From IMG/VR virus record IMGVR_UViG_3300028172_000069: a DNA stretch of 64,000 bases; one strand, given 5' to 3'. Positions 1 through 64,000 of the stretch are shown piece after piece (within the stretch, counting starts at the first letter, position 1; each line of letters starts with the position of its first letter). Source of the DNA: a virus. Taxonomy: Duplodnaviria > Caudoviricetes. Under the pieces are notes generated by a model. It saw nothing but the letters and a program-made list of their open reading frames with translations. It was not told the origin of the DNA and ran no database searches. Position numbers and translations under genes: made by a program.

Positions 1-65
1 AGATTGCGATGAAGCGAAAGGCCGAATATGAGGAGCGCAAGCGCTTCTACGGAGTTGACGAATGA
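1..65 (+). CDS. 5'-partial hypothetical protein (ends ...YEERKRFYGVDE)
   Basis: Open frame from position 3 to TGA 63-65, ATGA overlap with next gene. Confidence 0.55.
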   Translation, partial: IAMKRKAEYEERKRFYGVDE

Positions 66-442
66 CCCTGATCCATGTTGAAGTAGACGACGCACTCGCA
101 GCCAAACTCGACGGTGAACCAACCGTTCGTGGTCTGTCCATGGACGCTGCACTGGTAATGCTCGCCAAGCGCGCACTGCACTCGCTAGAGTTGGAGCGCA
201 GCCCGCACGTGTTCACCGCCAAGTGCCTTGAGCACATCGAGAAGTTTGAAATCGGCCGCAAGTTCCGCTTCATCGACGCAGTGCCACCACACACGTCGTT
301 TTGTTCGCAGGACCTGAAAGCTCTGGCCGCCGCGATCCGCAACTCACCTCTGGTGAAAGCGCACCCGCCAGAAGAAATCGACGCGCCAGGTATGCCGCTG
401 GGGCCAATATCGTTGCTTGAACGCATTCAACCAACCGAGTAA
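62..442 (+). CDS. hypothetical protein
   Basis: 126 aa ORF, ATGA-coupled, fits + strand tiling. Confidence 0.75.
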   Translation: MTLIHVEVDDALAAKLDGEPTVRGLSMDAALVMLAKRALHSLELERSPHVFTAKCLEHIEKFEIGRKFRFIDAVPPHTSFCSQDLKALAAAIRNSPLVKAHPPEEIDAPGMPLGPISLLERIQPTE

Positions 443-448
443 GGAAGC

Positions 449-859
449 ATGATGCTTCGCAGCAAGTTCCAAGCACCGAAACAGGTGCACGCAATACGGG
501 GAGAAATAGTTCGCATCTGCCACGACGATGACATGGCCAACTTCCGAGTCTTCGTCGGGCGCGAACTTGCAGGGCTTGCTACTGTGATGCACCGAGGCAC
601 CGATGTGTGGATTGAGGAGCTGTACACCGTTCCTTACCACCGTCGCAAGGGTGTTGCCAGTGCCATACTCGATCATCTGGCACGCTGGGAATTCACACGC
701 AACAAACCGCAGTACCTGCTGGTGTATATCGAGAACACCGATGCACACCGGCTTTACCTCAAGCTGGGCTTTGAGGAAGTCATGGGAAGTCAGACGATGC
801 TCACCATGAAGCGTCGAGCCGACTACCAGCCAACATCCACAGTGGAGTTTAACGAATGA
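449..859 (+). CDS. GNAT family acetyltransferase
   Basis: IEELYTVPYHRRKGVA (acetyl-CoA motif A) and NTDAHRLYLKLGF (motif B); AAGGAAG SD. Confidence 0.8.
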   Translation: MMLRSKFQAPKQVHAIRGEIVRICHDDDMANFRVFVGRELAGLATVMHRGTDVWIEELYTVPYHRRKGVASAILDHLARWEFTRNKPQYLLVYIENTDAHRLYLKLGFEEVMGSQTMLTMKRRADYQPTSTVEFNE

Positions 860-1287
860 GTCACAAGGAAGCTGTAGACGCGCATTACGCGCCGTATTAC
901 GAAAGCATCGACAAGGCACTCGACAAGAAAGCGGCACTCATGCCACTCCTATTCCTGACTCACGATTATCGCGAAGGCTTCAAGGCAACGATGAATCGCG
1001 AGCACCCGCGCAACCAGGAAGGCACTGCCATCCAGCACAACGTGCCGGGTACCCACACCAACTTCATCTGGCGTAACGGTGTGGGTACGGAAATGTCTGT
1101 GACCACGTCGTACATGGAGAGCAACGGGTTCATGCACATCGTCGTGCTGTACACCGAAGTCGGTCGCCCTGTCATTGTGATCGAGCGCTTCGTCGAGGGC
1201 CTGCCACCGTATTCCGCCGAGCAATCGGAGTTTGCGTGTGCGATGCTCTCCAACGTGTTTGACCGCCTCTGGCCAACTCCCGCCTAA
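856..1287 (+). CDS. hypothetical protein
   Basis: 143 aa, ATGA overlap. Confidence 0.75.
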   Translation: MSHKEAVDAHYAPYYESIDKALDKKAALMPLLFLTHDYREGFKATMNREHPRNQEGTAIQHNVPGTHTNFIWRNGVGTEMSVTTSYMESNGFMHIVVLYTEVGRPVIVIERFVEGLPPYSAEQSEFACAMLSNVFDRLWPTPA

Positions 1288-1293
1288 CTTCGC

Positions 1294-1315
1294 TGCCCAT
1301 TCGCAAGAGTGGGCA
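1294..1315 (+). other. intergenic hairpin with GCAA (GNRA) tetraloop, no U-tract
   Basis: TGCCCATTC-GCAA-GAGTGGGCA. Confidence 0.6.
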
Positions 1316-1339
1316 ACCGAGTAACCACAGGAGAGCAAT

Positions 1340-1657
1340 ATGAGCATGACAATTTGCCCAGTCAAGGGCGCTGTGAACGGTGTGCGTTTCGCACGCTTCT
1401 TTGTCCGAGTCGAAAGCCTCGATGCCCGCCCAGTCATCTGGCCAATCCCGCATCCGTATTGGCACACTGGATCCAACGACGAAGGTTGCATTGTTTGCGC
1501 CTACGTCGAAAGCGAGGAGCAGTTGCTCGCGCAGTGGCCCGAGGCCGAGAACATCGACTGGCAGGACGACGAGCCTGCACAAATCTACCAATTCACCGAG
1601 CGCTTCTACATGCCCGAGTGGTTCAAAGAACAATACAACGCGGAGAAATCGGAATGA
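1340..1657 (+). CDS. phage hypothetical protein
   Basis: 105 aa, AGGAG SD; RPVIWPIPHPYW motif recalled from phage hypotheticals. Confidence 0.75.
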   Translation: MSMTICPVKGAVNGVRFARFFVRVESLDARPVIWPIPHPYWHTGSNDEGCIVCAYVESEEQLLAQWPEAENIDWQDDEPAQIYQFTERFYMPEWFKEQYNAEKSE

Positions 1658-2358
1658 CCATCAAGGTACAGTCGAAAGCCGACGTCACCATCAACCTGTC
1701 GCAGAGCGAAGCTGCAAACATCGCACGGCAGGTTGTCGAGAACTGTGACGACCAGAACGCTGTGGTCGACATTGCTGTCCTCGCCATGGACAACCTGCTC
1801 CAGTCGCCAAGTGGTAGCAACTTGCTGCACGCAACGCTCGCAGCCCACGGCATGGAGCTCAATCACATTCCGGGCTGGGTGGCAGACGCAAACGTCCAGC
1901 AACGCACGCCCACCCGCACTGCCCGTGCAAGCAGCAACGTGCCACGGTTGCAGCGCATCAACAAACTGATCCAAGCCTTCGAGTTGTCGGAAGGTACGCT
2001 TGCTCAACTGGGTCTCTACGGGATTACCTATGCCGACGTGACCCAAGGCAACTGGCAACGGTTCATCGTTCCGGACGAGCTGGACGATCTGTGCAAGGCC
2101 ATCGAAGAGTACGTCCTGCAGCCAAAGAGCGTCGAGACCAACACGCAGCCTGAATCGCCGCGCACTGTGATGGTCGAGATTGCACTGCTGGAAGGTTTGT
2201 TCAACGTCACGCGCAATGACTACGCGCAAGCGGGCATTGCTCCTGAGCACATTCCTCACCTGCTGGATCGCAACACCGAAGGCTACATGACCTCAACGTT
2301 GCATGATATGCGCGAACTGCTCCGCGCCCACCTGCTGACAACACTCAAAGGGGAGTAA
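1654..2358 (+). CDS. hypothetical protein (start moved to ATG 1654, MTIKVQ)
   Basis: ATGA overlap with 1340-1657; GGAG SD. Confidence 0.75.
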   Translation: MTIKVQSKADVTINLSQSEAANIARQVVENCDDQNAVVDIAVLAMDNLLQSPSGSNLLHATLAAHGMELNHIPGWVADANVQQRTPTRTARASSNVPRLQRINKLIQAFELSEGTLAQLGLYGITYADVTQGNWQRFIVPDELDDLCKAIEEYVLQPKSVETNTQPESPRTVMVEIALLEGLFNVTRNDYAQAGIAPEHIPHLLDRNTEGYMTSTLHDMRELLRAHLLTTLKGE

Positions 2359-2365
2359 CCTAAAA

Positions 2366-2662
2366 ATGGCTGAACAAGTTTACCGTCGCCGCGTAGTTGC
2401 GACAATGTACCGTGGCCAAAGCAAAGAAGTGATCCTGGTTCGTCGCTATGCCTACTTCGACACTGCGATGCCGCGCATGGTCCAGCTGGCGATCAACTAC
2501 GCCAACGAAGGCGACTTCGTGATCTTCCACAGTGATGATTACGGTGTTGAAATCGGCACCCTGCGTGTGAACCGCGGGAACAAATATGACCTGACAATGA
2601 GCGAGCTGGTTAAGGCTAGCCCGAGCTTGTTGAAGTTGATGAATGAAGGTGGTTCACTATGA
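2366..2662 (+). CDS. hypothetical protein
   Basis: 98 aa, GGGGAG SD. Confidence 0.75.
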   Translation: MAEQVYRRRVVATMYRGQSKEVILVRRYAYFDTAMPRMVQLAINYANEGDFVIFHSDDYGVEIGTLRVNRGNKYDLTMSELVKASPSLLKLMNEGGSL

Positions 2663-3024
2663 CGTTGCCGATCGCTGTCACGCTCGACCAAGGCGTGGTC
2701 GATATGATTGCCAACGACAAGTTGGATGCCAACACTCCAGTCGATCGGGTAGTCAACCGTATCCTGCGCGAGCACTACCACGCCAAGCTCATGGCGTCCA
2801 TGCCGAACACCAAAGAAATCATCATCGGTAACCTGAAGAGCATTCAACCGTATGTGGACTTTGTTGTCACTGACGTGATGGATTCGATCCACAAACAAGA
2901 TGCGAAGAAGCGCGGCGATTACGGCCGGCAGTTGTCGCTGATGATTGCTCGGCGCGAAATCAGTGTCGTTGACATTGGTGAGAAGCGCGGCACACTCAAG
3001 GTCTACCGCAAAACTGGGGAGTAA
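2659..3024 (+). CDS. hypothetical protein
   Basis: 121 aa, ATGA overlap. Confidence 0.75.
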   Translation: MTLPIAVTLDQGVVDMIANDKLDANTPVDRVVNRILREHYHAKLMASMPNTKEIIIGNLKSIQPYVDFVVTDVMDSIHKQDAKKRGDYGRQLSLMIARREISVVDIGEKRGTLKVYRKTGE

Positions 3025-3030
3025 ACGAAC

Positions 3031-3396
3031 ATGGCACCATCAGCAATTGCAATCTACGCGACTGCCTTCCTTGTAACATTCACCTTGAGCTTGCTACGCG
3101 GGTTTCAAAATAAATCGGTAGCAGGTGGACACAAACGTCTCGCGTTCTTTGGCGGTGGTGCCATGCAAGCCTTAGAGAACACGGTGACCATCATGCTCGC
3201 CCACCAACTGGGTGACTACACGATCATCGCGTTTACCTCTTCAGGCTCCGCCTTCGGCTGGGTTGCAGGTATGTATCTGCACGACGCCATGCTGCGCAAG
3301 CGGCTGAAAGAGGCGAAGAAAGCCAAGAAGACCAAACGCCGCGAACAAATCGAAGCCATGCTCGATGAAAGGCTCAAGGAACTGGGCGTACTATGA
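3031..3396 (+). CDS. small multi-pass membrane protein with basic C-terminal tail
   Basis: 3-4 Gly/Ala/Phe-rich hydrophobic segments then RKRLKEAKKAKKTKRR. Confidence 0.75.
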   Translation: MAPSAIAIYATAFLVTFTLSLLRGFQNKSVAGGHKRLAFFGGGAMQALENTVTIMLAHQLGDYTIIAFTSSGSAFGWVAGMYLHDAMLRKRLKEAKKAKKTKRREQIEAMLDERLKELGVL

Positions 3397-3698
3397 AAAA
3401 GAAGTATGACCTGCTGACGCGCACACGCCGCTTCCCGCTGCGAGAGGAAATCTTCTCGGGTGGCGGTCCAGATGCAACTGCCGCGTTCAGTGTGACTCAG
3501 GAGAAGTTGCAGAAGCTGCACGATGCGGCTGTGAGCAGCCTCAACATTCAAGTGACCAAGCACGCACAGCGACTTGACTCCGAAGTGTTTGACCAAAACT
3601 ACTTCGCCACCTTCGTGGTGTATGAGGACCAGCCGTACATACAAGTCCGCACCACGTTCCAGTTGCGACCCAAGCGTAAGCTGGCTCTTGTCAAGTAA
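3393..3698 (+). CDS. hypothetical protein
   Basis: 101 aa, overlaps previous stop. Confidence 0.7.
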   Translation: MKKKYDLLTRTRRFPLREEIFSGGGPDATAAFSVTQEKLQKLHDAAVSSLNIQVTKHAQRLDSEVFDQNYFATFVVYEDQPYIQVRTTFQLRPKRKLALVK

Positions 3699-3707
3699 GG
3701 AATACCC

Positions 3708-4016
3708 ATGAGCAGAAGTGACAACCCATACGAGGTTGCCCTGACGATTGACGTGCTCCAGAAGCTCGCGACGGCCAGTGTAAACAATACAGTGATCGAC
3801 TACCCAGAGCACTTCACCCACGTGGTCGTGTTCGACTTCCCCGATAAGCTGGTCGAGGCTGCGATTACCCACACGGTGATGGACGGCTTCCTCGAGTACG
3901 ACAACGTGATGCGGGTGAAGTGCGGTCAGTGCGTGTTGACCAATGCAAACGGGGCTGGTGGCTTCCAAGAGCACCTGCAGCGCTATGAAATGCGAGTTAT
4001 TCAACTGAGGAAGTGA
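3708..4016 (+). CDS. hypothetical protein
   Basis: 102 aa, TAAGGA SD. Confidence 0.75.
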   Translation: MSRSDNPYEVALTIDVLQKLATASVNNTVIDYPEHFTHVVVFDFPDKLVEAAITHTVMDGFLEYDNVMRVKCGQCVLTNANGAGGFQEHLQRYEMRVIQLRK

Positions 4017-4465
4017 CCATGTGTCGTGTAGCATTGCTAGCCAAGCGTGACGGCAAGCCGAAGAAGCTCAACGATTTCACCAGCGACCAGCTGATCGAAG
4101 TGGTTGACGCCTGCCGTCCGTTCTTGACTATGTTCACGTCGGCAACCTGTGGCGATGACATTAAGAAGCTCGCCAACATCAAGAAAAAGAAGCGCGTGGT
4201 GTTTGACTCCCGTGCGCTCCTCGAATTCCACATCGTGGTGTGCGAAGTCATGCAGAACGTGGTGCGCCGGTTCAGCTACGATGCACGCTTGCTGCTGGGT
4301 GATGGTCTGCTGGCAGGTGAGACGCCGGAGCAGATCGCCGCGAAGTTTAACGGCATGCACGAGTTCACGTCGCTGCGCAGCTTCACCAAGCTGATCCGCG
4401 TGACCAACTACTTCGTCGCCAACCCAGGTGCTGAACTGATTTTCGAGGTAGAGAACGATGCCTAA
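4013..4465 (+). CDS. hypothetical protein
   Basis: 150 aa, GTGA overlap, GAGGA SD. Confidence 0.7.
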   Translation: MTMCRVALLAKRDGKPKKLNDFTSDQLIEVVDACRPFLTMFTSATCGDDIKKLANIKKKKRVVFDSRALLEFHIVVCEVMQNVVRRFSYDARLLLGDGLLAGETPEQIAAKFNGMHEFTSLRSFTKLIRVTNYFVANPGAELIFEVENDA

Positions 4466-4820
4466 GATTGGACGGGTCAAGACCCAGGAAGAAATGCGGA
4501 TGAACGAGTGGTACACCGACGCCACGTTCGTCGGCCATGTCGAGTGGCAAGTGGCTATCGCAGAAGACGGTACGCCATCGCTGGTGATGCCAGAAGAGGT
4601 GCAGGCTGACTTCCGTGCGCTGCGCACGCAACTGCACGACCGCATCCGCAAGTTCGCCCAAGAGGCTGGCGTCAGCATCGTCCAGCTGAGCGACGTGGTC
4701 ACCATAGAATCGGACAACACCAACGCGGTTGCTGCCTCGTGCTTCCAAGAAGGTGCCTACCTCACCATCACTACCTACGTTGTACACGACGGACAAGGGG
4801 ACGAAGAACATGAAGGCTAA
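4458..4820 (+). CDS. hypothetical protein
   Basis: 120 aa, GAGGT SD. Confidence 0.7.
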   Translation: MPKIGRVKTQEEMRMNEWYTDATFVGHVEWQVAIAEDGTPSLVMPEEVQADFRALRTQLHDRIRKFAQEAGVSIVQLSDVVTIESDNTNAVAASCFQEGAYLTITTYVVHDGQGDEEHEG

Positions 4821-5610
4821 CATCCAGATCGTATCACCTGTGGAACTCGCAAACTTCATTGCGCGCAGCGTCTCGCACAAGCAACCGTTTGAACTCCCCG
4901 ACTGGTGCAGCGTGATCGTCACGTTTACCGCAGGCGAGCGCTCGCGCGACTTCGAGTTTGCCTACATCGCCAACCGCAAGACCGAGCAGATGAAGGTGCG
5001 TCTGAACTGCTACGACCTGTGGTTGCTGGACGATCCGACCTACGACCGCGTCAAGGCCGAACTCGAACACTTGATGATCCAGTGGAACATCCGTCGTGTG
5101 ACACCGTCCACGCATCAGCACAAGTCGAGCTTGAGCGACGCCATTCGCAACGACCTGGATGATCGCATCGCCAACCGCAACATCGAGCCCGAGAAGAAGT
5201 ACAAGGGCCACGAAATGAACGAGTACCTGAACTTGTTCGCGCGCTTCCCGCCAGACAGTGCTGGCTTGTTCCGTACGACTGCGTTGCCGCTGCCGAAAGA
5301 AGCTGACATCGGCGCATGGACATATCCGTTCCCTGTCATCACCACGGCAATCGGCTACAAGCGCATGGACTTCGTCAAGGCAGTGCGCAAGTTGCAAGAC
5401 TCGCCTGAGGTCGAGAAGAACGTCTACCGCACGATCTACATTGACCCGTGGACTGGCAAGAGCAAGACGCTGTGCATGTACAAGTTGGGTAACTGGACCT
5501 GGCGCGACGACTATATCGACTACCTCGAACTCGGTGTGCTGCCGACCCGCGAGTTTTACAAGATGGTGACAGGCAAGACGCTTGACACCCTGGTGGAGAA
5601 CAACGAATGA
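4810..5610 (+). CDS. hypothetical protein (start moved to ATG 4810, MKANIQ)
   Basis: AAGGGG SD, tiling with neighbours. Confidence 0.75.
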   Translation: MKANIQIVSPVELANFIARSVSHKQPFELPDWCSVIVTFTAGERSRDFEFAYIANRKTEQMKVRLNCYDLWLLDDPTYDRVKAELEHLMIQWNIRRVTPSTHQHKSSLSDAIRNDLDDRIANRNIEPEKKYKGHEMNEYLNLFARFPPDSAGLFRTTALPLPKEADIGAWTYPFPVITTAIGYKRMDFVKAVRKLQDSPEVEKNVYRTIYIDPWTGKSKTLCMYKLGNWTWRDDYIDYLELGVLPTREFYKMVTGKTLDTLVENNE

Positions 5611-6116
5611 CCGAGCACGAAGAAGACCTGCGCAACCAACTGCGCGACGCCATCAGCACCACAGTGCGCAGCGAAGGCTACAGCTACGATGCCGACTCCA
5701 TCCACACCATCACCGACAAGGTCATGGAAGTGGTGTTCACCGCAGGCCAAGACTCGCCCGTGTACCGCAACATCATCGCCTTCATGAACGTCTTGGGCGA
5801 GAAGGCTCTGGACAAGACTGACCTCTCGGCGCTCAAGCGTGTACGCAGCTACATCAAGGACTGCGGCTTCGACTGGAAGGCATTCTACGAATTCGGCCGC
5901 ACTGAAACTCGCAGGCTGGACATTATCCGCCTGCAAGAAGTCAGCGAAGAACTACGCGAGGCCCTCGACGCCCGCAACGTCCTGCTCAAACTCCGTGGCC
6001 GTTACAGCGACGTGAAGGAGAGCAAGGAACTCAACAAGAAGATCAGCTCGCTGGAGACCGAACTCAGTCGTCTCGCCAGCCTGTACCCAGACCATGCTAC
6101 GGACCTTTGCGAATGA
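5607..6116 (+). CDS. hypothetical protein, C-terminal coiled coil
   Basis: 169 aa, ATGA overlap. Confidence 0.75.
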   Translation: MTEHEEDLRNQLRDAISTTVRSEGYSYDADSIHTITDKVMEVVFTAGQDSPVYRNIIAFMNVLGEKALDKTDLSALKRVRSYIKDCGFDWKAFYEFGRTETRRLDIIRLQEVSEELREALDARNVLLKLRGRYSDVKESKELNKKISSLETELSRLASLYPDHATDLCE

Positions 6117-6496
6117 ATAGCAGTCAAGAACGCGCCCTTGTAATCTCAGCCAACCCGCTTGTGTGGCAGATGCACGAATCTAATGCCGTGCAACTCCTTC
6201 GTGGTGAAGTGCTGGATAACGGTAACGTCATGCTGCACACGCGCTCCTTCATGGACGTGCTGGAAATTCTGCTCCCGAAGAAATTCAACGAGGAGCTCTT
6301 CCGTGCGATCAATGGCGGGCTGCGCGAGAAGTTTGAGTTTGTACGCCTCACCTCAATGCGCACCATCATCCGACCCCGTGGCAGCGTGCTGGTGAAAGAT
6401 CGCCAGCTCACCATTCGGCACACTGTTCGCGGCATCGACTACATCGTGCTCTTCCCAGGCAAAGAGCGCAAGAAGAAGAAACGGAGCAAAAGCTGA
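6113..6496 (+). CDS. hypothetical protein with Lys-rich C-terminus
   Basis: ATGA overlap at 6113. Confidence 0.7.
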   Translation: MNSSQERALVISANPLVWQMHESNAVQLLRGEVLDNGNVMLHTRSFMDVLEILLPKKFNEELFRAINGGLREKFEFVRLTSMRTIIRPRGSVLVKDRQLTIRHTVRGIDYIVLFPGKERKKKKRSKS

Positions 6497-6702
6497 TGAC
6501 CTTCCGCCTCATCATTCGTGGTCACTTGCTCACGCAGGCGCAGTTGAACGCGCTGGTGCCTGTGATGAACAAGGACCTCAACGGCGACTACGCGAGTACC
6601 GCCGAGTACCAAGCAGCAATCGAACAGGCCTGTGCGGATGCAGGTCACCCAATCCCAGAGGGCGAAGGCCCTCACCAGAAGGACGATACCAATGCCTCGT
6701 AG
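6496..6702 (+). CDS. hypothetical protein
   Basis: 68 aa, TGATG overlap. Confidence 0.65.
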   Translation: MTFRLIIRGHLLTQAQLNALVPVMNKDLNGDYASTAEYQAAIEQACADAGHPIPEGEGPHQKDDTNAS

Positions 6703-6913
6703 TTTCCCTGATATGGAAAGCTTGGAGCGTGCAGCGCAGTGCCACAACTTCCGCCAGAAGTTGAAGTCGGAGTCTGAGGAAGACTACCGCAACGCGCTCG
6801 CTGACCACGTGCGCCACATCGACCCAGTCGAGTCGACCGAGATTCGCTCGGGCAAAGGCTGGAATGCGCAGTCGCCCATGGAGCTGCTCGGCCATCTTGG
6901 CCTCAAGCTCTAG
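6692..6913 (+). CDS. hypothetical protein (MPRSFPDMESL...)
   Basis: ATG 6692 with AAGGA SD. Confidence 0.65.
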   Translation: MPRSFPDMESLERAAQCHNFRQKLKSESEEDYRNALADHVRHIDPVESTEIRSGKGWNAQSPMELLGHLGLKL

Positions 6914-6922
6914 CGAGGAATC

Positions 6923-7138
6923 ATGGCTGTAGGATGGGCTAAAGAAGGCGACGGAGTCCTCGAGTCTGAGAACGAAGTCGCCGAGGGTGTACACAACGTC
7001 CGGGAGCAACTCAAGCTCTCGGAAGGTAGTACCAAGCAAACTCACTGCATCGACTGCGGTGATGAAATTCTCCCGCAGCGTTTGGCAATCTTCCCGTTTG
7101 CCCAGCGCTGCACACATTGTCAATCGTACCTAGACTAG
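6923..7138 (+). CDS. TraR/DksA C4-type zinc finger protein, YbiI-like
   Basis: MAVGWA N-terminus; CIDCGDEILPQR...CTHCQ C4 finger; GAGGA SD. Confidence 0.85.
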   Translation: MAVGWAKEGDGVLESENEVAEGVHNVREQLKLSEGSTKQTHCIDCGDEILPQRLAIFPFAQRCTHCQSYLD

Positions 7139-7147
7139 GACACCATC

Positions 7148-7495
7148 ATGCCTGTATTGGATCGCGCCACCGTTGCTGCAACCCTGCTGGTCAAAGTGAA
7201 GACCAAACTCGGCAAAGCTGTTCCCGAGTACGCCAAGAAGATTGCGAACTGGGACCCGCACACTATCGCCGAAGGGCAGCGTGCGCAAGCCGAGCTGGAG
7301 AAGCTGCTCACCCAGATGCGTCGCAGCCAGCGTCACAAGCTGTTTGAAGAAATGCCGAAGCTGGCACTCTGGTACGAACTGTACACCACCTGCGACCGTG
7401 ATACGACGTGCGCTGAACTCACCAACCATCTGGATCGCCCAGCGTCCAAGGTCCGTGAGGAGTATGCAGCCAAGCGTGCGGGTGTGCCTGCATGA
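7148..7495 (+). CDS. hypothetical protein
   Basis: 115 aa, AGGA SD. Confidence 0.7.
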   Translation: MPVLDRATVAATLLVKVKTKLGKAVPEYAKKIANWDPHTIAEGQRAQAELEKLLTQMRRSQRHKLFEEMPKLALWYELYTTCDRDTTCAELTNHLDRPASKVREEYAAKRAGVPA

Positions 7496-7926
7496 ATCTG
7501 TTCATCGTGTTTGCCGCGCGCAATGCCGCGTTCGTGAAGGCGCTGACTGAGCAGCAGGTCGAGGAGTATGTGGACACCGTGAAGACGGATCGCCTCAATT
7601 GGCTGTCCACTTTCACTGTCGGGCGCAACGTCATGGGCCTGCGCGATATGAGCCGCGCTCAAGTCGTCGAACTGGTCGAGACCATGCCTGGCTATGACGT
7701 GTTTAGCGGTATGAGCGAGTGCGTGTTTGTCGTCACCCAGCATCCAATGAGCCGTGACCACTATCGCACTGGCCGTTGTGACCTCGAAATGGTTGACTCG
7801 GCGTTGTTGATCGAGCGCCACATCAGTTCGACCGCAATCTACACTGGCTTGATGCGCACGCAACTAGAGCCTGCGAAGGCCCGTGAGTTCCGCACCAAAG
7901 CCCGCAAGATCGACGTTGTCCAATAA
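7492..7926 (+). CDS. hypothetical protein
   Basis: 144 aa, ATGA overlap; N-terminus MNLFIVF resembles next gene MNLFAVF. Confidence 0.7.
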   Translation: MNLFIVFAARNAAFVKALTEQQVEEYVDTVKTDRLNWLSTFTVGRNVMGLRDMSRAQVVELVETMPGYDVFSGMSECVFVVTQHPMSRDHYRTGRCDLEMVDSALLIERHISSTAIYTGLMRTQLEPAKAREFRTKARKIDVVQ

Positions 7927-7937
7927 GGAAATCGAAC

Positions 7938-8375
7938 ATGAACCTGTTTGCCGTATTCTTCTTCCCTGTGCAGCACCCGATTGCTGTCGCACCTCACTTC
8001 GCCGGCTACCTAAAGCAAGCCCGTGTGGGTGAGAATTCTCCAGCTGCGGACACTGTCGCGCTGGTTGTTGGCCGTCACACTGGCAGCGCCTACTCGCATG
8101 TGAACGAGAAGGTCTACCACCAGCTGGTAAACAATCGCTGGCGCGAAGAAGCGGGTGGCATCGTGCTGATCGGCAGTGTCGATATGAACAGCGTGCAGAC
8201 GTTCAAGGACCGCTGGTTCAGCAAAGAGGACGATCAGGTGGCTGACGCAGCACTACGCCACATGAACAACCTGCCGCCGATCTACACGGGCGAACTGTGC
8301 AACTTCCGTGATCCTGCCGCACCGTACTGCATTGGTCGTGACCCACTGAGCAATCGGGAGCCTCACCGTGGATAA
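7938..8375 (+). CDS. hypothetical protein
   Basis: 145 aa, TAAGGA SD. Confidence 0.7.
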   Translation: MNLFAVFFFPVQHPIAVAPHFAGYLKQARVGENSPAADTVALVVGRHTGSAYSHVNEKVYHQLVNNRWREEAGGIVLIGSVDMNSVQTFKDRWFSKEDDQVADAALRHMNNLPPIYTGELCNFRDPAAPYCIGRDPLSNREPHRG

Positions 8376-8961
8376 CCAGAAGACGTTCCCGATCCTGAGC
8401 ACAGACAAGTCGAATCAGGCAGTACCATACTCGCTTGTGTTGAGCCACGAAGAGCAGGCGCTCAAGAATCATGGGCAGAGCGTTGCCCAGCTTGCACGTC
8501 GCGGTGGCCTGTCGTGGGGTGAACTGATGTGCGTGCTGCGCGACGAGAACCTGTTCTCCACGTACGGGCAGAGTCTGCACCAGAACGAACCCAAAGCGTA
8601 CCGCGAGTACCAACGGTTCATCGAGGAGTTTACGCAGCCGGAGAAGTTTCCCGATCCGGCCGCCTGCCTCGAAGCGTTGCTCAAGTTCATTCCGAAGACC
8701 CAGAAGAATGCGGAACTCCAGCGCGTGGTCGACGATTGCCGTAAGGCTGTCGCCGCCAGCAAGAACAGCACGCTGCGCTATGTCTGGCTGAACCTCGAAG
8801 ATGGCAGCTTCTCCGAGTCGTGGACGCGCACTGACCTTGCAGACCCAGAAGGGCTTGCGCATGACGTGACCCGTACGGCCCAACCGTTGTACAAGTTAAT
8901 CGAATATCGTTGCCTGAGCGACGCTGACTTCCAGTTCTCGCGCCACATGAAACTGCGCTAA
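8368..8961 (+). CDS. hypothetical protein
   Basis: 197 aa, GTG start with GGGAG SD. Confidence 0.7.
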   Translation: MDNQKTFPILSTDKSNQAVPYSLVLSHEEQALKNHGQSVAQLARRGGLSWGELMCVLRDENLFSTYGQSLHQNEPKAYREYQRFIEEFTQPEKFPDPAACLEALLKFIPKTQKNAELQRVVDDCRKAVAASKNSTLRYVWLNLEDGSFSESWTRTDLADPEGLAHDVTRTAQPLYKLIEYRCLSDADFQFSRHMKLR

Positions 8962-8976
8962 CTGTAAACAGTAGTC
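8961..8976 (-). promoter_or_regulatory. palindromic motif copy 1 (reverse complement GACTACTGTTTACAGT)
   Basis: ACTG-N4-CAGT core plus ACT flank, upstream of 9012 gene; matches 14001, 14440, 21478. Confidence 0.6.
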
Positions 8977-9011
8977 GCGTGCAACACCTCACCGAACAAA
9001 GGACTATAGCT

Positions 9012-10709
9012 ATGACACGCACCACCAAGACTAAACCAACCAAAGCTGCTGCGGCTGCAAAGCCAACCAAGGCTACTAAAGCGACCAAGGCCACCAAGCC
9101 GGTTGCACCAGTAAACAAGTACACGCCGGAAGTGTTTGACGACCTCGTTGCCGCAATGCAGACGCACCACGCAGAAGCACGCAACGCACACCGCGGCCCA
9201 ATGTTCACCGTAAAGACTGACGGTCTGAGCAGCCAGTGGGTTGAAGCCCTGGGTCAAGGTCACAACTGCGACGCCTGCCGTTCGTTCATCCGCCGTATGG
9301 GTGGCGCAGTGTTTGTCACTGCCGAAGGTAATCTGGTGTCGGCTGTCTGGCCTGCACTCCCGAAAGACCACCCGTACTACGAAATCGTCACGGCGATCAA
9401 GAGCGCCGTCGAACACGGCCAGATCGTCTCGGCCCTGTACGTACCAAGTGAACAAGCTGGTTCGCGCAGCACCTGGAGCGCACTCGATGGTGACGAGTAT
9501 GGTCACCTGAACGTCAAGCTGGTCGACTGCAAGGCACACGTTGCCAAAGACGACGATATCGGCGGCAAGAAGTCGGAAAGCGTCTCGCGCAAGAAGTACC
9601 TGAGCAAGGCAATCGTCGAGTGGGACATTGAACTGCTGCGCCGTGGCTTGCACCTTGTGTCGCACGACTCGCGCGTCCTCTACGGCAACACCGTGAAGGA
9701 CATGGCCAACTTCCTGTGGGAGTTCAAGGAAACACTGTCGTCGCTCAAGAAGCGTCAGGCCTCGAACTTCGTGTGGAATGCGTCTACTCAGTTCCCAGGT
9801 TGGGCAGCGCCTCGCGGTACGGCATACGGTGCGTTCCTGCAGAACTTGAGCAAGATGGGCGAAGACGACGCCATCGAAGAACTCAACAAGCACACCAAGC
9901 CTGAGAACTATCAGGTACCCAAGGCAGAAGCGACCACAGGCAACATCGAACGTGCCGAGCGCCTCGTCAAGGAAATGAATCTGGAGAGCGCGCTGAAACG
10001 CCGTGAAGCCGAGCTGAGCGATATTCCAGAGCACGGCTACATCTGGAAGCTGCCTGAGCCTGACGTTGACGCGCCGAGCGAAGGTGTTTTCGGTGGGTTG
10101 AAAGCGAAGTCCAAGAGCAAGCAGCATGGCGTAGTGCATGGTCGCGTGGCGAAGTCCAACATGACCTGGGAAAAGTTCTTGCGCGTCACCCTGCCTACCG
10201 TGCTGTCGATGCGGGTGCGGGTGCCACTCGACAAGTTTAGCGGTGCAACCATCACCGCAGCCGTAGACAGCGATTCCGCACCGCTGTTCAAATGGGACTA
10301 CGACGATGCGCGCAACCAGCTGGGCTTCATGACCTACACCGAGGCGCATGAGCCAGATCAGTGGTCGCTGAAAGGCGGTACCTGGGTAGACGCGCTGGCA
10401 GTCGTCAAGCTGCCGTGGAACATGGACCTTACCCGCCGCGTGCCGAAGTTTGTAGACGGTGCTGTGATCGTGGTCAAAGATGCGCGTGACCAGAACGACG
10501 TCGGCAACGGCCTGTTCCCAGTCGCGCTGCGTCCGGAGCTGTTTGAGGTGCGTGCTACCATCCAGCAGTTCTCGGAAGAGAGCACGCTGCATCCTGTTGA
10601 TGGTCAGTGCGTCGCTGGTATGTACGTCCATGTGAACAATCGTCCGTTCCGCCTCGAGGTCACCACCAAGACTGGCGTGATCGACGTGACCATCGACCGC
10701 TTCGATTAA
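9012..10709 (+). CDS. phage protein with Lys/Ala/Thr-rich N-terminal repeat and HNCDAC motif
   Basis: 565 aa from ATG 9012 (AAGGA SD); KPTKA/KAT repeats. Confidence 0.85.
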   Translation: MTRTTKTKPTKAAAAAKPTKATKATKATKPVAPVNKYTPEVFDDLVAAMQTHHAEARNAHRGPMFTVKTDGLSSQWVEALGQGHNCDACRSFIRRMGGAVFVTAEGNLVSAVWPALPKDHPYYEIVTAIKSAVEHGQIVSALYVPSEQAGSRSTWSALDGDEYGHLNVKLVDCKAHVAKDDDIGGKKSESVSRKKYLSKAIVEWDIELLRRGLHLVSHDSRVLYGNTVKDMANFLWEFKETLSSLKKRQASNFVWNASTQFPGWAAPRGTAYGAFLQNLSKMGEDDAIEELNKHTKPENYQVPKAEATTGNIERAERLVKEMNLESALKRREAELSDIPEHGYIWKLPEPDVDAPSEGVFGGLKAKSKSKQHGVVHGRVAKSNMTWEKFLRVTLPTVLSMRVRVPLDKFSGATITAAVDSDSAPLFKWDYDDARNQLGFMTYTEAHEPDQWSLKGGTWVDALAVVKLPWNMDLTRRVPKFVDGAVIVVKDARDQNDVGNGLFPVALRPELFEVRATIQQFSEESTLHPVDGQCVAGMYVHVNNRPFRLEVTTKTGVIDVTIDRFD

Positions 10710-10721
10710 TCCACGCAGTAC

Positions 10722-10745
10722 AGAGGGCGCGCAATCGCCCTCTTT
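10722..10745 (+). terminator. weak intrinsic terminator or stabilising hairpin
   Basis: AGAGGGCG-CGCAAT-CGCCCTCT then TT, directly after 9012 gene. Confidence 0.5.
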
Positions 10746-10756
10746 GAGGACTCAGG

Positions 10757-11395
10757 ATGAACAAGCTCCAAAGCATGATCCAGTACCCACTCACCCACAA
10801 AGAGTTTGTGCGGGTACTGCCGAACATCTGCAACATGATGGGCCTGCGCTACCATTCGTCGAGCGACGGTCCAATGTCGAACAAGGTCTACACTCTGGAG
10901 ACAGAGGACAAGATCAAGGTAGAGTGGACGATCGACCGCACTGTACCTGCACAGCGCCAGCACCTCATCCGCATCGTCGTGATCGCTGACGAGGAGGTCT
11001 CCGAGCGCCAGAGCTTTGAAGAGGCTCTCGATCTGTTCCGCAAGGTCGTTGGCAACAAGCTCAACGAGAACCCGATGACGGCTCGCGTGGTTGATACGCT
11101 CCACCCAAGCGTCAAGATTCTGCGCATGGGCGAAACTGACGTATCGCTGTTCTCCGTACGCAACCTGCTGCTAGTCAGCGACAACGCCGCGTTCCTGCAA
11201 GAGTTTGGCCTGAAGTACGAAGGTCCAACCAACCCGCTGGAAATCAAGCGTGACCTTGAACATCACGCAGTAAGCGCCAAGCTGCGCGTCTGTGAAATGG
11301 ACGTGGTCGATCCGCTGAACGGCGTGTACATGCTGCAAATGCTGACGGCCACACTCGACAGCTTCCACATGGTAATCAAGGAGGGTGCAGAATGA
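10757..11395 (+). CDS. hypothetical protein
   Basis: 212 aa, GAGGA SD. Confidence 0.75.
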   Translation: MNKLQSMIQYPLTHKEFVRVLPNICNMMGLRYHSSSDGPMSNKVYTLETEDKIKVEWTIDRTVPAQRQHLIRIVVIADEEVSERQSFEEALDLFRKVVGNKLNENPMTARVVDTLHPSVKILRMGETDVSLFSVRNLLLVSDNAAFLQEFGLKYEGPTNPLEIKRDLEHHAVSAKLRVCEMDVVDPLNGVYMLQMLTATLDSFHMVIKEGAE

Positions 11396-12429
11396 GCAAG
11401 GCGCAAGAAGTACAAGGCATGCGCTCCCAACTGTGGGGTCGTGAGTTGGACAGCGAGTTTGTCATACACCAGTTGAAGGCAATCTTCGAGAAGCACGAGC
11501 TGGAGATTCACATCCGCAAGCGCCGTGAGGCGGGCTGCGCAGTCAAGCAGCATATCCTGCCGTTCGCGTATCGCTGGACTGGTACCTTCCAGCTGGGTGA
11601 TTACTACTACGAGTTTGCGATCCCGGAAAAGACCATCCATTCGCATAACGTGACGCCGCTGAGCCCCACTCAAATTCAGCGGTTCCTACGACGCAACTCG
11701 TGGTTCACGCGCAAGATCGTCAGTGAGAAAAACGACATTGACCGCCTTCACGGCGTGAAGAATCCTACACCGGACGTGTTTGATTCGTCCAGCCGTTTCT
11801 TGCGAGACGTACTGGATAAGGCAGAAGCCCACGTCAAAGCACTTGAAGTTGCCGCAGCACTACGCGCCCAGCAAGAAGCACTTACCAAGGACGCCGCTCC
11901 AACAGACCATTCGCAGTTCGGTCTGATCGGCGTTTGCGCTGGCAAGATGGTTCGCGTGCCTGTAGTCCTGGGCATGGACCGTCTGGTGTGCATCAACAAC
12001 GCGGCGTTCTTCGAGGCGTTCACGTCCGATCTGACTCCGATGGGTCTGAATGACGACGAGTTCCTAGACTTCTTGAGCGATGCCGAAGAAGAGGAAGACA
12101 GTGTCCTCAATATTCCGAAGGGCATTGAGCAAGCCTTCAAGGACTGGTTGACGCTTGACCACGATGAAGAAGAAAACATCAAGCTCACCGACGTGCAGGC
12201 AGACAAGTATGGCGATCTGGTAACCCTGACGTTTGCTGTCGCTGGTCGCGAACTCACCGTGATCACGTCGCTGCGTGAGCTCCAGAAGATTCCGGCGTTC
12301 GATCCGCTCAAAGAACTGAACGACTACCTGCCAAAGAAACCCAAGGTAGCACAAAGCGGCAAGAAAGCCAAAGCAGCGCAAGACGACGACGACGATGACG
12401 ACGATACCGACGAAGAAGATTTCCGCTAA
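11392..12429 (+). CDS. hypothetical protein with highly acidic C-terminal tail
   Basis: 345 aa, ends DDDDDDDDTDEEDFR. Confidence 0.8.
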   Translation: MSKAQEVQGMRSQLWGRELDSEFVIHQLKAIFEKHELEIHIRKRREAGCAVKQHILPFAYRWTGTFQLGDYYYEFAIPEKTIHSHNVTPLSPTQIQRFLRRNSWFTRKIVSEKNDIDRLHGVKNPTPDVFDSSSRFLRDVLDKAEAHVKALEVAAALRAQQEALTKDAAPTDHSQFGLIGVCAGKMVRVPVVLGMDRLVCINNAAFFEAFTSDLTPMGLNDDEFLDFLSDAEEEEDSVLNIPKGIEQAFKDWLTLDHDEEENIKLTDVQADKYGDLVTLTFAVAGRELTVITSLRELQKIPAFDPLKELNDYLPKKPKVAQSGKKAKAAQDDDDDDDDTDEEDFR

Positions 12430-12547
12430 TACCGCAGCAACTGTAAAGGCACAAGTGAAAGCTCCTGTGCCAGTGCAGCAACCACAGAAGCTCTCGACTC
12501 CAGTAAACGAAGTCGACCGACTTATGTCCATGTTCAACTCCCTGTAA
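12395..12547 (+). CDS. candidate 50-aa small protein below ORF-track cutoff
   Basis: MTTIPTKKISANTAATVKAQVKAPVPVQQPQKLSTPVNEVDRLMSMFNSL fills the 12430-12558 gap; no clear SD. Confidence 0.4.
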   Translation: MTTIPTKKISANTAATVKAQVKAPVPVQQPQKLSTPVNEVDRLMSMFNSL

Positions 12548-12558
12548 GGAATACCATC

Positions 12559-12975
12559 ATGCCTATCCTTGTCCTGGTTGCCAGCGATGAAGCCGTCGCA
12601 AAAGCCACGAAGGAAGCTGTAGAACTCAACGTACCGCTGAACCAACTGCTGCAAGAGCGTTTCAGCGAATTCCTGCTGGGTGATCGTAAACCTGCTGCCA
12701 AGGCCAAAGCTGCCAAGGCAGGCGACGAAATCCCTGAGCCGAACGAGCACCAGCAGGTGGTCAATCGTCTGGTGACCTACGCGCAAGAAAACTACGCGGG
12801 CTGCGGTGAGTTCACCTTCACTCAACTGGTCGGCGAGTTTGATCCGGAAGAAACCATCGACAAGCAATCGCGCACCAAGTACGCCTCGATGTTCAGCAAG
12901 GCGACCGAAGGCGACGTCGGTGTTGTGAAGAAAGGCAAGAACTCCAAGCAGGTCACTGTGTACGAAGTGGCCTGA
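12559..12975 (+). CDS. hypothetical protein
   Basis: 138 aa, TAAGGA SD. Confidence 0.8.
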   Translation: MPILVLVASDEAVAKATKEAVELNVPLNQLLQERFSEFLLGDRKPAAKAKAAKAGDEIPEPNEHQQVVNRLVTYAQENYAGCGEFTFTQLVGEFDPEETIDKQSRTKYASMFSKATEGDVGVVKKGKNSKQVTVYEVA

Positions 12976-12976
12976 C

Positions 12977-13384
12977 ATGGAACTGACCAGTGATCTGGTC
13001 TCTCTCATGCACCTCCATCGGCTGTCGATGTTCCGGCGCCCGATGGAGGATAGCATCAACCACGTCAACTTCATGTTGAATGTCGGCGTGCTGCACTACG
13101 ACAGAGAGACGCAGCAACGAGTGTCGGCTGTCCAGATTCAACGCGTGTACACCGACGTCGATCAACAACGGAAGGGCCACTTCAAAGCCTTCCTCCTAGC
13201 AATCGAAGCCGAAGCTGTACGGCTCAACTATGGTGTGGTGCGAGTCGATCAGGTGCACAACGAGCACTTGCTTGCATTCCTGGAGCGATCTGGGTATGTG
13301 CGATATGACGACGAAGTTGCACCTGTAATGGTAAAGCGACTGCCGCTTATGGTGAATCACCCATGGAACCAAGACACGCAATAA
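12977..13384 (+). CDS. GNAT-like acetyltransferase
   Basis: VYTDVDQQRKGHF (Q/RxxG motif A) and NEHLLAFLERSGY (motif B-like). Confidence 0.6.
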   Translation: MELTSDLVSLMHLHRLSMFRRPMEDSINHVNFMLNVGVLHYDRETQQRVSAVQIQRVYTDVDQQRKGHFKAFLLAIEAEAVRLNYGVVRVDQVHNEHLLAFLERSGYVRYDDEVAPVMVKRLPLMVNHPWNQDTQ

Positions 13385-13881
13385 TTCTCACCGGCCTGTT
13401 CTGTTTGTGGACGCTGCTCATAATCTGGTTCTCACACAACCGGGCTCAGAAGCTCCGCAAAGATCAGGAAGCCTTCCAGAAGTTCATGGTTGAAAAGAGC
13501 GACGAACTTCAAGCGTCCATGAACGAACTGCGCACGCAAGGCCGTCTGGTCAACAACGTGCAACGAGCCACGAGCGGCGCGCTGTGCAGTGCAGCCCGAC
13601 TGCTGGCAGACGTGGTCATGAGCGTCAAGCACATTGCCAACTTGAGCAATGGCCACGAAAAGAAAGACCAGTTCGACAATCACATTCGGGTGATCCTCGA
13701 CGCCATCGAGAAGATCGACCTGAGTGCTGCTGAAAACCAGATGGTCAAACTCGGAGAATACCATGACGAACAAGAACGCCTCGAACAATCAGGTCGACGT
13801 AATGACACGGCTCGCAGCCGAATCAAACGGGGTGTCGACCGAGCATGTTACCTTAGCAATGAGAAACAAGGTAAAGAATGA
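13363..13881 (+). CDS. membrane-anchored coiled-coil protein
   Basis: N-terminal TM AIILTGLFCLWTLLIIWF then heptads. Confidence 0.7.
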   Translation: MEPRHAIILTGLFCLWTLLIIWFSHNRAQKLRKDQEAFQKFMVEKSDELQASMNELRTQGRLVNNVQRATSGALCSAARLLADVVMSVKHIANLSNGHEKKDQFDNHIRVILDAIEKIDLSAAENQMVKLGEYHDEQERLEQSGRRNDTARSRIKRGVDRACYLSNEKQGKE

Positions 13882-13945
13882 CCTGTGGCCGTTGATGTAC
13901 ACCGCAGGTCTGGGGTCAGTTCGTAAAGCGGCTGGCCTGAACTAA
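13763..13945 (+). CDS. hypothetical protein (MTNKNASNNQ...), overlaps previous gene by 119 nt
   Basis: GGAGAATACC-ATG start context; fills the gap before 14001. Confidence 0.45.
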   Translation: MTNKNASNNQVDVMTRLAAESNGVSTEHVTLAMRNKVKNDLWPLMYTAGLGSVRKAAGLN

Positions 13946-14000
13946 ACGCAAGGCAGTGACGCCCAATGGGATAGCTGCCTTTTATTTGGCCTGTTTATGC

Positions 14001-14015
14001 ACTACTGATTTCAGT
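14001..14015 (+). promoter_or_regulatory. palindromic motif copy 2 ACTACTGATTTCAGT
   Basis: 12 nt before ATG 14028, abutting its AAGGAG SD. Confidence 0.65.
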
Positions 14016-14027
14016 AAAGGAGCAGTC

Positions 14028-14411
14028 ATGCTGCGATTCACTGCACAACATAACCAAGAGGTTGTAGCGACGCATAGCCTGAGCAACCCGAGCCGTTGGG
14101 AGTCTGTGCTGAACAACACCTTCATCCAGCCATATGCTGGTGAAGTCATTAAGCTGGAACGCTGGCAGTTCCTCCAGATCATCGTCAACATTAGCGCTGA
14201 GTCCCAGAAGCTGCTGGGTATGATCGGACACAAGATGGGCAACATTCACACGCTGGTGCACGCCAAACGGCACCCGGCCTACGTCAACATTCGCGTCGGT
14301 GAGATTGACGACCCGATGGTTGATCTGATGGAGCTCAACGCCGTGCTGGGTCTGCTGTACTCTGCGGCTAAGGGCAGCGACGTGGTCACGCTAACCAACG
14401 CGACTACCTAA
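14028..14411 (+). CDS. hypothetical protein (start ATG 14028)
   Basis: AAGGAG SD. Confidence 0.75.
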   Translation: MLRFTAQHNQEVVATHSLSNPSRWESVLNNTFIQPYAGEVIKLERWQFLQIIVNISAESQKLLGMIGHKMGNIHTLVHAKRHPAYVNIRVGEIDDPMVDLMELNAVLGLLYSAAKGSDVVTLTNATT

Positions 14412-14435
14412 CCTATAATCTTCACCACTAAGTCC

Positions 14436-14465
14436 TTGTACTACTGATTTCAGTTATGCTATAAT
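14436..14465 (+). promoter_or_regulatory. sigma70-type promoter with motif copy 3 (14440-14454) in the spacer
   Basis: TTGTAC-N18-TATAAT with extended -10 TGnTATAAT; ACTACTGATTTCAGT overlaps -35 and spacer. Confidence 0.75.
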
Positions 14466-14528
14466 GGTCGAGTGAAGCATACTATGCTCGCACTTCATTG
14501 GTTATGGACTTAGTTAAGGTAAACGAAC

Positions 14529-15068
14529 ATGACAACAAAACTACGCGGCGCACCAAAGCACGTCACCGAGGCAGCGAATCAAGGCCTCAAGGTGAAAGCC
14601 AAACGCAAACTATTCGGCTTGTCGTCTGCTGACGTCGGTCGCATGATTGGCTTCGACGGTGTTCGCCTGAGTCGCGCCGAGTCTGGCTTGCGAGTAGTTG
14701 GCGCCTACGGCATTCTCAACCGTGCCCTGCACTTCCTCAAGGTGCTGGAGCAGAAGCACGGTGTTCGTCCACTCAAGGCAGTGAAGAAGACGCAACTCAC
14801 TGTGGTCGCCAAGGCCATGGTCGAGCGTGTGTTTATCTCAGGTGCCGACGTGGTCACAGTGCCTGTCGAGGACGTCGAGGTGATCGTTACTCGGGAGACG
14901 GGCGCCGAAGTGTTTGTGGTGAATGAGCTGGCGATGCTGCTGGCTGCATACTGCGCACGCACCAAGACGACTCAAGGCGAAATGTACAACGTCGCCCTCA
15001 ACAATGGGATCGTGACATTCATGCGGTCCGCAAACTTTGCACCAATCGCATGGGAGGTTCTGCCATGA
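14529..15068 (+). CDS. Xre-like helix-turn-helix protein
   Basis: RKLFGLSSADVGRMIGFDGVRLSRAESG fits Xre/Cro HTH pattern. Confidence 0.65.
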   Translation: MTTKLRGAPKHVTEAANQGLKVKAKRKLFGLSSADVGRMIGFDGVRLSRAESGLRVVGAYGILNRALHFLKVLEQKHGVRPLKAVKKTQLTVVAKAMVERVFISGADVVTVPVEDVEVIVTRETGAEVFVVNELAMLLAAYCARTKTTQGEMYNVALNNGIVTFMRSANFAPIAWEVLP

Positions 15069-15565
15069 GCCGCATTGCATTCCACATCTTCTACGCCGAA
15101 CAGCGCGCCAAGTCTGGCCTGAACCGTGCAGAGTTTGCAGCCAAGATCGGCATTAGCCACGAGACTGGCAGCAAGTACGAGAACGGCGAGTGGTACCCGA
15201 GCTTCGCCACGCTGCGCAAACTCGAACGCACCATGGACCAGAATCTGGAGCTGTTCTACATGCCGCCTGCGTATCGTCTGGAGCTCGACATTCTGACCGA
15301 CGCGCCCAAGGCATTGCCCGAAGAGTTGCTGCGCATCATTCGCAAGCGTCGTGCGTGCACCTTCAAGTACGTCGGTGACATTGGCCGCACGGGCGCGTGC
15401 ACCTTTCAGTTTCAGTCGAAGACGCGAGCGCACCTCGAGGAGATTATCGACACCTACTCGGCGAACGACCCAAGCGAAGCCGTGTACCTGAAGAACACCA
15501 TCAAGATGGTCGACTTCAATCCCGATGATGAATTCGGTGGCGTCAAGAACAACACCGTCGAGTAA
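15065..15565 (+). CDS. Xre/Cro-CI family HTH transcriptional regulator
   Basis: RAKSGLNRAEFAAKIGISHETGSKYENGEWYPSFATLRKL; ATGA overlap. Confidence 0.85.
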   Translation: MSRIAFHIFYAEQRAKSGLNRAEFAAKIGISHETGSKYENGEWYPSFATLRKLERTMDQNLELFYMPPAYRLELDILTDAPKALPEELLRIIRKRRACTFKYVGDIGRTGACTFQFQSKTRAHLEEIIDTYSANDPSEAVYLKNTIKMVDFNPDDEFGGVKNNTVE

Positions 15566-15578
15566 GAGATAAGTTTGC

Positions 15579-15602
15579 CTGTGCGTTCTGCGGAGCGCAC
15601 AG
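15579..15602 (+). other. intergenic hairpin with UNCG tetraloop, no real U-tract
   Basis: CTGTGCGTTC-TGCG-GAGCGCACAG. Confidence 0.6.
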
Positions 15603-15631
15603 TTGAGCTGGACTCACTCAAGGAGCAACAC

Positions 15632-16915
15632 ATGGACAAGACTAGCCTCCCGAAAGGCATCACGCTCGAAGGCTTCACGCCAGAGGGCAACCTGATTCTC
15701 ACCAACGCGATGACTGCGTGGCCTGACGTTGTTAGCCACGGTGATGGTAAGTTCAAAGCGCTGGCCGAAGATGCGAACGACACCACGCGCATCTACGTGC
15801 GGATGCGTGATCTGCCCTCGATGCCAAGTGAGCGCAAGGCAGAACGTCGAGCCCTCAAAGGCGGCCTCCCAAAGGGAACGTACACCATGGGTACCGACAG
15901 TGTCGGCAACCTTGTACTCGGTATGCAGGCGGGTGAAGATGTAGACTGGCCAGAGTCGTTTGAACTCGAAGGCGTGAAGTACGTCGGCATACCGTGCTCG
16001 CCCAACACCATGCGTGTGTACGCCATTGCCGAGAACATCGCAAAAGTGGAGCCGGAAGCGCACAGCTACGACTTCCACAAGAATCACCACACCAGCCCGA
16101 CGGCGCGACTCATTGCACTGTCGCCGCGTGAGCGCATCCTCGCCCTGACCAAAGCGCCTGGGTATGACGTGCGCAACATCAAGGTGACGATCAGCGCCAA
16201 CGGCATTGATATGAGCCCAGACGATCTGGACGACTGGATCGAGACAGAGGTGCGTGGTCGTGTCGCTCGTCTGATGCGCCACAAGGGCCTACATAGCATC
16301 GAGTCGGCAGCACGTCGTCGCGTTATCGAAGGTGTTCGTGGTCACTTCGATAGTATTGAAACCAGCATCGCCGAACTGATGCAGGTGATGGACATGCACC
16401 GTGAAAGCCTCGATGGTATCGGACGCATGTTCTGGGATCACAAAGAGCAGAGCGAACTGGCAAGCATCGGCTGCTTTAGCGTCGTGATGCCCAAGGCCCT
16501 CGAATCCTACATGGAAGAGCCGTCGCAGCAATGGCGCCACAATGCCATGTTGTTCTTCATCGACCTGGTGCGCAACACCTACCAGAACGTGGACGAGTAC
16601 GGCCGTGAGAAGTTTGAACGCCTAGCGTCGAACATCCGTGCGCAACTTGAAGCCAACGAGTGTGAACTGTTCGACTCGTGGTACGGTGTCGCCAAGCAAG
16701 GTCACCAGATCAACGTAGCTGAGCTGGTCGAGTTGTTGGAAGCGCGTTGGTTGGAAGAAGTGCGACCTGCGATAGATCAACTCGCCACAGAGCCTGATCC
16801 GCAAGGGCAGAAAACGCGCAAGATTCAAGCGATCACGCGCACCTGCCGCACAGCCGCAATTACCGAATACCTTGAAGGCAAAGGTATCACTTGCAAGAAG
16901 GAAGAAGCCGAATGA
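15632..16915 (+). CDS. hypothetical protein (start ATG 15632)
   Basis: 427 aa, AAGGAG SD. Confidence 0.8.
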   Translation: MDKTSLPKGITLEGFTPEGNLILTNAMTAWPDVVSHGDGKFKALAEDANDTTRIYVRMRDLPSMPSERKAERRALKGGLPKGTYTMGTDSVGNLVLGMQAGEDVDWPESFELEGVKYVGIPCSPNTMRVYAIAENIAKVEPEAHSYDFHKNHHTSPTARLIALSPRERILALTKAPGYDVRNIKVTISANGIDMSPDDLDDWIETEVRGRVARLMRHKGLHSIESAARRRVIEGVRGHFDSIETSIAELMQVMDMHRESLDGIGRMFWDHKEQSELASIGCFSVVMPKALESYMEEPSQQWRHNAMLFFIDLVRNTYQNVDEYGREKFERLASNIRAQLEANECELFDSWYGVAKQGHQINVAELVELLEARWLEEVRPAIDQLATEPDPQGQKTRKIQAITRTCRTAAITEYLEGKGITCKKEEAE

Positions 16916-17763
16916 GTAAAGCCATGCAGTACCGTGAAGTCGTCAAAATCCATCTGGCGCAGATTGCCAAAGAGCATGGCATAGTGTTTATCCACGTCGC
17001 GGACGCCGGCAGCCGTAGCTGGGGTTCGAGCACCGAAGATTCTGACATTGACCTGAAGTGCATCCACGTCAAACTGCCGTGGGCACGCAATGTGGAAGAA
17101 TCCACAGACACGCTGCGCAGCACGCAAACAATCCGCATCCTTGGTACTGCTGGCGATGACGTGCCAGTGAGCATTGACCTACAGTCGTTTGAACTGCGCA
17201 AGGCTCTCCAGTTGCTGACCCGTAGCGATCCCGTGTTCTACGACATGGTGTACAGCCCGGGCGTCATGGCGCAATCGGAAATGATGCACAGTTGCGTCTA
17301 CCCTATGGTCGAAGCGTACCAGAACCGTTCGCTGATGGCACGACGCTACGCTGAAATGGCGTTCAACAATCTGTGGCCAGAGCGCAGTTCGCGTGACCCA
17401 GAAGTGCGTGACAACCCGCCGACCAAGCGTGCGCTGATGTTGGCCCTGCGCTTCACCATGTTGTGCGAAGCGGTGATGCAGGACAAGAGCTACAAGGTGC
17501 GCGATTACCAAGGCCTGATCGACCTCGACTTGGCTGCTGGGTACAAGCGCATGTGGCCAGAGGTCATGGATTACAACGATGTGGAAGTGCACCACCACAC
17601 GGCAATCATGCGTGACTTCCTCGACTTCCTGACGCGCAGGCAGAAAGAGTTCCCGCTGCCGGGTGAGCGCAATCGTGATATGCACCTGTGCCAGCGAGCG
17701 TACAGCGCGATCACCAAGCACGTCGTCCTCAACTACACTGAATCGCACCTCGACTGGAAGTAA
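16912..17763 (+). CDS. DNA polymerase beta-superfamily nucleotidyltransferase (YcgL/PF10127-like)
   Basis: AGSRSWGSSTEDSDID matches the family GSRAWG...DSDYD motif; DLQSFELRKALQLL. Confidence 0.8.
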   Translation: MSKAMQYREVVKIHLAQIAKEHGIVFIHVADAGSRSWGSSTEDSDIDLKCIHVKLPWARNVEESTDTLRSTQTIRILGTAGDDVPVSIDLQSFELRKALQLLTRSDPVFYDMVYSPGVMAQSEMMHSCVYPMVEAYQNRSLMARRYAEMAFNNLWPERSSRDPEVRDNPPTKRALMLALRFTMLCEAVMQDKSYKVRDYQGLIDLDLAAGYKRMWPEVMDYNDVEVHHHTAIMRDFLDFLTRRQKEFPLPGERNRDMHLCQRAYSAITKHVVLNYTESHLDWK

Positions 17764-17766
17764 CCT

Positions 17767-18117
17767 ATGCTGATCCTGATGTTCCAAAGCCGTGAAGTTC
17801 TCGCTCGGCATCTGGCTAAGCAGTGCAAGCGCATTGCAGAAATTTCCCTGATTCAAGAAGACCTCGTGGACATTGAGTACCAAGACGGTGATCGGGTGAA
17901 GAAGTTTGTGGCTATCGGCGTGAGCGAATCGCATCTGCCGTTGTCACTCGGTCTGGTTACTTCATCGTCGCTGGCATTCACGGTGCACGGCGATGGCAGT
18001 CGCACGCCGCACAGCTTCGACACACTGGACCTGAGCCATCACAAGCCAGTGGGTGAAGTGCTCGACCTCGTTCAGTCCAAAGTCACTGTCGAGACCAAGT
18101 GGAGGTTGACCAAATGA
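17767..18117 (+). CDS. hypothetical protein
   Basis: 116 aa, tiling. Confidence 0.7.
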   Translation: MLILMFQSREVLARHLAKQCKRIAEISLIQEDLVDIEYQDGDRVKKFVAIGVSESHLPLSLGLVTSSSLAFTVHGDGSRTPHSFDTLDLSHHKPVGEVLDLVQSKVTVETKWRLTK

Positions 18118-18959
18118 AAGCTAACCAAGTAAAGGCCAAGTACGCACTGATCTTCAAGCGCGAGTACGATCTGGCTGCGCTCCTGAAGTCGATGCACCAA
18201 GACGAACACTTGGCGGCATTCAAAGAGTGCGTGTACGAAATCCGCTTCGAAGGTGTTGAGTTGCAAGTCGTGGTGGTTGAGCGCAAGCGCCTCGACACAC
18301 CGCACAACAACCTGCTGGCACCGATGCTGCCTGAGCGTTGGCGGCAACTTGCTGTGGGCATCATCGAACTCGACACGCTCGCTGGCTACTGCATGATTAC
18401 CAAAACGATCATGGAGCAGCACCACAAGAACCTGCAGTTGCACATTCTGGCGATCACCGATTCGATGCGCGTGTATCAGGGTCCGCTCGGGCTCACGCCT
18501 GAATCGTTTCCTGAGGTGGTGAAGGAAATCGTAGACGCCGACCCGCCAGTCAAGTTTGATCCTACGAAAGTTGCAAAGCTCAAGCACGTCCTGATGTATC
18601 CGCACCGCACTGATCTGTCTCAGCGCCTGTGCGACTTCAGGCGTGAAGCACACCTCGAAGCGTTTGTCGAGTGCGTCAACATTCTGGGCTTCGACGGTGT
18701 GCTGTACAAGCTCCTGACGGTCGACTTGCCGTACCCGATGGAAATCGCGGGTCCAAAAGACCTGATGCTGCATCCTGACTGGCGCAAGGGCTTGATCGCA
18801 GCGTATAAGCTCGAAGATGGGCAAGTGCGCACAGTGATTCCGCATCCCGAGGATGATCGCAAGATGCGCCTGTTCTTCAACACTTTCATCGACCATCTAC
18901 CAGCGTACACCGGACCGATGGGTTATGCGATCGGCCTGCGGCAACAACCGTCCTCTTGA
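18114..18959 (+). CDS. hypothetical protein (start ATG 18114)
   Basis: GGAGG SD, ATGA overlap. Confidence 0.75.
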   Translation: MKANQVKAKYALIFKREYDLAALLKSMHQDEHLAAFKECVYEIRFEGVELQVVVVERKRLDTPHNNLLAPMLPERWRQLAVGIIELDTLAGYCMITKTIMEQHHKNLQLHILAITDSMRVYQGPLGLTPESFPEVVKEIVDADPPVKFDPTKVAKLKHVLMYPHRTDLSQRLCDFRREAHLEAFVECVNILGFDGVLYKLLTVDLPYPMEIAGPKDLMLHPDWRKGLIAAYKLEDGQVRTVIPHPEDDRKMRLFFNTFIDHLPAYTGPMGYAIGLRQQPSS

Positions 18960-18974
18960 GGACGCGGAGGAAGT

Positions 18975-19532
18975 ATGAACACCAACAGTGAAATGCGTCG
19001 CATCACCGAAGTGAAGCAAGGCGCTAGTGGCGGATTCCAAGTTCGTTTCTACTCGCCACAGACAATCAACCAGTGGTTCCCGATGGGTGATGACCGAGAG
19101 GCCGCACTCAAGAAGGCGAAGACCTGGCGTAACTCGCGTGAACGTGAGTTTGGCATTACCAGCAGCGACTATGGTGTGCGTCGCCCGCGTAAGCGCCACG
19201 GTAACAGCAAGGCAGACACTGGCGTGTTTGTCGCAATCGGCTACAAGGGCGACCGCTTCTACGCCGACGTCATGGGTGTGCTCAACTACACCGACGAGAC
19301 AGGTAAATCGAAGCGCAAGCAGAAGGCCCACAGCATCCTCAAGCACGGCTACCACACAGCGTACTTGCTGGCGCTGAAAGATCGCTGTGAAATGGCCGGG
19401 CTGCCGTTGCCGGAAGAAGTGACGATTCCCAAACTGTCCAGCGACCAGATCGACAAGCTGCGCCAGGAAGGTGCAACGCTCAAAAGTCTCACGGAGAAGG
19501 CAACTGTGCCGTGGACGGGTGTTCTGGCATAA
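18975..19532 (+). CDS. AP2-domain-like DNA-binding protein, two AP2-like units
   Basis: GFQVRF..QWF..DREAALKKAKTWR and TGVFV...KQKAHSILKHGYHTAYLLALKDR. Confidence 0.6.
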   Translation: MNTNSEMRRITEVKQGASGGFQVRFYSPQTINQWFPMGDDREAALKKAKTWRNSREREFGITSSDYGVRRPRKRHGNSKADTGVFVAIGYKGDRFYADVMGVLNYTDETGKSKRKQKAHSILKHGYHTAYLLALKDRCEMAGLPLPEEVTIPKLSSDQIDKLRQEGATLKSLTEKATVPWTGVLA

Positions 19533-19547
19533 CTCAATTTATTGAGT
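19532..19547. promoter_or_regulatory. intergenic palindrome ACTCAAT-TT-ATTGAGT
   Basis: Perfect 7-bp arms after the AP2 gene. Confidence 0.4.
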
Positions 19548-19568
19548 GCCAACACTGGAGTATCGAAC

Positions 19569-20138
19569 ATGAAACTAATCCAACATGCAACTGTCCCATC
19601 GAAGACCACCTGGAAACAGGAAGGTAAGTTGAAGTCCCTGCTGCGCGTCCTACACATATCGCACACTGGCCTGCCGGAGTTTAGTGACGGGGCGATACCC
19701 GACGCGCTACTGCGCTTCATCAACGATCGGGCTTGCAAGACCTTTGGTAGCATCACGCTGCGGACTGGGGAGCTCCTACGCAATGCGACCGAGGAACAGA
19801 AGAACAAGCGAGTCACCATCCACTACCTGATTCGTGAAGAACAGGAAAGCCAACTGCTGGATATGTTGGAGCGATGGAGTGAGCAGCCGCCTAAGCTGCG
19901 CGTACCAGTGAGCCCTGCTGCACCCAAAGCGATGTTGTTTTGCATCGACAAAGGCGAAGAGGCGTTCATCTGGACAGCGACGCAAGGCAGACAGCTACTG
20001 GAAGAAACGCTGCCAGTGAGCGCACGCACGTTCCGCCAGAACGGACACACGTTGCGCCCGACTGCAACCACACTCGACGGCATCTTGAACAGCATGGTGC
20101 CTGTCGTCGAAGATCGTTACTCCCGAATGGAGAACTAA
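19569..20138 (+). CDS. hypothetical protein (start ATG 19569)
   Basis: GGAG SD. Confidence 0.7.
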   Translation: MKLIQHATVPSKTTWKQEGKLKSLLRVLHISHTGLPEFSDGAIPDALLRFINDRACKTFGSITLRTGELLRNATEEQKNKRVTIHYLIREEQESQLLDMLERWSEQPPKLRVPVSPAAPKAMLFCIDKGEEAFIWTATQGRQLLEETLPVSARTFRQNGHTLRPTATTLDGILNSMVPVVEDRYSRMEN

Positions 20139-20139
20139 C

Positions 20140-20742
20140 ATGGGTAAAAGCATTGGCGAAATGCTGGATAATCCGATTGATCAGGAAGCCATAGCGATCC
20201 TGCAAAACTATGAGCGGCACGCAAACAATGCCAGGCAGTTCTTTCTGGCTGCCGCTGGCGAACGTATCGAAGCAGGCCGCGTGGTAGCAATCGACAAGAG
20301 TGCGCCGCGTATTGCTGGCATGCCTGTTGTCTTTGAACTGCCGTACGGGCCTCAGAATCGGGCTAAGCGTATCGAGTCCAAGAAGCAAGCGCGCCGTGTC
20401 TTTGGGCTTCCATGTGTGGTGCACGACAGCAGCTACATGGGCGATAACCCAGAGCGCATCCTGTTCTACGTCGGTGACGGGAAGCATACGAGCTACCCTA
20501 TCCACGATGCGCGCGGTTATTGCGGTTACGGTGGGCACATGGAGCTCAACTACGTAGGTGGTAAAAGTACGGAGTCTTCTGTGCTGGTTCACGCCTCACC
20601 TTGGCCGAGTGTAGGTACTGTCGGACACTGTGACTTCGGACCTCCTCGAATTCCAGACGTACAAGACCTATGCTGGCGCGACAGCTACCCAACGTACCTC
20701 GCGCAATTCATTAAATCGTTAGCACAAGGAACCCAAGCATGA
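20140..20742 (+). CDS. hypothetical protein
   Basis: 200 aa, GGAG SD. Confidence 0.7.
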   Translation: MGKSIGEMLDNPIDQEAIAILQNYERHANNARQFFLAAAGERIEAGRVVAIDKSAPRIAGMPVVFELPYGPQNRAKRIESKKQARRVFGLPCVVHDSSYMGDNPERILFYVGDGKHTSYPIHDARGYCGYGGHMELNYVGGKSTESSVLVHASPWPSVGTVGHCDFGPPRIPDVQDLCWRDSYPTYLAQFIKSLAQGTQA

Positions 20743-21254
20743 TGCTCATTACTCTCCTGTCCGCCGCACTTGCCTATGCCATCGTATGCGCTAGCGGAGA
20801 GCACCCACGCATCGTCGACCTGTGGACGTTGTTGAACAGTCCGAACTTGATCTGGCAGTTCCTGTTCTTCACCGTGCTGTTTACGGCACTGGGTATCGCA
20901 GCGAAAGAGTACCGTGCCAAGGCTGCGATTCTGCGCGCTGCAATGTCACGTCGCCGTCACCCGAAGTTGCGCAAGCTGATCCTTGCCGGCGTTGGTGAAG
21001 GCAGCTTCGCGTATCTTGCCAAGCAAGTGCAGTACGGTACGCAGGGTGAAGCCAACTGGCTGCCTGCCATGAGCACCGTGTACGTGATCTGCCTTGCAGA
21101 CGAAGTAAAAGAGGACCCGACACGCGAACCCACTGCCGTATGCGTCCCGTACTTTGAAGGCGCCAAGAACTACTCGCCGTCGATGACGGTTGAGGTGCCG
21201 CTGCAAGACCTGTACAAACACGTTCCCCGTCACTTGATTCCGGAACTGATCTGA
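20739..21254 (+). CDS. membrane protein, two N-terminal TM segments
   Basis: LITLLSAALAYAIVC and LIWQFLFFTVLFTALGIA. Confidence 0.7.
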   Translation: MMLITLLSAALAYAIVCASGEHPRIVDLWTLLNSPNLIWQFLFFTVLFTALGIAAKEYRAKAAILRAAMSRRRHPKLRKLILAGVGEGSFAYLAKQVQYGTQGEANWLPAMSTVYVICLADEVKEDPTREPTAVCVPYFEGAKNYSPSMTVEVPLQDLYKHVPRHLIPELI

Positions 21255-21478
21255 TGACTACCAAAGTCAAATGGAAGCGCACACGCAAGCACAAACCCAC
21301 CGAGTCCGGACCGTACATCGTTACCATGGACGAAGACAGCGAGGAATGTACCAGCGCTGTCTGGGCGAACGCTATCGGAACTCAAAAAGAAGGCTTCTTC
21401 CAGCAACACGACGGACGCATTGTTCGCGTTAATCCAATCGCCTGGGCTGAAATGCCGAAGCCGTATCGCCCGGCTTGA
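21254..21478 (+). CDS. DUF551-like small phage protein
   Basis: KW....KP...GPYIV...PIAWAEMPKPY pattern. Confidence 0.6.
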   Translation: MTTKVKWKRTRKHKPTESGPYIVTMDEDSEECTSAVWANAIGTQKEGFFQQHDGRIVRVNPIAWAEMPKPYRPA

Positions 21479-21510
21479 CTACTGATTGCAGTTAAAGTGT
21501 AAACGCAAGG
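21475..21510 (+). promoter_or_regulatory. TTGACT -35-like hexamer, motif copy 4 (21478-21492) and TAAACGCAAGG box
   Basis: TTGACTACTGATTGCAGTTAAAGTGTAAACGCAAGG directly upstream of 21518; no good -10 at 17 nt. Confidence 0.6.
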
Positions 21511-21517
21511 TGAGAGC

Positions 21518-21916
21518 ATGATTACCGAACTCGACACATTCCTCGATGCACCGGAAGCACGCGCAAAGGCCGACAAGGTGATTGAACGCTTGATTGCCAA
21601 GTACGGCCAACCGTTTGACTTCGGTCGCAATCGCCTTGTGTTTGCCAATGACCGCATCGTCTTCAAGTTCCCGCGCAACCTCGCTGGTGAAACTGACAAC
21701 TGCTGGGAGGGTAGCTGTCAGGGTCCAACGAAAGCGCGTGGGAAACGCTTGGTAGTAGACGGGTTCATCTGCGTTATGCAGGAACGGTTGCAGCGCATCT
21801 ACGCTGACGTACCGAGACCCGAAGTGCTACCCAAGTGGACAGACAGTGTGGACTGTATGCAAGTCGGTTACGATAAACACGGGTGCCTGAAAGTTTACGA
21901 CTACGGGCCTCGATAG
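21518..21916 (+). CDS. minimal protein-kinase-like protein
   Basis: FGRNRLVF (P-loop-like), IVFKFP (Lys), NCWE (Glu), DCMQVG (catalytic-loop-like), YDYG (DFG-like). Confidence 0.5.
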   Translation: MITELDTFLDAPEARAKADKVIERLIAKYGQPFDFGRNRLVFANDRIVFKFPRNLAGETDNCWEGSCQGPTKARGKRLVVDGFICVMQERLQRIYADVPRPEVLPKWTDSVDCMQVGYDKHGCLKVYDYGPR

Positions 21917-21930
21917 AAAGGACTACGAAC

Positions 21931-22509
21931 ATGAGCGAGACCCTGTTCACCTCGGACCTGCACTTCTACCATGAGCACATCTGCACCTACAACCCACGCC
22001 CATGGACGAATGCTGAAAACACCGAGCGCTTGATCGACATTTGGAACTCGCAAGTTCGCCCGGGCGATACCGTCTACCACGGCGGTGACTTCTCGTTCCT
22101 CAAAGCGCGTGAAGTTGATCGCCTTGAGCATCTGGTTGAAGCGCTTAACGGCAACAAGATTTTCATTCTGGGTAACCACGACCACATCGAACTGTGGAGT
22201 GAGCTACGCAAGCGCAACCTGAGTCGCGTGCGCAGCATCACCGACAGTAAGTGGATCAAGGTGCACGGCAAAGACATTGCCATGTGCCACTACCCGTGGG
22301 AAGTCTGGCGCAATAGCCATTACGGCTCGTGGCATCTGCACGGCCACTGTCATGGATCAATGCCTCAACGCGGGAAGCGACTCGACGTTGGCATCGACAA
22401 CCACCCACAGCATAAGCTGTTTACCTTTGAAGAAATCAAGGTCTATATGGACGCTCAAGAAGTATGGGCGCCAGATGGGCACAAGGTACGAATCAAGGAG
22501 ACTGTATGA
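21931..22509 (+). CDS. calcineurin-like metallophosphoesterase
   Basis: SDLH, GGD, GNHD, CHYP, HGHCH motifs. Confidence 0.9.
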   Translation: MSETLFTSDLHFYHEHICTYNPRPWTNAENTERLIDIWNSQVRPGDTVYHGGDFSFLKAREVDRLEHLVEALNGNKIFILGNHDHIELWSELRKRNLSRVRSITDSKWIKVHGKDIAMCHYPWEVWRNSHYGSWHLHGHCHGSMPQRGKRLDVGIDNHPQHKLFTFEEIKVYMDAQEVWAPDGHKVRIKETV

Positions 22510-23072
22510 ACCTGTTGGCGCGTATTAAATCGCTGCTCGCTGAACCTGAACCGTCCTTCGCAGATGCTGCCGTGCAGTTTGTGGCTGACCACCTGCTGGA
22601 CAACAATGCAACCCTGCTTATCACCGACGCCCACATGCGCGAGACGTATATCGCCCTCGTGAAGAAGCTGCGGCCAATGGAGGGAGGTGCGCTCAACGTA
22701 GCCAGTCTGGAAACGGTCGGCGCTATGGAGACTGCGATCATTGTCCACAGCCACTTCGATCAGGCGTTGCTGCATGACGCCTTGATGACCGCGAAGAACG
22801 TTGTGGTGATTGTCGCTGAGCACAAGCACAATTCGGAGGTCAGCGAGCTGGAGTATACGCGCCAACGGTTTGACCTACACGAAATCGACTTCGCCTACTA
22901 CAGGCTGGCGGAGAACCCGCGACGGGCCGATCCAGACATTGCTCACCTTGAGATTGAGCTGGATGCCTTGTGCGAGCAACTCAATGAGGTAGATGTATGC
23001 GCCAACCTGACTTCCACAACCGAGTCGTCGTCATTCGGAAAGCCATCGGGGATTTCACACCTGGCGAGCTAG
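22506..23072 (+). CDS. hypothetical protein (start ATG 22506)
   Basis: AAGGAG SD, ATGA overlap. Confidence 0.7.
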   Translation: MNLLARIKSLLAEPEPSFADAAVQFVADHLLDNNATLLITDAHMRETYIALVKKLRPMEGGALNVASLETVGAMETAIIVHSHFDQALLHDALMTAKNVVVIVAEHKHNSEVSELEYTRQRFDLHEIDFAYYRLAENPRRADPDIAHLEIELDALCEQLNEVDVCANLTSTTESSSFGKPSGISHLAS

Positions 23073-23551
23073 TTCGGTGTGAGCGTGACGCAAAGCACGC
23101 CCTGATCTGGAAGAAAAACAAAGACACAGGGAAGCAGGTGAAGGAGACGCTCACCACTTCCCAATTCGTTGAGCACTGTTATGACGTTCCGCATTACGAC
23201 TCCATCCTATCGGCGCTGCGAGCACATGCTGATACTTTCGGTATCATGTATTCTGTTGGCACTGGCACTTACCGCGTCGTTGGCTTTCGTTTTGGTGCTG
23301 CGTGTCGTGTCGCTGTTCCTGTCTTCGAAGGCGGGAAAGTGGTTAAGCAACGTTACGTCACGTCCACAAAGCACCTGAACATTGCCGCCAAGTCATTCGA
23401 CCTGTGCGTGTACAAGCTGTTTGCACGCGCTGTCGTTGGTGACCTGTACGGCTATTACTACCACAAACAAGTCGAACGTCTCTACTGGGACGGGATCATT
23501 GGCGAGTTCAGAACGGAAGTGGTTGAACTCAAGACACTAAGGAAAACCTGA
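22997..23551 (+). CDS. hypothetical protein
   Basis: GAGGT SD; 76-nt overlap with previous gene. Confidence 0.7.
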   Translation: MRQPDFHNRVVVIRKAIGDFTPGELVRCERDAKHALIWKKNKDTGKQVKETLTTSQFVEHCYDVPHYDSILSALRAHADTFGIMYSVGTGTYRVVGFRFGAACRVAVPVFEGGKVVKQRYVTSTKHLNIAAKSFDLCVYKLFARAVVGDLYGYYYHKQVERLYWDGIIGEFRTEVVELKTLRKT

Positions 23552-23552
23552 A

Positions 23553-23825
23553 ATGGTGCGTACCTTGCTTCGGGCATTTCGGAAGCCCATCCCAACGCGC
23601 TCGCAACTCAACGATGTACTGGCAGCGTCGAAGGACGTCCTGCTTAACTGCGGTACCGAAGAAGCGGAGAAGACTATCCGTGCAGCGCTGCGTAAGTATC
23701 GCCTGCCGGGTCGGCCGAGCATCCGCTTCGTTCCGGGTCGCAACTGCTACCACGTGTCGCTGATCGCCAACGGGTTCAGCGGTGAAGCACGCATCGACGT
23801 GCCCAAGTCCGTAGGCGGATTGTAA
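23553..23825 (+). CDS. hypothetical protein
   Basis: 90 aa, TAAGGA SD. Confidence 0.65.
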   Translation: MVRTLLRAFRKPIPTRSQLNDVLAASKDVLLNCGTEEAEKTIRAALRKYRLPGRPSIRFVPGRNCYHVSLIANGFSGEARIDVPKSVGGL

Positions 23826-23834
23826 GGAGAAACC

Positions 23835-24350
23835 ATGTTCATTCTTTGCTTGAAAGACTGCACACCTTGGCCAGACAGCGGCAACGAAGTCACGTTCAAG
23901 GCAGGCACCGTCTTTGCCGTCAAATCCGTGAACGATGGTATCGCTAAAGTTCGTCAGTGGCCTGAAGACGCAACCTTCTTCGGTCGTGTTGCCAACCACG
24001 TGCTCGGGTCTATCGACTATGCCGATATGCCTGAGATACATCAATACATCTTCCGTCCAGAGCATGGACGCCAGACGTATGTAGCCCAGCATCATCGCTT
24101 GGTACCGTGGTTGCTACTGATGCAACGAATGCTAAGCAAGACGGTAATGCACGGTATCACCGTGACCCAAGTCACGCATGAGCACAGCAAACAACGCTGC
24201 TCGCTCCATGCGCTGGACGAATTCACCATCCGCAATATCACGCGACTGCCCAGAGGTAGTAAGCCTGAGTTTGAAGCTGTACTGTGGTCCAACGAACAGG
24301 CGTACACCATACGCTTCGATCATCCAAAAGAGATTCTCGGAGACCAATAG
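23835..24350 (+). CDS. hypothetical protein
   Basis: 171 aa, TAAGGAG SD. Confidence 0.75.
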   Translation: MFILCLKDCTPWPDSGNEVTFKAGTVFAVKSVNDGIAKVRQWPEDATFFGRVANHVLGSIDYADMPEIHQYIFRPEHGRQTYVAQHHRLVPWLLLMQRMLSKTVMHGITVTQVTHEHSKQRCSLHALDEFTIRNITRLPRGSKPEFEAVLWSNEQAYTIRFDHPKEILGDQ

Positions 24351-24384
24351 CCCAGTGACGGGCAGAACACGGAGGGGTTAGCAA

Positions 24385-24609
24385 ATGCGTCACCTGATTG
24401 ATCGCGTTGTTGAGTTAACCGATGGCCCCGTTGTACTGCACTCGCTGGCTGATAACAAGATGCTGGTTGTGCAGAAAGGGGATCAACTGATACTGGTCGA
24501 CCTCAACCAAGAACTGCACGCCCAGTTGACCACCGTTGTGTTTCGGGTCAACGGTGAGGTGTACAAAACCGAAATGGACTTTCCAGACATTCTACTTACT
24601 GAGGTATAA
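24385..24609 (+). CDS. hypothetical protein
   Basis: 74 aa, GGAGG SD. Confidence 0.7.
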   Translation: MRHLIDRVVELTDGPVVLHSLADNKMLVVQKGDQLILVDLNQELHAQLTTVVFRVNGEVYKTEMDFPDILLTEV

Positions 24610-24610
24610 C

Positions 24611-24907
24611 ATGAACCAGAACGCATCTACCCTGGGTTTCAGCGCGATTGCTCCAGACGCCGTACTGATGTTTGATCGCGAAGTGAGCTTGGGTGTAGTC
24701 CCTGCTGGCGTGCGAGTTGCAGCCCGCGAGGAAAGCGAAAACACCTACATGATTGTCTTCCGCTCCAAGGATGACGAAGAGTTGGCCGTTGCATCCGCAA
24801 TCGACTTCTCCAACTCCGTGAAGGGATTCGACACTGAAATCCATCGCCACTTCGACGATCAGTATGCCTACGCCATTGTCATGGTGAGGCCTGTGAGGCT
24901 AAAATGA
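24611..24907 (+). CDS. hypothetical protein (start ATG 24611)
   Basis: GAGGT SD. Confidence 0.7.
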   Translation: MNQNASTLGFSAIAPDAVLMFDREVSLGVVPAGVRVAAREESENTYMIVFRSKDDEELAVASAIDFSNSVKGFDTEIHRHFDDQYAYAIVMVRPVRLK

Positions 24908-25410
24908 GCCAAGATAAAGTATACCCGTTCAACGACCAGCTCCACCCCGAAGGGTTGTTCGCGGGTGCGATGCTCCCGGCACTGCCACAGATTGCCGTTG
25001 CGCTGTCTGTCGGTAAAAGCAACATGGTGCCAATTCGCATTGACGAGGACGACGTCCTGCATCTGGGCATCTTCGCGCAGACCAAGACTAGCCCGATCAC
25101 CGACATTGTGTTTCGCATCGAGGGTGATGCTGCACACGTCAAGGAAGCGCGTGAAGCAATCGGCTCGTTCGTGAAGTCGGTGGGCGAAAGCCTGCACGAC
25201 AGCGACAAGCACCTGTGCGTTCGTGAGGTGCACAGCCGATATACCACCACGGTGTTCTACATCGTCCGCTTCTACTTCAACATCGACTTCGATTGTACCG
25301 AGCATCCCGAAATGCGACTCGGTGAAGAAACCAGACCGTACCTGTGCCCAGTGTGCGGTGCAATGCAAATCAGTGGCGTTCCACATATCGCAGGAGATAA
25401 CCATGACTGA
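24904..25410 (+). CDS. protein with C-terminal Cys/His zinc-binding motif, paralog A
   Basis: DFDCTEHPE...YLCPVCGAMQISGVPH. Confidence 0.75.
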   Translation: MSQDKVYPFNDQLHPEGLFAGAMLPALPQIAVALSVGKSNMVPIRIDEDDVLHLGIFAQTKTSPITDIVFRIEGDAAHVKEAREAIGSFVKSVGESLHDSDKHLCVREVHSRYTTTVFYIVRFYFNIDFDCTEHPEMRLGEETRPYLCPVCGAMQISGVPHIAGDNHD

Positions 25411-25954
25411 GCAAGTAGACAAACTGGCAGTGTTCGCAGGCAAGTACACCGAAGCGAAGTTTGGCGAGCTGGACATTCCGGTGTTCCCGCAGACCGAGCA
25501 CATGAGCGTTGACTTGGTGAACTCCAAGAACGCCATCCAGCCACTGCGTTACAAGACTGGCGACATTGTGATTCAGGAGCTGCAGGGCGACGTTGCCGAG
25601 AAGCCTGTGTTCGACATGGTCTTCCAGTTGTTCGGCACGCCTGAGAACGTCGAAGCCAGCAAGAAAGCCATCGGTGACTGGGCAAAGGCCTGGGTGCCAA
25701 CGCTCGAAGCTGCAAACGTGCATCTGGCACAGCGCTACCTGTACTCGGACAACCCGAAGTACAAGAAAGGTGGCGAGGAGTATGTTGAAGGCGGTGTGCT
25801 GCGCGTGCTCTGGATTCGCCTGTACAACAACGCCGACTTCGACTGCACCGAGCACCCTGAGTTCCTCGGCGGCGAACCTATCGGTATGTATCACTGCCCA
25901 GCCTGCAACGATATGCAGATGGCTGGCATGCCGCACGTCAAAGACGAGGAGTAA
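25403..25954 (+). CDS. protein with C-terminal Cys/His zinc-binding motif, paralog B (start ATG 25403)
   Basis: DFDCTEHPE...YHCPACNDMQMAGMPH; AGGAG SD. Confidence 0.75.
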   Translation: MTEQVDKLAVFAGKYTEAKFGELDIPVFPQTEHMSVDLVNSKNAIQPLRYKTGDIVIQELQGDVAEKPVFDMVFQLFGTPENVEASKKAIGDWAKAWVPTLEAANVHLAQRYLYSDNPKYKKGGEEYVEGGVLRVLWIRLYNNADFDCTEHPEFLGGEPIGMYHCPACNDMQMAGMPHVKDEE

Positions 25955-25957
25955 CCC

Positions 25958-26350
25958 ATGGCCGTCATCTTGTCTGACGCACAGATGGCGATTATCAAGA
26001 AGGCTCTCCGCAACGCTGACACGTACGGGCTTAGTCTCGCACGCCAAGCGTTGGAGAGCTTGACTGAACAATCGCTGGAAACGCGCGTGAAGGAACGGTT
26101 CGAAGGGTTGGACAACTACGTGGACGAGGATGAAATCCGCACCATGTCGTTCAACCTCAGTCAGATGGAGCAAGGTTTAGACGGTGCGCAAGCTATCGAG
26201 GTGATGCTGGAGCACGTCACACCGGGCGCGTACTCGCCACAAGTGTACAGCGAAGCATATCGCCGACGCGAAAAGGGTGAGCGCAAGTTTACCCTGCCCA
26301 ACACAGACGAAGCCAAGAAACGTCGTGGTAGCGACGAAGAAATGGAATAG
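25958..26350 (+). CDS. hypothetical protein
   Basis: 130 aa, GAGGAG SD. Confidence 0.75.
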   Translation: MAVILSDAQMAIIKKALRNADTYGLSLARQALESLTEQSLETRVKERFEGLDNYVDEDEIRTMSFNLSQMEQGLDGAQAIEVMLEHVTPGAYSPQVYSEAYRRREKGERKFTLPNTDEAKKRRGSDEEME

Positions 26351-26387
26351 TGTGAAGTAGATAGACAGGAAGTTCTGGAGCTCGAAC

Positions 26388-27068
26388 ATGAAAGTACCAC
26401 CGTCCTACTTGGCGTTGCTGGAAGACATTATCGCAACGTTACCCGTAGACCAAACGCAACCCACCCACTACTGGCTGTACCGCGGTCGAGACTGGCCTAA
26501 GCTCTCGAAGCAGTTCCGTGAGGCCGTCGTACAGCGCAAAGAGACGCTGACGGTCACGCTGAAAGAGTTTGCCAAGCAGTACAAGGCCTACGACGTCTGG
26601 AGCGCGTGGCATCCACTGTCTGGTCTGATCTGCGAAGGCCTGATCTACGATTCGCCAATCGACGTGTGCCACGGCCTGTTGAACGTCGAGTCGTATCAGG
26701 AAGTCGAGTACGAGGGTGTCACCCGTATCGCGTGCAAACCCAACAAGCCTGCGAAGGCTGGTGCCAAGTTGTTTAAGGCATTGAAGACACTGCAAGACGC
26801 TGAGGCCTCGCCTGTCGAGTTCAGTGACTTCGTGCTGTCCCACTTTGAAATCTGGCGAGGCATGGGGTCCTCAGTGATTCGAGGTGAGCGCACTGCCGTG
26901 ATACCACCAAAGGTCTACGACACGGCGCTGGGGTTGTTTATCAGCACGCCAAGCGATAGACTGTACGAAATGCCGCAGAGCCTTGAACAGGTCACTGCAA
27001 CCGCTTTGTCTTTCGCGTCCGAGATTGACGCATCCATCAAACGTAGCCGCAATACCACTGGGGAGTAA
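26388..27068 (+). CDS. hypothetical protein
   Basis: 226 aa, GGAG SD. Confidence 0.75.
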
Positions 27069-27072
27069 CACC

Positions 27073-27384
27073 TTGAACCGTTCCGTCTATTCGTCTCGCA
27101 CCGCTGACAAATTCGTCGTTCGCCTTCCTGATGGTATGCGTGAGCGTATCGCCGAAGTGGCACGCAATCATCACCGCAGCATGAACAGCGAAATCATCGC
27201 ACGCCTGGAGCAAAGTCTCGTTCAGGAAGGTGCACTGGGCGACGAGCCGCAACTGCGCATGGATAGCCCAGAGCTGAGCCTGCATGAGCGCGAACTGCTC
27301 AAGTCCTTCCGTGCTCTGGACCCACGCAAGCAGAGCGCGCTCGTGGCACTGATCGCACCTGAGGGTGCAGTCGAGCGTGATTGA
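27073..27384 (+). CDS. amrZ: Arc-family ribbon-helix-helix regulator, phage homolog of Pseudomonas AmrZ/AlgZ (TTG start)
   Basis: [44 protein letters not shown] and [13 protein letters not shown] are near-identical to AmrZ as I recall it; GGGAG SD. Confidence 0.92.
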
Positions 27385-27487
27385 CCGCATCAATATGCTG
27401 GCCGTGTACATGCGTATACGGCTAGAGGAACGACGCCAGCGTAAACAGCGTCGGCGCGCCAAACGTGCAAACAAAAAGGCTCAGTGA
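27377..27487 (+). CDS. candidate 36-aa arginine-rich peptide
   Basis: [36 protein letters not shown]; GTG start overlapping amrZ end, fills the gap. Confidence 0.5.
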
Positions 27488-27506
27488 CGGTTGTCATTGG
27501 GCCTTT
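27475..27506 (+). terminator. terminator-like hairpin after amrZ region
   Basis: AAAGGCTCAGTGAC-GGTT-GTCATTGGGCCTTT. Confidence 0.55.
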
Positions 27507-27525
27507 CCTCTTAAGGAACTCGAAC

Positions 27526-27855
27526 ATGCAGATGAAGTACATCGTGGTGAGCGCTACCAATCGGGACCTTGAACAGGATTACGAACTGATCCTGTTGTTC
27601 CCGTGCGTCATTACCCACAAGAACTTCTTCGAGACCGTCTACCGTATGGGTCGCCAACGCCACGGTATGCGCATCGACGTGGAAGATGTTGTCAGTGCTG
27701 GATTCGTGCGCTTCGGCTCGGCAGGGCTTGAGTGCTACGGCGAGAGCGAATCACTCAACAAGAAATCGCGACCGATTGATACTGCCATTCTCCAGAACCA
27801 AAGCGAATACGCCCAGTCATCGCAGGTGAAATACCATGAACGTTTCCTCAGCTGA
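27526..27855 (+). CDS. phage hypothetical protein (start ATG 27526)
   Basis: TAAGGA SD; SAGFVRF...CYGESESL motif recalled from phage proteins. Confidence 0.75.
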   Translation: MQMKYIVVSATNRDLEQDYELILLFPCVITHKNFFETVYRMGRQRHGMRIDVEDVVSAGFVRFGSAGLECYGESESLNKKSRPIDTAILQNQSEYAQSSQVKYHERFLS

Positions 27856-28261
27856 GATTATTTGGTGTATCGTGGCCTTTCTGTTCTGCCGCGCGTACAT
27901 GCTCGCCACAACATGGATGCTGGTGTGCTCGACTGCTGGTGAACTGAGCCTGCACCGTATGGGTATCACGCAGGCGAACGCTCGCTATCTGAGCCTGTCG
28001 TACCTCGATTATGGCAAAGAGGTTTTACGGCACTTCTTCCTGCCACTCGCTGCATTCAGCCCAGTACGTGTCGGTGATGGTCGCTTGGTGGCGCACGGTC
28101 GCTGGGGCATGTACAAGTTTATGAAACTCCGCCACATCAAAGGTGACCCGATGGCAATCCCGTTCCGAGAGACAGTGCTACACGTCGGGTACCCAGAATT
28201 GCAAAAGATGCCGGGCGCGAAGCTCCGCATGATCGAAGACGGCTTCAAGGTAGAAGGATAA
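27836..28261 (+). CDS. membrane protein
   Basis: N-terminal TM IIWCIVAFLFC; AGGTG SD. Confidence 0.7.
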   Translation: MNVSSAEIIWCIVAFLFCRAYMLATTWMLVCSTAGELSLHRMGITQANARYLSLSYLDYGKEVLRHFFLPLAAFSPVRVGDGRLVAHGRWGMYKFMKLRHIKGDPMAIPFRETVLHVGYPELQKMPGAKLRMIEDGFKVEG

Positions 28262-28266
28262 GCACC

Positions 28267-29061
28267 ATGGCCAAGAAAAACCCACTCACCTCGTTGTTAG
28301 TAATGCTGCGCAAGCACTACACGAATTCTGTCCAGCTGGGCGTTGACGAGGACTTCATCTACTTCAACGACTCCAACGTGACGATCAAGGCGAATGCGCA
28401 CGGCCGTGGTGGTGTGACGTTGCAACTGGGCAACATGGTGCGGCATCACCGCATCCCGACGTACATCCTGGCGTCGCTCACTGCAATGCGTATCATCGAA
28501 GCACAGCTCCGTATCCCGTCGGATCACAACCCAGGCACTCGACGTGAGGGCATGCTGCGTACCTATCTGGAAGCTGTTCGCGCAATCCCAGGGTACGAAA
28601 AGGTGAAAGCCAAGATCGACCACAAGCGCAATCCAGGCAACGACATTGTGCTGGACTTCACCTTCGATGGGCGTGCGCTGTTCCGTGTCGACGTTGGCCT
28701 GTTTTCGTCCGATCTGGGTCGCACGTGCGGTCAAGGTGCTGAGTGCGCCACGTTCTTCTGCAACAACTTCGGCACTGAGTTTCACACGCTGGAGGAGCTG
28801 CTCAAGCTGCTCACGGACGAATCGCGTCCAGCACCACGTGAAGTGGATGCACAGTACGATGGCAACCGCGTGTGCTTCCTTGCAGACTCGCACTTCGCCA
28901 GCTCGTTCATCTACCTGACGGCCCGAGGGTACCGCAACTTCAAGGCCCACAAGGTCGTTGTCGCTGGACGAGTGGACAGCAAAGAAACGGTGATCGCCAA
29001 GTTCCTGAACAGCGACACTGAACATACCGTGTACGTAGGAGAAGGAACCAATGACTTTTGA
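28267..29061 (+). CDS. hypothetical protein
   Basis: 264 aa, AAGGA SD. Confidence 0.75.
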   Translation: MAKKNPLTSLLVMLRKHYTNSVQLGVDEDFIYFNDSNVTIKANAHGRGGVTLQLGNMVRHHRIPTYILASLTAMRIIEAQLRIPSDHNPGTRREGMLRTYLEAVRAIPGYEKVKAKIDHKRNPGNDIVLDFTFDGRALFRVDVGLFSSDLGRTCGQGAECATFFCNNFGTEFHTLEELLKLLTDESRPAPREVDAQYDGNRVCFLADSHFASSFIYLTARGYRNFKAHKVVVAGRVDSKETVIAKFLNSDTEHTVYVGEGTNDF

Positions 29062-29920
29062 AGAACAGCTAGCCTACTTGCAAGAGCGCTTTCCCGACAT
29101 AGAGTTTGAGGAAGGCGTGTTCGGCGACAAGCAAGTCGCGTACAAGAAGGGCTCGTACATCCGCTTTGAGGTGCTGCTCGGCAAGACCTTCAAACAGAAG
29201 ACTGGCACTCCAGTGCTGGTGGTAGGTGTAGGTGCGCAAAGCAAACTGGCATCGCGCCAGAACTTCGACTCCTGGTTTGAGCGCATGGTGCAAGCCAACG
29301 CTGCGGTCCGCAAGACGCAATCGCACCAGCGTCAGGAAATCAACCAGTTCGTCGAGAACCTACGGGAGTCGGACGTCTTCGAGCCTGCAGAAGTCGAAAT
29401 GACCATCGACGGCTTCGGTGACCATGCCAGCAACATCCCGCGCGTGGACGTGCGCTTCATCGGCGTGGAGACAGTGATCGCGTCGATTCGTTTCCTGCGC
29501 TACTCGCCTGCTGACCTGAACGGTGAAATCGAAGTGCTGTTCGGTGACGAGGTGTTTGAGTTTGACAGCGTGCCCAAGGTGCTCGACTTCTTCGGCGGCT
29601 GGGAAGTCTTCCGTCGCACGGACCGTCGCGTTGAAACTCACAAGGTGCAACTGCGCGCACACGGTCTTGGTACGATTGCCCTGGTACCGTACAAGGAACT
29701 CACCCTGTACGCACCGTACCTGCTGGTGATGCAAGCCAACGCATTCGCTGTCGAGCAAGCCAAGGTGACAGTAACTGCGGAAACCGAGAGCCCTTACGAG
29801 GGTGCGAACGTCACTGGCATCAACGGTGCACTGGCTGAAATCTTCACCCAAGAACAAACCCTTGCATACGTGTCGGCGGTAGTGGAACCGTCACTTCAAT
29901 GGGACTACAGCTTCAAATAA
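29051..29920 (+). CDS. hypothetical protein
   Basis: 289 aa, AAGGA SD. Confidence 0.8.
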   Translation: MTFEEQLAYLQERFPDIEFEEGVFGDKQVAYKKGSYIRFEVLLGKTFKQKTGTPVLVVGVGAQSKLASRQNFDSWFERMVQANAAVRKTQSHQRQEINQFVENLRESDVFEPAEVEMTIDGFGDHASNIPRVDVRFIGVETVIASIRFLRYSPADLNGEIEVLFGDEVFEFDSVPKVLDFFGGWEVFRRTDRRVETHKVQLRAHGLGTIALVPYKELTLYAPYLLVMQANAFAVEQAKVTVTAETESPYEGANVTGINGALAEIFTQEQTLAYVSAVVEPSLQWDYSFK

Positions 29921-29930
29921 GGAGAGACAA

Positions 29931-31457
29931 GTGGGAACTTACAACTACCTGCGTGGCGAAGCAACCATCAAGCCCGAACTTGTAGACGTGGTTAAGCAGA
30001 TCGTCGAGCGCGAAGACTACTGGCACATGCTGCCTGTACCTGAGCACTTCAAACGCCTGCACGCTTTCCATCTGCTGTGCCTCGCCGACCGCCATCGCTT
30101 CGTTCCTGGGGCATTCAGCAACGGCAACAAACAGGCACCAAGCTGGGACGAGCCGATCAAGACGCACCTTGAGGGTAACAAGCTGGTCTTCGGCATGTGC
30201 TTCAAGAACTACGACAATACGCAGGAAGCGTTCGTTGCGCTGCTTCCGCATCTGGCTACTGACTGGTGGGCTGAACAGGACTGGAGCGACGCCAGCTACT
30301 TCATTCCAGACCGTGATCAACCAGAGCGCTACATGACGCGCTGGAACAGTCACGAAGAAGGCAAGGGCGCTCCAGCCATCGACGTCCAGTACGTGCTCAA
30401 GGAAGCCGAGCGCGAGATTGAAGAAATCGCTGAGGTACGCCTGAAGAAGTCGTGCGTCAACTACGAAGGTTGGACCGGCGAGAGTGCGCTGGCCATGGAC
30501 GAAACGTACCTGCAGGATACGTGGCTACTGGGTATCGCACATTACTACGCCTCGCAGTTGAAGCAGAAAAAGCAGGAGCGCGAGGTCAGACGCCCAACGC
30601 CGCTCCTCGACTTGCTCAACGTCATGCCAGAAGCGCTGATGGGTCAGAACGTGCGGATTGAGCGTGCGTCGAATCCAACACCTCCGAATAACAAAGGCTT
30701 CGAGTTCAGGACCACGCCGGTTGCTACTTGGCCTAAGCCACACCCGCATCAGATCGCAGAAGGTGAGCGTATTCGCGCCATGTTCGGCGACAGCGATATT
30801 GGCATGAACCCGTTTAGCCGTACTGTCATTGTGACGGAGTGTCCAGTTGACGAAATGCGTCTCGGGAAGCTGAACCTTCCAGATCATCTGATTAGCGCGA
30901 CCGAAATGCTCTCTGGTGGCATCAAGCCTGGGATGTTCTACAGCTTCTCCACGCCGCACTCGCCACGCCCGAGCATTGCCGAAACGTTCATGCGCAATGC
31001 AATGGGCGGCAAGTCCAACATAGCGCTGCGCTTGACACTGGCTCGCCTTGCCATCCTTGCAGAGGGTATGTCACCGCCAAAAGACGCTGAACCACAAAGT
31101 GGTGAGTCGCTGTTCGAGGCGCTGTTCGATTCATTCAGCAACAACCCGCCGAAGTTCTTCCTGGACTCGTACCCTGCAGGGTTGGGTAAGACAGGCACGG
31201 TGACTCGTGGTGTGCGTAGCTGGGCCGGTGAGCCAGGTCCTGCTGGTCCCGGTATCTGGAACATTGATACTGGAGCGCTACCACCTCCTGCAGGTGAAGA
31301 CCCGAGCACCAAAGACAAGCTGCAAGGGCTTGCGTGGCAGCACCAGCAACGTGTCGAAGCGAAGGCGGCAGCTGCCAATCCAAAGTCGCGTCCATCCAAG
31401 CCCGGCGCCAAAGAAAAGCGTAAACAGCAGAAAGCAAGCCGCAAAAGGAACCGCTAA
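29931..31457 (+). CDS. phage protein with Lys-rich C-terminal tail (GTG start)
   Basis: TAAGGAG SD; N-terminal MG.Y...CFKNY domain recalled from jumbo-phage hypotheticals. Confidence 0.8.
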   Translation: MGTYNYLRGEATIKPELVDVVKQIVEREDYWHMLPVPEHFKRLHAFHLLCLADRHRFVPGAFSNGNKQAPSWDEPIKTHLEGNKLVFGMCFKNYDNTQEAFVALLPHLATDWWAEQDWSDASYFIPDRDQPERYMTRWNSHEEGKGAPAIDVQYVLKEAEREIEEIAEVRLKKSCVNYEGWTGESALAMDETYLQDTWLLGIAHYYASQLKQKKQEREVRRPTPLLDLLNVMPEALMGQNVRIERASNPTPPNNKGFEFRTTPVATWPKPHPHQIAEGERIRAMFGDSDIGMNPFSRTVIVTECPVDEMRLGKLNLPDHLISATEMLSGGIKPGMFYSFSTPHSPRPSIAETFMRNAMGGKSNIALRLTLARLAILAEGMSPPKDAEPQSGESLFEALFDSFSNNPPKFFLDSYPAGLGKTGTVTRGVRSWAGEPGPAGPGIWNIDTGALPPPAGEDPSTKDKLQGLAWQHQQRVEAKAAAANPKSRPSKPGAKEKRKQQKASRKRNR

Positions 31458-32050
31458 TGAACAAGTTTACGCTGGATAGTTCGTACCATCCAGACCAGCC
31501 TGAGCACGTCAAGTCGCACGGGCACATCAGCTTTCAGGAAGACGTGAACGGTTACAATCTGTACCTGAGCCTGTGCGGTCGCCAGTCTGACGAAACCATG
31601 CCACGTGAAAGCCTCGTGGCGCTGCGCGATGCCATCAACGCTGAGCTGGGTGAAAACTCGTTTCAGGCCGAAGTTGGTGACTGGCTACTTCGTTGCTTCG
31701 GCAAGAAGATCGCCTTCGATGGGCAAGAGCGTAACCATCGCTTCCTCGAAGAGGCTTTGGAGCTTGTACAGGCCACAGGTTGCACCAAACAGGAAGCCAG
31801 CAATCTCGTTGACTATGTGTTCGGTCGCGACGTGGGTGAAGTCTCGCAGGAAGTCGGCGGCACCATGGTCACTCTCGCCGCGCTGTGCTACGCAATCGAC
31901 GTTGACCTGCAAGCTGCCATGATGACTGAACTGGCGCGCATCAACCTGCCAGAAGTCTTGGTACGCATTCGCGAGAAGCAGAAACTCAAGCCGAGCATGA
32001 GTGCGCTGCCGGGCGTGTACCCAGACCGCAAGGAGACCGACAATGGCTAA
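31457..32050 (+). CDS. MazG-like NTP pyrophosphatase-fold protein with N-terminal extra domain
   Basis: RFLEEALELVQA...GEVSQEVGG acidic EExxE helix pattern. Confidence 0.6.
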   Translation: MNKFTLDSSYHPDQPEHVKSHGHISFQEDVNGYNLYLSLCGRQSDETMPRESLVALRDAINAELGENSFQAEVGDWLLRCFGKKIAFDGQERNHRFLEEALELVQATGCTKQEASNLVDYVFGRDVGEVSQEVGGTMVTLAALCYAIDVDLQAAMMTELARINLPEVLVRIREKQKLKPSMSALPGVYPDRKETDNG

Positions 32051-32243
32051 GTCCCACGAGTTTTCCATGGAGTGCGTCAATGGCGGGCGTGGCAGTCACG
32101 GCACTGTCGGCCAGCTCGACGGCGGCTTCCGCTTCTACGTCTGCCTTGATGGTCAGTATGCCGACACCGTCATGCCACGTGCATCGCTGGTCGAAATGCG
32201 TGACGCGATCAACAAGGCGCTTGAGGAGACACCAGATGCCTAG
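32043..32243 (+). CDS. hypothetical protein, paralogous to N-terminus of 31457 protein
   Basis: MPRASLVEMRDAINKAL vs MPRESLVALRDAINAEL; AAGGAG SD. Confidence 0.7.
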   Translation: MAKSHEFSMECVNGGRGSHGTVGQLDGGFRFYVCLDGQYADTVMPRASLVEMRDAINKALEETPDA

Positions 32244-32574
32244 GCGCTACTACAAAGGGCGCGTGAGCAAAGGCATGGCGTCGATCCCAGATGGCCCACG
32301 CTACTACATCTGGACGCGCTACGATGCAGAGCGCCAAGTGTACATCGCCACCTTCCCTGACTTAGTAAACGTGGCAAGTGCCGAAGGTGCGTCGATTACC
32401 GAAGCGTGCCTTGCTGTGCAGGCCAACTTCAACGCGCTGAACTACAACCCACCACGCCTTCCAAAGCAGCGCATGTACACTGACATGGTGAACAAGCCGG
32501 AATTCAAAGGCGGTAGCTGGAGCACGTACTATCCGAAGTTCTCTAGCGTGCGCTTGGGTGACATTGACTACTAG
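32236..32574 (+). CDS. HicB-like antitoxin-domain protein, no adjacent HicA (start ATG 32236)
   Basis: YIATFPDL...AEGASITEA fits HicB Y.V.FPDLPG..T.G.T.EEA; GAGGAG SD. Confidence 0.6.
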   Translation: MPRRYYKGRVSKGMASIPDGPRYYIWTRYDAERQVYIATFPDLVNVASAEGASITEACLAVQANFNALNYNPPRLPKQRMYTDMVNKPEFKGGSWSTYYPKFSSVRLGDIDY

Positions 32575-32582
32575 GAGTCTAC

Positions 32583-33053
32583 ATGGCAAAGATCACGCAG
32601 GAAGAAGCTGAGGCAATGCTCCAACGCAACAACATCGCAGTGACGGACGAGAATATCCGTTTGACCATGACGATGGTTGCGCTTGACATATCGGAAGACT
32701 TCCTCAAGGACTCGTTCAACGTGAGTCCTGAGGTGGCCGAAATGTTTGACAACCATACCCGCCTTCGCGAGGGTGCAAAGAAGTCATTGAAGTCATTCTC
32801 CACGCGCATCTTGGATGCACTGCTCGCATCTGGCAAGACGTTGTTGATTACCAACAGCCAGCGAGAAGGTGAGAAGCCTCGTGTCGATGTGGACTTGATT
32901 GACAAGGACACTGTGCGCAATATTCTCAGCATGGGACCAAAGCATTCGATAGGAGCGTTCCAGTATGATAGGTCCCGGATTGTTCGATTCAATGAACAAA
33001 CTGGGGAGACTATCCCTAGTCAACATGAAGGTGGACCGTCCACCAAGCACTAG
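32583..33053 (+). CDS. hypothetical protein
   Basis: 156 aa, AGGAG SD. Confidence 0.7.
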   Translation: MAKITQEEAEAMLQRNNIAVTDENIRLTMTMVALDISEDFLKDSFNVSPEVAEMFDNHTRLREGAKKSLKSFSTRILDALLASGKTLLITNSQREGEKPRVDVDLIDKDTVRNILSMGPKHSIGAFQYDRSRIVRFNEQTGETIPSQHEGGPSTKH

Positions 33054-33339
33054 GAAGACAGTCACCATCTACATCGGTAGGCCCAGTGTGTTGCAGAACC
33101 GCTGGCCTACTCCGTATTACGGCACACGCAGCGAAGTATGCGACCGCTATGATCGCTGGCTGGAGAAGCGTGTTGCCAAGAACAATCGCCGCATCATGGC
33201 TGAACTTAATCGCATCGCCGATCTAGTCGAAACTGGTTATGATGTGGTGCTTGAGTGTTACTGCAAACCCAAACGCTGTCACGGTGATAGCGTCCTCAAA
33301 CAAGTTCGCCTCATATTGAAGAACAGGAGTAAGCGATGA
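33025..33339 (+). CDS. DUF4326 family protein (start probably ATG 33025)
   Basis: YIGRPS..N...R.EV..Y..W...L.CYCKP..CHGD.L motif. Confidence 0.8.
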   Translation: MKVDRPPSTRKTVTIYIGRPSVLQNRWPTPYYGTRSEVCDRYDRWLEKRVAKNNRRIMAELNRIADLVETGYDVVLECYCKPKRCHGDSVLKQVRLILKNRSKR

Positions 33340-33947
33340 AAGAAGTATTTGTGGCAGCAGCCGCAGCACTGGTACTGGTCGGGTGTGAGCAACAGGACGA
33401 GCCGCCTACGCCTGAGGAAGAGGCGAAGTACCTTGAAGATCAGGCTGCATCCGCAACTCGACAGCAGATGGCTGCCGATCAGGAAGACCTGAAACAGACC
33501 GTTGCCGAACTGCGCAAGAAGGACCCGTCTGTCAAAGATGCCTACTTCACCTACAACGAAAAGGGTGAGAAGGAACTCAACATCGTGCGCGAAGAAGCCA
33601 ACGGGTCGAGTTCCAGTTCCGTATGGCCACTGCTCGCTGGTGCAGCTACTGGCTACGCAGTCGCGTCGATGATGAACAATCGTGGTGGCTACAGCGGGTA
33701 TGCGGCATCGAATCCTCCACGCTCCTACCAGTCGTATGCGGACGAGGATGATCGTCGCCGTCGTACAAACGCAGGTACCGCAGCGTACACGTCCACCATG
33801 ATGAACAACAATCGTTCTGCGATCCGGTCGTCGCCAAGCTTCCGCAGCTCGGCTACAAAGGCAGTTATCTCCTCCCGCACTTCGGGAGTTTTCGCAGGTT
33901 CGACTGGCGCTCGTGGCGGCGCGCACGCAGTATCTTCTGGGAGCTAA
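33336..33947 (+). CDS. lipoprotein with Gly/Ser/Arg-rich tail, DUF1190 (YgiB/YjfM)-like
   Basis: Lipobox LVGC at residue 17; low-complexity SRG-rich tail; directly upstream of GspS-like gene. Confidence 0.75.
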   Translation: MKEVFVAAAAALVLVGCEQQDEPPTPEEEAKYLEDQAASATRQQMAADQEDLKQTVAELRKKDPSVKDAYFTYNEKGEKELNIVREEANGSSSSSVWPLLAGAATGYAVASMMNNRGGYSGYAASNPPRSYQSYADEDDRRRRTNAGTAAYTSTMMNNNRSAIRSSPSFRSSATKAVISSRTSGVFAGSTGARGGAHAVSSGS

Positions 33948-33950
33948 GCA

Positions 33951-35243
33951 ATGCGTATTCAGAATCACCCAATCAATCTGAACCTCGACACCTTGATGGA
34001 CGAGGAGCTGCCGTGGACCCAGGCGTTCTATCGCGAGGCAAACAGCAACGAACTCAAACAGGACGTGCGCGAATACTTCCAGTACGCCACGGAGCACGCG
34101 CACAACATGCCGTTCTACGTCCTCCAGCAGTCGGCCTGCGCCAAAATCGAAACCATCTTCGAGCGCACCTACGCCTGTCTCCACGATGCAGTGGGTATGC
34201 TGTTCAAAGAGAACCGTGCGGTGATCGAGCGCTACATGGGCAGCGAACTTCTGGCCAAGCATCCTGAGTTCCTGGACTATGCGCGCTGGACCTATACGTC
34301 GCGCAGTTCGCACAAGCAACCAATCTACGGGCGCTTCGACGCGGCATTCGATCCTGCGACCAACGAAGTCACTGGCATCTACGAATTCAACGGCGACACT
34401 CCGACCATGCTGTTTGAGTCGGTGAACCTCCAGACGCTGCTGTGTAAGCAAGTGACCGGCGACGAAGAATGCCAGCTCAACAGCCTGTGGCCGCTGATGG
34501 ACGAACTGTTCGGGCATCTTGGGCAAATCCCAGGGCACTCCGCAGTCGTCTTCCATCAAGACTCGTTCGAGGACATGGCGACGTGCGAAACCATCGCGCA
34601 GATCATGAGCCAGATCAACCCGAACGTGTTCTTCGTGGACATTAACGAGCTGGACTTCGATCACTCGGAACCGTCCAAGCCATTCGTCTTCGGCGACTAT
34701 CGCCTGGACGCTGTATTCATCCTGCACCCGTGGGAAGAAATGGTCGAAGCTGCGCCGAGCGTATTCTCCAATTGGGGCAAGTGGTGCCAGAACGTCACCT
34801 TCTTCGAGCCTGCATGGCGCTGGTTCGCATCGAACAAAGGCATCTGGGCGTACATCACCGAGGTCATGAAGTTTGGCGGCCTGTCGCAGTACGCAGACCT
34901 GCCACTGCTCAAGACCTACATGGAGCCGTCGCCGTTCATCAACACGAACGCGCCGTATGTCTCGAAGCCCAATATGGGTCGCATGTCGGCTAACGTCACG
35001 ATCCACACGCAAACCGGTGAAGCGTACACGTCGGAAGGTCCGTACGACGGCACTACCCGTGTCTACCAAGAGTTCTGCCCAGCGCATCAACTCAATGGAC
35101 GCAACGACTTCATCATCGGTATGTTTGTCGTGCCTGACGAAGGCGGCGCCACTTGCACCGCAGCAACGCTGTGCATACGCGAGTTCAACGGCAAGGTGGT
35201 TGGCTGGCACAACGAACGCTGGATTCCCCACTATCTGGAGTAA
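33951..35243 (+). CDS. glutathionylspermidine synthase family ATP-grasp ligase (YgiC/YjfC-like)
   Basis: IYGRFD, YEFNGDTPTML.ES, SFEDMAT, HPWEEM, EPAWR..ASNK.I motifs. Confidence 0.88.
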   Translation: MRIQNHPINLNLDTLMDEELPWTQAFYREANSNELKQDVREYFQYATEHAHNMPFYVLQQSACAKIETIFERTYACLHDAVGMLFKENRAVIERYMGSELLAKHPEFLDYARWTYTSRSSHKQPIYGRFDAAFDPATNEVTGIYEFNGDTPTMLFESVNLQTLLCKQVTGDEECQLNSLWPLMDELFGHLGQIPGHSAVVFHQDSFEDMATCETIAQIMSQINPNVFFVDINELDFDHSEPSKPFVFGDYRLDAVFILHPWEEMVEAAPSVFSNWGKWCQNVTFFEPAWRWFASNKGIWAYITEVMKFGGLSQYADLPLLKTYMEPSPFINTNAPYVSKPNMGRMSANVTIHTQTGEAYTSEGPYDGTTRVYQEFCPAHQLNGRNDFIIGMFVVPDEGGATCTAATLCIREFNGKVVGWHNERWIPHYLE

Positions 35244-35246
35244 GCG

Positions 35247-35666
35247 ATGACCCGTATCTCATTGGCAAGCCTGCAACTCACTGGGCTCAACAAGCGCGAG
35301 TCTACCGATCTGGTGGCGGTGTTCAACCACGCGGACAACGACGTGTTCCAGACGTATGCCGCCTACAACTTCGTCAACACCGTAGACATTCGCGTGGCGA
35401 TGAAGATGCGCTTCGATGCGTACATGACCAACAAGGCTGCGGAGCTCTGGAAGTCCGTAGAGGTCATCTGCGACGAACGCAACAACACGCCTGACAAGGT
35501 GGAAGAGAATCGGCTGGCAATCGACGTGCTTATCACGTGGCGCAATGGGCAGCACGCGCAACTGCACTACACCTACCACAAGTCGGAGTATGAGGACTTC
35601 GTGAAGAACTTCTCCACGAACATGCTCAACGACCTGGATGCGATTCACGCACGGGAGGGTGAATGA
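35247..35666 (+). CDS. hypothetical protein
   Basis: 139 aa, GGAG SD. Confidence 0.7.
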   Translation: MTRISLASLQLTGLNKRESTDLVAVFNHADNDVFQTYAAYNFVNTVDIRVAMKMRFDAYMTNKAAELWKSVEVICDERNNTPDKVEENRLAIDVLITWRNGQHAQLHYTYHKSEYEDFVKNFSTNMLNDLDAIHAREGE

Positions 35667-36397
35667 GTAACCTTCCCGCAGTTCGATCTGCCGTAGCCGA
35701 GCGTGCCAAGCCTCTTGCTGACCTGATCAAGGAGCTGCAGGAAGCGTCGAACGATCCGAAGCTGGAGGGTGAAATTCTCACCCACCTCGACTTCTTCATT
35801 CTCAACGTGCGTGCAGGTTGGCAGGGTCGACTCGGGATCACGGACGTCGTTAAACAAAACGACACCCTGTACTTCGGCAACGGTAAGCAGTACATTCCGC
35901 CACCAAAACGCGATCTAGACATTGCAATGGATAGTGGGTACTCGGAGCAACTGGCTCTCGACATACGCGGCTTCTTTGAAGGTGCGATGCGTGCGATGGA
36001 CCAGTGGCCGTTCCGTGGCTGGTGGCCAAACACCATCAACTTCAACCATCACTCGCTTGATGGTTACGGTTGCGAAACCACTTGGACGTTCCCGCTCTTG
36101 GATTGCTCGCCCGCGTTTGATCGCCAGATGGGTCTGCTGTCGCTGATGATTAACGTCAGCCAAGATATGCAGGACCGCGTGGACGCACTGCTCGCACGCA
36201 CGAAGGGCATGGAGCTCAGCGGGTTCGAGGCGAAGCTCCGTGAGGTGTGTCAGCACTTGAGCGAATTCTACTGGCACGTGCTCACCAACCCGTTCAGTCC
36301 GTGGCGCAACGATCCATTCGCGCAGCCGTATCGTTCGAGCACACAGCAAGAGAATGGCTTGCCACTACATCCAAGGGAGTTGGGCTATGAGGGGTAA
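35663..36397 (+). CDS. hypothetical protein
   Basis: 244 aa, GGAGG SD. Confidence 0.75.
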   Translation: MSNLPAVRSAVAERAKPLADLIKELQEASNDPKLEGEILTHLDFFILNVRAGWQGRLGITDVVKQNDTLYFGNGKQYIPPPKRDLDIAMDSGYSEQLALDIRGFFEGAMRAMDQWPFRGWWPNTINFNHHSLDGYGCETTWTFPLLDCSPAFDRQMGLLSLMINVSQDMQDRVDALLARTKGMELSGFEAKLREVCQHLSEFYWHVLTNPFSPWRNDPFAQPYRSSTQQENGLPLHPRELGYEG

Positions 36398-36683
36398 AGT
36401 GACGGAAGTGAAGTATCCGTGCGTTATCAGCAACGGCATCCAGTGCAAGTGTGGCGGCTTGCTCTGGTCAGTCAACCGACTTGAGGACGAGTACGATCAC
36501 GGCTGCGCAGAACTCGATGGGCCGTGTCCGAAGTGTAAAACAGAATACAAGAAGCCGCACTCTGTTATCCTTGCTGGCGGCGAGTGGCGTGACGACAAGC
36601 AAAAGGTTGAGTACCCAGAGCCGTCACCGCCTGCCGATCTTCGCAATGGTGTCCAAGTCAAAATGGCCCCACTGGAGGCATAA
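36387..36683 (+). CDS. small zinc-ribbon-like protein (start ATG 36387)
   Basis: CKCGG...CPKC; AGGGAG SD. Confidence 0.65.
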   Translation: MRGKVTEVKYPCVISNGIQCKCGGLLWSVNRLEDEYDHGCAELDGPCPKCKTEYKKPHSVILAGGEWRDDKQKVEYPEPSPPADLRNGVQVKMAPLEA

Positions 36684-37330
36684 TGCTTATCAACAACAAC
36701 ACGGGCGTCGCACTGACTTCCCGAGACCTGCAAGACTTCCACCCAGCCGAATTGCGCTATGTGTACGTGCTGGACGGTAGCAACTCTACGCGCAACAAGC
36801 TGGTGGAGCTGCGCAATCTGCCGTTCGACCTGCCTGAGATTCAGCGTCGCCAAATCCCGCACCCGCTGGATGCCCGCTACGGTGAAGTACCAGCAGACAT
36901 TCTCGCGTTCGCTGCGACGGTTGAAGTGCCTGAGTTGGTTGACTTGAGCTGGATCGTGCTCGACACGGACAGCAATCGCGTCATCAAGGCGCCGGAGTTC
37001 AGTGCCGACTATGACACAGTGGTTGTCCAGCTGTACAACTTCGGCGTCGAGCGTCTGCCGATGACCGTAACCAACCTGATGAAGTTTATCGGCAACATCC
37101 GCAAGCGCTATCACAGTGCGCGGGAAGAGCTGATGAACACCTACGGGTTGGAAGTTGATCCGCTGACTACCAAGTTCAAGCAGGACAATGTTATCGCCAT
37201 GTCGCTGGTGATCGAAGAAGACCTGCAGAAGCTCACGTGGGTCGAGAATCACCTCAAGCGTCTCAACAACAAGAACCCGAAGATCGCTTCGGCTGACGCG
37301 GTAGAGCGGGTACGGAAAGCCTACAAATGA
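36683..37330 (+). CDS. hypothetical protein
   Basis: 215 aa, TAATG overlap, GGAGG SD. Confidence 0.75.
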   Translation: MLINNNTGVALTSRDLQDFHPAELRYVYVLDGSNSTRNKLVELRNLPFDLPEIQRRQIPHPLDARYGEVPADILAFAATVEVPELVDLSWIVLDTDSNRVIKAPEFSADYDTVVVQLYNFGVERLPMTVTNLMKFIGNIRKRYHSAREELMNTYGLEVDPLTTKFKQDNVIAMSLVIEEDLQKLTWVENHLKRLNNKNPKIASADAVERVRKAYK

Positions 37331-37737
37331 GCAAAGCCAACTCACGGTTCAAAGACCGAATAGTCCTGTTTGCTGTGAGCCACACGTTCAAGCGGGTGTA
37401 CATTCTGCGCAACGTCCCACGAAAGATTGCCCGACGTATGACGGACAATGCAGGCAACTCGGGGAAGATTTTGCTATGCCTGTACAACCAATGGTTGGAT
37501 GCTGAGGAGCGCCGTGACGTTCAGTGCGTGCGCTTTGCCAATCTGCTGTCGAAAGACTTCTACCGCGCAATGTATCGCTACGTTGACCACGGCATTGAGC
37601 TAGAGTCGACCGACGAAGGCTTGGATAACTACCAAGTCGTTGGCGATTCGCGCGGTGTGTTGCAATACAAACGTGCGACCGGATGCTTCCTAGATTACAT
37701 CAACGGTTGGAAGAACGGTCACGTCGAAAGGATTTGA
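37327..37737 (+). CDS. hypothetical protein
   Basis: 136 aa, ATGA overlap. Confidence 0.7.
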   Translation: MSKANSRFKDRIVLFAVSHTFKRVYILRNVPRKIARRMTDNAGNSGKILLCLYNQWLDAEERRDVQCVRFANLLSKDFYRAMYRYVDHGIELESTDEGLDNYQVVGDSRGVLQYKRATGCFLDYINGWKNGHVERI

Positions 37738-37740
37738 GGC

Positions 37741-38043
37741 ATGAATTTTAAGCGAACCGTCTACATTCTCGGAGCGATGCACTACGGCTTGGATACGCCG
37801 CAGCAAATTGCAGATCACTCCGGGCTGGAGCTTGTAGCAATCGACAGGTCCATTCGAGACCATGCGAAGAAGTTTGGCATTACCTTCGAAAAAGATTCCG
37901 GTACCAAGCTGCGCGCGACGTACCGTTACAGCGTGACCGACTGGGGTGCACTGAATCCTGACTGGGTACGCGACAACATGGACCGCATCGCGGTTGAACT
38001 TGACCTGCCGAATATGGGTGAACGGAAATGGAAATTCAATTAA
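37741..38043 (+). CDS. winged helix-turn-helix protein, HTH_43 (PF09904)-like
   Basis: C-terminal Y.VTDWGALNPDWVRDNMDRI matches the family Y.I.DWG.I...W...N...I as recalled. Confidence 0.6.
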   Translation: MNFKRTVYILGAMHYGLDTPQQIADHSGLELVAIDRSIRDHAKKFGITFEKDSGTKLRATYRYSVTDWGALNPDWVRDNMDRIAVELDLPNMGERKWKFN

Positions 38044-38546
38044 GCGCCAACACGTGGATCGACAATGACGTACTCAACCTGAGCGATCATCAAGTGGTAG
38101 AGCTCCAGCGTATCGCGAGCCTGCCTGGGTTCAGTGGCTTGCTGGAACCCAACCTGAATCAGCGTCGTTCGCGTGGTCCTGTTGTCGTCACGTACCTCAA
38201 CGGCAGCCGTCGTGTGCAGATGCTACTCGGCGTGTACCGCACAATGCCGTGGCCACAAGATCAGCAGTTCACGCAACTGCACCAACGTGACGTGGCGATC
38301 AGCGCGCAGAAGCTGGTTATCCTGAAGGCGCTCAAGTCTCCTTTCAATCAGGAGCTGGGCAACTCGCTGGAAGAAAGTACGGCGCGTGTACAGCGTGCGC
38401 TCCAGCAGGTCAACGCTATGGAGACGATCAGCCCACTGAACGCACTGGAGGTGGCTGCGGTGTTTATTCATCATGCCAACTTGAAGCTGGCGTTTAAGGT
38501 GGTCGAGGACATTGACGAACAAACAGGGGCGCGCCGACATGGATAA
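38028..38546 (+). CDS. hypothetical protein
   Basis: 172 aa, tiling. Confidence 0.7.
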   Translation: MEIQLSANTWIDNDVLNLSDHQVVELQRIASLPGFSGLLEPNLNQRRSRGPVVVTYLNGSRRVQMLLGVYRTMPWPQDQQFTQLHQRDVAISAQKLVILKALKSPFNQELGNSLEESTARVQRALQQVNAMETISPLNALEVAAVFIHHANLKLAFKVVEDIDEQTGARRHG

Positions 38547-39273
38547 GATTGCTGGCGATACCGAGTTTGAACAGCACGCCCGTGACGTTCGCCAAGTTGA
38601 GTTCCTTGCGTACCAAGCAGCGCTGCTCTCCTACGAGGGTAACCTGCGCGAGACGCCTGCCGACACGTATCACCCGCTGCCGCCGCTTCCTCCCAAAGGC
38701 TTGCAGGATGCGCTGTTCACCATCAAGCAGTCTCAGGAGTACATCAGCAAGCAGTGGCGTGGTGGAAATGAAATCAACGGCGTTCCCACTCGACGTGATC
38801 TGTACCTTGAACTCTGGACGATGCTCGAACGTCACAAAGAACTGTTGGCGCGGGTTTGTGGTGTGAAGATGCCGCGCGTAGATGACGTGCATGGCTTCCT
38901 GCACACGCAGCGCAACCTAGACAGCAGCGAGTTGATCGCAGAACGTCTGGCCGAGTTTGGCAATCACCACTACCTGCACAAAGGTGACCTGTATGGTGAT
39001 CTGCGCAGAGCCATCGAGGCAATCGACCCAGCCGCTCGCGTCACCATTCACGGCAAGACGCGAACCATGTGGGTGCAGACTGAGTACATCCTGCTAGCGA
39101 TCGGGTACATCGGCGGTGGTTATGTGCTGGCTGCGGGCGCTGACATGGAGCTACCAGAGGGTGTGCAGCGCTTGAGCTACAAGACCTTGATCACGGAGTT
39201 TGCTGTCCGTGCTGAGGAGTGGAAGAACCGTGACGAAGATACGCCGCTGGATCGACTCCTGCGACGTGAATGA
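38539..39273 (+). CDS. hypothetical protein (start ATG 38539)
   Basis: AGGGG SD. Confidence 0.75.
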   Translation: MDKIAGDTEFEQHARDVRQVEFLAYQAALLSYEGNLRETPADTYHPLPPLPPKGLQDALFTIKQSQEYISKQWRGGNEINGVPTRRDLYLELWTMLERHKELLARVCGVKMPRVDDVHGFLHTQRNLDSSELIAERLAEFGNHHYLHKGDLYGDLRRAIEAIDPAARVTIHGKTRTMWVQTEYILLAIGYIGGGYVLAAGADMELPEGVQRLSYKTLITEFAVRAEEWKNRDEDTPLDRLLRRE

Positions 39274-39275
39274 CC

Positions 39276-39312
39276 AAAGGGCGTGTGAGGCTTCGGCTTC
39301 CGCGCCCTTTTT
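39276..39312 (+). terminator. intrinsic terminator
   Basis: GGGCGTGTGAGGC-TTCG-GCTTCCGCGCCC then TTTTT. Confidence 0.85.
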
Positions 39313-39362
39313 CGTTTGGCACTAATTTATACCCATAATTCCATCAACCGGAGCTTTGGGTA

Positions 39363-39623
39363 ATGATCGCAGAAGCGCTGACACAAGAAGACCGCAACAT
39401 TCTGAGCAAGATGCTGGAAGACATTAAAGCCATCAGCGTGGTCAAGGAGCCAGGGAAGTATTTCGCATTCCTGAAGACAGCCATCAAGGTAGCACAGCGT
39501 CGTGGTGCCAGTAGCTACGCGGATCGTTTCACCGACATGCTGCTGGGTGCGCAGCTCCAGTATCGGGCATACGAAAAGCGCCGTGACCAATATAACCAGA
39601 TGAACAAATCAAAGGTGGCATGA
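39363..39623 (+). CDS. hypothetical protein
   Basis: 86 aa after terminator. Confidence 0.65.
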   Translation: MIAEALTQEDRNILSKMLEDIKAISVVKEPGKYFAFLKTAIKVAQRRGASSYADRFTDMLLGAQLQYRAYEKRRDQYNQMNKSKVA

Positions 39624-39970
39624 TGGAGAAGACGACCTACACGTCGATCACTAAGGATGACCTGAACATCCTGGAAGCCCAGATGGTCGAACTGTTTGGC
39701 TGCACTAAGCTCTGGCGTGGTGATGACGGCAAGCTGTTTGCAGAGGGTGGCGGGGACACGTGGTCGGGTGGGGAGTCGGACTTCAACTACGGGCTGCGCA
39801 TTGCGAACAACCTGGGCTTTCGCCAGTATCAAGGGTCGAAGAACAACTGGGAGGCGCGAGTGGGCTTCGTACAGAAGTTTACCACTGGTACGGTGTGGGC
39901 TGATTTCAAAGAGACAAAGGGTTGCAAGGAAATGGGATACCACACGTATCTGCGGATTTTCAGCAACTAA
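39620..39970 (+). CDS. hypothetical protein
   Basis: 116 aa, ATGA overlap, AGGTG SD. Confidence 0.7.
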   Translation: MMEKTTYTSITKDDLNILEAQMVELFGCTKLWRGDDGKLFAEGGGDTWSGGESDFNYGLRIANNLGFRQYQGSKNNWEARVGFVQKFTTGTVWADFKETKGCKEMGYHTYLRIFSN

Positions 39971-39973
39971 AGG

Positions 39974-39998
39974 AAAAGGGAGCCTAGGCTCCCTTTTT
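39974..39998. terminator. bidirectional intrinsic terminator between convergent gene blocks
   Basis: Perfect palindrome AAAAGGGAGCCTAGGCTCCCTTTT (39974-39997). Confidence 0.9.
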
Positions 39999-40010
39999 CA
40001 GGTCTACGGA

Positions 40011-40421
40011 TTAGCGCAGACGTTGGATGCGGTCTTGGTAGACCTTGATCTTGTGCCGAAGTTCCATGTTCTCGCGGGCATATTCCCACGCATGTTTCTC
40101 GCCAGCTTTCGACGCACGGGCCTTACCCTTCTCGCCAGTCTGGTCAGCAATGATCTTCTTGTTGTGCGCGATCTTCTTCTCCAGCTGCGCAACCATCGAC
40201 TCTAGCTTGTGGATACGATCATCCGCAGCCTTGTCTCGGGTCTTCTTGTCAGTAGCTTTGCGCTTCTGTTTGGCGTAGATGGAGTTTGGATGGTCCTTGA
40301 CGTACTTGTCCTGCTTGCTCTTGGTGAGCTTCGCAAACCAGTTGCCAATGTTGAGCGCCTCAGCGCGATTACGGGCCCGTCTCTTTGGACGAGTCTTGGA
40401 GCGGCGCATCGTGGCAGCCAT
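40011..40421 (-). CDS. highly basic protein, possible internal virion or DNA-binding protein
   Basis: GAGGT SD; very K/R-rich; WF..L.K..Q..YVKDHPNS motif. Confidence 0.75.
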   Translation of the reverse strand: MAATMRRSKTRPKRRARNRAEALNIGNWFAKLTKSKQDKYVKDHPNSIYAKQKRKATDKKTRDKAADDRIHKLESMVAQLEKKIAHNKKIIADQTGEKGKARASKAGEKHAWEYARENMELRHKIKVYQDRIQRLR

Positions 40422-40422
40422 G

Positions 40423-40623
40423 TTAACCTCGCTTGATCTTCGCTAACCTCTCAGGGAGTAGTTGTTTCACCCTGATCTTTTCTTCGTCGCTGTAGCCATT
40501 CCAGTCGCGCACTTCCGCGAGAGTTCGGCCACACCCTCTGCAATCCTCGTCACTCACACAATGGCTGCAACGGCCAACGCACGGACTTCCTGTGGGTGTA
40601 TCACGATTTCCCATGATGCTCAT
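40423..40623 (-). CDS. DUF1289 family Cys-rich (Fe-S/Zn) protein (start ATG 40623)
   Basis: SPCVGRC...CRGCGRTLAEVRDW; ATGA overlap. Confidence 0.8.
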   Translation of the reverse strand: MSIMGNRDTPTGSPCVGRCSHCVSDEDCRGCGRTLAEVRDWNGYSDEEKIRVKQLLPERLAKIKRG

Positions 40624-41018
40624 GTTGCAACGATTCCCCATGCCATGATCAGGACTCTGATCGAAGCAGCAAGGCGAATGGACGTCCACGAACCTCCGAG
40701 CGCAATGGTACCAGTAGCGCCTCGCAGCGCATACCCTGAGCCACTGTTCATATTGAAACTGGAGTTCATGGTCGCCCATATCCTGTCGTAGACGTTTGCT
40801 TGTGCCGCAGCAACTGCGGTCACGCTGACGTGCATCGGTGCAGACGCAAACTTGGCAGCAGACCAGTCAACGGTGAAGTTGCCGTTGGTATCTGTCACCG
40901 CCTCGCCCATCCAGACTCGCAGCGAGCCTGATTTCAATGCACCGTCCTTCGTGTACACGGAGATACCAGGTAGAATCTCCTTGTTCGTAGGTACGATCAC
41001 CTTGCCGTTGATCTTCAT
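40620..41018 (-). CDS. small beta-rich tail-fibre-associated protein
   Basis: MKING start; GEAVTDTNGNFTVDWS..F...P.VSVT lectin-like pattern. Confidence 0.5.
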   Translation of the reverse strand: MKINGKVIVPTNKEILPGISVYTKDGALKSGSLRVWMGEAVTDTNGNFTVDWSAAKFASAPMHVSVTAVAAAQANVYDRIWATMNSSFNMNSGSGYALRGATGTIALGGSWTSIRLAASIRVLIMAWGIVAT

Positions 41019-41021
41019 GCG

Positions 41022-41759
41022 TCACTCCTTGATCGGTTGTCCCTCGGCGAGTGTGTTGCTGATGAAGCGGCCGATGACCCGACTCACTACACCGACGACG
41101 TTATCCAGTGTGGTGTGTTTGAAGTGCTGCGCTTCGTGATTGCCGTGCATGTAGTCCCAATGGACAGTCACTTTCTCGGCAGTAGGGTGTTGGCCCCAGT
41201 CCTCGATGCGCAGACGCAAGGTGCGGTCATCACCCTGCTTGACGATCACGTTGACGGTGTTGTCGTCTGCGACGTCCACTTCACCAGCGTTGTCCACGAT
41301 CACGGGCAGCGCACGCACGAACTGGGCGATGTTGTCCATGTTGCTGTTGGCTGCAAGGCCGAGCATACGCTCTTCCTTGAGAGCTTTCAGCATTGGACGA
41401 ATCAACTTCGGTACGGTCTTCATGGCATCTTTGTACGAGAACCACTTGCGCTTGCGCAGATGCTTCTCAGGCCAGTCTTCTGTATCGCGAGTGTACAGCA
41501 TACCGTACATCGTGACCTTCTGGTCCTTGCCCTGCTTCTTGTACTCGTACTTGCCAAGCGTGCTCAGGATGCGACCTGTAACACCCGCCTCTTCGTAGGT
41601 CTCCTTGAGCGCCGATTGCTGTGGCGTCAAGTCAGGCTCTACGCCACCCTTGGGGAATACCCAGTTCTTACCGTCGCTCGACTTGACCAGCAAGATTTCG
41701 TAGTCGAACTTGCGGTTGTAGCGGAAGACGACGCAACCACTCTGTTTACGCACAGCCAT
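41022..41759 (-). CDS. Nudix hydrolase (DIPP/Ap6A-like) with C-terminal extension
   Basis: WVFPKGGVEPDLTPQQSALKETYEEAGV Nudix box; RKRKWF. Confidence 0.9.
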   Translation of the reverse strand: MAVRKQSGCVVFRYNRKFDYEILLVKSSDGKNWVFPKGGVEPDLTPQQSALKETYEEAGVTGRILSTLGKYEYKKQGKDQKVTMYGMLYTRDTEDWPEKHLRKRKWFSYKDAMKTVPKLIRPMLKALKEERMLGLAANSNMDNIAQFVRALPVIVDNAGEVDVADDNTVNVIVKQGDDRTLRLRIEDWGQHPTAEKVTVHWDYMHGNHEAQHFKHTTLDNVVGVVSRVIGRFISNTLAEGQPIKE

Positions 41760-42384
41760 TTTCAGGCTCCTTCCAGGCTACTCGCGGAGCTTCACGCGAC
41801 TCGCGGCGCTCTCGCAACTTGGTGAACAGATCCTCGAACATGCGGCGCACAGCAGCGAACGGGTCATTGTCACTGGCTTCGGCAGTCAGTGGCTCTGGCG
41901 CTCCTGCATTAGGCTCAGCGACAGGCGCTTCGACTGGGCACAGTTGTTCTTTCGGGTCGTGCCAGACACCTTCAGGATCGAGAATCCAGTTGTCTGGAAT
42001 CACGATGCCACGATCGAGGTCTTCCAGTCGGCGATTGGCAACGCGAATCTGGTCGAGCGCCTTGTTGCGGCAGATACGCAGGGTGCGTTCCCACTCAGCG
42101 ACGATATCCTCGTAGGTACTGACGAAAGTGCTGTCAATGTCCTTGACGGTGATGGCGTCGTAGAAGTATTTGCCAGTGATGTTCCCGTCGGTGTCCGACT
42201 CGGCGCACTGCAAGGCTAGATCGTAGGTGACCTTGGAGCCGCTGAACTGCACCTTGTCGATGCGACCCTTGAGCGCCATTGCGTCTGCTACTTCAGGACG
42301 CAGGTTCCACATATCGGGATAGAAGTAGACGATGGTGCCAATCGCGTAACGGCTCGGCAGTGCCGAAGCAATGGAGATAATCAT
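41746..42384 (-). CDS. hypothetical protein (start ATG 42384, MIISIAS)
   Basis: AAGGGTG SD; avoids overlap with next gene. Confidence 0.7.
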   Translation of the reverse strand: MIISIASALPSRYAIGTIVYFYPDMWNLRPEVADAMALKGRIDKVQFSGSKVTYDLALQCAESDTDGNITGKYFYDAITVKDIDSTFVSTYEDIVAEWERTLRICRNKALDQIRVANRRLEDLDRGIVIPDNWILDPEGVWHDPKEQLCPVEAPVAEPNAGAPEPLTAEASDNDPFAAVRRMFEDLFTKLRERRESREAPRVAWKEPENGCA

Positions 42385-42388
42385 GGGA

Positions 42389-42841
42389 TCACCCTTGAGC
42401 AGGTACCAGGAAGTCTTCACGGCCGTCGCCGTAAGTCACGTAGAAGCCTTTGCGATTCAGCGGATGCTTGGAGATATACTCGGCATCCACGTCAACGAAG
42501 ATTTCTTCGTCGTAGGCGCAGAAGATGCGATGACCTTCGATCTTGCCTACTGGGAAGATTTCCAGAATCTCGTCCTCGTGAGGCTCGGCTGCCTCGGTCT
42601 GGTCGAGGTAGGCGTTGGAAACAGTGACGCTGATCAGGTCAACCTGCTCGCCTTCTTGAACAGATTCCACATCGAGGTGTACTTCGATACCTTGGCGGGT
42701 AACGATCACGCTCTCACCACTTGGAGCGAGTGCAGCGTCCATGAACAGGTCGCGGACCTGCTGCATGTCTTCGATGGTTGGTTGCCAGTCTTCGTTACCT
42801 TCGACTGTTACGTGAAACACATCGCGTTTTTGCTGAGTCAT
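42389..42841 (-). CDS. acidic hypothetical protein
   Basis: 150 aa, AAGGA SD. Confidence 0.75.
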   Translation of the reverse strand: MTQQKRDVFHVTVEGNEDWQPTIEDMQQVRDLFMDAALAPSGESVIVTRQGIEVHLDVESVQEGEQVDLISVTVSNAYLDQTEAAEPHEDEILEIFPVGKIEGHRIFCAYDEEIFVDVDAEYISKHPLNRKGFYVTYGDGREDFLVPAQG

Positions 42842-42860
42842 GGTAATTCCTTGATTGAAG

Positions 42861-43748
42861 TTATGCAGCTTGAATGTCTGCTGTCTTTGTATTCGGGAAC
42901 GCTCGACCAGTACCCCAAATCAAGCGGCAAGCGCCATTTTGTGCAGCAGTTCCAGGCCCAGAGGAGCCGGCGCCATAGTAAGGGCCTGGGGACGAACCTG
43001 GGACACCGTGATCAGACCTATTAAGCGGTACTCCATTTTCAGCCTTACCTTGCAATCCAACACCGCCACCTATGTAACTACTACCTCCGGACCCTGGCAT
43101 TGACACACCAGTACCGCCACCGCTATCGACGTCTGGAGCACCACCTATATTCCATGAGTAATAACCAGAAGTACCGGAACCGCCGTTACCTCCTTTACCG
43201 CCGTTACCTGTGTAGCCTGCTGCTCCGCCGCCTCCGCCACTTGACGCATCATTCGGACCAGACCAAGAACCACCAAATCCACCATTACCACCGTTGCCAC
43301 CACCTTTGTTTGTCAACGACACATGATGGGTGTAAGTACCTCCAAGGCCTCCAGGCCCACTGCCATTTGAAAACGACCCTGCGCGTCCATGGCGACCAGA
43401 TGTTGCAGCCATAAGCACGACACCTTTGCGGGATACGCTAGTCACCACGGTGCTAACAGCATTGTATATGGCCGTAACTTGCGAGGCTTGACCGACCACG
43501 ATATCAAGAACTTCGCCGGGTGTTACTGGAATTTCGTTGGCCCAGCATAAGGCACCACCGCCACCGCCACCACCCATGCGGCGACCATTTTCTCCGCTGC
43601 CTGCTCTACCGCCAGGGCCTACGCACACGGCACTAAGCATAGTGACCCCGTCGGGTACAACGAACTGTCGAGATTCGAGAATCGTGATCTGGCCAATTGG
43701 TTGTCTTGGGACCAAGCTGGGGGATTGTCTAGGAATTAGAGTCAGCAT
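42861..43748 (-). CDS. glycine-rich tail-fibre/adhesin-like protein A (start ATG 43748)
   Basis: GGGGGGALCWAN, multiple Gly-rich loops, ends RLIWGTGRAFPNT; AGGAAG SD. Confidence 0.8.
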   Translation of the reverse strand: MLTLIPRQSPSLVPRQPIGQITILESRQFVVPDGVTMLSAVCVGPGGRAGSGENGRRMGGGGGGGALCWANEIPVTPGEVLDIVVGQASQVTAIYNAVSTVVTSVSRKGVVLMAATSGRHGRAGSFSNGSGPGGLGGTYTHHVSLTNKGGGNGGNGGFGGSWSGPNDASSGGGGGAAGYTGNGGKGGNGGSGTSGYYSWNIGGAPDVDSGGGTGVSMPGSGGSSYIGGGVGLQGKAENGVPLNRSDHGVPGSSPGPYYGAGSSGPGTAAQNGACRLIWGTGRAFPNTKTADIQAA

Positions 43749-43846
43749 TGTACTTCCTGTGGGTGCCTTTAACACCCGTGCGTCGCATCTGCGAGGTGAT
43801 CGCCGTAAGGAAGGCACCGTTCCAGACAGCTTTAGATCATGTTGCG

Positions 43847-43867
43847 TCAGTTTTCGATTACACGTTT
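43847..43867. repeat. 21-bp direct repeat, copy 1
   Basis: TCAGTTTTCGATTACACGTTT; 20/21 identical to 44677-44697. Confidence 0.9.
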
Positions 43868-43871
43868 GGTA

Positions 43872-44669
43872 CTAGGCAGCTTCTGTAATGTCCGCTGTTC
43901 TGGTTTTAGGGAAGGCGCGACCTTTACCCCAGATGAATCGCACAGCGCCACCTTGAGCTTCCGCACCTCCAAAGAATGGACCCGGTGGGGAACCGTTAGC
44001 TTGCGCAGAGTATCCGGTGAAGCTGCCTTGACCGTTTGTTCCTTGGCCTTGCAAACCTACGCCTCCGCTGGCACTACCCTTGTTGGAGCCGCCGCCTCCA
44101 CCTGCACCGACACCACCGCCGACCGAGCCATTAGCAAAGCCACCGTCACCCGCATATCCACCAGCGCCACCAGCTGAGGGTGGAGCGCTACCTGACGTCA
44201 TACCGTTAGAGCCCGCGGCACCCTTACCACCACCCCACGTACCTGCAGGCAAAGTAGATGTGAACGTACCGCCAGCACCACCCGTTCGCTGGGGAGTGCC
44301 GCCATTGGCTGAGTTCCCATTGCCGCCATTCTTACCTGCACCAGCGCGCAGTATGACGGTGCCGTTGACTGCGATGGTCGTATCTGTCTGACTTCCAAGG
44401 GTACCAATCTTTACTTCGATGGTATCACCAGGGTTAACAGGTAAGGAGTTTGCCCAACATAGTGCACCGCCTCCACCAGCACCTGCGAAGTAGGTTACGC
44501 TGGGAAAACCAAAGACATAGTTGGCACCACGAGTACCACCTGATCCCACCGCTACGACGCAAAGATTCTCAGCTCCGTCTGGAACAGTGAAGGTTTGCGA
44601 AGAGGTCAGCGTCTGCTGTCCAACAACCGTCGATGGCATGCTTGACTTGACTGGGATTAGCGTGAGCAT
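43872..44669 (-). CDS. glycine-rich tail-fibre/adhesin-like protein B, paralog of A
   Basis: GAGGGGALCWAN, ends RFIWGKGRAFPKT; GAGGA SD. Confidence 0.8.
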   Translation of the reverse strand: MLTLIPVKSSMPSTVVGQQTLTSSQTFTVPDGAENLCVVAVGSGGTRGANYVFGFPSVTYFAGAGGGGALCWANSLPVNPGDTIEVKIGTLGSQTDTTIAVNGTVILRAGAGKNGGNGNSANGGTPQRTGGAGGTFTSTLPAGTWGGGKGAAGSNGMTSGSAPPSAGGAGGYAGDGGFANGSVGGGVGAGGGGGSNKGSASGGVGLQGQGTNGQGSFTGYSAQANGSPPGPFFGGAEAQGGAVRFIWGKGRAFPKTRTADITEAA

Positions 44670-44676
44670 CCGTTCC

Positions 44677-44697
44677 TCACTTTTCGATTACACGTTT
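44677..44697. repeat. 21-bp direct repeat, copy 2 (3' end of M15-like gene)
   Basis: TCACTTTTCGATTACACGTTT encodes KRVIEK-stop on the - strand. Confidence 0.9.
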
Positions 44698-45138
44698 ACG
44701 GTTGGAGAGCGTGCAGGAAACGCTGATCCAATGTTCCTTGTGCTGCAGGACGTCGAAGTCCTTGAGCGATTTGATGAACGCGAAGATGGCGTCGTTATCA
44801 CCACGCAGGCATACAGCTTGCGCGGTGTAGTGCTGCTTCATCGCCAGATACTCTTGCCACTGCTGTTCGCGGATGGGCTTCTTGTTCTCGATACACCACA
44901 TGGCGAACGCTTTGCGGCTGTACTCGCGCTCCAGGTTCTCGCAGCGATACCACGACGTGATGTACTGCGGCCCAAGCTCAGCCCACAAAGGCTCAAGCAC
45001 TTTCTCGGCAAGCAAGGCCGCGTTGTCTGCGTAGTCCTGATTGGGTACGATGTTGTCGATGCCAAGGCGGAATGCCGTTTCGTCGAACTGGACGTCGTAC
45101 ATGGTGAAGCTCTTGCTGATCTGAATACGGTTGTCCAT
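44677..45138 (-). CDS. peptidase M15A-like endolysin homolog with altered zinc ligands
   Basis: ISKSFT..ETA.RLGIDN...KVLEPL...GP..ITSWYR...QH..QAVC...FD.L...WISVS. Confidence 0.75.
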   Translation of the reverse strand: MDNRIQISKSFTMYDVQFDETAFRLGIDNIVPNQDYADNAALLAEKVLEPLWAELGPQYITSWYRCENLEREYSRKAFAMWCIENKKPIREQQWQEYLAMKQHYTAQAVCLRGDNDAIFAFIKSLKDFDVLQHKEHWISVSCTLSNRKRVIEK

Positions 45139-45605
45139 TACATCACCAGGAAAATGCCCATGAATATGATGACTGCCTTGTGGATCAGCAGCTCGGTTGT
45201 GAGTTCGCGGTACTGCTGGCGTCGCTGGTTCTCGGTGTCAGCGTAGCGCTCTGCGTAGTAGTTACCACGTTCCTCTTCCAGCTTGAGATTCTCCAGCATC
45301 AGGTTGCGCTGGGTCACCAAGCCGTTGTGCGCTGTGAGCAGTAACTGCAACGCTTCGGTGTTCTGCTTGGCTGCTTGCCGATAGGCATTCAGTTGGTTCA
45401 TCCCAGCAGTGTCCAGAGTGGCGAAGCGCTCCTCGCCAATCGTCTGAATCTTGATCTGGGGCACCGCAGGTAGATCGACAGCTTTGGCGTTGAGACTGTC
45501 CACTGGAGCCAACGCGCTGTAGCGATCACTCTTGTCTGGCTGCACTTGGGTCATGCTGCACCCAGTGAGTACGCTCAAGGCGAGCACTGCCAATACCATT
45601 TTCAT
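45138..45605 (-). CDS. lipoprotein, spanin-like, with hydrophobic C-terminus (start ATG 45605)
   Basis: Lipobox LTGC; coiled coil; ends AVIIFMGIFLVM. Confidence 0.7.
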   Translation of the reverse strand: MKMVLAVLALSVLTGCSMTQVQPDKSDRYSALAPVDSLNAKAVDLPAVPQIKIQTIGEERFATLDTAGMNQLNAYRQAAKQNTEALQLLLTAHNGLVTQRNLMLENLKLEEERGNYYAERYADTENQRRQQYRELTTELLIHKAVIIFMGIFLVM

Positions 45606-45656
45606 GTTCGTTACCTGTGCGAAAACCCGCAGCACGGTCAGCACTGCGGGTCCTGG

Positions 45657-46055
45657 TTATGCGCTTTTGGGCGCGTCGGGTAGTTGCTGGACGATTTCCT
45701 GCATCTTCGCCTCTTGCACTTGGATCGCAGCCTCTTGGCGAGCGATCACGTCAGCGGCAGCACCGGTCACAGGTACCTTGTTGAGCAAGTTGTCGCACGC
45801 AAAGCCAATGGCCATGTACGTCAGCTTGGACGACTCAGGGTCTGTGATGATGGTGAACGCAAACGCTGCAATCGTACCGATGATGGCAGTCTGCGAGCGC
45901 ACTGGGTTTGTGGTCCAGTAAGCCAGCAGCCCGATATCGAGTTCACGACAGCGCTTTGCCCAGTTAATGAGAACGCCAATGACAACGCACAGGAAGTACG
46001 TCAGTGCCACGGCGGGTTCGACACCAAGTAGCCCTTTGACTGCCTCGGTTATCAT
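45657..46055 (-). CDS. holin-like membrane protein
   Basis: 2-3 TM segments plus charged/coiled C-terminus, next to lysin-like gene. Confidence 0.55.
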   Translation of the reverse strand: MITEAVKGLLGVEPAVALTYFLCVVIGVLINWAKRCRELDIGLLAYWTTNPVRSQTAIIGTIAAFAFTIITDPESSKLTYMAIGFACDNLLNKVPVTGAAADVIARQEAAIQVQEAKMQEIVQQLPDAPKSA

Positions 46056-46066
46056 GTTGTACGCTC

Positions 46067-46369
46067 CTACTTATCCTCGTTCCAGTTGCGCACAGCATCG
46101 TCCAAACTCTTGTCGGGAGTGACGGGCTTTGGAGCCAGGGTCTGTTCGATCTGCGTGTGTTGGTCCTTTATCACGACCTGCTGTTGCTCCAGGTCTTTGA
46201 CGTTTTCATCCGCCTTGGTCATATCTGGTGGAGGTGGAGCAGTCACAGTTGAGCTACTACCACCCTTGGGAAAGGCGCGCACAACAACCGCTACTGCCAC
46301 CCCGAGCAGCAAAGCTCCCAACCACTTGAGCCACTTCACGGAAGAAGTCAACGCACCTTTAACGTCCAT
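46067..46369 (-). CDS. inner-membrane spanin-like protein
   Basis: N-terminal TM WLGALLLGVAVAVVV, Pro linker, coiled coil. Confidence 0.5.
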   Translation of the reverse strand: MDVKGALTSSVKWLKWLGALLLGVAVAVVVRAFPKGGSSSTVTAPPPPDMTKADENVKDLEQQQVVIKDQHTQIEQTLAPKPVTPDKSLDDAVRNWNEDK

Positions 46370-46371
46370 AG

Positions 46372-46569
46372 CTATTCACCTTCTCGATAGTGCTGGTGAG
46401 ACGCACGCTTGAGCACCCGATGGAGCCGGCGAGCCAGATCACCTTGGATTGCCCGAGATTGATCTTCAAACTCAGGTTCACGATCAGCTTCCTTCTTGCG
46501 CTTACCCTTGGGCAGTTGCTTCTGGAGCCGGGCTTTTACTGGTGGTAGAATATCGAAACTCACGTTCAT
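46372..46569 (-). CDS. basic hypothetical protein (start uncertain, 46569 or 46605)
   Basis: Fills the gap; weak SD. Confidence 0.5.
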   Translation of the reverse strand: MNVSFDILPPVKARLQKQLPKGKRKKEADREPEFEDQSRAIQGDLARRLHRVLKRASHQHYREGE

Positions 46570-46625
46570 GGCATACGTCCGAAAGGATAGTCCATAGCCA
46601 AGCATCTGACTATGGACTAAATTAT

Positions 46626-49223
46626 TCAGCCTAGTTTGGACCGACCCTTTTGGGCAATGCGGAAATTGCGGAGTGAAATGTCGCTACTCCACACGACCTG
46701 ACCACTACTCCCACCAAGACGACGGTTGAAGTACATGACAGAAGGGGTGTCCAGCTGAATGTCGATCGGGAACGCGAACTCGCCGATCATCACACCGTCA
46801 ACCCAGCATTGCATCATACCGTTGTCACGGGTAATCTGCATTTTGTACCACTTGTTCATCTGCACTGGGAAGTCGTACAGGCGATAGAAAGTCGCGTTGC
46901 CTCCGTGGTCGGTTGACAAATAGAAGTAACCGTTCGTGGTGTTGTACTGCACTTCCCAGTTTACCAACTTGCCAGGAGCAGCCCAAGTACCCCAATATAC
47001 CAAGGTAATCATGGACGTGCCCGCTTGAGACGCAGCCGTAGCGCAGTTGAATTCAATATCAACCGTGAAATCTGTGGTGCCGAACACCATAGAACTTGAC
47101 GGTTGAATTGACAAATACGAACCTGCAGGTAAGCGGACGAAGCCGTCGTTGTAGACAGGAGAGCCGTACGCCGACACGAAGGTCTCCAACTTACCATTTG
47201 TTACCAGAGGAATCACGTCAGGAGTGATGAACTCCAAGACAGGACGCCAAAGTTGGCTGGCTACAGCGCCAGTGTTCGACGAGATACCAGCGATAGCGTT
47301 GTTGGTACCACGACATACACGCGATGTGGTTGTTGTTGACAGGTACTCTTGGCACCATGACCCAGGCACATCCAAACCCAGCTCTTCATTGGTGAAGGCA
47401 GCCCAACGAGTAGCTGCTGAGGCGCTCACACTCACGCGATTCATCAGCAACGTCCACTCAGATACAGACGCACCCGCAGCACCGTTGCCAGTGTAAGGGT
47501 TCTGACTTGCACCTGTGGGGAGGCGAACGCGGAAGTGCCCACCAGCAGTCGTGATGCGAGTAGTCTGCTGCACAGGGCTGGATGAAGGCAGCGGCTGTAC
47601 GCCAGTACCCGTCTCCAGACCATAGACAGCACCTGCTTGGTAGAGCGCCTGCCACGAGATACCGGTGCGCAATGGCTTCTTCGGAATAAACAGGATCTTT
47701 CCGTCGAGAGCAAACTTCAACCATGTAGTGTCAGCATTGACGGGCGTACCTTCGGTGAGTCCGAGATACGTCGCAAGATCAACACCTTGCATGACCTCAC
47801 TCATTGGCACTTCACCAAAGTAACCCTGGTTGAAGTTACCGGCGATTGGCTTCTGTGGACCTGGGCCGTTGTATGGCGTGCGCACGCGCGGCAGTGCTAC
47901 ACGCGGACGCCCGATGTTACCGTTGTAAAGCGCTTTCGCTGCGATGCGAATGTTGGTGACGTGCAGGGCGTCCGAGTTTGCCGGAAAGCTGTCCCAGTTG
48001 TCGCGCAGGCCCCGAACTGTCGAGTTGTTGATTATGGGCAGAGGAGCGTTCATCTGCCCAACAAGGTCACCGTCGAAGTACATGGAGACGATGTTACCGA
48101 CCTTCTCTACTACGACATGGACGTCCGCACCGTACTTCGGAAGAAGCCTGTTTGCGTTGAACGCATACGTCGAAGTGCCAGAGTAAACATAGGCAAACTG
48201 GAGCTGCAACGCACCAGTGAAGAACAAGCACCACGAGTTACCGGCTTGCCCACCGTACGCCCACTGTGTGATAACGCCACACTGCCCGTTACCCATAGCT
48301 TGAGTGATGCGGAACTTGCACTCAATGGTAAAATCACCTGCACCAAAGTACGCCAATGGGGCCTCGAAGCGAGACGACGAAGGCTGCTGCGTGATGATGC
48401 GATTCCACTGCATCGCAGCGGTACCGGAGAGCGTGAAAGGCTCGCGGGTGATTTCGTTGATAAACTCGTTACGACGGAAGCTGGCCTGAAAAACAATGCC
48501 GCGCTGCTCTTCCTCAGTGTAAGTCTCATACACCAGAGCAGGCAGTTCTGTAGGTGGAGTGAATGGTCCGTTGTACGCGGACTTGCCACGCATCATACGG
48601 ATGTTCCAGCGCTTACCGATGGCCCCGCGGCGAATGCTCATCATTTCGGTCGACAAGAAGCCTGCGGTACTGTGCGGACCTTGATACTTGATCTGACCGT
48701 TGACGTAGATAGTCAGCACACCGTTGACACGGCATGCAGCAATGTGCGCCTTGGGTTGCAGTAGCTCTGGAATGTTGGTGATGGTAGCGTCACCTGCACC
48801 ACCACGATTACCTGTGGACGTCAGCAGGAAGTTGATGGCTTGTGCAGGCAGAACCGCGAAGTACATGGAGATATTGCCTTCACCGCCAGCACCGAGCATG
48901 TCCAAAGACAAGATGGTACCACCATACTGGCTGACCGAGGTGAACGCTACCCAGCTTTCGATGCTGAAATCTTCGTTCGCCTTGATGTACGGTGGAGGCA
49001 TACCGTTGAGGGCAGCATCTGTGGTGTTGGTCATCAACAAGGTGCTGTCGCTGGTATCAATCGACGCACCACTGCCCAGGGTTAGCAGCGTCTCACTACC
49101 TTCATCCAGAGGCAATCCTTCCTTGAACGTAAGTTGTGACCAGACGTACTGATTGTTCGGAGGTGGCCCACCCGTGTTCCTTTCGATCGGCCAAAGAGAG
49201 TAGCGAGGTATGAGAGACAGCAT
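46626..49223 (-). CDS. multi-domain tail-fibre/receptor-binding-like protein (three LamG/ConA-like domains plus jumbo-phage virion domain)
   Basis: EDFSIE, GDFTIE and TDFTVD strands with H(IV)AxxRxxG repeats; GYFGEV...WLKF..GK.LF..KKP.R..ISW..LY..G.VYG. Confidence 0.8.
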   Translation of the reverse strand: MLSLIPRYSLWPIERNTGGPPPNNQYVWSQLTFKEGLPLDEGSETLLTLGSGASIDTSDSTLLMTNTTDAALNGMPPPYIKANEDFSIESWVAFTSVSQYGGTILSLDMLGAGGEGNISMYFAVLPAQAINFLLTSTGNRGGAGDATITNIPELLQPKAHIAACRVNGVLTIYVNGQIKYQGPHSTAGFLSTEMMSIRRGAIGKRWNIRMMRGKSAYNGPFTPPTELPALVYETYTEEEQRGIVFQASFRRNEFINEITREPFTLSGTAAMQWNRIITQQPSSSRFEAPLAYFGAGDFTIECKFRITQAMGNGQCGVITQWAYGGQAGNSWCLFFTGALQLQFAYVYSGTSTYAFNANRLLPKYGADVHVVVEKVGNIVSMYFDGDLVGQMNAPLPIINNSTVRGLRDNWDSFPANSDALHVTNIRIAAKALYNGNIGRPRVALPRVRTPYNGPGPQKPIAGNFNQGYFGEVPMSEVMQGVDLATYLGLTEGTPVNADTTWLKFALDGKILFIPKKPLRTGISWQALYQAGAVYGLETGTGVQPLPSSSPVQQTTRITTAGGHFRVRLPTGASQNPYTGNGAAGASVSEWTLLMNRVSVSASAATRWAAFTNEELGLDVPGSWCQEYLSTTTTSRVCRGTNNAIAGISSNTGAVASQLWRPVLEFITPDVIPLVTNGKLETFVSAYGSPVYNDGFVRLPAGSYLSIQPSSSMVFGTTDFTVDIEFNCATAASQAGTSMITLVYWGTWAAPGKLVNWEVQYNTTNGYFYLSTDHGGNATFYRLYDFPVQMNKWYKMQITRDNGMMQCWVDGVMIGEFAFPIDIQLDTPSVMYFNRRLGGSSGQVVWSSDISLRNFRIAQKGRSKLG

Positions 49224-49299
49224 AGGTGGGTTCTCTTAGAGTCGAATAATGGTATCCGGTCAGATGACGTGGGGCTCGTCCTTGAGCCGTGGATTGTCC

Positions 49300-52200
49300 T
49301 TACACGAAGTCGAAGGACACCATGCGCCCTTCTTGCAGCGTACCCCAGAACGAAGCAGCTCCGCTCCAGTACACGGACGTGCCTGTACCCATTGAAGCCA
49401 GCGGGGTTGTGAAACCGCTGTATGGCTGACCACTTAGGTTACCGAACCGCGTACCGTTTATCTCCAGCGTCTCCGTCCACAGAGGGATATCCGGAGTTGG
49501 TGTGATGTTCGTCACCTCCCAGCCAATAATCATGTAGTTATTGCGGTCAATGAACAGGCCTTTGATGCGGCGCACGACTCCGCCAACCTGCCAGAGCTTC
49601 TGCGAGCAACTGCCCAACGAAATCCAGCCGACTTGAGACGTGTAGTCGCTGTTCTCCATGTAACCGTAGAGCGTACCGACACCACCTTGATGGAACCCGA
49701 GAGTGATGTGAGGCTTGGGCTTACGCACTCGTGGATACTGCGGGAACTTAGGCACGTTGCCTTTGTACTGCGACACCTTAGAGCAACGCAGATCACGCAA
49801 GACTCCAGCGTAGGAGCTAATGTCACCGCGCTGAATTGCTATAGGCGATTGTCCAAAGTTGCCAGCGTAGGTTGCAGTAGCACTCGGCACACCATCGACA
49901 TACAGCGTGATGGTAGACCCGACGCGTTCAACAACCACGTAGTATTCCACACCAGCGACAGCCGTGATCGTTGACTCCAGCACGACCAGATCAGTCAGCG
50001 CAGCACCAGTCTTCGACAACACAGCGCCAATGTGACCGTTCATGATGCGGAAGTGCCACGAGTTGTCACTGCGCGAGTTCAGGAACTGACCGATGACGGA
50101 GCATGGATTGGCTGCAATGGTGTTGAACAACATGCGGCATTCAATCGTGAAGTCGGCTGCCATGAATGGCGGCGTAGTCTTCGAGAACTGGAATCCACCG
50201 CCGTTTGGAATCTGCAACTGGTTGTTGATTATCACTGCACTTCCCGAGACAGCAACATACGCCGAGGAGATTTGCTCGATCGGGTTGCTGCCGTTGAACT
50301 GCGCAACGACGTTTGCCTGATCGCTCTCGGAGTAGCGACGATCTGGGAACGCTGGGAAGCCGTTGAGCAGCACAGGCTTCCCGTTGTACATTGCCTTGTC
50401 AGCAATGCGAATGTCCCACATCTGTCCGGTACCAGCCCAGAAGTTACCTGCGGCCGACGAGTTGGAGATTGTACGAGGCATACTACCGCGAATCGGGTAC
50501 GGGATATTGGCAGACGTGGAGTCTAGCAGCACGCCTGTGTACGCATCCAGCAGGTAGATCGTAATGACACCACTAACACGCTCAACGATGATCTTGTAAG
50601 ACAGACCATTGGTTAGCGCCAGCTTCGAGATAACGTAGGTTGCGCTGGAGCCAGCCGCGTTCTGCGCGATGCCAAAGTATACCTTGCGGTCATTACCGAT
50701 GCTGAATGCCCAACGGTTACGTTCGTCCGTTGCTGTACCGTAGTACCACTCAGCAATCAGGATGCCTCCGTTTGCATTTGTTGCCGTAACGAGCAGCGAC
50801 GCTTCTAGCGTGAAGTCTCCAGCACCCCATGGGTCAATCTGCATCTGATAGCAGTTAGCAGTCGCCGACTGTGTGCCACCGAAGTAGATACGACCACGGC
50901 GCACGTAGCAGTTGGCGTAACCCAAGAAGGTCAGCGCACGTCCAGATGCAACGTTGTGATTGGAGTCTCGACGCATATCGAACTGGCAGCGGATAGCAGC
51001 CGCATCTTCATCCGAGTAGACAGTGCGAACGTGCTCCATAGGTGCCAAATCAGGCGTGAAGCTCTCGGTGTGTCGGCAGATGCCGCGGTCGATGTAGAAG
51101 TTGCGACGCCAGCCGTTGAAGCCGTTGCTGGAGCCAGTCATACCCAGGCTCAAGCCTTTGACTGCTGCCTGCTGCGCCTGACTTGCACCAGTGTCAATCG
51201 CGTTGATGGTCTGCTTGACACCGTTGTAGAAGATGTACAGAACACCGTTCTTGCGACCCAACTCAATGTGGAAGTCCACGTTGGCAGCCAGTGTCAGAAC
51301 GCCTGATGGGATCACTGCAACTTGGGTCCCGTCTGCCTTATAGAACCGGAACAGGAAGTTCTGGAAATTGGTAGCCCAGTTGCAGTACCAAGTACCACGT
51401 CCACCTTGCGCATCACCCGAGAAGATGTGCAGGTCTTTACCCACGTTTGCCGCAAGCTGGGTCGCAGGCGTGAGCGTGATACCCACAGTGAAGTCTTCGG
51501 TGCCATCGAACAACACCATGTCGTCTTCGTACAGACCTTGGCCGTCGGACGTTGTACGCATACGCTGATTGGCAAGCGTAGGCATTGTGTTCCACGACGT
51601 CATGAATTTCTCGGTCACGTCGTCGATGTGCTCATTGTCCTTGAACGACACAAGACGCCAGCGGTACGCATCGCCGATGGTGTTGATAACGCGCTCGCGG
51701 GTACTCACGGTGTTGAACGCTGATCCTGCCGTGTACGCAAGACCCCACGTGGTCCAGTCCGTCGAGGTGAAGATTTTGGTACCGCCAACGATGAACGAGT
51801 TCTTGTCGTAGGAGCTAATGTCCGAGAGCTTTTGCCCAGCACCGCCAAACATGGTGGTCGTGTTCGGCAGCGTTTGCCAGTTGTCACCATCGACACCGAA
51901 GAAGATCGTTGGGCCGCTGCCGGTATTACCTACAGCATAGAACGCATTGCTGTTGGCGTTGTAGCTCATACCGCCATCAACCATGTCTTCGTTGCTGCCG
52001 CCGTTACGTGTCTTCGTCCAGACGCCGTCTTTCTTGCGGTTGATCGACGCACCTTGTTGCAGCGAAGCTAGGGTAGTTGCACTGCCTGCGATGGCCGACT
52101 GGACAATGTAGGTCGAACCCGAGACAGCGTTCTCGTTGACAGCCACGTAGCCCGTACCGTTCCAGTTGAACACGGTGTAACCCGCACCCGATGCGCCACC

Positions 52201-52674
52201 GTTCTGGTAAATCTTGCCGTCAGCATCCCAGCGACGCGCACGCCGCTTGAAGTAGTTGGTGTGCATAGAGGAAGCGTTGATGCGCGTCCACGTAGCGCCG
52301 TTGTCCGTAGTGTAGATACACATACGGTTATTGGTGATGACTAGAAAACGACCAGCGTCATATACAATCGACGCTTGTGCCATTGGCACGTTAGTTATGA
52401 TATCCGTAGAGACCGTGAGCTTAGTCCACGTCACGCCGTCGTCAGTAGACTTCAGGATCGTGGAACTTGCGCCGACAATCATCCAGACGCCACCACCATA
52501 TGCTGCCATGTGCAGTTCAGTAGTGACACCAGACGCGGGTTCCGTCCATGTAACGCCGTCGGTAGTACGAGCGATCAGGCCATTAGCACCGACTGCGATT
52601 GTAGTGAATCCTTTCTGGGTCTTCAAAGGTCTGGCGATTGGCCAGAGTGAAAACTTAGGGATGAGTGAGAGCAT
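49300..52674 (-). CDS. tail-fibre/receptor-binding-like protein (Asp-box propeller, three LamG-like domains, C-terminal tip domain; start ATG 52674)
   Basis: STDDGVTW, TTDNGATW Asp-box repeats; EDFTV, GDFTLE, ADFTIE; AGGTG SD. Confidence 0.8.
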   Translation of the reverse strand: MLSLIPKFSLWPIARPLKTQKGFTTIAVGANGLIARTTDGVTWTEPASGVTTELHMAAYGGGVWMIVGASSTILKSTDDGVTWTKLTVSTDIITNVPMAQASIVYDAGRFLVITNNRMCIYTTDNGATWTRINASSMHTNYFKRRARRWDADGKIYQNGGASGAGYTVFNWNGTGYVAVNENAVSGSTYIVQSAIAGSATTLASLQQGASINRKKDGVWTKTRNGGSNEDMVDGGMSYNANSNAFYAVGNTGSGPTIFFGVDGDNWQTLPNTTTMFGGAGQKLSDISSYDKNSFIVGGTKIFTSTDWTTWGLAYTAGSAFNTVSTRERVINTIGDAYRWRLVSFKDNEHIDDVTEKFMTSWNTMPTLANQRMRTTSDGQGLYEDDMVLFDGTEDFTVGITLTPATQLAANVGKDLHIFSGDAQGGRGTWYCNWATNFQNFLFRFYKADGTQVAVIPSGVLTLAANVDFHIELGRKNGVLYIFYNGVKQTINAIDTGASQAQQAAVKGLSLGMTGSSNGFNGWRRNFYIDRGICRHTESFTPDLAPMEHVRTVYSDEDAAAIRCQFDMRRDSNHNVASGRALTFLGYANCYVRRGRIYFGGTQSATANCYQMQIDPWGAGDFTLEASLLVTATNANGGILIAEWYYGTATDERNRWAFSIGNDRKVYFGIAQNAAGSSATYVISKLALTNGLSYKIIVERVSGVITIYLLDAYTGVLLDSTSANIPYPIRGSMPRTISNSSAAGNFWAGTGQMWDIRIADKAMYNGKPVLLNGFPAFPDRRYSESDQANVVAQFNGSNPIEQISSAYVAVSGSAVIINNQLQIPNGGGFQFSKTTPPFMAADFTIECRMLFNTIAANPCSVIGQFLNSRSDNSWHFRIMNGHIGAVLSKTGAALTDLVVLESTITAVAGVEYYVVVERVGSTITLYVDGVPSATATYAGNFGQSPIAIQRGDISSYAGVLRDLRCSKVSQYKGNVPKFPQYPRVRKPKPHITLGFHQGGVGTLYGYMENSDYTSQVGWISLGSCSQKLWQVGGVVRRIKGLFIDRNNYMIIGWEVTNITPTPDIPLWTETLEINGTRFGNLSGQPYSGFTTPLASMGTGTSVYWSGAASFWGTLQEGRMVSFDFV

Positions 52675-52908
52675 AAGCACCTACTTGCATGGATTGGTGC
52701 GTTGTTGGGATTGACCATTACGCAGTGTTGAAATTACACCACCTGCTTGAACTTAGGGAAAGACCCATGTGGTAATACGGCACCGCACACAACCAAGAAT
52801 GTGATCTTCAAGTAGTGCAGACTCCAAATCCGCAGTTCAAACGTTCTCCGGTCTAGTTACAAGACAGGGCGCGAAGCGTGGTACAAATATCGGCAGTGTG
52901 ATTACCTA

Positions 52909-54363
52909 CTATGCTTGGATTAATTCTATGGTGTAGGTCTCACCGTCAACGAAGTCAGCGAGTGTGTTCCACCAACTGTATATGGTATTACCTAGACCGA
53001 CCTGCGCAGTAATTGTTGAATTAAGGTCGAAATAGAACCATTTACCATTTGCCTTGATCCCTTTGTACTTAGCACGAATATCCGCGTGCGCTCCTGTGAT
53101 TTCTATGGAGAATCCGTTATACCCGTTGTTACCTGAGGCCTGTATCCAATCACAGCAAATCCGAACACCTTCACCTGTCGTGTTTTGAATCGTACCCGCG
53201 TTACCTGCAAGCCCATAACTGCCGTTTGTGTTGTCCACATAACCAGTTGAGCCCAAGTTAGCGTCACTGCCGACTTGCCTGCCTGCAGTAATGGTGAAGG
53301 CTTTTGCGATTTTCTCCTCAACCTTCCAGATGTTGGTCTTGGTAGTTGAGTTGGCAGTAAACAGGCTATGCGTGACAAAGTGCTGCGATCCCCAGCGGTA
53401 ACCCGCTTGGAAAATACCAGAGAGCTTGTCGATGGTCTTCCAGTTCTTTACCGAGAGGTCATCAAGTAGCGCCTTGATTTTGGCTACATAGGCTGTTACC
53501 TGCGCTTGTGTCGCGTTAGGATCGTCAGGTTGCGGCGCGAGTGAGGCGATCATCAGGGTGTTGTTTTTCACGAGGAACAGATACTTGTCAACGTGGGCGA
53601 TGGATTGGACTCCATATGGTCGCATGTCCAACAGGCCTGCAGTCTGACCCTGAGTGGGGCCTACATACAGCAGCATCTGCTGGTTTGTGCTCTGGAACCC
53701 ATAGAACACGTTATACCCGAAATACACGTAACGGGCATTTGAGGTCACACCCATACTTGGACCCAGCCCACCGTACTGAATAAACGTTGGGAAGTTCCAG
53801 CAGACGAACACGTTGCTGCCAGATGCTGACCAGGATGTGGAGCCGACTAAGGCATTCTTGCTCTTACCCCAGTAGTACGGGTCGACTGCGGGCGGTGAAG
53901 CGGTAGACTTGACCGTCGCCGTGCCTGACATATCTTTGGAGTTCGGCCGTGCCTCATAAGCGTTCTGGCTAGATCGGATGATCTGGTAGACCAACTCATT
54001 TTTGAAGGCGGTTAGTGAGCCGTGTCCGTACGTACTACCTGCCATCTTGGTAGTGAAGGTCTTACCGTCTGTGGCTAGCTGGGAGATACTCGCAACGGAT
54101 CGGCTCGATACCAACTTGTCCCCGACAGCGTAGAGTGACGGATAGGGAACACCAGTGTTGAAGTTTGTGGATTCAAATTGGAAGTTCGGGTCAATTCGCT
54201 CCACTGGTTGGTTAGGCGTATAGAACACATTGGGATCGTGGTGAAGCTGATAGTTCATACCAAGATCGCTGATCCTAGCCTTTGTGTACGTGCCGAGAAG
54301 TGATACGTCTTGCCCAAGTCGATCTTTGGGCCAGAGAGCAAAGCGAGGTACTAGGCTAAGCAT
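52909..54363 (-). CDS. tail-fibre/receptor-binding-like protein (start ATG 54363)
   Basis: MLSLVPRFALWP N-terminus; aromatic beta-rich body; C-terminal tip-like domain. Confidence 0.75.
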   Translation of the reverse strand: MLSLVPRFALWPKDRLGQDVSLLGTYTKARISDLGMNYQLHHDPNVFYTPNQPVERIDPNFQFESTNFNTGVPYPSLYAVGDKLVSSRSVASISQLATDGKTFTTKMAGSTYGHGSLTAFKNELVYQIIRSSQNAYEARPNSKDMSGTATVKSTASPPAVDPYYWGKSKNALVGSTSWSASGSNVFVCWNFPTFIQYGGLGPSMGVTSNARYVYFGYNVFYGFQSTNQQMLLYVGPTQGQTAGLLDMRPYGVQSIAHVDKYLFLVKNNTLMIASLAPQPDDPNATQAQVTAYVAKIKALLDDLSVKNWKTIDKLSGIFQAGYRWGSQHFVTHSLFTANSTTKTNIWKVEEKIAKAFTITAGRQVGSDANLGSTGYVDNTNGSYGLAGNAGTIQNTTGEGVRICCDWIQASGNNGYNGFSIEITGAHADIRAKYKGIKANGKWFYFDLNSTITAQVGLGNTIYSWWNTLADFVDGETYTIELIQA

Positions 54364-54380
54364 GTTTTTGTCCCTAAATG

Positions 54381-54413
54381 AAAAAGGGTCGGCAGCCGTG
54401 AGACTACCAACCC
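54381..54413 (-). terminator. intrinsic terminator on - strand
   Basis: GGGTTGGTAGTC-TCAC-GGCTGCCGACCC-TTTTT with G:U pairs. Confidence 0.8.
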
Positions 54414-54418
54414 TGGTA

Positions 54419-54949
54419 TTACGCTGCGGCTGTGACGTAGCAGCAGGCTGGCTCACTTACTTGTCCATAAGCATTGACCATTCGGTAGCTGAACGAGTCA
54501 TTGCCCGTGAAGCCATTACTGACATACGACATACGCCGACCATCGTTGCTCACACGCGCTACACCATTCTGTGGTTGCCCCAAAATCTGAGGCCAGAACG
54601 GTATGGACGTGACGAACGAGTTACCTTCTGCCTGTACCATGTTGCTGGTGACGTTGATCGTGGTGTCTTCAAACGGAAGGATTTCCGAGTAGACGCGCAC
54701 AATGTAGTCCCCAGGTTCCCGTACAACCAGCTTCCCATCCTCGAAGTAATACTCAGGGAAGAATCCCTCTTCGCGGTTGAGCGTGATCCCGTCAAGCGTG
54801 AACACGTCGAACATATTGCGGTTGATCGGTACCATGACCAGATAGTCGGTGAACGACGTGTCCTGATAGCTGACACTGCGCGCCTTTACAAGCCCGCGCA
54901 GATTTGCCGTGATGGGTTTGGCGTAGCGGAATTGACTTTGAGTAATCAT
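54419..54949 (-). CDS. Ig/cadherin-like (Big_9-type) domain virion protein
   Basis: QPQNGVARV..DG..SY..NGFTGNDSFSY. Confidence 0.75.
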   Translation of the reverse strand: MITQSQFRYAKPITANLRGLVKARSVSYQDTSFTDYLVMVPINRNMFDVFTLDGITLNREEGFFPEYYFEDGKLVVREPGDYIVRVYSEILPFEDTTINVTSNMVQAEGNSFVTSIPFWPQILGQPQNGVARVSNDGRRMSYVSNGFTGNDSFSYRMVNAYGQVSEPACCYVTAAA

Positions 54950-57903
54950 CAGCCACCTCTCACATAGCCGAAACGTTTCTTGAACTCAGGCTGCGTGACA
55001 GGGCACGACGCGGCGACAGCTACTGGCAAGGTGACGAAAATCCACTTGCCGTCGATCTGACGATACTCCACTTCCAGCTCAAGTCCCAACGTGGCGACGT
55101 AAGCCTCAGCCTGTGCTTGTGTTGCAAACACACCGCGCGATTCGTCGGCCATGGTGTAGCTATTACGCTTCGGCGTCTCGAACGACGGTGCGGCTTTGGC
55201 CACTTCCTTGATCGAAGACACGTTGCGCACGTAAGCCATGGGTTGCTCAGAACGAGTGAGCGCTTGACGCCGCTCATACGCAGTGTTTACACCATAGGCA
55301 ACACGAGGCGGACGCATAACGAAGCTCAGCGACACCTCGATGCGCTTGTTGTTCGGACGCAGACCCTCGATGAAAGGCATCGGAGAGAACGCCTGACCAA
55401 GCGTGTGATGACGCTGGTAGATCGCATCAACAAAACTCACTGGGTAGCGGTAGAACTTGTCCACACCCATAGTGAATTGCCACGCACGGCTCACTTGAGG
55501 CTGTTCCCAAACAGTATCCAGATACATCGGAGCGTTCAGGTGATCCAGCTTGATCTCCATGTCGCGGTACATCGGAGCCTTGGCGGCATAGCGATAGTAC
55601 GCAAGCGGGCGATACCGTGGAGTGCTCAGCGGAGTCTGCTTGTACGTCAATGGTGAATACTGCGGCGCGTTCAGGTGATTAAGCCTGAAGTTGTCCTTCA
55701 CGTCGATCTGTACCAGCTTGACTGTAGCCACATCGCGGCTGAACTCAGACGGTGTGTATACCGTCTTGCCGAGGTAGGAGCGGTTGGCGTCCCAGGCACT
55801 GAACAGGATCAGCTTGTCCCAATGCGTGCGCTGGGCTTCGGCTTCTGCCTGCACCTTAAGCACTGTCTGGGAAGGTAGGCGATCCGCGGTCTGGAGTTGC
55901 GACTTGGCAAATTGCGACTTGGTAAGTACCGGTGACGGCACAGCGTTGAGCTTGATGATGCGAGTCTTGTCGCACACTGGCGAGTACCCATCAGCGCTCA
56001 GCACTGTAGGTTGCGTGCTTACATCAGGCTCGTCGGCAGTCCAGCTCTGCACCGAGTTGCTATCGTACCAATCACCGACAAGCGGCTCATTACTCACACG
56101 CTCTGGCGGCTCGTACACAACGGTCAAACCACGAGGCACATCGACCACGTTCTCTTCCCAGACCAATGCGCCGTTAAGCTGCATCATCAGGATTGTCCAC
56201 GTCGCCACAGGCTTGTCGTACACGGTGTTGATGGTGTACGCAATACGCTGCGCCAAGAGGCTTACTGGAGTGGCGTGAACCACAACAATGTCACCGTTCT
56301 TGATCGTGCCTGTCTTACCGAAGTCACCCCCGTTGACGCTGAACTCGATGATGGATTCATCGGTGTCAATGTCCACGCTGAACCCGTCAGTCATACCTTC
56401 GACAGCGAAGAGGTCCTCGTATTGCACGCGCGGCAGAGCATCGTTCACTTGGTCAAGCGTGCTCAACGTTGGGAACAGCTTCGGCTCGGTGCGCAACTGG
56501 AACGTGGTTGCCCGACGGCCCATGAACGTGACCGCTTGCGCATCGTAGTACGACGCCCGTGCCGGTACGCTGATCTTTACCACGTCGTCTTTCTTCAGGT
56601 AACCCGAAGTCCACGGAAGACCGTTGACCGTGACCGTCGCGTTCGTGGTGCCAAGCTTGACAAACTCTGGGCGAACCCAGTTGACTGTCCACGTGTACTC
56701 ATACGCGGCGTTGTACGGCACGTTCTCCACGATGGTCTGCACAGGGCTGACGTTCGCTTCCGCAGAGGTGACGTCCGCAGCATCCGAATACAGGTCGGTG
56801 ACAACAACCTCGCCCATGTAAGCAGCACCAGCCGACCGCACAGTGGTAGCGACGTCGGTCGCATTACCAAGTGTTTGGTCATACTTGATGATGCCAGTGG
56901 TGTCGAGGAAGGACACGTAGATTTCACTGCGGTAGACCACTACGTCCAGAGGAACCTTGGAGTAGTAGACCGTCTTCTCCAGTGCCTTGGAGTTGCGGTT
57001 GATAAGCAGCAAACAACGGTTCGTTGCGTCAACCGCATAGACGTATACATCGTTCAGGTCCATGTCGAAGTACAAACCTGGGCGAGCCAGAATCTGCGTC
57101 ACGGTGAACGAACCTGCAACCCGCGCAACTGTGGTGATACCCGAAGCCATGCCCAGATAGAGCAGGCCAGAGTTGTCGCACACAATCGAGGTCAATCCAG
57201 TGAACGTGCCAGTCTGGGTATACAGCAGCGCGCCCGCGTTGCTCCAGACTTCGATACGGTCAGCGAAGCCGATGACAATGTTGCCTTCCATGTCGCCAGT
57301 GGCAGCCAGAGGCGTACCAGTCAGCGTGTAGGACGAGTCAACGGCGAACAGGTTGGTGAGTTTGTACAGCTTGCCAGCAGTGACCACCCAAGGCACGGCA
57401 GCAACGTTGTCAGCTTCGCTCCAGATAGGAGAAAAGGTGATCGCGACAGGTGTTTCCGCAAAGGTGAGTTTCTTCACCTCGTCGGCAGTGTTGAAGAACC
57501 AGATTTCCTTCTTGGCGTAGTCGATGGATGCGACTGCATCGGCAACGGTGAAGGTTCCGGTGGCTGCGTAGGACAGTTGCTTGCTCGACCCTGGCTTGTA
57601 CAGCTTGCCATAGGTAGAGCCGGTGATCGCCTTGTACGCCTGGGTAGTGACGTAACGCAGAGTCTTTGGCAGGTCAACGAACCAGAGGTAAGTCTTCCCG
57701 GCGAGAACCACGCTAATCTCGGCGTATGCAGTCACGGTAGTCGTGAGACGTGCCGTGTCACCTTTCGTAACCTGAATGTCCGTATTCGCAGCGTAGTCTT
57801 GGCCCTTGTACGTGACCACGCAACCCGCTTTCAGAACACCAGTGGCGTCTAGGGTTACGTCTACGTAGGTTGAGCCAGAAGCCAAGCTAACTGGAATAAA
57901 CAT
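54949..57903 (-). CDS. large putative virion structural protein (984 aa)
   Basis: N-terminal propeller-like blades, two central Ig-like repeats (VTVNG..W.SG.LK.DD.V and FSVNG..FG..G.IK.GD.V). Confidence 0.8.
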   Translation of the reverse strand: MFIPVSLASGSTYVDVTLDATGVLKAGCVVTYKGQDYAANTDIQVTKGDTARLTTTVTAYAEISVVLAGKTYLWFVDLPKTLRYVTTQAYKAITGSTYGKLYKPGSSKQLSYAATGTFTVADAVASIDYAKKEIWFFNTADEVKKLTFAETPVAITFSPIWSEADNVAAVPWVVTAGKLYKLTNLFAVDSSYTLTGTPLAATGDMEGNIVIGFADRIEVWSNAGALLYTQTGTFTGLTSIVCDNSGLLYLGMASGITTVARVAGSFTVTQILARPGLYFDMDLNDVYVYAVDATNRCLLLINRNSKALEKTVYYSKVPLDVVVYRSEIYVSFLDTTGIIKYDQTLGNATDVATTVRSAGAAYMGEVVVTDLYSDAADVTSAEANVSPVQTIVENVPYNAAYEYTWTVNWVRPEFVKLGTTNATVTVNGLPWTSGYLKKDDVVKISVPARASYYDAQAVTFMGRRATTFQLRTEPKLFPTLSTLDQVNDALPRVQYEDLFAVEGMTDGFSVDIDTDESIIEFSVNGGDFGKTGTIKNGDIVVVHATPVSLLAQRIAYTINTVYDKPVATWTILMMQLNGALVWEENVVDVPRGLTVVYEPPERVSNEPLVGDWYDSNSVQSWTADEPDVSTQPTVLSADGYSPVCDKTRIIKLNAVPSPVLTKSQFAKSQLQTADRLPSQTVLKVQAEAEAQRTHWDKLILFSAWDANRSYLGKTVYTPSEFSRDVATVKLVQIDVKDNFRLNHLNAPQYSPLTYKQTPLSTPRYRPLAYYRYAAKAPMYRDMEIKLDHLNAPMYLDTVWEQPQVSRAWQFTMGVDKFYRYPVSFVDAIYQRHHTLGQAFSPMPFIEGLRPNNKRIEVSLSFVMRPPRVAYGVNTAYERRQALTRSEQPMAYVRNVSSIKEVAKAAPSFETPKRNSYTMADESRGVFATQAQAEAYVATLGLELEVEYRQIDGKWIFVTLPVAVAASCPVTQPEFKKRFGYVRGG

Positions 57904-57922
57904 GGGCGGCTCCGTGGAAACG

Positions 57923-57954
57923 AAAAAGGGAGCTAAAGATAGTCTTTAGCCCCC
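57923..57954 (-). terminator. intrinsic terminator on - strand
   Basis: GGGGCTAAAG-ACTAT-CTTTAGCTCCC-TTTTT. Confidence 0.8.
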
Positions 57955-57967
57955 AGTGAATGCCGAA

Positions 57968-58963
57968 TTAGACGGCTTCAGGTACACCGCCACCCGACAC
58001 GAGGAGCAGCAGACGCATGCCGGCGTTGTTCGGCTTGTTGGCCTTCATCGCGCGGTAGATACGATCCGAAGTCTCACCGTAGACGCGAACCGGGATTTCC
58101 GATTCTTCGCCGATCACGTCAGCCGAGGTGTACGCGAACAGGTCGAGTTCCTCGGTGTAAGCGTAACGGTCGGTGTTCAGACGGTTCGGGAAGGTCACCA
58201 GGTACTTGTTACCCTTGGCGATTGCAACCTGATCCTGACTGTTCAGGATCGCCGCGCTGTTCACCGAGTCGGCGTCAGCCGGCTTGCTGATGGATGGACG
58301 GAAGACGTCCTTCTCGTTGACAACGAACTTCATCGGGCCCGAGGTATCGCACTCGTAGACCACGAAGATCGGCGAGTTGTCGGTGATCAGGGCGACACCG
58401 GTGTCCTTGTTCACAGGAACTTGGACGTTGAAGAAGCTGTAACGCGGGTTGGCGTCGGAAGCATCTTCCCAGACGAACAGGGTGATACCGCGTGGGGTGG
58501 CTACCAGCAGGTAGGACAGGGTAGTACCCAGGTCGTAGCCGCTGTTCTGCACGTCACGGTTGATGAAGGTGTCGCCGATCACAGGCTGCGGTTTGGTCCA
58601 GGAAGTACCCAGCTGACCCATGACACGAGTACCATTGATATCTACGCCCGAACCTGGGAACGAGGTGACGGCACCCGCAGTGGTGATCTGCTGTGGGTTG
58701 GCAATTGCCATCTTGATCTTGCCCGCACCAGCAGTAGCGCCCGACAGGTCGAGCAGCAGACGCCATGGTTGGGTTTCGTTCAGTGGGTTGACGCCCGCCG
58801 AAGAGTCGAAGACGAACTTGCCTGCACCACTGGTGACAGAGAAGTTCTGGCCCGAAGCCGGCAGAACCTGAGTCAGACCCGCGCTTTTCAGGTCGGCGAA
58901 CAGTGCGGTCGCGAACTGATCGAGACCTTGCAGTTTGGACTTCTTGTAAATCTTACCAGCCAT
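57968..58963 (-). CDS. putative virion structural protein
   Basis: 331 aa, GGAG SD, strongly biased codon usage, in structural block. Confidence 0.8.
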   Translation of the reverse strand: MAGKIYKKSKLQGLDQFATALFADLKSAGLTQVLPASGQNFSVTSGAGKFVFDSSAGVNPLNETQPWRLLLDLSGATAGAGKIKMAIANPQQITTAGAVTSFPGSGVDINGTRVMGQLGTSWTKPQPVIGDTFINRDVQNSGYDLGTTLSYLLVATPRGITLFVWEDASDANPRYSFFNVQVPVNKDTGVALITDNSPIFVVYECDTSGPMKFVVNEKDVFRPSISKPADADSVNSAAILNSQDQVAIAKGNKYLVTFPNRLNTDRYAYTEELDLFAYTSADVIGEESEIPVRVYGETSDRIYRAMKANKPNNAGMRLLLLVSGGGVPEAV

Positions 58964-58975
58964 GTTGTTTCTCCG

Positions 58976-59536
58976 TTACACTGATAGGTAACCACACAAG
59001 GTGATCGAAATGTCCGCAATCGTGGAATCCACGAGGTCCGGAGCTGTGATGATGAGGATGTCGCCACGCTCAACCCGAATTGGGTCGGTCGTAGCAGGAA
59101 CAAACTCAGCTTCTTCCACGAAGGCTTTAAAGCGGATAGTGCCTACGGGGATAAACTCCGATTTGCGCGTGATGCCGACGCTAAAGTCTTGCTGCGAACC
59201 AGAGGCTTGCAGCGCATACGCAATGGCACCAGCCAGCGATCCTTGCAGATAGAAAGTCCTGGAAGCGACCACATACAGCACTTTGGCAGAAGGGTCAGGC
59301 TTACCGAGTACAGTACCCGACAAGTCGTAGGACAACGCGCTGTGCGCAGGGTTGCGAAGATTCCAACCCTGATGGAACTCGTAGATTCCCGGGATGAAGT
59401 TTCCCGAGACTTCCGTGAGTTCCCACAGCGAGCCGTCTGTAGGACTCGAAGGGAACTGAGGCCCTCGGCGCGCATCGTCGAGCATCTGAATAGAGAGGCC
59501 CGAACCGGCGACAAGTTGCAATCCGTCAGCGATCAT
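58976..59536 (-). CDS. putative tail-associated protein (start ATG 59536)
   Basis: FPSSPTDGSLW N-terminal motif; C-terminal VGTIRF...GDIL.I.AP..D.T.ADI.ITL jelly-roll-like motif; TAATG overlap. Confidence 0.7.
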   Translation of the reverse strand: MIADGLQLVAGSGLSIQMLDDARRGPQFPSSPTDGSLWELTEVSGNFIPGIYEFHQGWNLRNPAHSALSYDLSGTVLGKPDPSAKVLYVVASRTFYLQGSLAGAIAYALQASGSQQDFSVGITRKSEFIPVGTIRFKAFVEEAEFVPATTDPIRVERGDILIITAPDLVDSTIADISITLCGYLSV

Positions 59537-59754
59537 TAGGCTACTCCTGCTCGGCCCGCACGCGGGACTGACCACTCGATGTGACACTCAGTCAGAGATA
59601 CAGGCTTGACAGCCTTCGGCAGGATCTTTTGAACCACGCCGTCAATCTCCACATACGCATCCACCACTGGGGCTCTGGTGAATAAATTATGCCGAACAAT
59701 CCAGGTGGAAGCCGGCTCTAGTTGCTGGTGCTCGTAACGGACACTCATATGCAC
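59536..59754 (-). CDS. single HNL-repeat tail-associated protein
   Basis: YEHQQ..ASTWIVRHNL..P.V. Confidence 0.75.
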   Translation of the reverse strand: MHMSVRYEHQQLEPASTWIVRHNLFTRAPVVDAYVEIDGVVQKILPKAVKPVSLTECHIEWSVPRAGRAGVA

Positions 59755-60344
59755 CGCGCCTTGCCCGTGACTGGGCTATTGAAAGTTGCGGTTGCAGAGA
59801 GCATATCCTCCGAGTGAACAAGCGTCACTGGTTGGATTTCCATGTTCCCGACGAAGCAGCGGATGATCGGCGTATAGCCCAGCTGGTGGTTGATGACCCA
59901 CACTTGCTGATCCTGGAAGTTCTGCTCGTATGCGACTTGCGCACGCGGCAGTCCTTCGGTGGCACCCATGATGAGGATGGCACGACCTGCTTGCGGTTGA
60001 GCGAAGCTGATTGTGGCGTGGTTGAATTTGAAGTCAACCTCGTCGAACTCAATCGCCTTGTTGTCACCGCTGACTACCTGAACGATACACCCTGCGGTCT
60101 GCAGGGCGTGGTCGATTTCCCAAGTGGCCGAAGCTACAAACTGGTCATGGACGTGAGTCTGTAGTTCGGTACTCATAGGCAGCCAAGCTGGCACGCCATT
60201 CGCAATCTCCAAGCAGATAAAAATCCGCCGGTTCATGAAAATGAACGTGCCCGGTTTCGGTTCAGACGGCCAAGATTCAACGGGTTCCAACGTTACGTTC
60301 TTCAGGAGGTTGCCCTGAAGATCGAAGTGGCCGTTGATTTTCAT
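59745..60344 (-). CDS. tail-associated protein with two HNL-type repeats
   Basis: TWEIDHAL and VWVINHQL repeats; AGGAGG SD. Confidence 0.8.
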   Translation of the reverse strand: MKINGHFDLQGNLLKNVTLEPVESWPSEPKPGTFIFMNRRIFICLEIANGVPAWLPMSTELQTHVHDQFVASATWEIDHALQTAGCIVQVVSGDNKAIEFDEVDFKFNHATISFAQPQAGRAILIMGATEGLPRAQVAYEQNFQDQQVWVINHQLGYTPIIRCFVGNMEIQPVTLVHSEDMLSATATFNSPVTGKARCI

Positions 60345-60356
60345 GAAGCCTCCTGA

Positions 60357-62051
60357 TTATGCCGCTACCTTCTTGCCGTTGATAACGATGTACACCTTCT
60401 GAGCAACGGCCAGAGTGACGACCAGGTTGTTGGCGTCAGTCAGGGTAACGTTGTCAGGCAGAATCTGCGTGAAGGTTTCGTCGTATACAGCGACAGTTGC
60501 CCAACGGTAGTTCAGACCGTGGTTGATGCTGTAGGTGTCCTGTGCAGCACCAGTGGTGCCGTCGAACACTACTTGACTTGCACCGGCGCCAGCTTCCAGC
60601 GTGTCGATGCGGTCAGCCAGAGGGCCAGTGATATCGGTCACCGACTTACGGTTCGCGATGCTGTTGTCGCCAGCCGGAGCAGGAACAGTGACGTCGCCAG
60701 TAACAGCGCCGCCTTCTGCAAGGCTCAGGTAGGTATCGCTCAGGTCACCAACTTTCAGACCAGCAGCACCCAGCGACAGGGTAGCGCCGTCGAGCTTGAC
60801 GCTCAGCGCAGTACCGGCACCGCCTTGCAGACCGTTACCCAGTGCAGCGGCAGCGATGGTACGAGCAGTCACGCCTTCGTCAGCGATGGACACACCGTCA
60901 GCCGAAACGGCCAGGCCGCTGGAGGCTTTCAGTTTCAGTGCCAGCACAGCGTCTTCTTCGGTCGAAGCAGCGCCAGAGGTCGGATCAACCAGAGCCAGAC
61001 CGCCAGTAGTACCAACGTCGATACCGACTTCGCCATCAGGCAGGTTGGTCACACCAGCACCGAACTTGACGCTGATGGTGTTGCCTTCTTTCAACAGGCC
61101 AGCCGAAACAGTGACGCCGCTCAGGCCGCCATGCTCGCTCCAGTTGGTACCGTTGAACTTCATGAACTTGACAGCGTTGCGGTCCCAGACCAGAACGCCA
61201 GGACCACGCTCGCTCACGTCGTACACGACTTTGAAGCTGGCGCCGTCCTTCTGAACAATGTCACCATCTTCCAGACCGGCGATGGTGCCGAAGCCCGAGT
61301 CGAGTGCGTCTGCATCGGTGATGATATAGCGAACAGCGTTGTCAGGCAGAGTGTTGCTCAGGTCAGGGATGGTGCTGGCGTCAACCTGAGTAGCCAGAAC
61401 GTCCGCTTGGAAGTCCAGGTCAGCTTTCAGGTTGTCAATGTCGATCAGACGAACAGGGTCAGTCGGATCAACTGGAGCCGCCAGGTTCTTCGCGGTGTTG
61501 GTGCCGCCGAAGTTCAGGTTGCCGTTGATGGCATCGCCAGCTTTGTTCAGCGGAGTAAAGCCCAACTCAGCTTGTTTGCCGTCGATCTGGCCCTGAATGG
61601 CAGAAGTGACGCCGTCCAGGTAGCCCAGTTCTTCGACGTTGACAGTCGCGCTGCCAGTGATCTTGCCGTCAGCATCGGACACGACAACAACGCTTGGAGC
61701 CAGGTCCAGAGTTGCAACGGTCGAAGCAGCACCGGTGATTTCATCCTGCTTGGCACCCAGACCATCGGTCAGTTGCTTGAAGCTGGCAGGGTTCAGGTCT
61801 TCGGTGCCTGGGCCACTCAGGATCAGAGGGCCGGTCAGGGTACCGCCGTCGAGCGACAGGTAGTTGTCGAGATTGCCACCGGAGGCGACGGTCAGGACCT
61901 CTTCACCATCGTACCAGCGCAGAGCTTTGTCGGTGGTGTTGACCCAAACCAGACCTACCTTCAGGTCTTCGGCTGCCGGATCACTGGTGAGACGCTGCGG
62001 CTTGAGGCCACGAATCTCACCAAGCAGGGTGAGGTTACCATTTTTCAGCAT
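60357..62051 (-). CDS. trimeric fibre protein (tail or head fibre)
   Basis: YLSLDGGTLTGPL, AIQGQIDGK, PLNKAGD, AG.GL beta-spiral-like repeats, C-terminal INHGL repeat. Confidence 0.85.
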   Translation of the reverse strand: MLKNGNLTLLGEIRGLKPQRLTSDPAAEDLKVGLVWVNTTDKALRWYDGEEVLTVASGGNLDNYLSLDGGTLTGPLILSGPGTEDLNPASFKQLTDGLGAKQDEITGAASTVATLDLAPSVVVVSDADGKITGSATVNVEELGYLDGVTSAIQGQIDGKQAELGFTPLNKAGDAINGNLNFGGTNTAKNLAAPVDPTDPVRLIDIDNLKADLDFQADVLATQVDASTIPDLSNTLPDNAVRYIITDADALDSGFGTIAGLEDGDIVQKDGASFKVVYDVSERGPGVLVWDRNAVKFMKFNGTNWSEHGGLSGVTVSAGLLKEGNTISVKFGAGVTNLPDGEVGIDVGTTGGLALVDPTSGAASTEEDAVLALKLKASSGLAVSADGVSIADEGVTARTIAAAALGNGLQGGAGTALSVKLDGATLSLGAAGLKVGDLSDTYLSLAEGGAVTGDVTVPAPAGDNSIANRKSVTDITGPLADRIDTLEAGAGASQVVFDGTTGAAQDTYSINHGLNYRWATVAVYDETFTQILPDNVTLTDANNLVVTLAVAQKVYIVINGKKVAA

Positions 62052-62066
62052 GAAAATACTCCAGGA

Positions 62067-62858
62067 TCAGGAAGCGATCTCTACGATTTGGATACGAGGG
62101 TTGGATTGCAGCTCGGTGAGCAACCTCCCAAGAGGCTGATCGCCAACGACAACTCCGTTCTTCAACGCAATATCGTCATCCGTGTAGTTTTTGATGACCA
62201 CTGGGACAACGATATCAGGTAGCAAGACCTTGTCGAGGTAATGCGTGAGTCGTTCCTTGACGATGAAGATGTTGGTCTTCTTGTAATACTCAAGGTCGTC
62301 CACGCCGATGTACGTGATCAGGCTATCAACCTGACTTCGGTTCGACGTGATCGTCTTGGGCACCAAGTTGGAACCAAGCAGGCAGTCGACCTCGTAGAGT
62401 TCAAACAGGGTCGACTGCAATGCTCCTACTAAGGCCTCGATGATCTTCGGATAGGCCTCAAGGTGCGACATACCCACAGTAGCACGGACCCGACGCTTGA
62501 AGTTGTTCGGGATGTGCTTATGCACCGCGCCCCATACCTCAAGGAACTGAGGCAGGAACACGTCGCTGTGGATTTTGAAGATGTGCTTGTTCGAGTTGAT
62601 AATCTCACCAAAACGCTGGAAGATTATCTGGATGTCCGATTCATCCACGGTGTTGCGATTGAGCAGCAGGCTTTCCACCTTGGTAGCCCAGTCAGAGTAG
62701 CTGTTGAAGAACAGCAACTGGATTTCGCGGGCGACCTGGCTAAACTGCTTCCGTTCGTCGATCAACTCAGTCAGGATGAATGACTTGGAGTTGTAGTAGC
62801 GCTCCAAAGCCTTAGAACTCACAGAACGAAAGCGTATGTTGTTAAGCACGTAGGCCAT
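62067..62858 (-). CDS. hypothetical protein
   Basis: 263 aa, AGGA SD. Confidence 0.75.
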   Translation of the reverse strand: MAYVLNNIRFRSVSSKALERYYNSKSFILTELIDERKQFSQVAREIQLLFFNSYSDWATKVESLLLNRNTVDESDIQIIFQRFGEIINSNKHIFKIHSDVFLPQFLEVWGAVHKHIPNNFKRRVRATVGMSHLEAYPKIIEALVGALQSTLFELYEVDCLLGSNLVPKTITSNRSQVDSLITYIGVDDLEYYKKTNIFIVKERLTHYLDKVLLPDIVVPVVIKNYTDDDIALKNGVVVGDQPLGRLLTELQSNPRIQIVEIAS

Positions 62859-62869
62859 GGGTGCAATTC

Positions 62870-63424
62870 CTACAAACCTCTGTTCTGCATGGTCTTGGCT
62901 ATGGACATGCCAGTGAGTACGCCGGCGACTTGCGATTGCTTGTCGCTGATTTCAGCAACCTGACGAGCCAGAGACTCAAGCAGGCGGCTGAGGCGTTCGA
63001 CTTCTCGCTGGATGTTATCATTCTTACGACCAATGTCCTCAGAGGAATTGTCAAGTGTCGAGTCGAGTTTGCGCAGTGCGTCCTGCACCTCGTGGAAGAC
63101 CTTTTCAAGGCTCCCGCTCAACAGGGTTGATTGTTGCTCGACGGCCGCACGCAATTGCGCGACCACGTTCACTAACTCGGTGATGTTCTGCTGGCTCTGC
63201 AGGCTAGTCGTTAGCTCCTGCATGAACTTCTGGACGTTCGCCTTTTGCAGGTCAAACTCATCACCCATTCTCTTTTGAAGCTCCGTGTTTGCAGCACGAA
63301 GCAGCTTCATTTCCTCTTGCTGAGGAATGACGAAGAACCAGTAGCCCAGCAAGCACGCAATGGCGATCACTGCCGCAATCGCAACCGGCAGAGGGCTACT
63401 GAAAATGGTTTGTATGGCGTCCAT
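62870..63424 (-). CDS. membrane-anchored coiled-coil protein
   Basis: N-terminal TM then long heptads; GAGG SD. Confidence 0.75.
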   Translation of the reverse strand: MDAIQTIFSSPLPVAIAAVIAIACLLGYWFFVIPQQEEMKLLRAANTELQKRMGDEFDLQKANVQKFMQELTTSLQSQQNITELVNVVAQLRAAVEQQSTLLSGSLEKVFHEVQDALRKLDSTLDNSSEDIGRKNDNIQREVERLSRLLESLARQVAEISDKQSQVAGVLTGMSIAKTMQNRGL

Positions 63425-63433
63425 TGAGCAGCC

Positions 63434-63715
63434 TCATTGGCATTTGTCATCGCTCGGTATCACTCGGATTGCCTTGATGTTAGGACTCTCCGGATCGGAC
63501 TCAATCAGGATTTCTGACACACGAGGCTCAGTCATGGAGCACAGGTCTCCAGTCGTAGGGCTCTCGGTGCAAACTGACCGCACGCAGGCGAGTGTTGAAT
63601 AGACCACAGACTCTCGACTTGGATTGCGATAGCCGTACGTCCAGAGAACGTAAAGCATTACCGCGACCAGGACGAGTATCAGCACTCTAGAAATCCGTGA
63701 ATGGTTGATTACCAT
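63434..63715 (-). CDS. small membrane protein with Cys-containing C-terminal domain
   Basis: TM VLILVLVAVMLYVLW; GGAGG SD. Confidence 0.7.
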   Translation of the reverse strand: MVINHSRISRVLILVLVAVMLYVLWTYGYRNPSRESVVYSTLACVRSVCTESPTTGDLCSMTEPRVSEILIESDPESPNIKAIRVIPSDDKCQ

Positions 63716-63999
63716 TAGCCTCCCTCCACGATATCAAATTTCCCCATCGACTTCCTGTACAACGAAAGCCAGCTGGGCTTGGACTTGAGTCGTGACAGGT
63801 TGGCACACGAGCTGATGTGGAGGTTTAGTGGTTTGTTGTACGACGCTATTGCGAGTGACGCCGCTTCTTTTGGAGTTGGGCCAACCGCCAGCGCAGTCTT
63901 AAACCCGCTACGGCAGATGCCGACGTCAATGTGGCGCCTGTTCGTAGCTACCATGATCTTCTCTAGCTCGGCGTATCCGACCGTATTGTTCCATTCATC
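63715..63999 (-). CDS. 5'-partial hypothetical protein
   Basis: Frame stays open from 63954 to the window edge (DEWNNTVGYAELEKIMVAT...). Confidence 0.65.
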   Translation of the reverse strand, partial: DEWNNTVGYAELEKIMVATNRRHIDVGICRSGFKTALAVGPTPKEAASLAIASYNKPLNLHISSCANLSRLKSKPSWLSLYRKSMGKFDIVEGG

Positions 64000-64000
64000 T

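What the first reader, a model, noticed from the sequence alone, without database searches (positions are those of the whole stretch)
27073..27384. Phage copy of the Pseudomonas global regulator AmrZ
The RHH domain is essentially identical to host AmrZ, including the K-x-V-x-R recognition strand. The C-terminal oligomerisation helix has diverged ([21 protein letters not shown]) and the N-terminal arm is shorter. AmrZ controls alginate, Psl, flagella and pili, and phage AmrZ homologs have been reported to repress type I-F CRISPR-Cas expression. It could change receptor display or immunity, or act as a dominant-negative. The sequence (DG, ER, RN) looks closer to fluorescens/putida-group AmrZ as I recall it, hinting at the host.
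Basis: partly seen in the sequence, partly recalled or inferred. Interest (0 to 1): 0.75.

Follow-up and report, generated by a model that had tools for sequence, protein, structure and literature searches.

The report
Full-length AmrZ copy in jumbo phage
A giant soil Pseudomonas phage related to PaBG carries a complete copy of the host master regulator AmrZ: its DNA-reading head is identical to the host's and its self-association tail has a changed surface, which makes it a real but already known kind of phage trick for reprogramming the host.

Summary
Window 27073-27384 (+) is a 103-aa gene with a TTG start and a GGGGAG ribosome site 7 nt upstream. A diverged relative has ATG at the same codon.

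The gene encodes a full-length AmrZ. Residues 6-49, the ribbon-helix-helix head, match the consensus of 110 non-aeruginosa Pseudomonadaceae AmrZ at 44 of 44 positions. This includes the K-x-V-x-R reading strand.

The C-terminal tetramerisation domain is homologous to the host's. It keeps every hydrophobic position. Nine polar positions carry residues found in none of the 110 host proteins.

The element is an uncultured PaBG-like jumbo phage of about 266 kb, found in soil metagenomes. The gene sits in the same slot as PaBG gp184. Borges et al. showed that gp184 represses type I-F CRISPR-Cas when overexpressed.

PaBG and most jumbo-phage relatives join the AmrZ head to an unrelated beta-rich tail. 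This clade keeps the host-type tail.

The capture is old: synonymous sites are near saturation. The gene is under purifying selection, with dN/dS of 0.08-0.18.

The donor and the host cannot be resolved beyond fluorescens/putida-type Pseudomonas. Function and expression were not tested.

This scan has already noted phage AmrZ mimics on other DNA: 71 notes in at least 57 genomes. Verdict: a new member of a known kind, of moderate interest.

The parts
27060..27065 (+). Shine-Dalgarno GGGGAG, 7 nt upstream of the TTG start and overlapping the end of the upstream gene (stop 27066-27068)
   Evidence: Read directly. Conserved in the relatives L118 and L119.
27073..27384 (+). amrZ-like coding sequence, 103 aa, TTG start, TGA stop
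   Evidence: Pfam Arc E 1.5e-26. 3QOQ E 2e-25. The same product is called on other assemblies. dN/dS is 0.08-0.18 among three phage variants.
27073..27087 (+). Short N-terminal arm (residues 1-5). It differs from the host sequence (K-Q-A-I) and is 3-5 residues shorter.
   Evidence: The part of the arm that is ordered on DNA in 3QOQ (Pa residues 10-17) is retained.
27088..27219 (+). Ribbon-helix-helix DNA-binding core (residues 6-49) with the reading strand K13-x-V15-x-R17
   Evidence: 44 of 44 positions identical to the consensus of 110 bacterial AmrZ. The roles of the contact residues are taken from PMC3325190.
27220..27261 (+). Linker (residues 50-63), variable in hosts too
   Evidence: Low pLDDT in the AF2 model.
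27262..27363 (+). AmrZ-type C-terminal oligomerisation domain (residues 64-97). It is predicted to be a helical hairpin (H70-80, H84-94). Hydrophobic positions are conserved and nine polar positions are phage-specific.
   Evidence: no intermediates among the top 120 homologs. (helices). (four copies: score 0.63 against a best control of 0.01).

Best explanation
This is a full-length xenolog of the Pseudomonas global regulator AmrZ. It is fixed in a clade of uncultured PaBG-like jumbo phages from soil.

Shown here:
- The gene is intact and under purifying selection.
- It lies in a long rightward gene block, immediately behind the preceding gene.
- It occupies the slot of PaBG gp184.
- Its DNA-reading head is residue-for-residue the host consensus.
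- Its C-terminal domain is homologous to the AmrZ tetramerisation domain, with a changed polar surface.

Inferred:
- During infection the phage makes its own AmrZ, free of the host's AlgU-dependent and autorepressed control.
- The protein forms RHH dimers and joins them through the C-terminal helical hairpin.
- It occupies the same GGC half-site operators as host AmrZ.
- This imposes an AmrZ-type programme on the cell. The programme would include repression of targets such as fleQ and motility genes, c-di-GMP and exopolysaccharide genes, the host amrZ promoter and, where present, type I-F cas genes.
- The outcome would be lower immunity and/or altered surface structures, to the phage's benefit.
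- The changed tail surface most likely alters which partners the protein associates with. It could keep phage tetramers separate from host AmrZ, or change activator contacts. It has not destroyed oligomerisation.
For: Identity and selection:
- Pfam Arc E 1.5e-26. 3QOQ AmrZ E 2e-25, 48 of 53 identical.
- Head 44 of 44 identical to the consensus of 110 host AmrZ, including the K/V/R reading residues and the equivalents of S13, R14 and R28 (residue roles from PMC3325190).
- Nucleotide identity to host amrZ is only 78-85% across the identical head, with dS of about 0.9 up to saturation. The identity is therefore maintained by selection and is not due to recent transfer.
- dN/dS is 0.08-0.18 among three phage variants that are 81-85% identical.

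Phage context:
- The tail protein is 62% identical to PaBG.
- The record is a virus record of 137,684 bases.
- The same protein occurs on more than 130 contigs of up to 266 kb.
- The region is collinear with the PaBG gp177-gp192 region, with the gene at the gp184 position.

Precedent:
- amrZ of PaBG, phi3 and JBD68 lowered Csy complex levels, and 5 of 6 mobile homologs complemented a delta-amrZ strain.
- Another phage RHH protein, Gp53, binds the fleQ, pslA and amrZ promoters.

Tail:
- All hydrophobic positions are kept. Nine polar positions are phage-specific (0 of 44 head codons against 9 of 34 tail codons; Fisher p = 2.9e-4).
- No phage variant reverts to the host residue at any of the nine.
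- The AF2 monomer model shows helices 70-80 and 84-94.
- Four copies of residues 58-103 scored ipSAE 0.63 against a best control of 0.01. In the tool's calibration, 20 of 30 solved pairs and 1 of 23 single chains reached the pass mark. The runs agree in at least 84% of contacts, and the partner's pLDDT is at least 75. My own alignment and four copies were used, so those counts hold only roughly.
Against: - No function was measured. DNA binding, regulon effects and the benefit to the phage are all inferred from identity and from experiments on other phage homologs, which were overexpressed from plasmids in P. aeruginosa.
- The tested PaBG protein has a different C-terminal domain, so its result transfers only for the head.
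- The host is unknown, and it is unknown whether that host has a type I-F system.
- Expression is not shown.
- A TTG start suggests modest translation.
- The changed tail could instead weaken or redirect oligomerisation, which AmrZ needs for both repression and activation (Xu et al. 2016, as cited).
Confidence: 0.55

Rival explanations
1. Dominant-negative poison. Because the head is identical, phage and host monomers co-fold into mixed RHH dimers. The altered tail then prevents proper tetramers, so host AmrZ activity is switched off and not imitated.
For: The head is identical to the host consensus, so mixed intertwined dimers are plausible from what is known of Arc-type RHH folding. The nine phage-specific tail residues sit at host-invariant positions. 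Seven of them (78, 81, 83, 86, 88, 96, 97) fall among the modelled interface residues. The AmrZ tail is required for both activator and repressor function (Xu et al. 2016, cited).
Against: All hydrophobic core positions of the tail are kept, and the tail alone is modelled to self-associate. That fits a working oligomer better than a broken one. Five of six mobile homologs complemented a delta-amrZ strain and did not antagonise AmrZ. No mixing test could be run.
Confidence: 0.2
2. The phage's own gene-expression switch. In this reading the protein is an Arc/Mnt-like repressor acting on operators in the phage genome, for example for temporal control, and the likeness to AmrZ only reflects ancestry.
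For: Arc-family RHH proteins are classical phage repressors. PHROG hits are to Arc-like transcriptional regulators. The gene lies inside a long block of early/middle-looking small genes.
Against: A private regulator and its operators would be free to drift together. Here the head stays 44 of 44 identical to the host consensus despite near-saturated synonymous change. The amrZ1-type pattern GGC-WWWWN-GCC occurs once in the 64-kb window against 1.12 expected, though the motif is degenerate, so this is weak. The gene has no upstream intergenic region of its own that could hold an autoregulatory operator.
Confidence: 0.15
3. RHH antitoxin or ParG-like partition protein, as some database names suggest ('plasmid stability protein', 'partition protein').
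For: Source names and PHROG descriptions say so. There is a weak FitA-like RHH hit below the Pfam cut-off. A small conserved ORF overlaps the 3' end of the gene.
Against: The protein is 75-84% identical along its whole length to chromosomal AmrZ, tail included. The flanking genes have no toxin or ParA family hit. The downstream ORF is a 30-36-aa arginine/lysine-rich peptide that matches no toxin family I know.
Confidence: 0.03

Closest known systems
Chromosomal AmrZ (AlgZ) of Pseudomonas; P. aeruginosa PA3385, structure 3QOQ (residues 1-66 on the amrZ1 operator)
   Same: It has the same three-part layout of N-terminal arm, RHH head and C-terminal oligomerisation domain. The head is 44 of 44 identical to the non-aeruginosa consensus and 48 of 53 identical to 3QOQ. 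The tail shares the [13 protein letters not shown] block and all hydrophobic positions.
   Different: It is encoded in a phage operon without the AlgU-dependent, autorepressed amrZ promoter. The arm is 3-5 residues shorter. Nine tail positions carry residues absent from 110 host proteins. It sits on a long separate branch in the tree, with a stem of about 0.9 changes per site against a host median tip length of 0.017.
PaBG gp184 (amrZ_PaBG), tested by Borges et al. (bioRxiv 10.1101/673095; later Nature Microbiology 2020, the latter from my own knowledge)
   Same: It lies in the same genomic slot of a related jumbo phage. It has the same AmrZ-type head with the D-G and E-R signature.
   Different: gp184 has 138 aa, and its roughly 85 C-terminal residues are unrelated to AmrZ. 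They are beta-rich, as in most jumbo-phage relatives. PaBG also has extra small genes on either side (gp183, gp185).
Other phage AmrZ-head proteins: phi3, JBD68, Noxifer, HRDY3 and IMG/VR jumbo contigs of 243-312 kb
   Same: They share a host-like RHH head, often with the host N-terminal arm.
   Different: In them the similarity ends near residue 50-60. Among the 59 viral loci left after excluding the 21 that look like host genes at provirus edges, only two others clearly keep an AmrZ-type tail: L141 (277 kb) and L142 (38 kb). In the 50,697-record phage collection, only 2 records cover at least 80% of the protein.
Gp53 of phage PhiPA1019 (PMC13650114)
   Same: It is a phage RHH regulator that binds host AmrZ-target promoters (fleQ, pslA, amrZ).
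   Different: Gp53 has 126 aa, is described only as similar to AmrZ, and also represses ftsZ. No sequence comparison was made here.

Membership tests
AmrZ (AlgZ) family of Pseudomonadaceae | Arc-type ribbon-helix-helix domain | tested here: met
   Pfam PF03869 E 1.5e-26, 92 bits against a cut-off of 20.4.
AmrZ (AlgZ) family of Pseudomonadaceae | Base-reading residues K18, V20 and R22, plus S13, R14 and R28 (P. aeruginosa numbering) | tested here: met
   K13, V15, R17, S8, R9 and R23 are present. All are invariant in the 110 hosts and in the three phage variants. Residue roles come from PMC3325190.
AmrZ (AlgZ) family of Pseudomonadaceae | Extended N-terminal arm | tested here: inconclusive
   The part that is ordered on DNA (Pa residues 10-17) is present. 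The first 3-5 residues are missing and residues 2-5 differ from the host. N-terminal truncations did not reduce amrZ1 binding in PMC3325190.
AmrZ (AlgZ) family of Pseudomonadaceae | C-terminal tetramerisation domain homologous to AmrZ residues 67-108 | tested here: met
   Alignment is collinear to the end. Residues 64-76 are identical to the host consensus, and F79, L82, A89, L90, V91, L93 and I94 are kept. A four-copy model supports self-association (0.63 against 0.01). Tetramer formation itself was not measured.
AmrZ (AlgZ) family of Pseudomonadaceae | Chromosomal gene under AlgU control with autorepression | tested here: not met
   The gene lies in a phage gene block, 4 nt after the previous gene, with no promoter region of its own. 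It is therefore a xenolog and not the host ortholog.
AmrZ (AlgZ) family of Pseudomonadaceae | Binds amrZ/algD/fleQ operators and regulates them | not testable with these tools
   Needs EMSA, reporter or complementation assays.
Mobile-element AmrZ homologs (Borges et al.) | Carried by a Pseudomonas phage or plasmid, with DNA-contact residues conserved | tested here: met
   PaBG-like phage. Contact residues conserved.
Mobile-element AmrZ homologs (Borges et al.) | Complements delta-amrZ and/or represses csy expression | not testable with these tools
   Shown only for other homologs.
PaBG gp184-type chimera (AmrZ head plus beta-rich tail) | Beta-rich C-terminal domain unrelated to AmrZ | tested here: not met
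   The window protein has the AmrZ-type helical tail.
RHH antitoxin / ParG partition protein | Adjacent toxin or ParA partner gene | tested here: not met
   The neighbours have no such Pfam hit.

The most novel reading that the evidence does not exclude
The nine phage-specific substitutions on the polar face of the AmrZ tetramerisation hairpin may form an orthogonal interface. Phage AmrZ would then assemble only with itself. It would compete for host operators without being diluted or controlled by host AmrZ, or it would repress without activating. That would be a natural example of a virus re-coding the oligomerisation specificity of a captured master regulator while keeping its DNA specificity unchanged.
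Probability: 0.25. Interest if true: 0.55.

Novelty: new member of a known kind. Interest (0 to 1): 0.33.

Why it matters
Phage copies of AmrZ are a published way for Pseudomonas phages to turn down CRISPR-Cas and rewire biofilm and motility control. This copy adds a natural comparison.

Within one phage lineage and one genomic slot, the same host-identical DNA-reading head is paired with one of two tails. One is a changed version of the host's own tetramerisation tail (this clade). The other is an unrelated beta-rich tail (PaBG and most jumbo phages).

Comparing the two would show what the tail contributes to hijacking a host regulon: self-assembly, insulation from the host protein, or loss of activator function.

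The head also suggests an environmental Pseudomonas host for an abundant, uncultured soil jumbo phage.

Tried and rejected
- Nucleotide search of the region against the phage collection found nothing. Only protein-level searches identified the PaBG relationship.
- Donor or host inference from a tree failed. Bacterial AmrZ proteins form an unresolved polytomy with tiny branches, and the phage clade sits on a long stem. When two long-branch viral copies are added, the clade nests only weakly (92/60 and 82/82) among fluorescens/putida-type sequences. No donor can be named.
- A family-wide genome search returned unnamed handles, so it gave no taxonomic breakdown. It showed only that 285 of 301 Pseudomonadaceae genomes have a match and that the listed matches reach at most 81% identity.
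- Expression could not be shown. Fourteen soil metatranscriptome runs hold the whole 6-kb stretch. The four that were laid hold single contigs of 22-146 kb covering it, at depths of 120-2900, and their longest contigs reach 234 kb. These are contigs and may derive from phage DNA in the RNA libraries, so they do not show transcription, strand or ends.
- A scan for amrZ1-like operators (GGC-WWWWN-GCC) found 1 against 1.12 expected. The published consensus is too degenerate for a meaningful genome scan.
- The sigma-70 promoter and terminator scan around the gene found nothing above the shuffle controls.
- Xu et al. 2016 on the AmrZ tail could not be read because it is not held. Its conclusion is cited second-hand.
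- A mixed phage/host tail model was not run because the single complex job went to the homo-oligomer.
- The AF2 monomer model is of low confidence for the head (mean pLDDT 66), as expected for an obligate dimer. It was used only for the positions of the tail helices.
- The in-frame upstream extension to the TTG at 26983 was rejected. It overlaps the upstream gene, lacks homology and is not called in any assembly.
- The antisense ORF at 27037-27474 was rejected as a shadow of the conserved + frame.

Full report
**What is there.** Window 27073-27384 (+) is an open frame of 103 codons that starts with TTG. It begins 4 nt after the TAA of the preceding 226-aa gene. GGGGAG lies 7 nt upstream. Two diverged relatives recovered from other assemblies (L118 and L119, 81-85% protein identity) keep the same Shine-Dalgarno and the same start position. 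L118 has ATG there and L119 has TTG. Independent gene callers report the same 103-aa product on contigs of up to 266 kb. A longer in-frame reading from 26983 overlaps the upstream gene and has no support.

**What it encodes.** The protein hits Pfam Arc (PF03869) at E 1.5e-26. It hits the AmrZ crystal chain 3QOQ at E 2e-25, with 48 of 53 residues identical. I extracted 110 bacterial AmrZ genes from named Pseudomonas, Stutzerimonas and related genomes and compared them column by column.
- Residues 6-49, the whole ribbon-helix-helix core, equal the host consensus at 44 of 44 positions. They include K13, V15 and R17, which correspond to K18, V20 and R22 of P. aeruginosa. These are the residues that read the GGC half-sites. 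S8, R9 and R23 are also present (roles from PMC3325190).
- P. aeruginosa differs from this consensus at three head positions (E-G, E-Q, R-S in place of D-G, E-R, R-N).
- The arm before Y-S-S is 5 residues long, against 8-10 in hosts. The part of the arm that becomes ordered on DNA is retained.

**The tail.** The protein continues to align with AmrZ to its end, unlike most phage AmrZ look-alikes.
- Residues 64-76 are identical to the host consensus.
- Every hydrophobic position of the tail is kept (L68, L75, L76, F79, L82, A89, L90, V91, L93, I94).
- Positions 77, 78, 81, 83, 84, 86, 88, 96 and 97 carry residues found in 0 of 110 hosts, although those host positions are 90-100% invariant.
- The contrast of 0 of 44 head codons against 9 of 34 tail codons gives Fisher p = 2.9e-4.
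- None of the three phage variants reverts to the host residue at any of the nine positions.
- Among the 120 best database homologs, the six phage-clade proteins share 16-21 of 21 tail residues with the query. Every bacterial protein that could be scored shares 10-12 of 21, and there are no intermediates.
- An AF2 monomer model places helices at 70-80 and 84-94, a hairpin with D83-P84 at the turn.
- Four copies of residues 58-103 were modelled with ipSAE 0.63 against a best control of 0.01. The runs agreed in at least 84% of contacts and the partner's pLDDT was at least 75. In the tool's calibration, 20 of 30 solved pairs and 1 of 23 single chains reached the pass mark. Those counts hold only roughly here, because my own alignment and four copies were used.
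- To my knowledge no structure of the AmrZ tail has been solved, so the pass is unlikely to come from memory. It is still a model and not a measurement.
- Seven of the nine phage-specific positions lie among the modelled interface residues.

**The carrier.**
- The window is part of a 137,684-base virus record estimated to be about 52% complete.
- Its large structural proteins match PaBG. The tail protein is 62% identical over its full length.
- The region is collinear with PaBG gp177-gp192, and this gene sits at the gp184 position.
- The same phage has been assembled many times at about 265-266 kb.
- It occurs in soil metagenomes and in soil metatranscriptome libraries.
- PaBG gp184 has the same kind of head, but its roughly 85-residue tail is unrelated.
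- A scan of IMG/VR showed that AmrZ-type heads are common in jumbo contigs of 243-312 kb. Many even carry the host N-terminal arm, but they are almost always joined to beta-rich tails.
- Twenty-one further loci are host amrZ genes, 19 of them at the very edge of a predicted provirus. Once these are excluded, only L141 (277 kb) and L142 (38 kb) clearly keep an AmrZ-type tail.
- In the 50,697-record phage collection, only two records cover at least 80% of the protein.

**Age and selection.**
- Across the amino-acid-identical head, nucleotide identity to host genes is only 78-85%, and synonymous divergence runs from about 0.9 to saturation. The identity is therefore maintained by selection and is not a recent transfer.
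- Among the three phage variants, dN/dS is 0.08-0.09 in the head and 0.10-0.18 in the linker plus tail.
- The gene is about as conserved as its neighbours.
- In a maximum-likelihood tree the phage clade is monophyletic (100/100). It sits on a long stem, while the bacterial sequences form an unresolved polytomy.
- With two long-branch viral copies added, the clade nests only weakly among fluorescens/putida-type sequences. The donor cannot be named.
- The head signature is also present in PaBG, which infects P. aeruginosa, so it is weak evidence about the present host. The soil origin fits an environmental Pseudomonas.

**How it most likely works.** Established knowledge:
- AmrZ binds as a dimer of dimers to GGC half-sites, and its tail is needed for tetramerisation and for both activation and repression.
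- Borges et al. found 14 mobile AmrZ homologs. Five of six tested complemented a delta-amrZ strain. The PaBG, phi3 and JBD68 genes lowered Csy complex levels.
- A further phage RHH protein, Gp53, binds the fleQ, pslA and amrZ promoters.

Inference: the phage supplies an AmrZ that reads the host's operators but escapes the host's AlgU-dependent control. This would push the cell into an AmrZ-type state that favours the phage, with lower CRISPR-Cas expression where that system is present and altered motility, c-di-GMP and surface polymers.

The changed surface of the tail points to a change in partner specificity. The phage protein may be insulated from host AmrZ, it may poison mixed oligomers, or it may lose activator contacts. 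I cannot distinguish these. A private role on phage operators is less likely, because the head has not drifted from the host consensus and amrZ1-like sites are not enriched in the window (1 found against 1.12 expected; this is weak evidence).

**What is not shown.** DNA binding, oligomeric state, any regulatory effect, the host and expression are all unshown. The RNA-library contigs that hold the gene are tens to hundreds of kilobases long and may come from phage DNA.

**Verdict.** The kind of element is published, and the ortholog in PaBG has been tested. This scan has already recorded phage AmrZ mimics many times on other DNA: 71 notes in at least 57 genomes, and those shown were mostly heads with swapped tails. 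This copy differs in retaining the host-type tail, with a changed surface on it. I class it as a new member of a known kind, of moderate interest.

Noticed in passing
window 27377-27487 (+) (GTG 27377, or ATG 27395, to TGA 27485-27487): An uncalled small ORF of 30-36 aa overlaps the end of amrZ and has a very basic tail rich in R and K. Its frame, stop codon and most residues are conserved in the diverged relatives L118 and L119, with several synonymous changes. It is probably a real micro-protein of unknown role.
   Followed up: partly
window 27487-27525 (+): A 39-nt stretch between the small ORF and the next gene (start 27526) is 100% identical in the window and L118. It is identical in L119 up to a one-base difference just before the start codon. 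The flanking coding DNA is only about 80% identical. The stretch is unique in the 137-kb record. It may be a regulatory or leader element.
   Followed up: partly
L143-L168 (IMG/VR jumbo contigs of 243-312 kb) and L002:3986-4402 (PaBG gp184): Most jumbo-phage AmrZ-head proteins carry a beta-rich C-terminal domain. Its recurring landmarks are W-x-P near its start and L-x-P-[FV]-x-[VI] at the very end. Many also copy the host N-terminal arm (M-R-P-L-K-Q-A-I) exactly, which hints at repeated exchange with host amrZ.
   Followed up: partly
L120-L138 (IMG/VR records, mostly 11-22 kb): In 19 predicted proviruses a host-type full-length amrZ lies within about 10-20 nt of the contig end. These are probably host genes at a provirus boundary. 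That suggests an integration site next to amrZ, or a systematic boundary-calling artefact.
   Followed up: no
soil metatranscriptome runs X7, X12, X17, X20 laid on window 25000-31000: Libraries labelled RNA hold the stretch in single contigs of 22-146 kb at word depths of 120-2900, and their longest contigs reach 234 kb. This indicates either very active infection or heavy phage DNA carry-over in these soil samples.
   Followed up: partly
G001:C28:1059056-1059307 (P. putida genome) and many genomes: Many Pseudomonadaceae genomes hold 2-4 matches to the query. One example is a second AmrZ-like gene 52% identical over residues 6-90 in the P. putida genome. Host paralogs of AmrZ with a similar tail therefore exist.
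   Followed up: no
L113 (record OQ572413.1, 'UNVERIFIED Pseudomonas phage Y12') 3001-3273: This unannotated 61-kb record encodes a 108-aa AmrZ of P. aeruginosa type with a host-like tail. It could be a temperate phage carrying host-like amrZ, or host DNA in the record.
   Followed up: no
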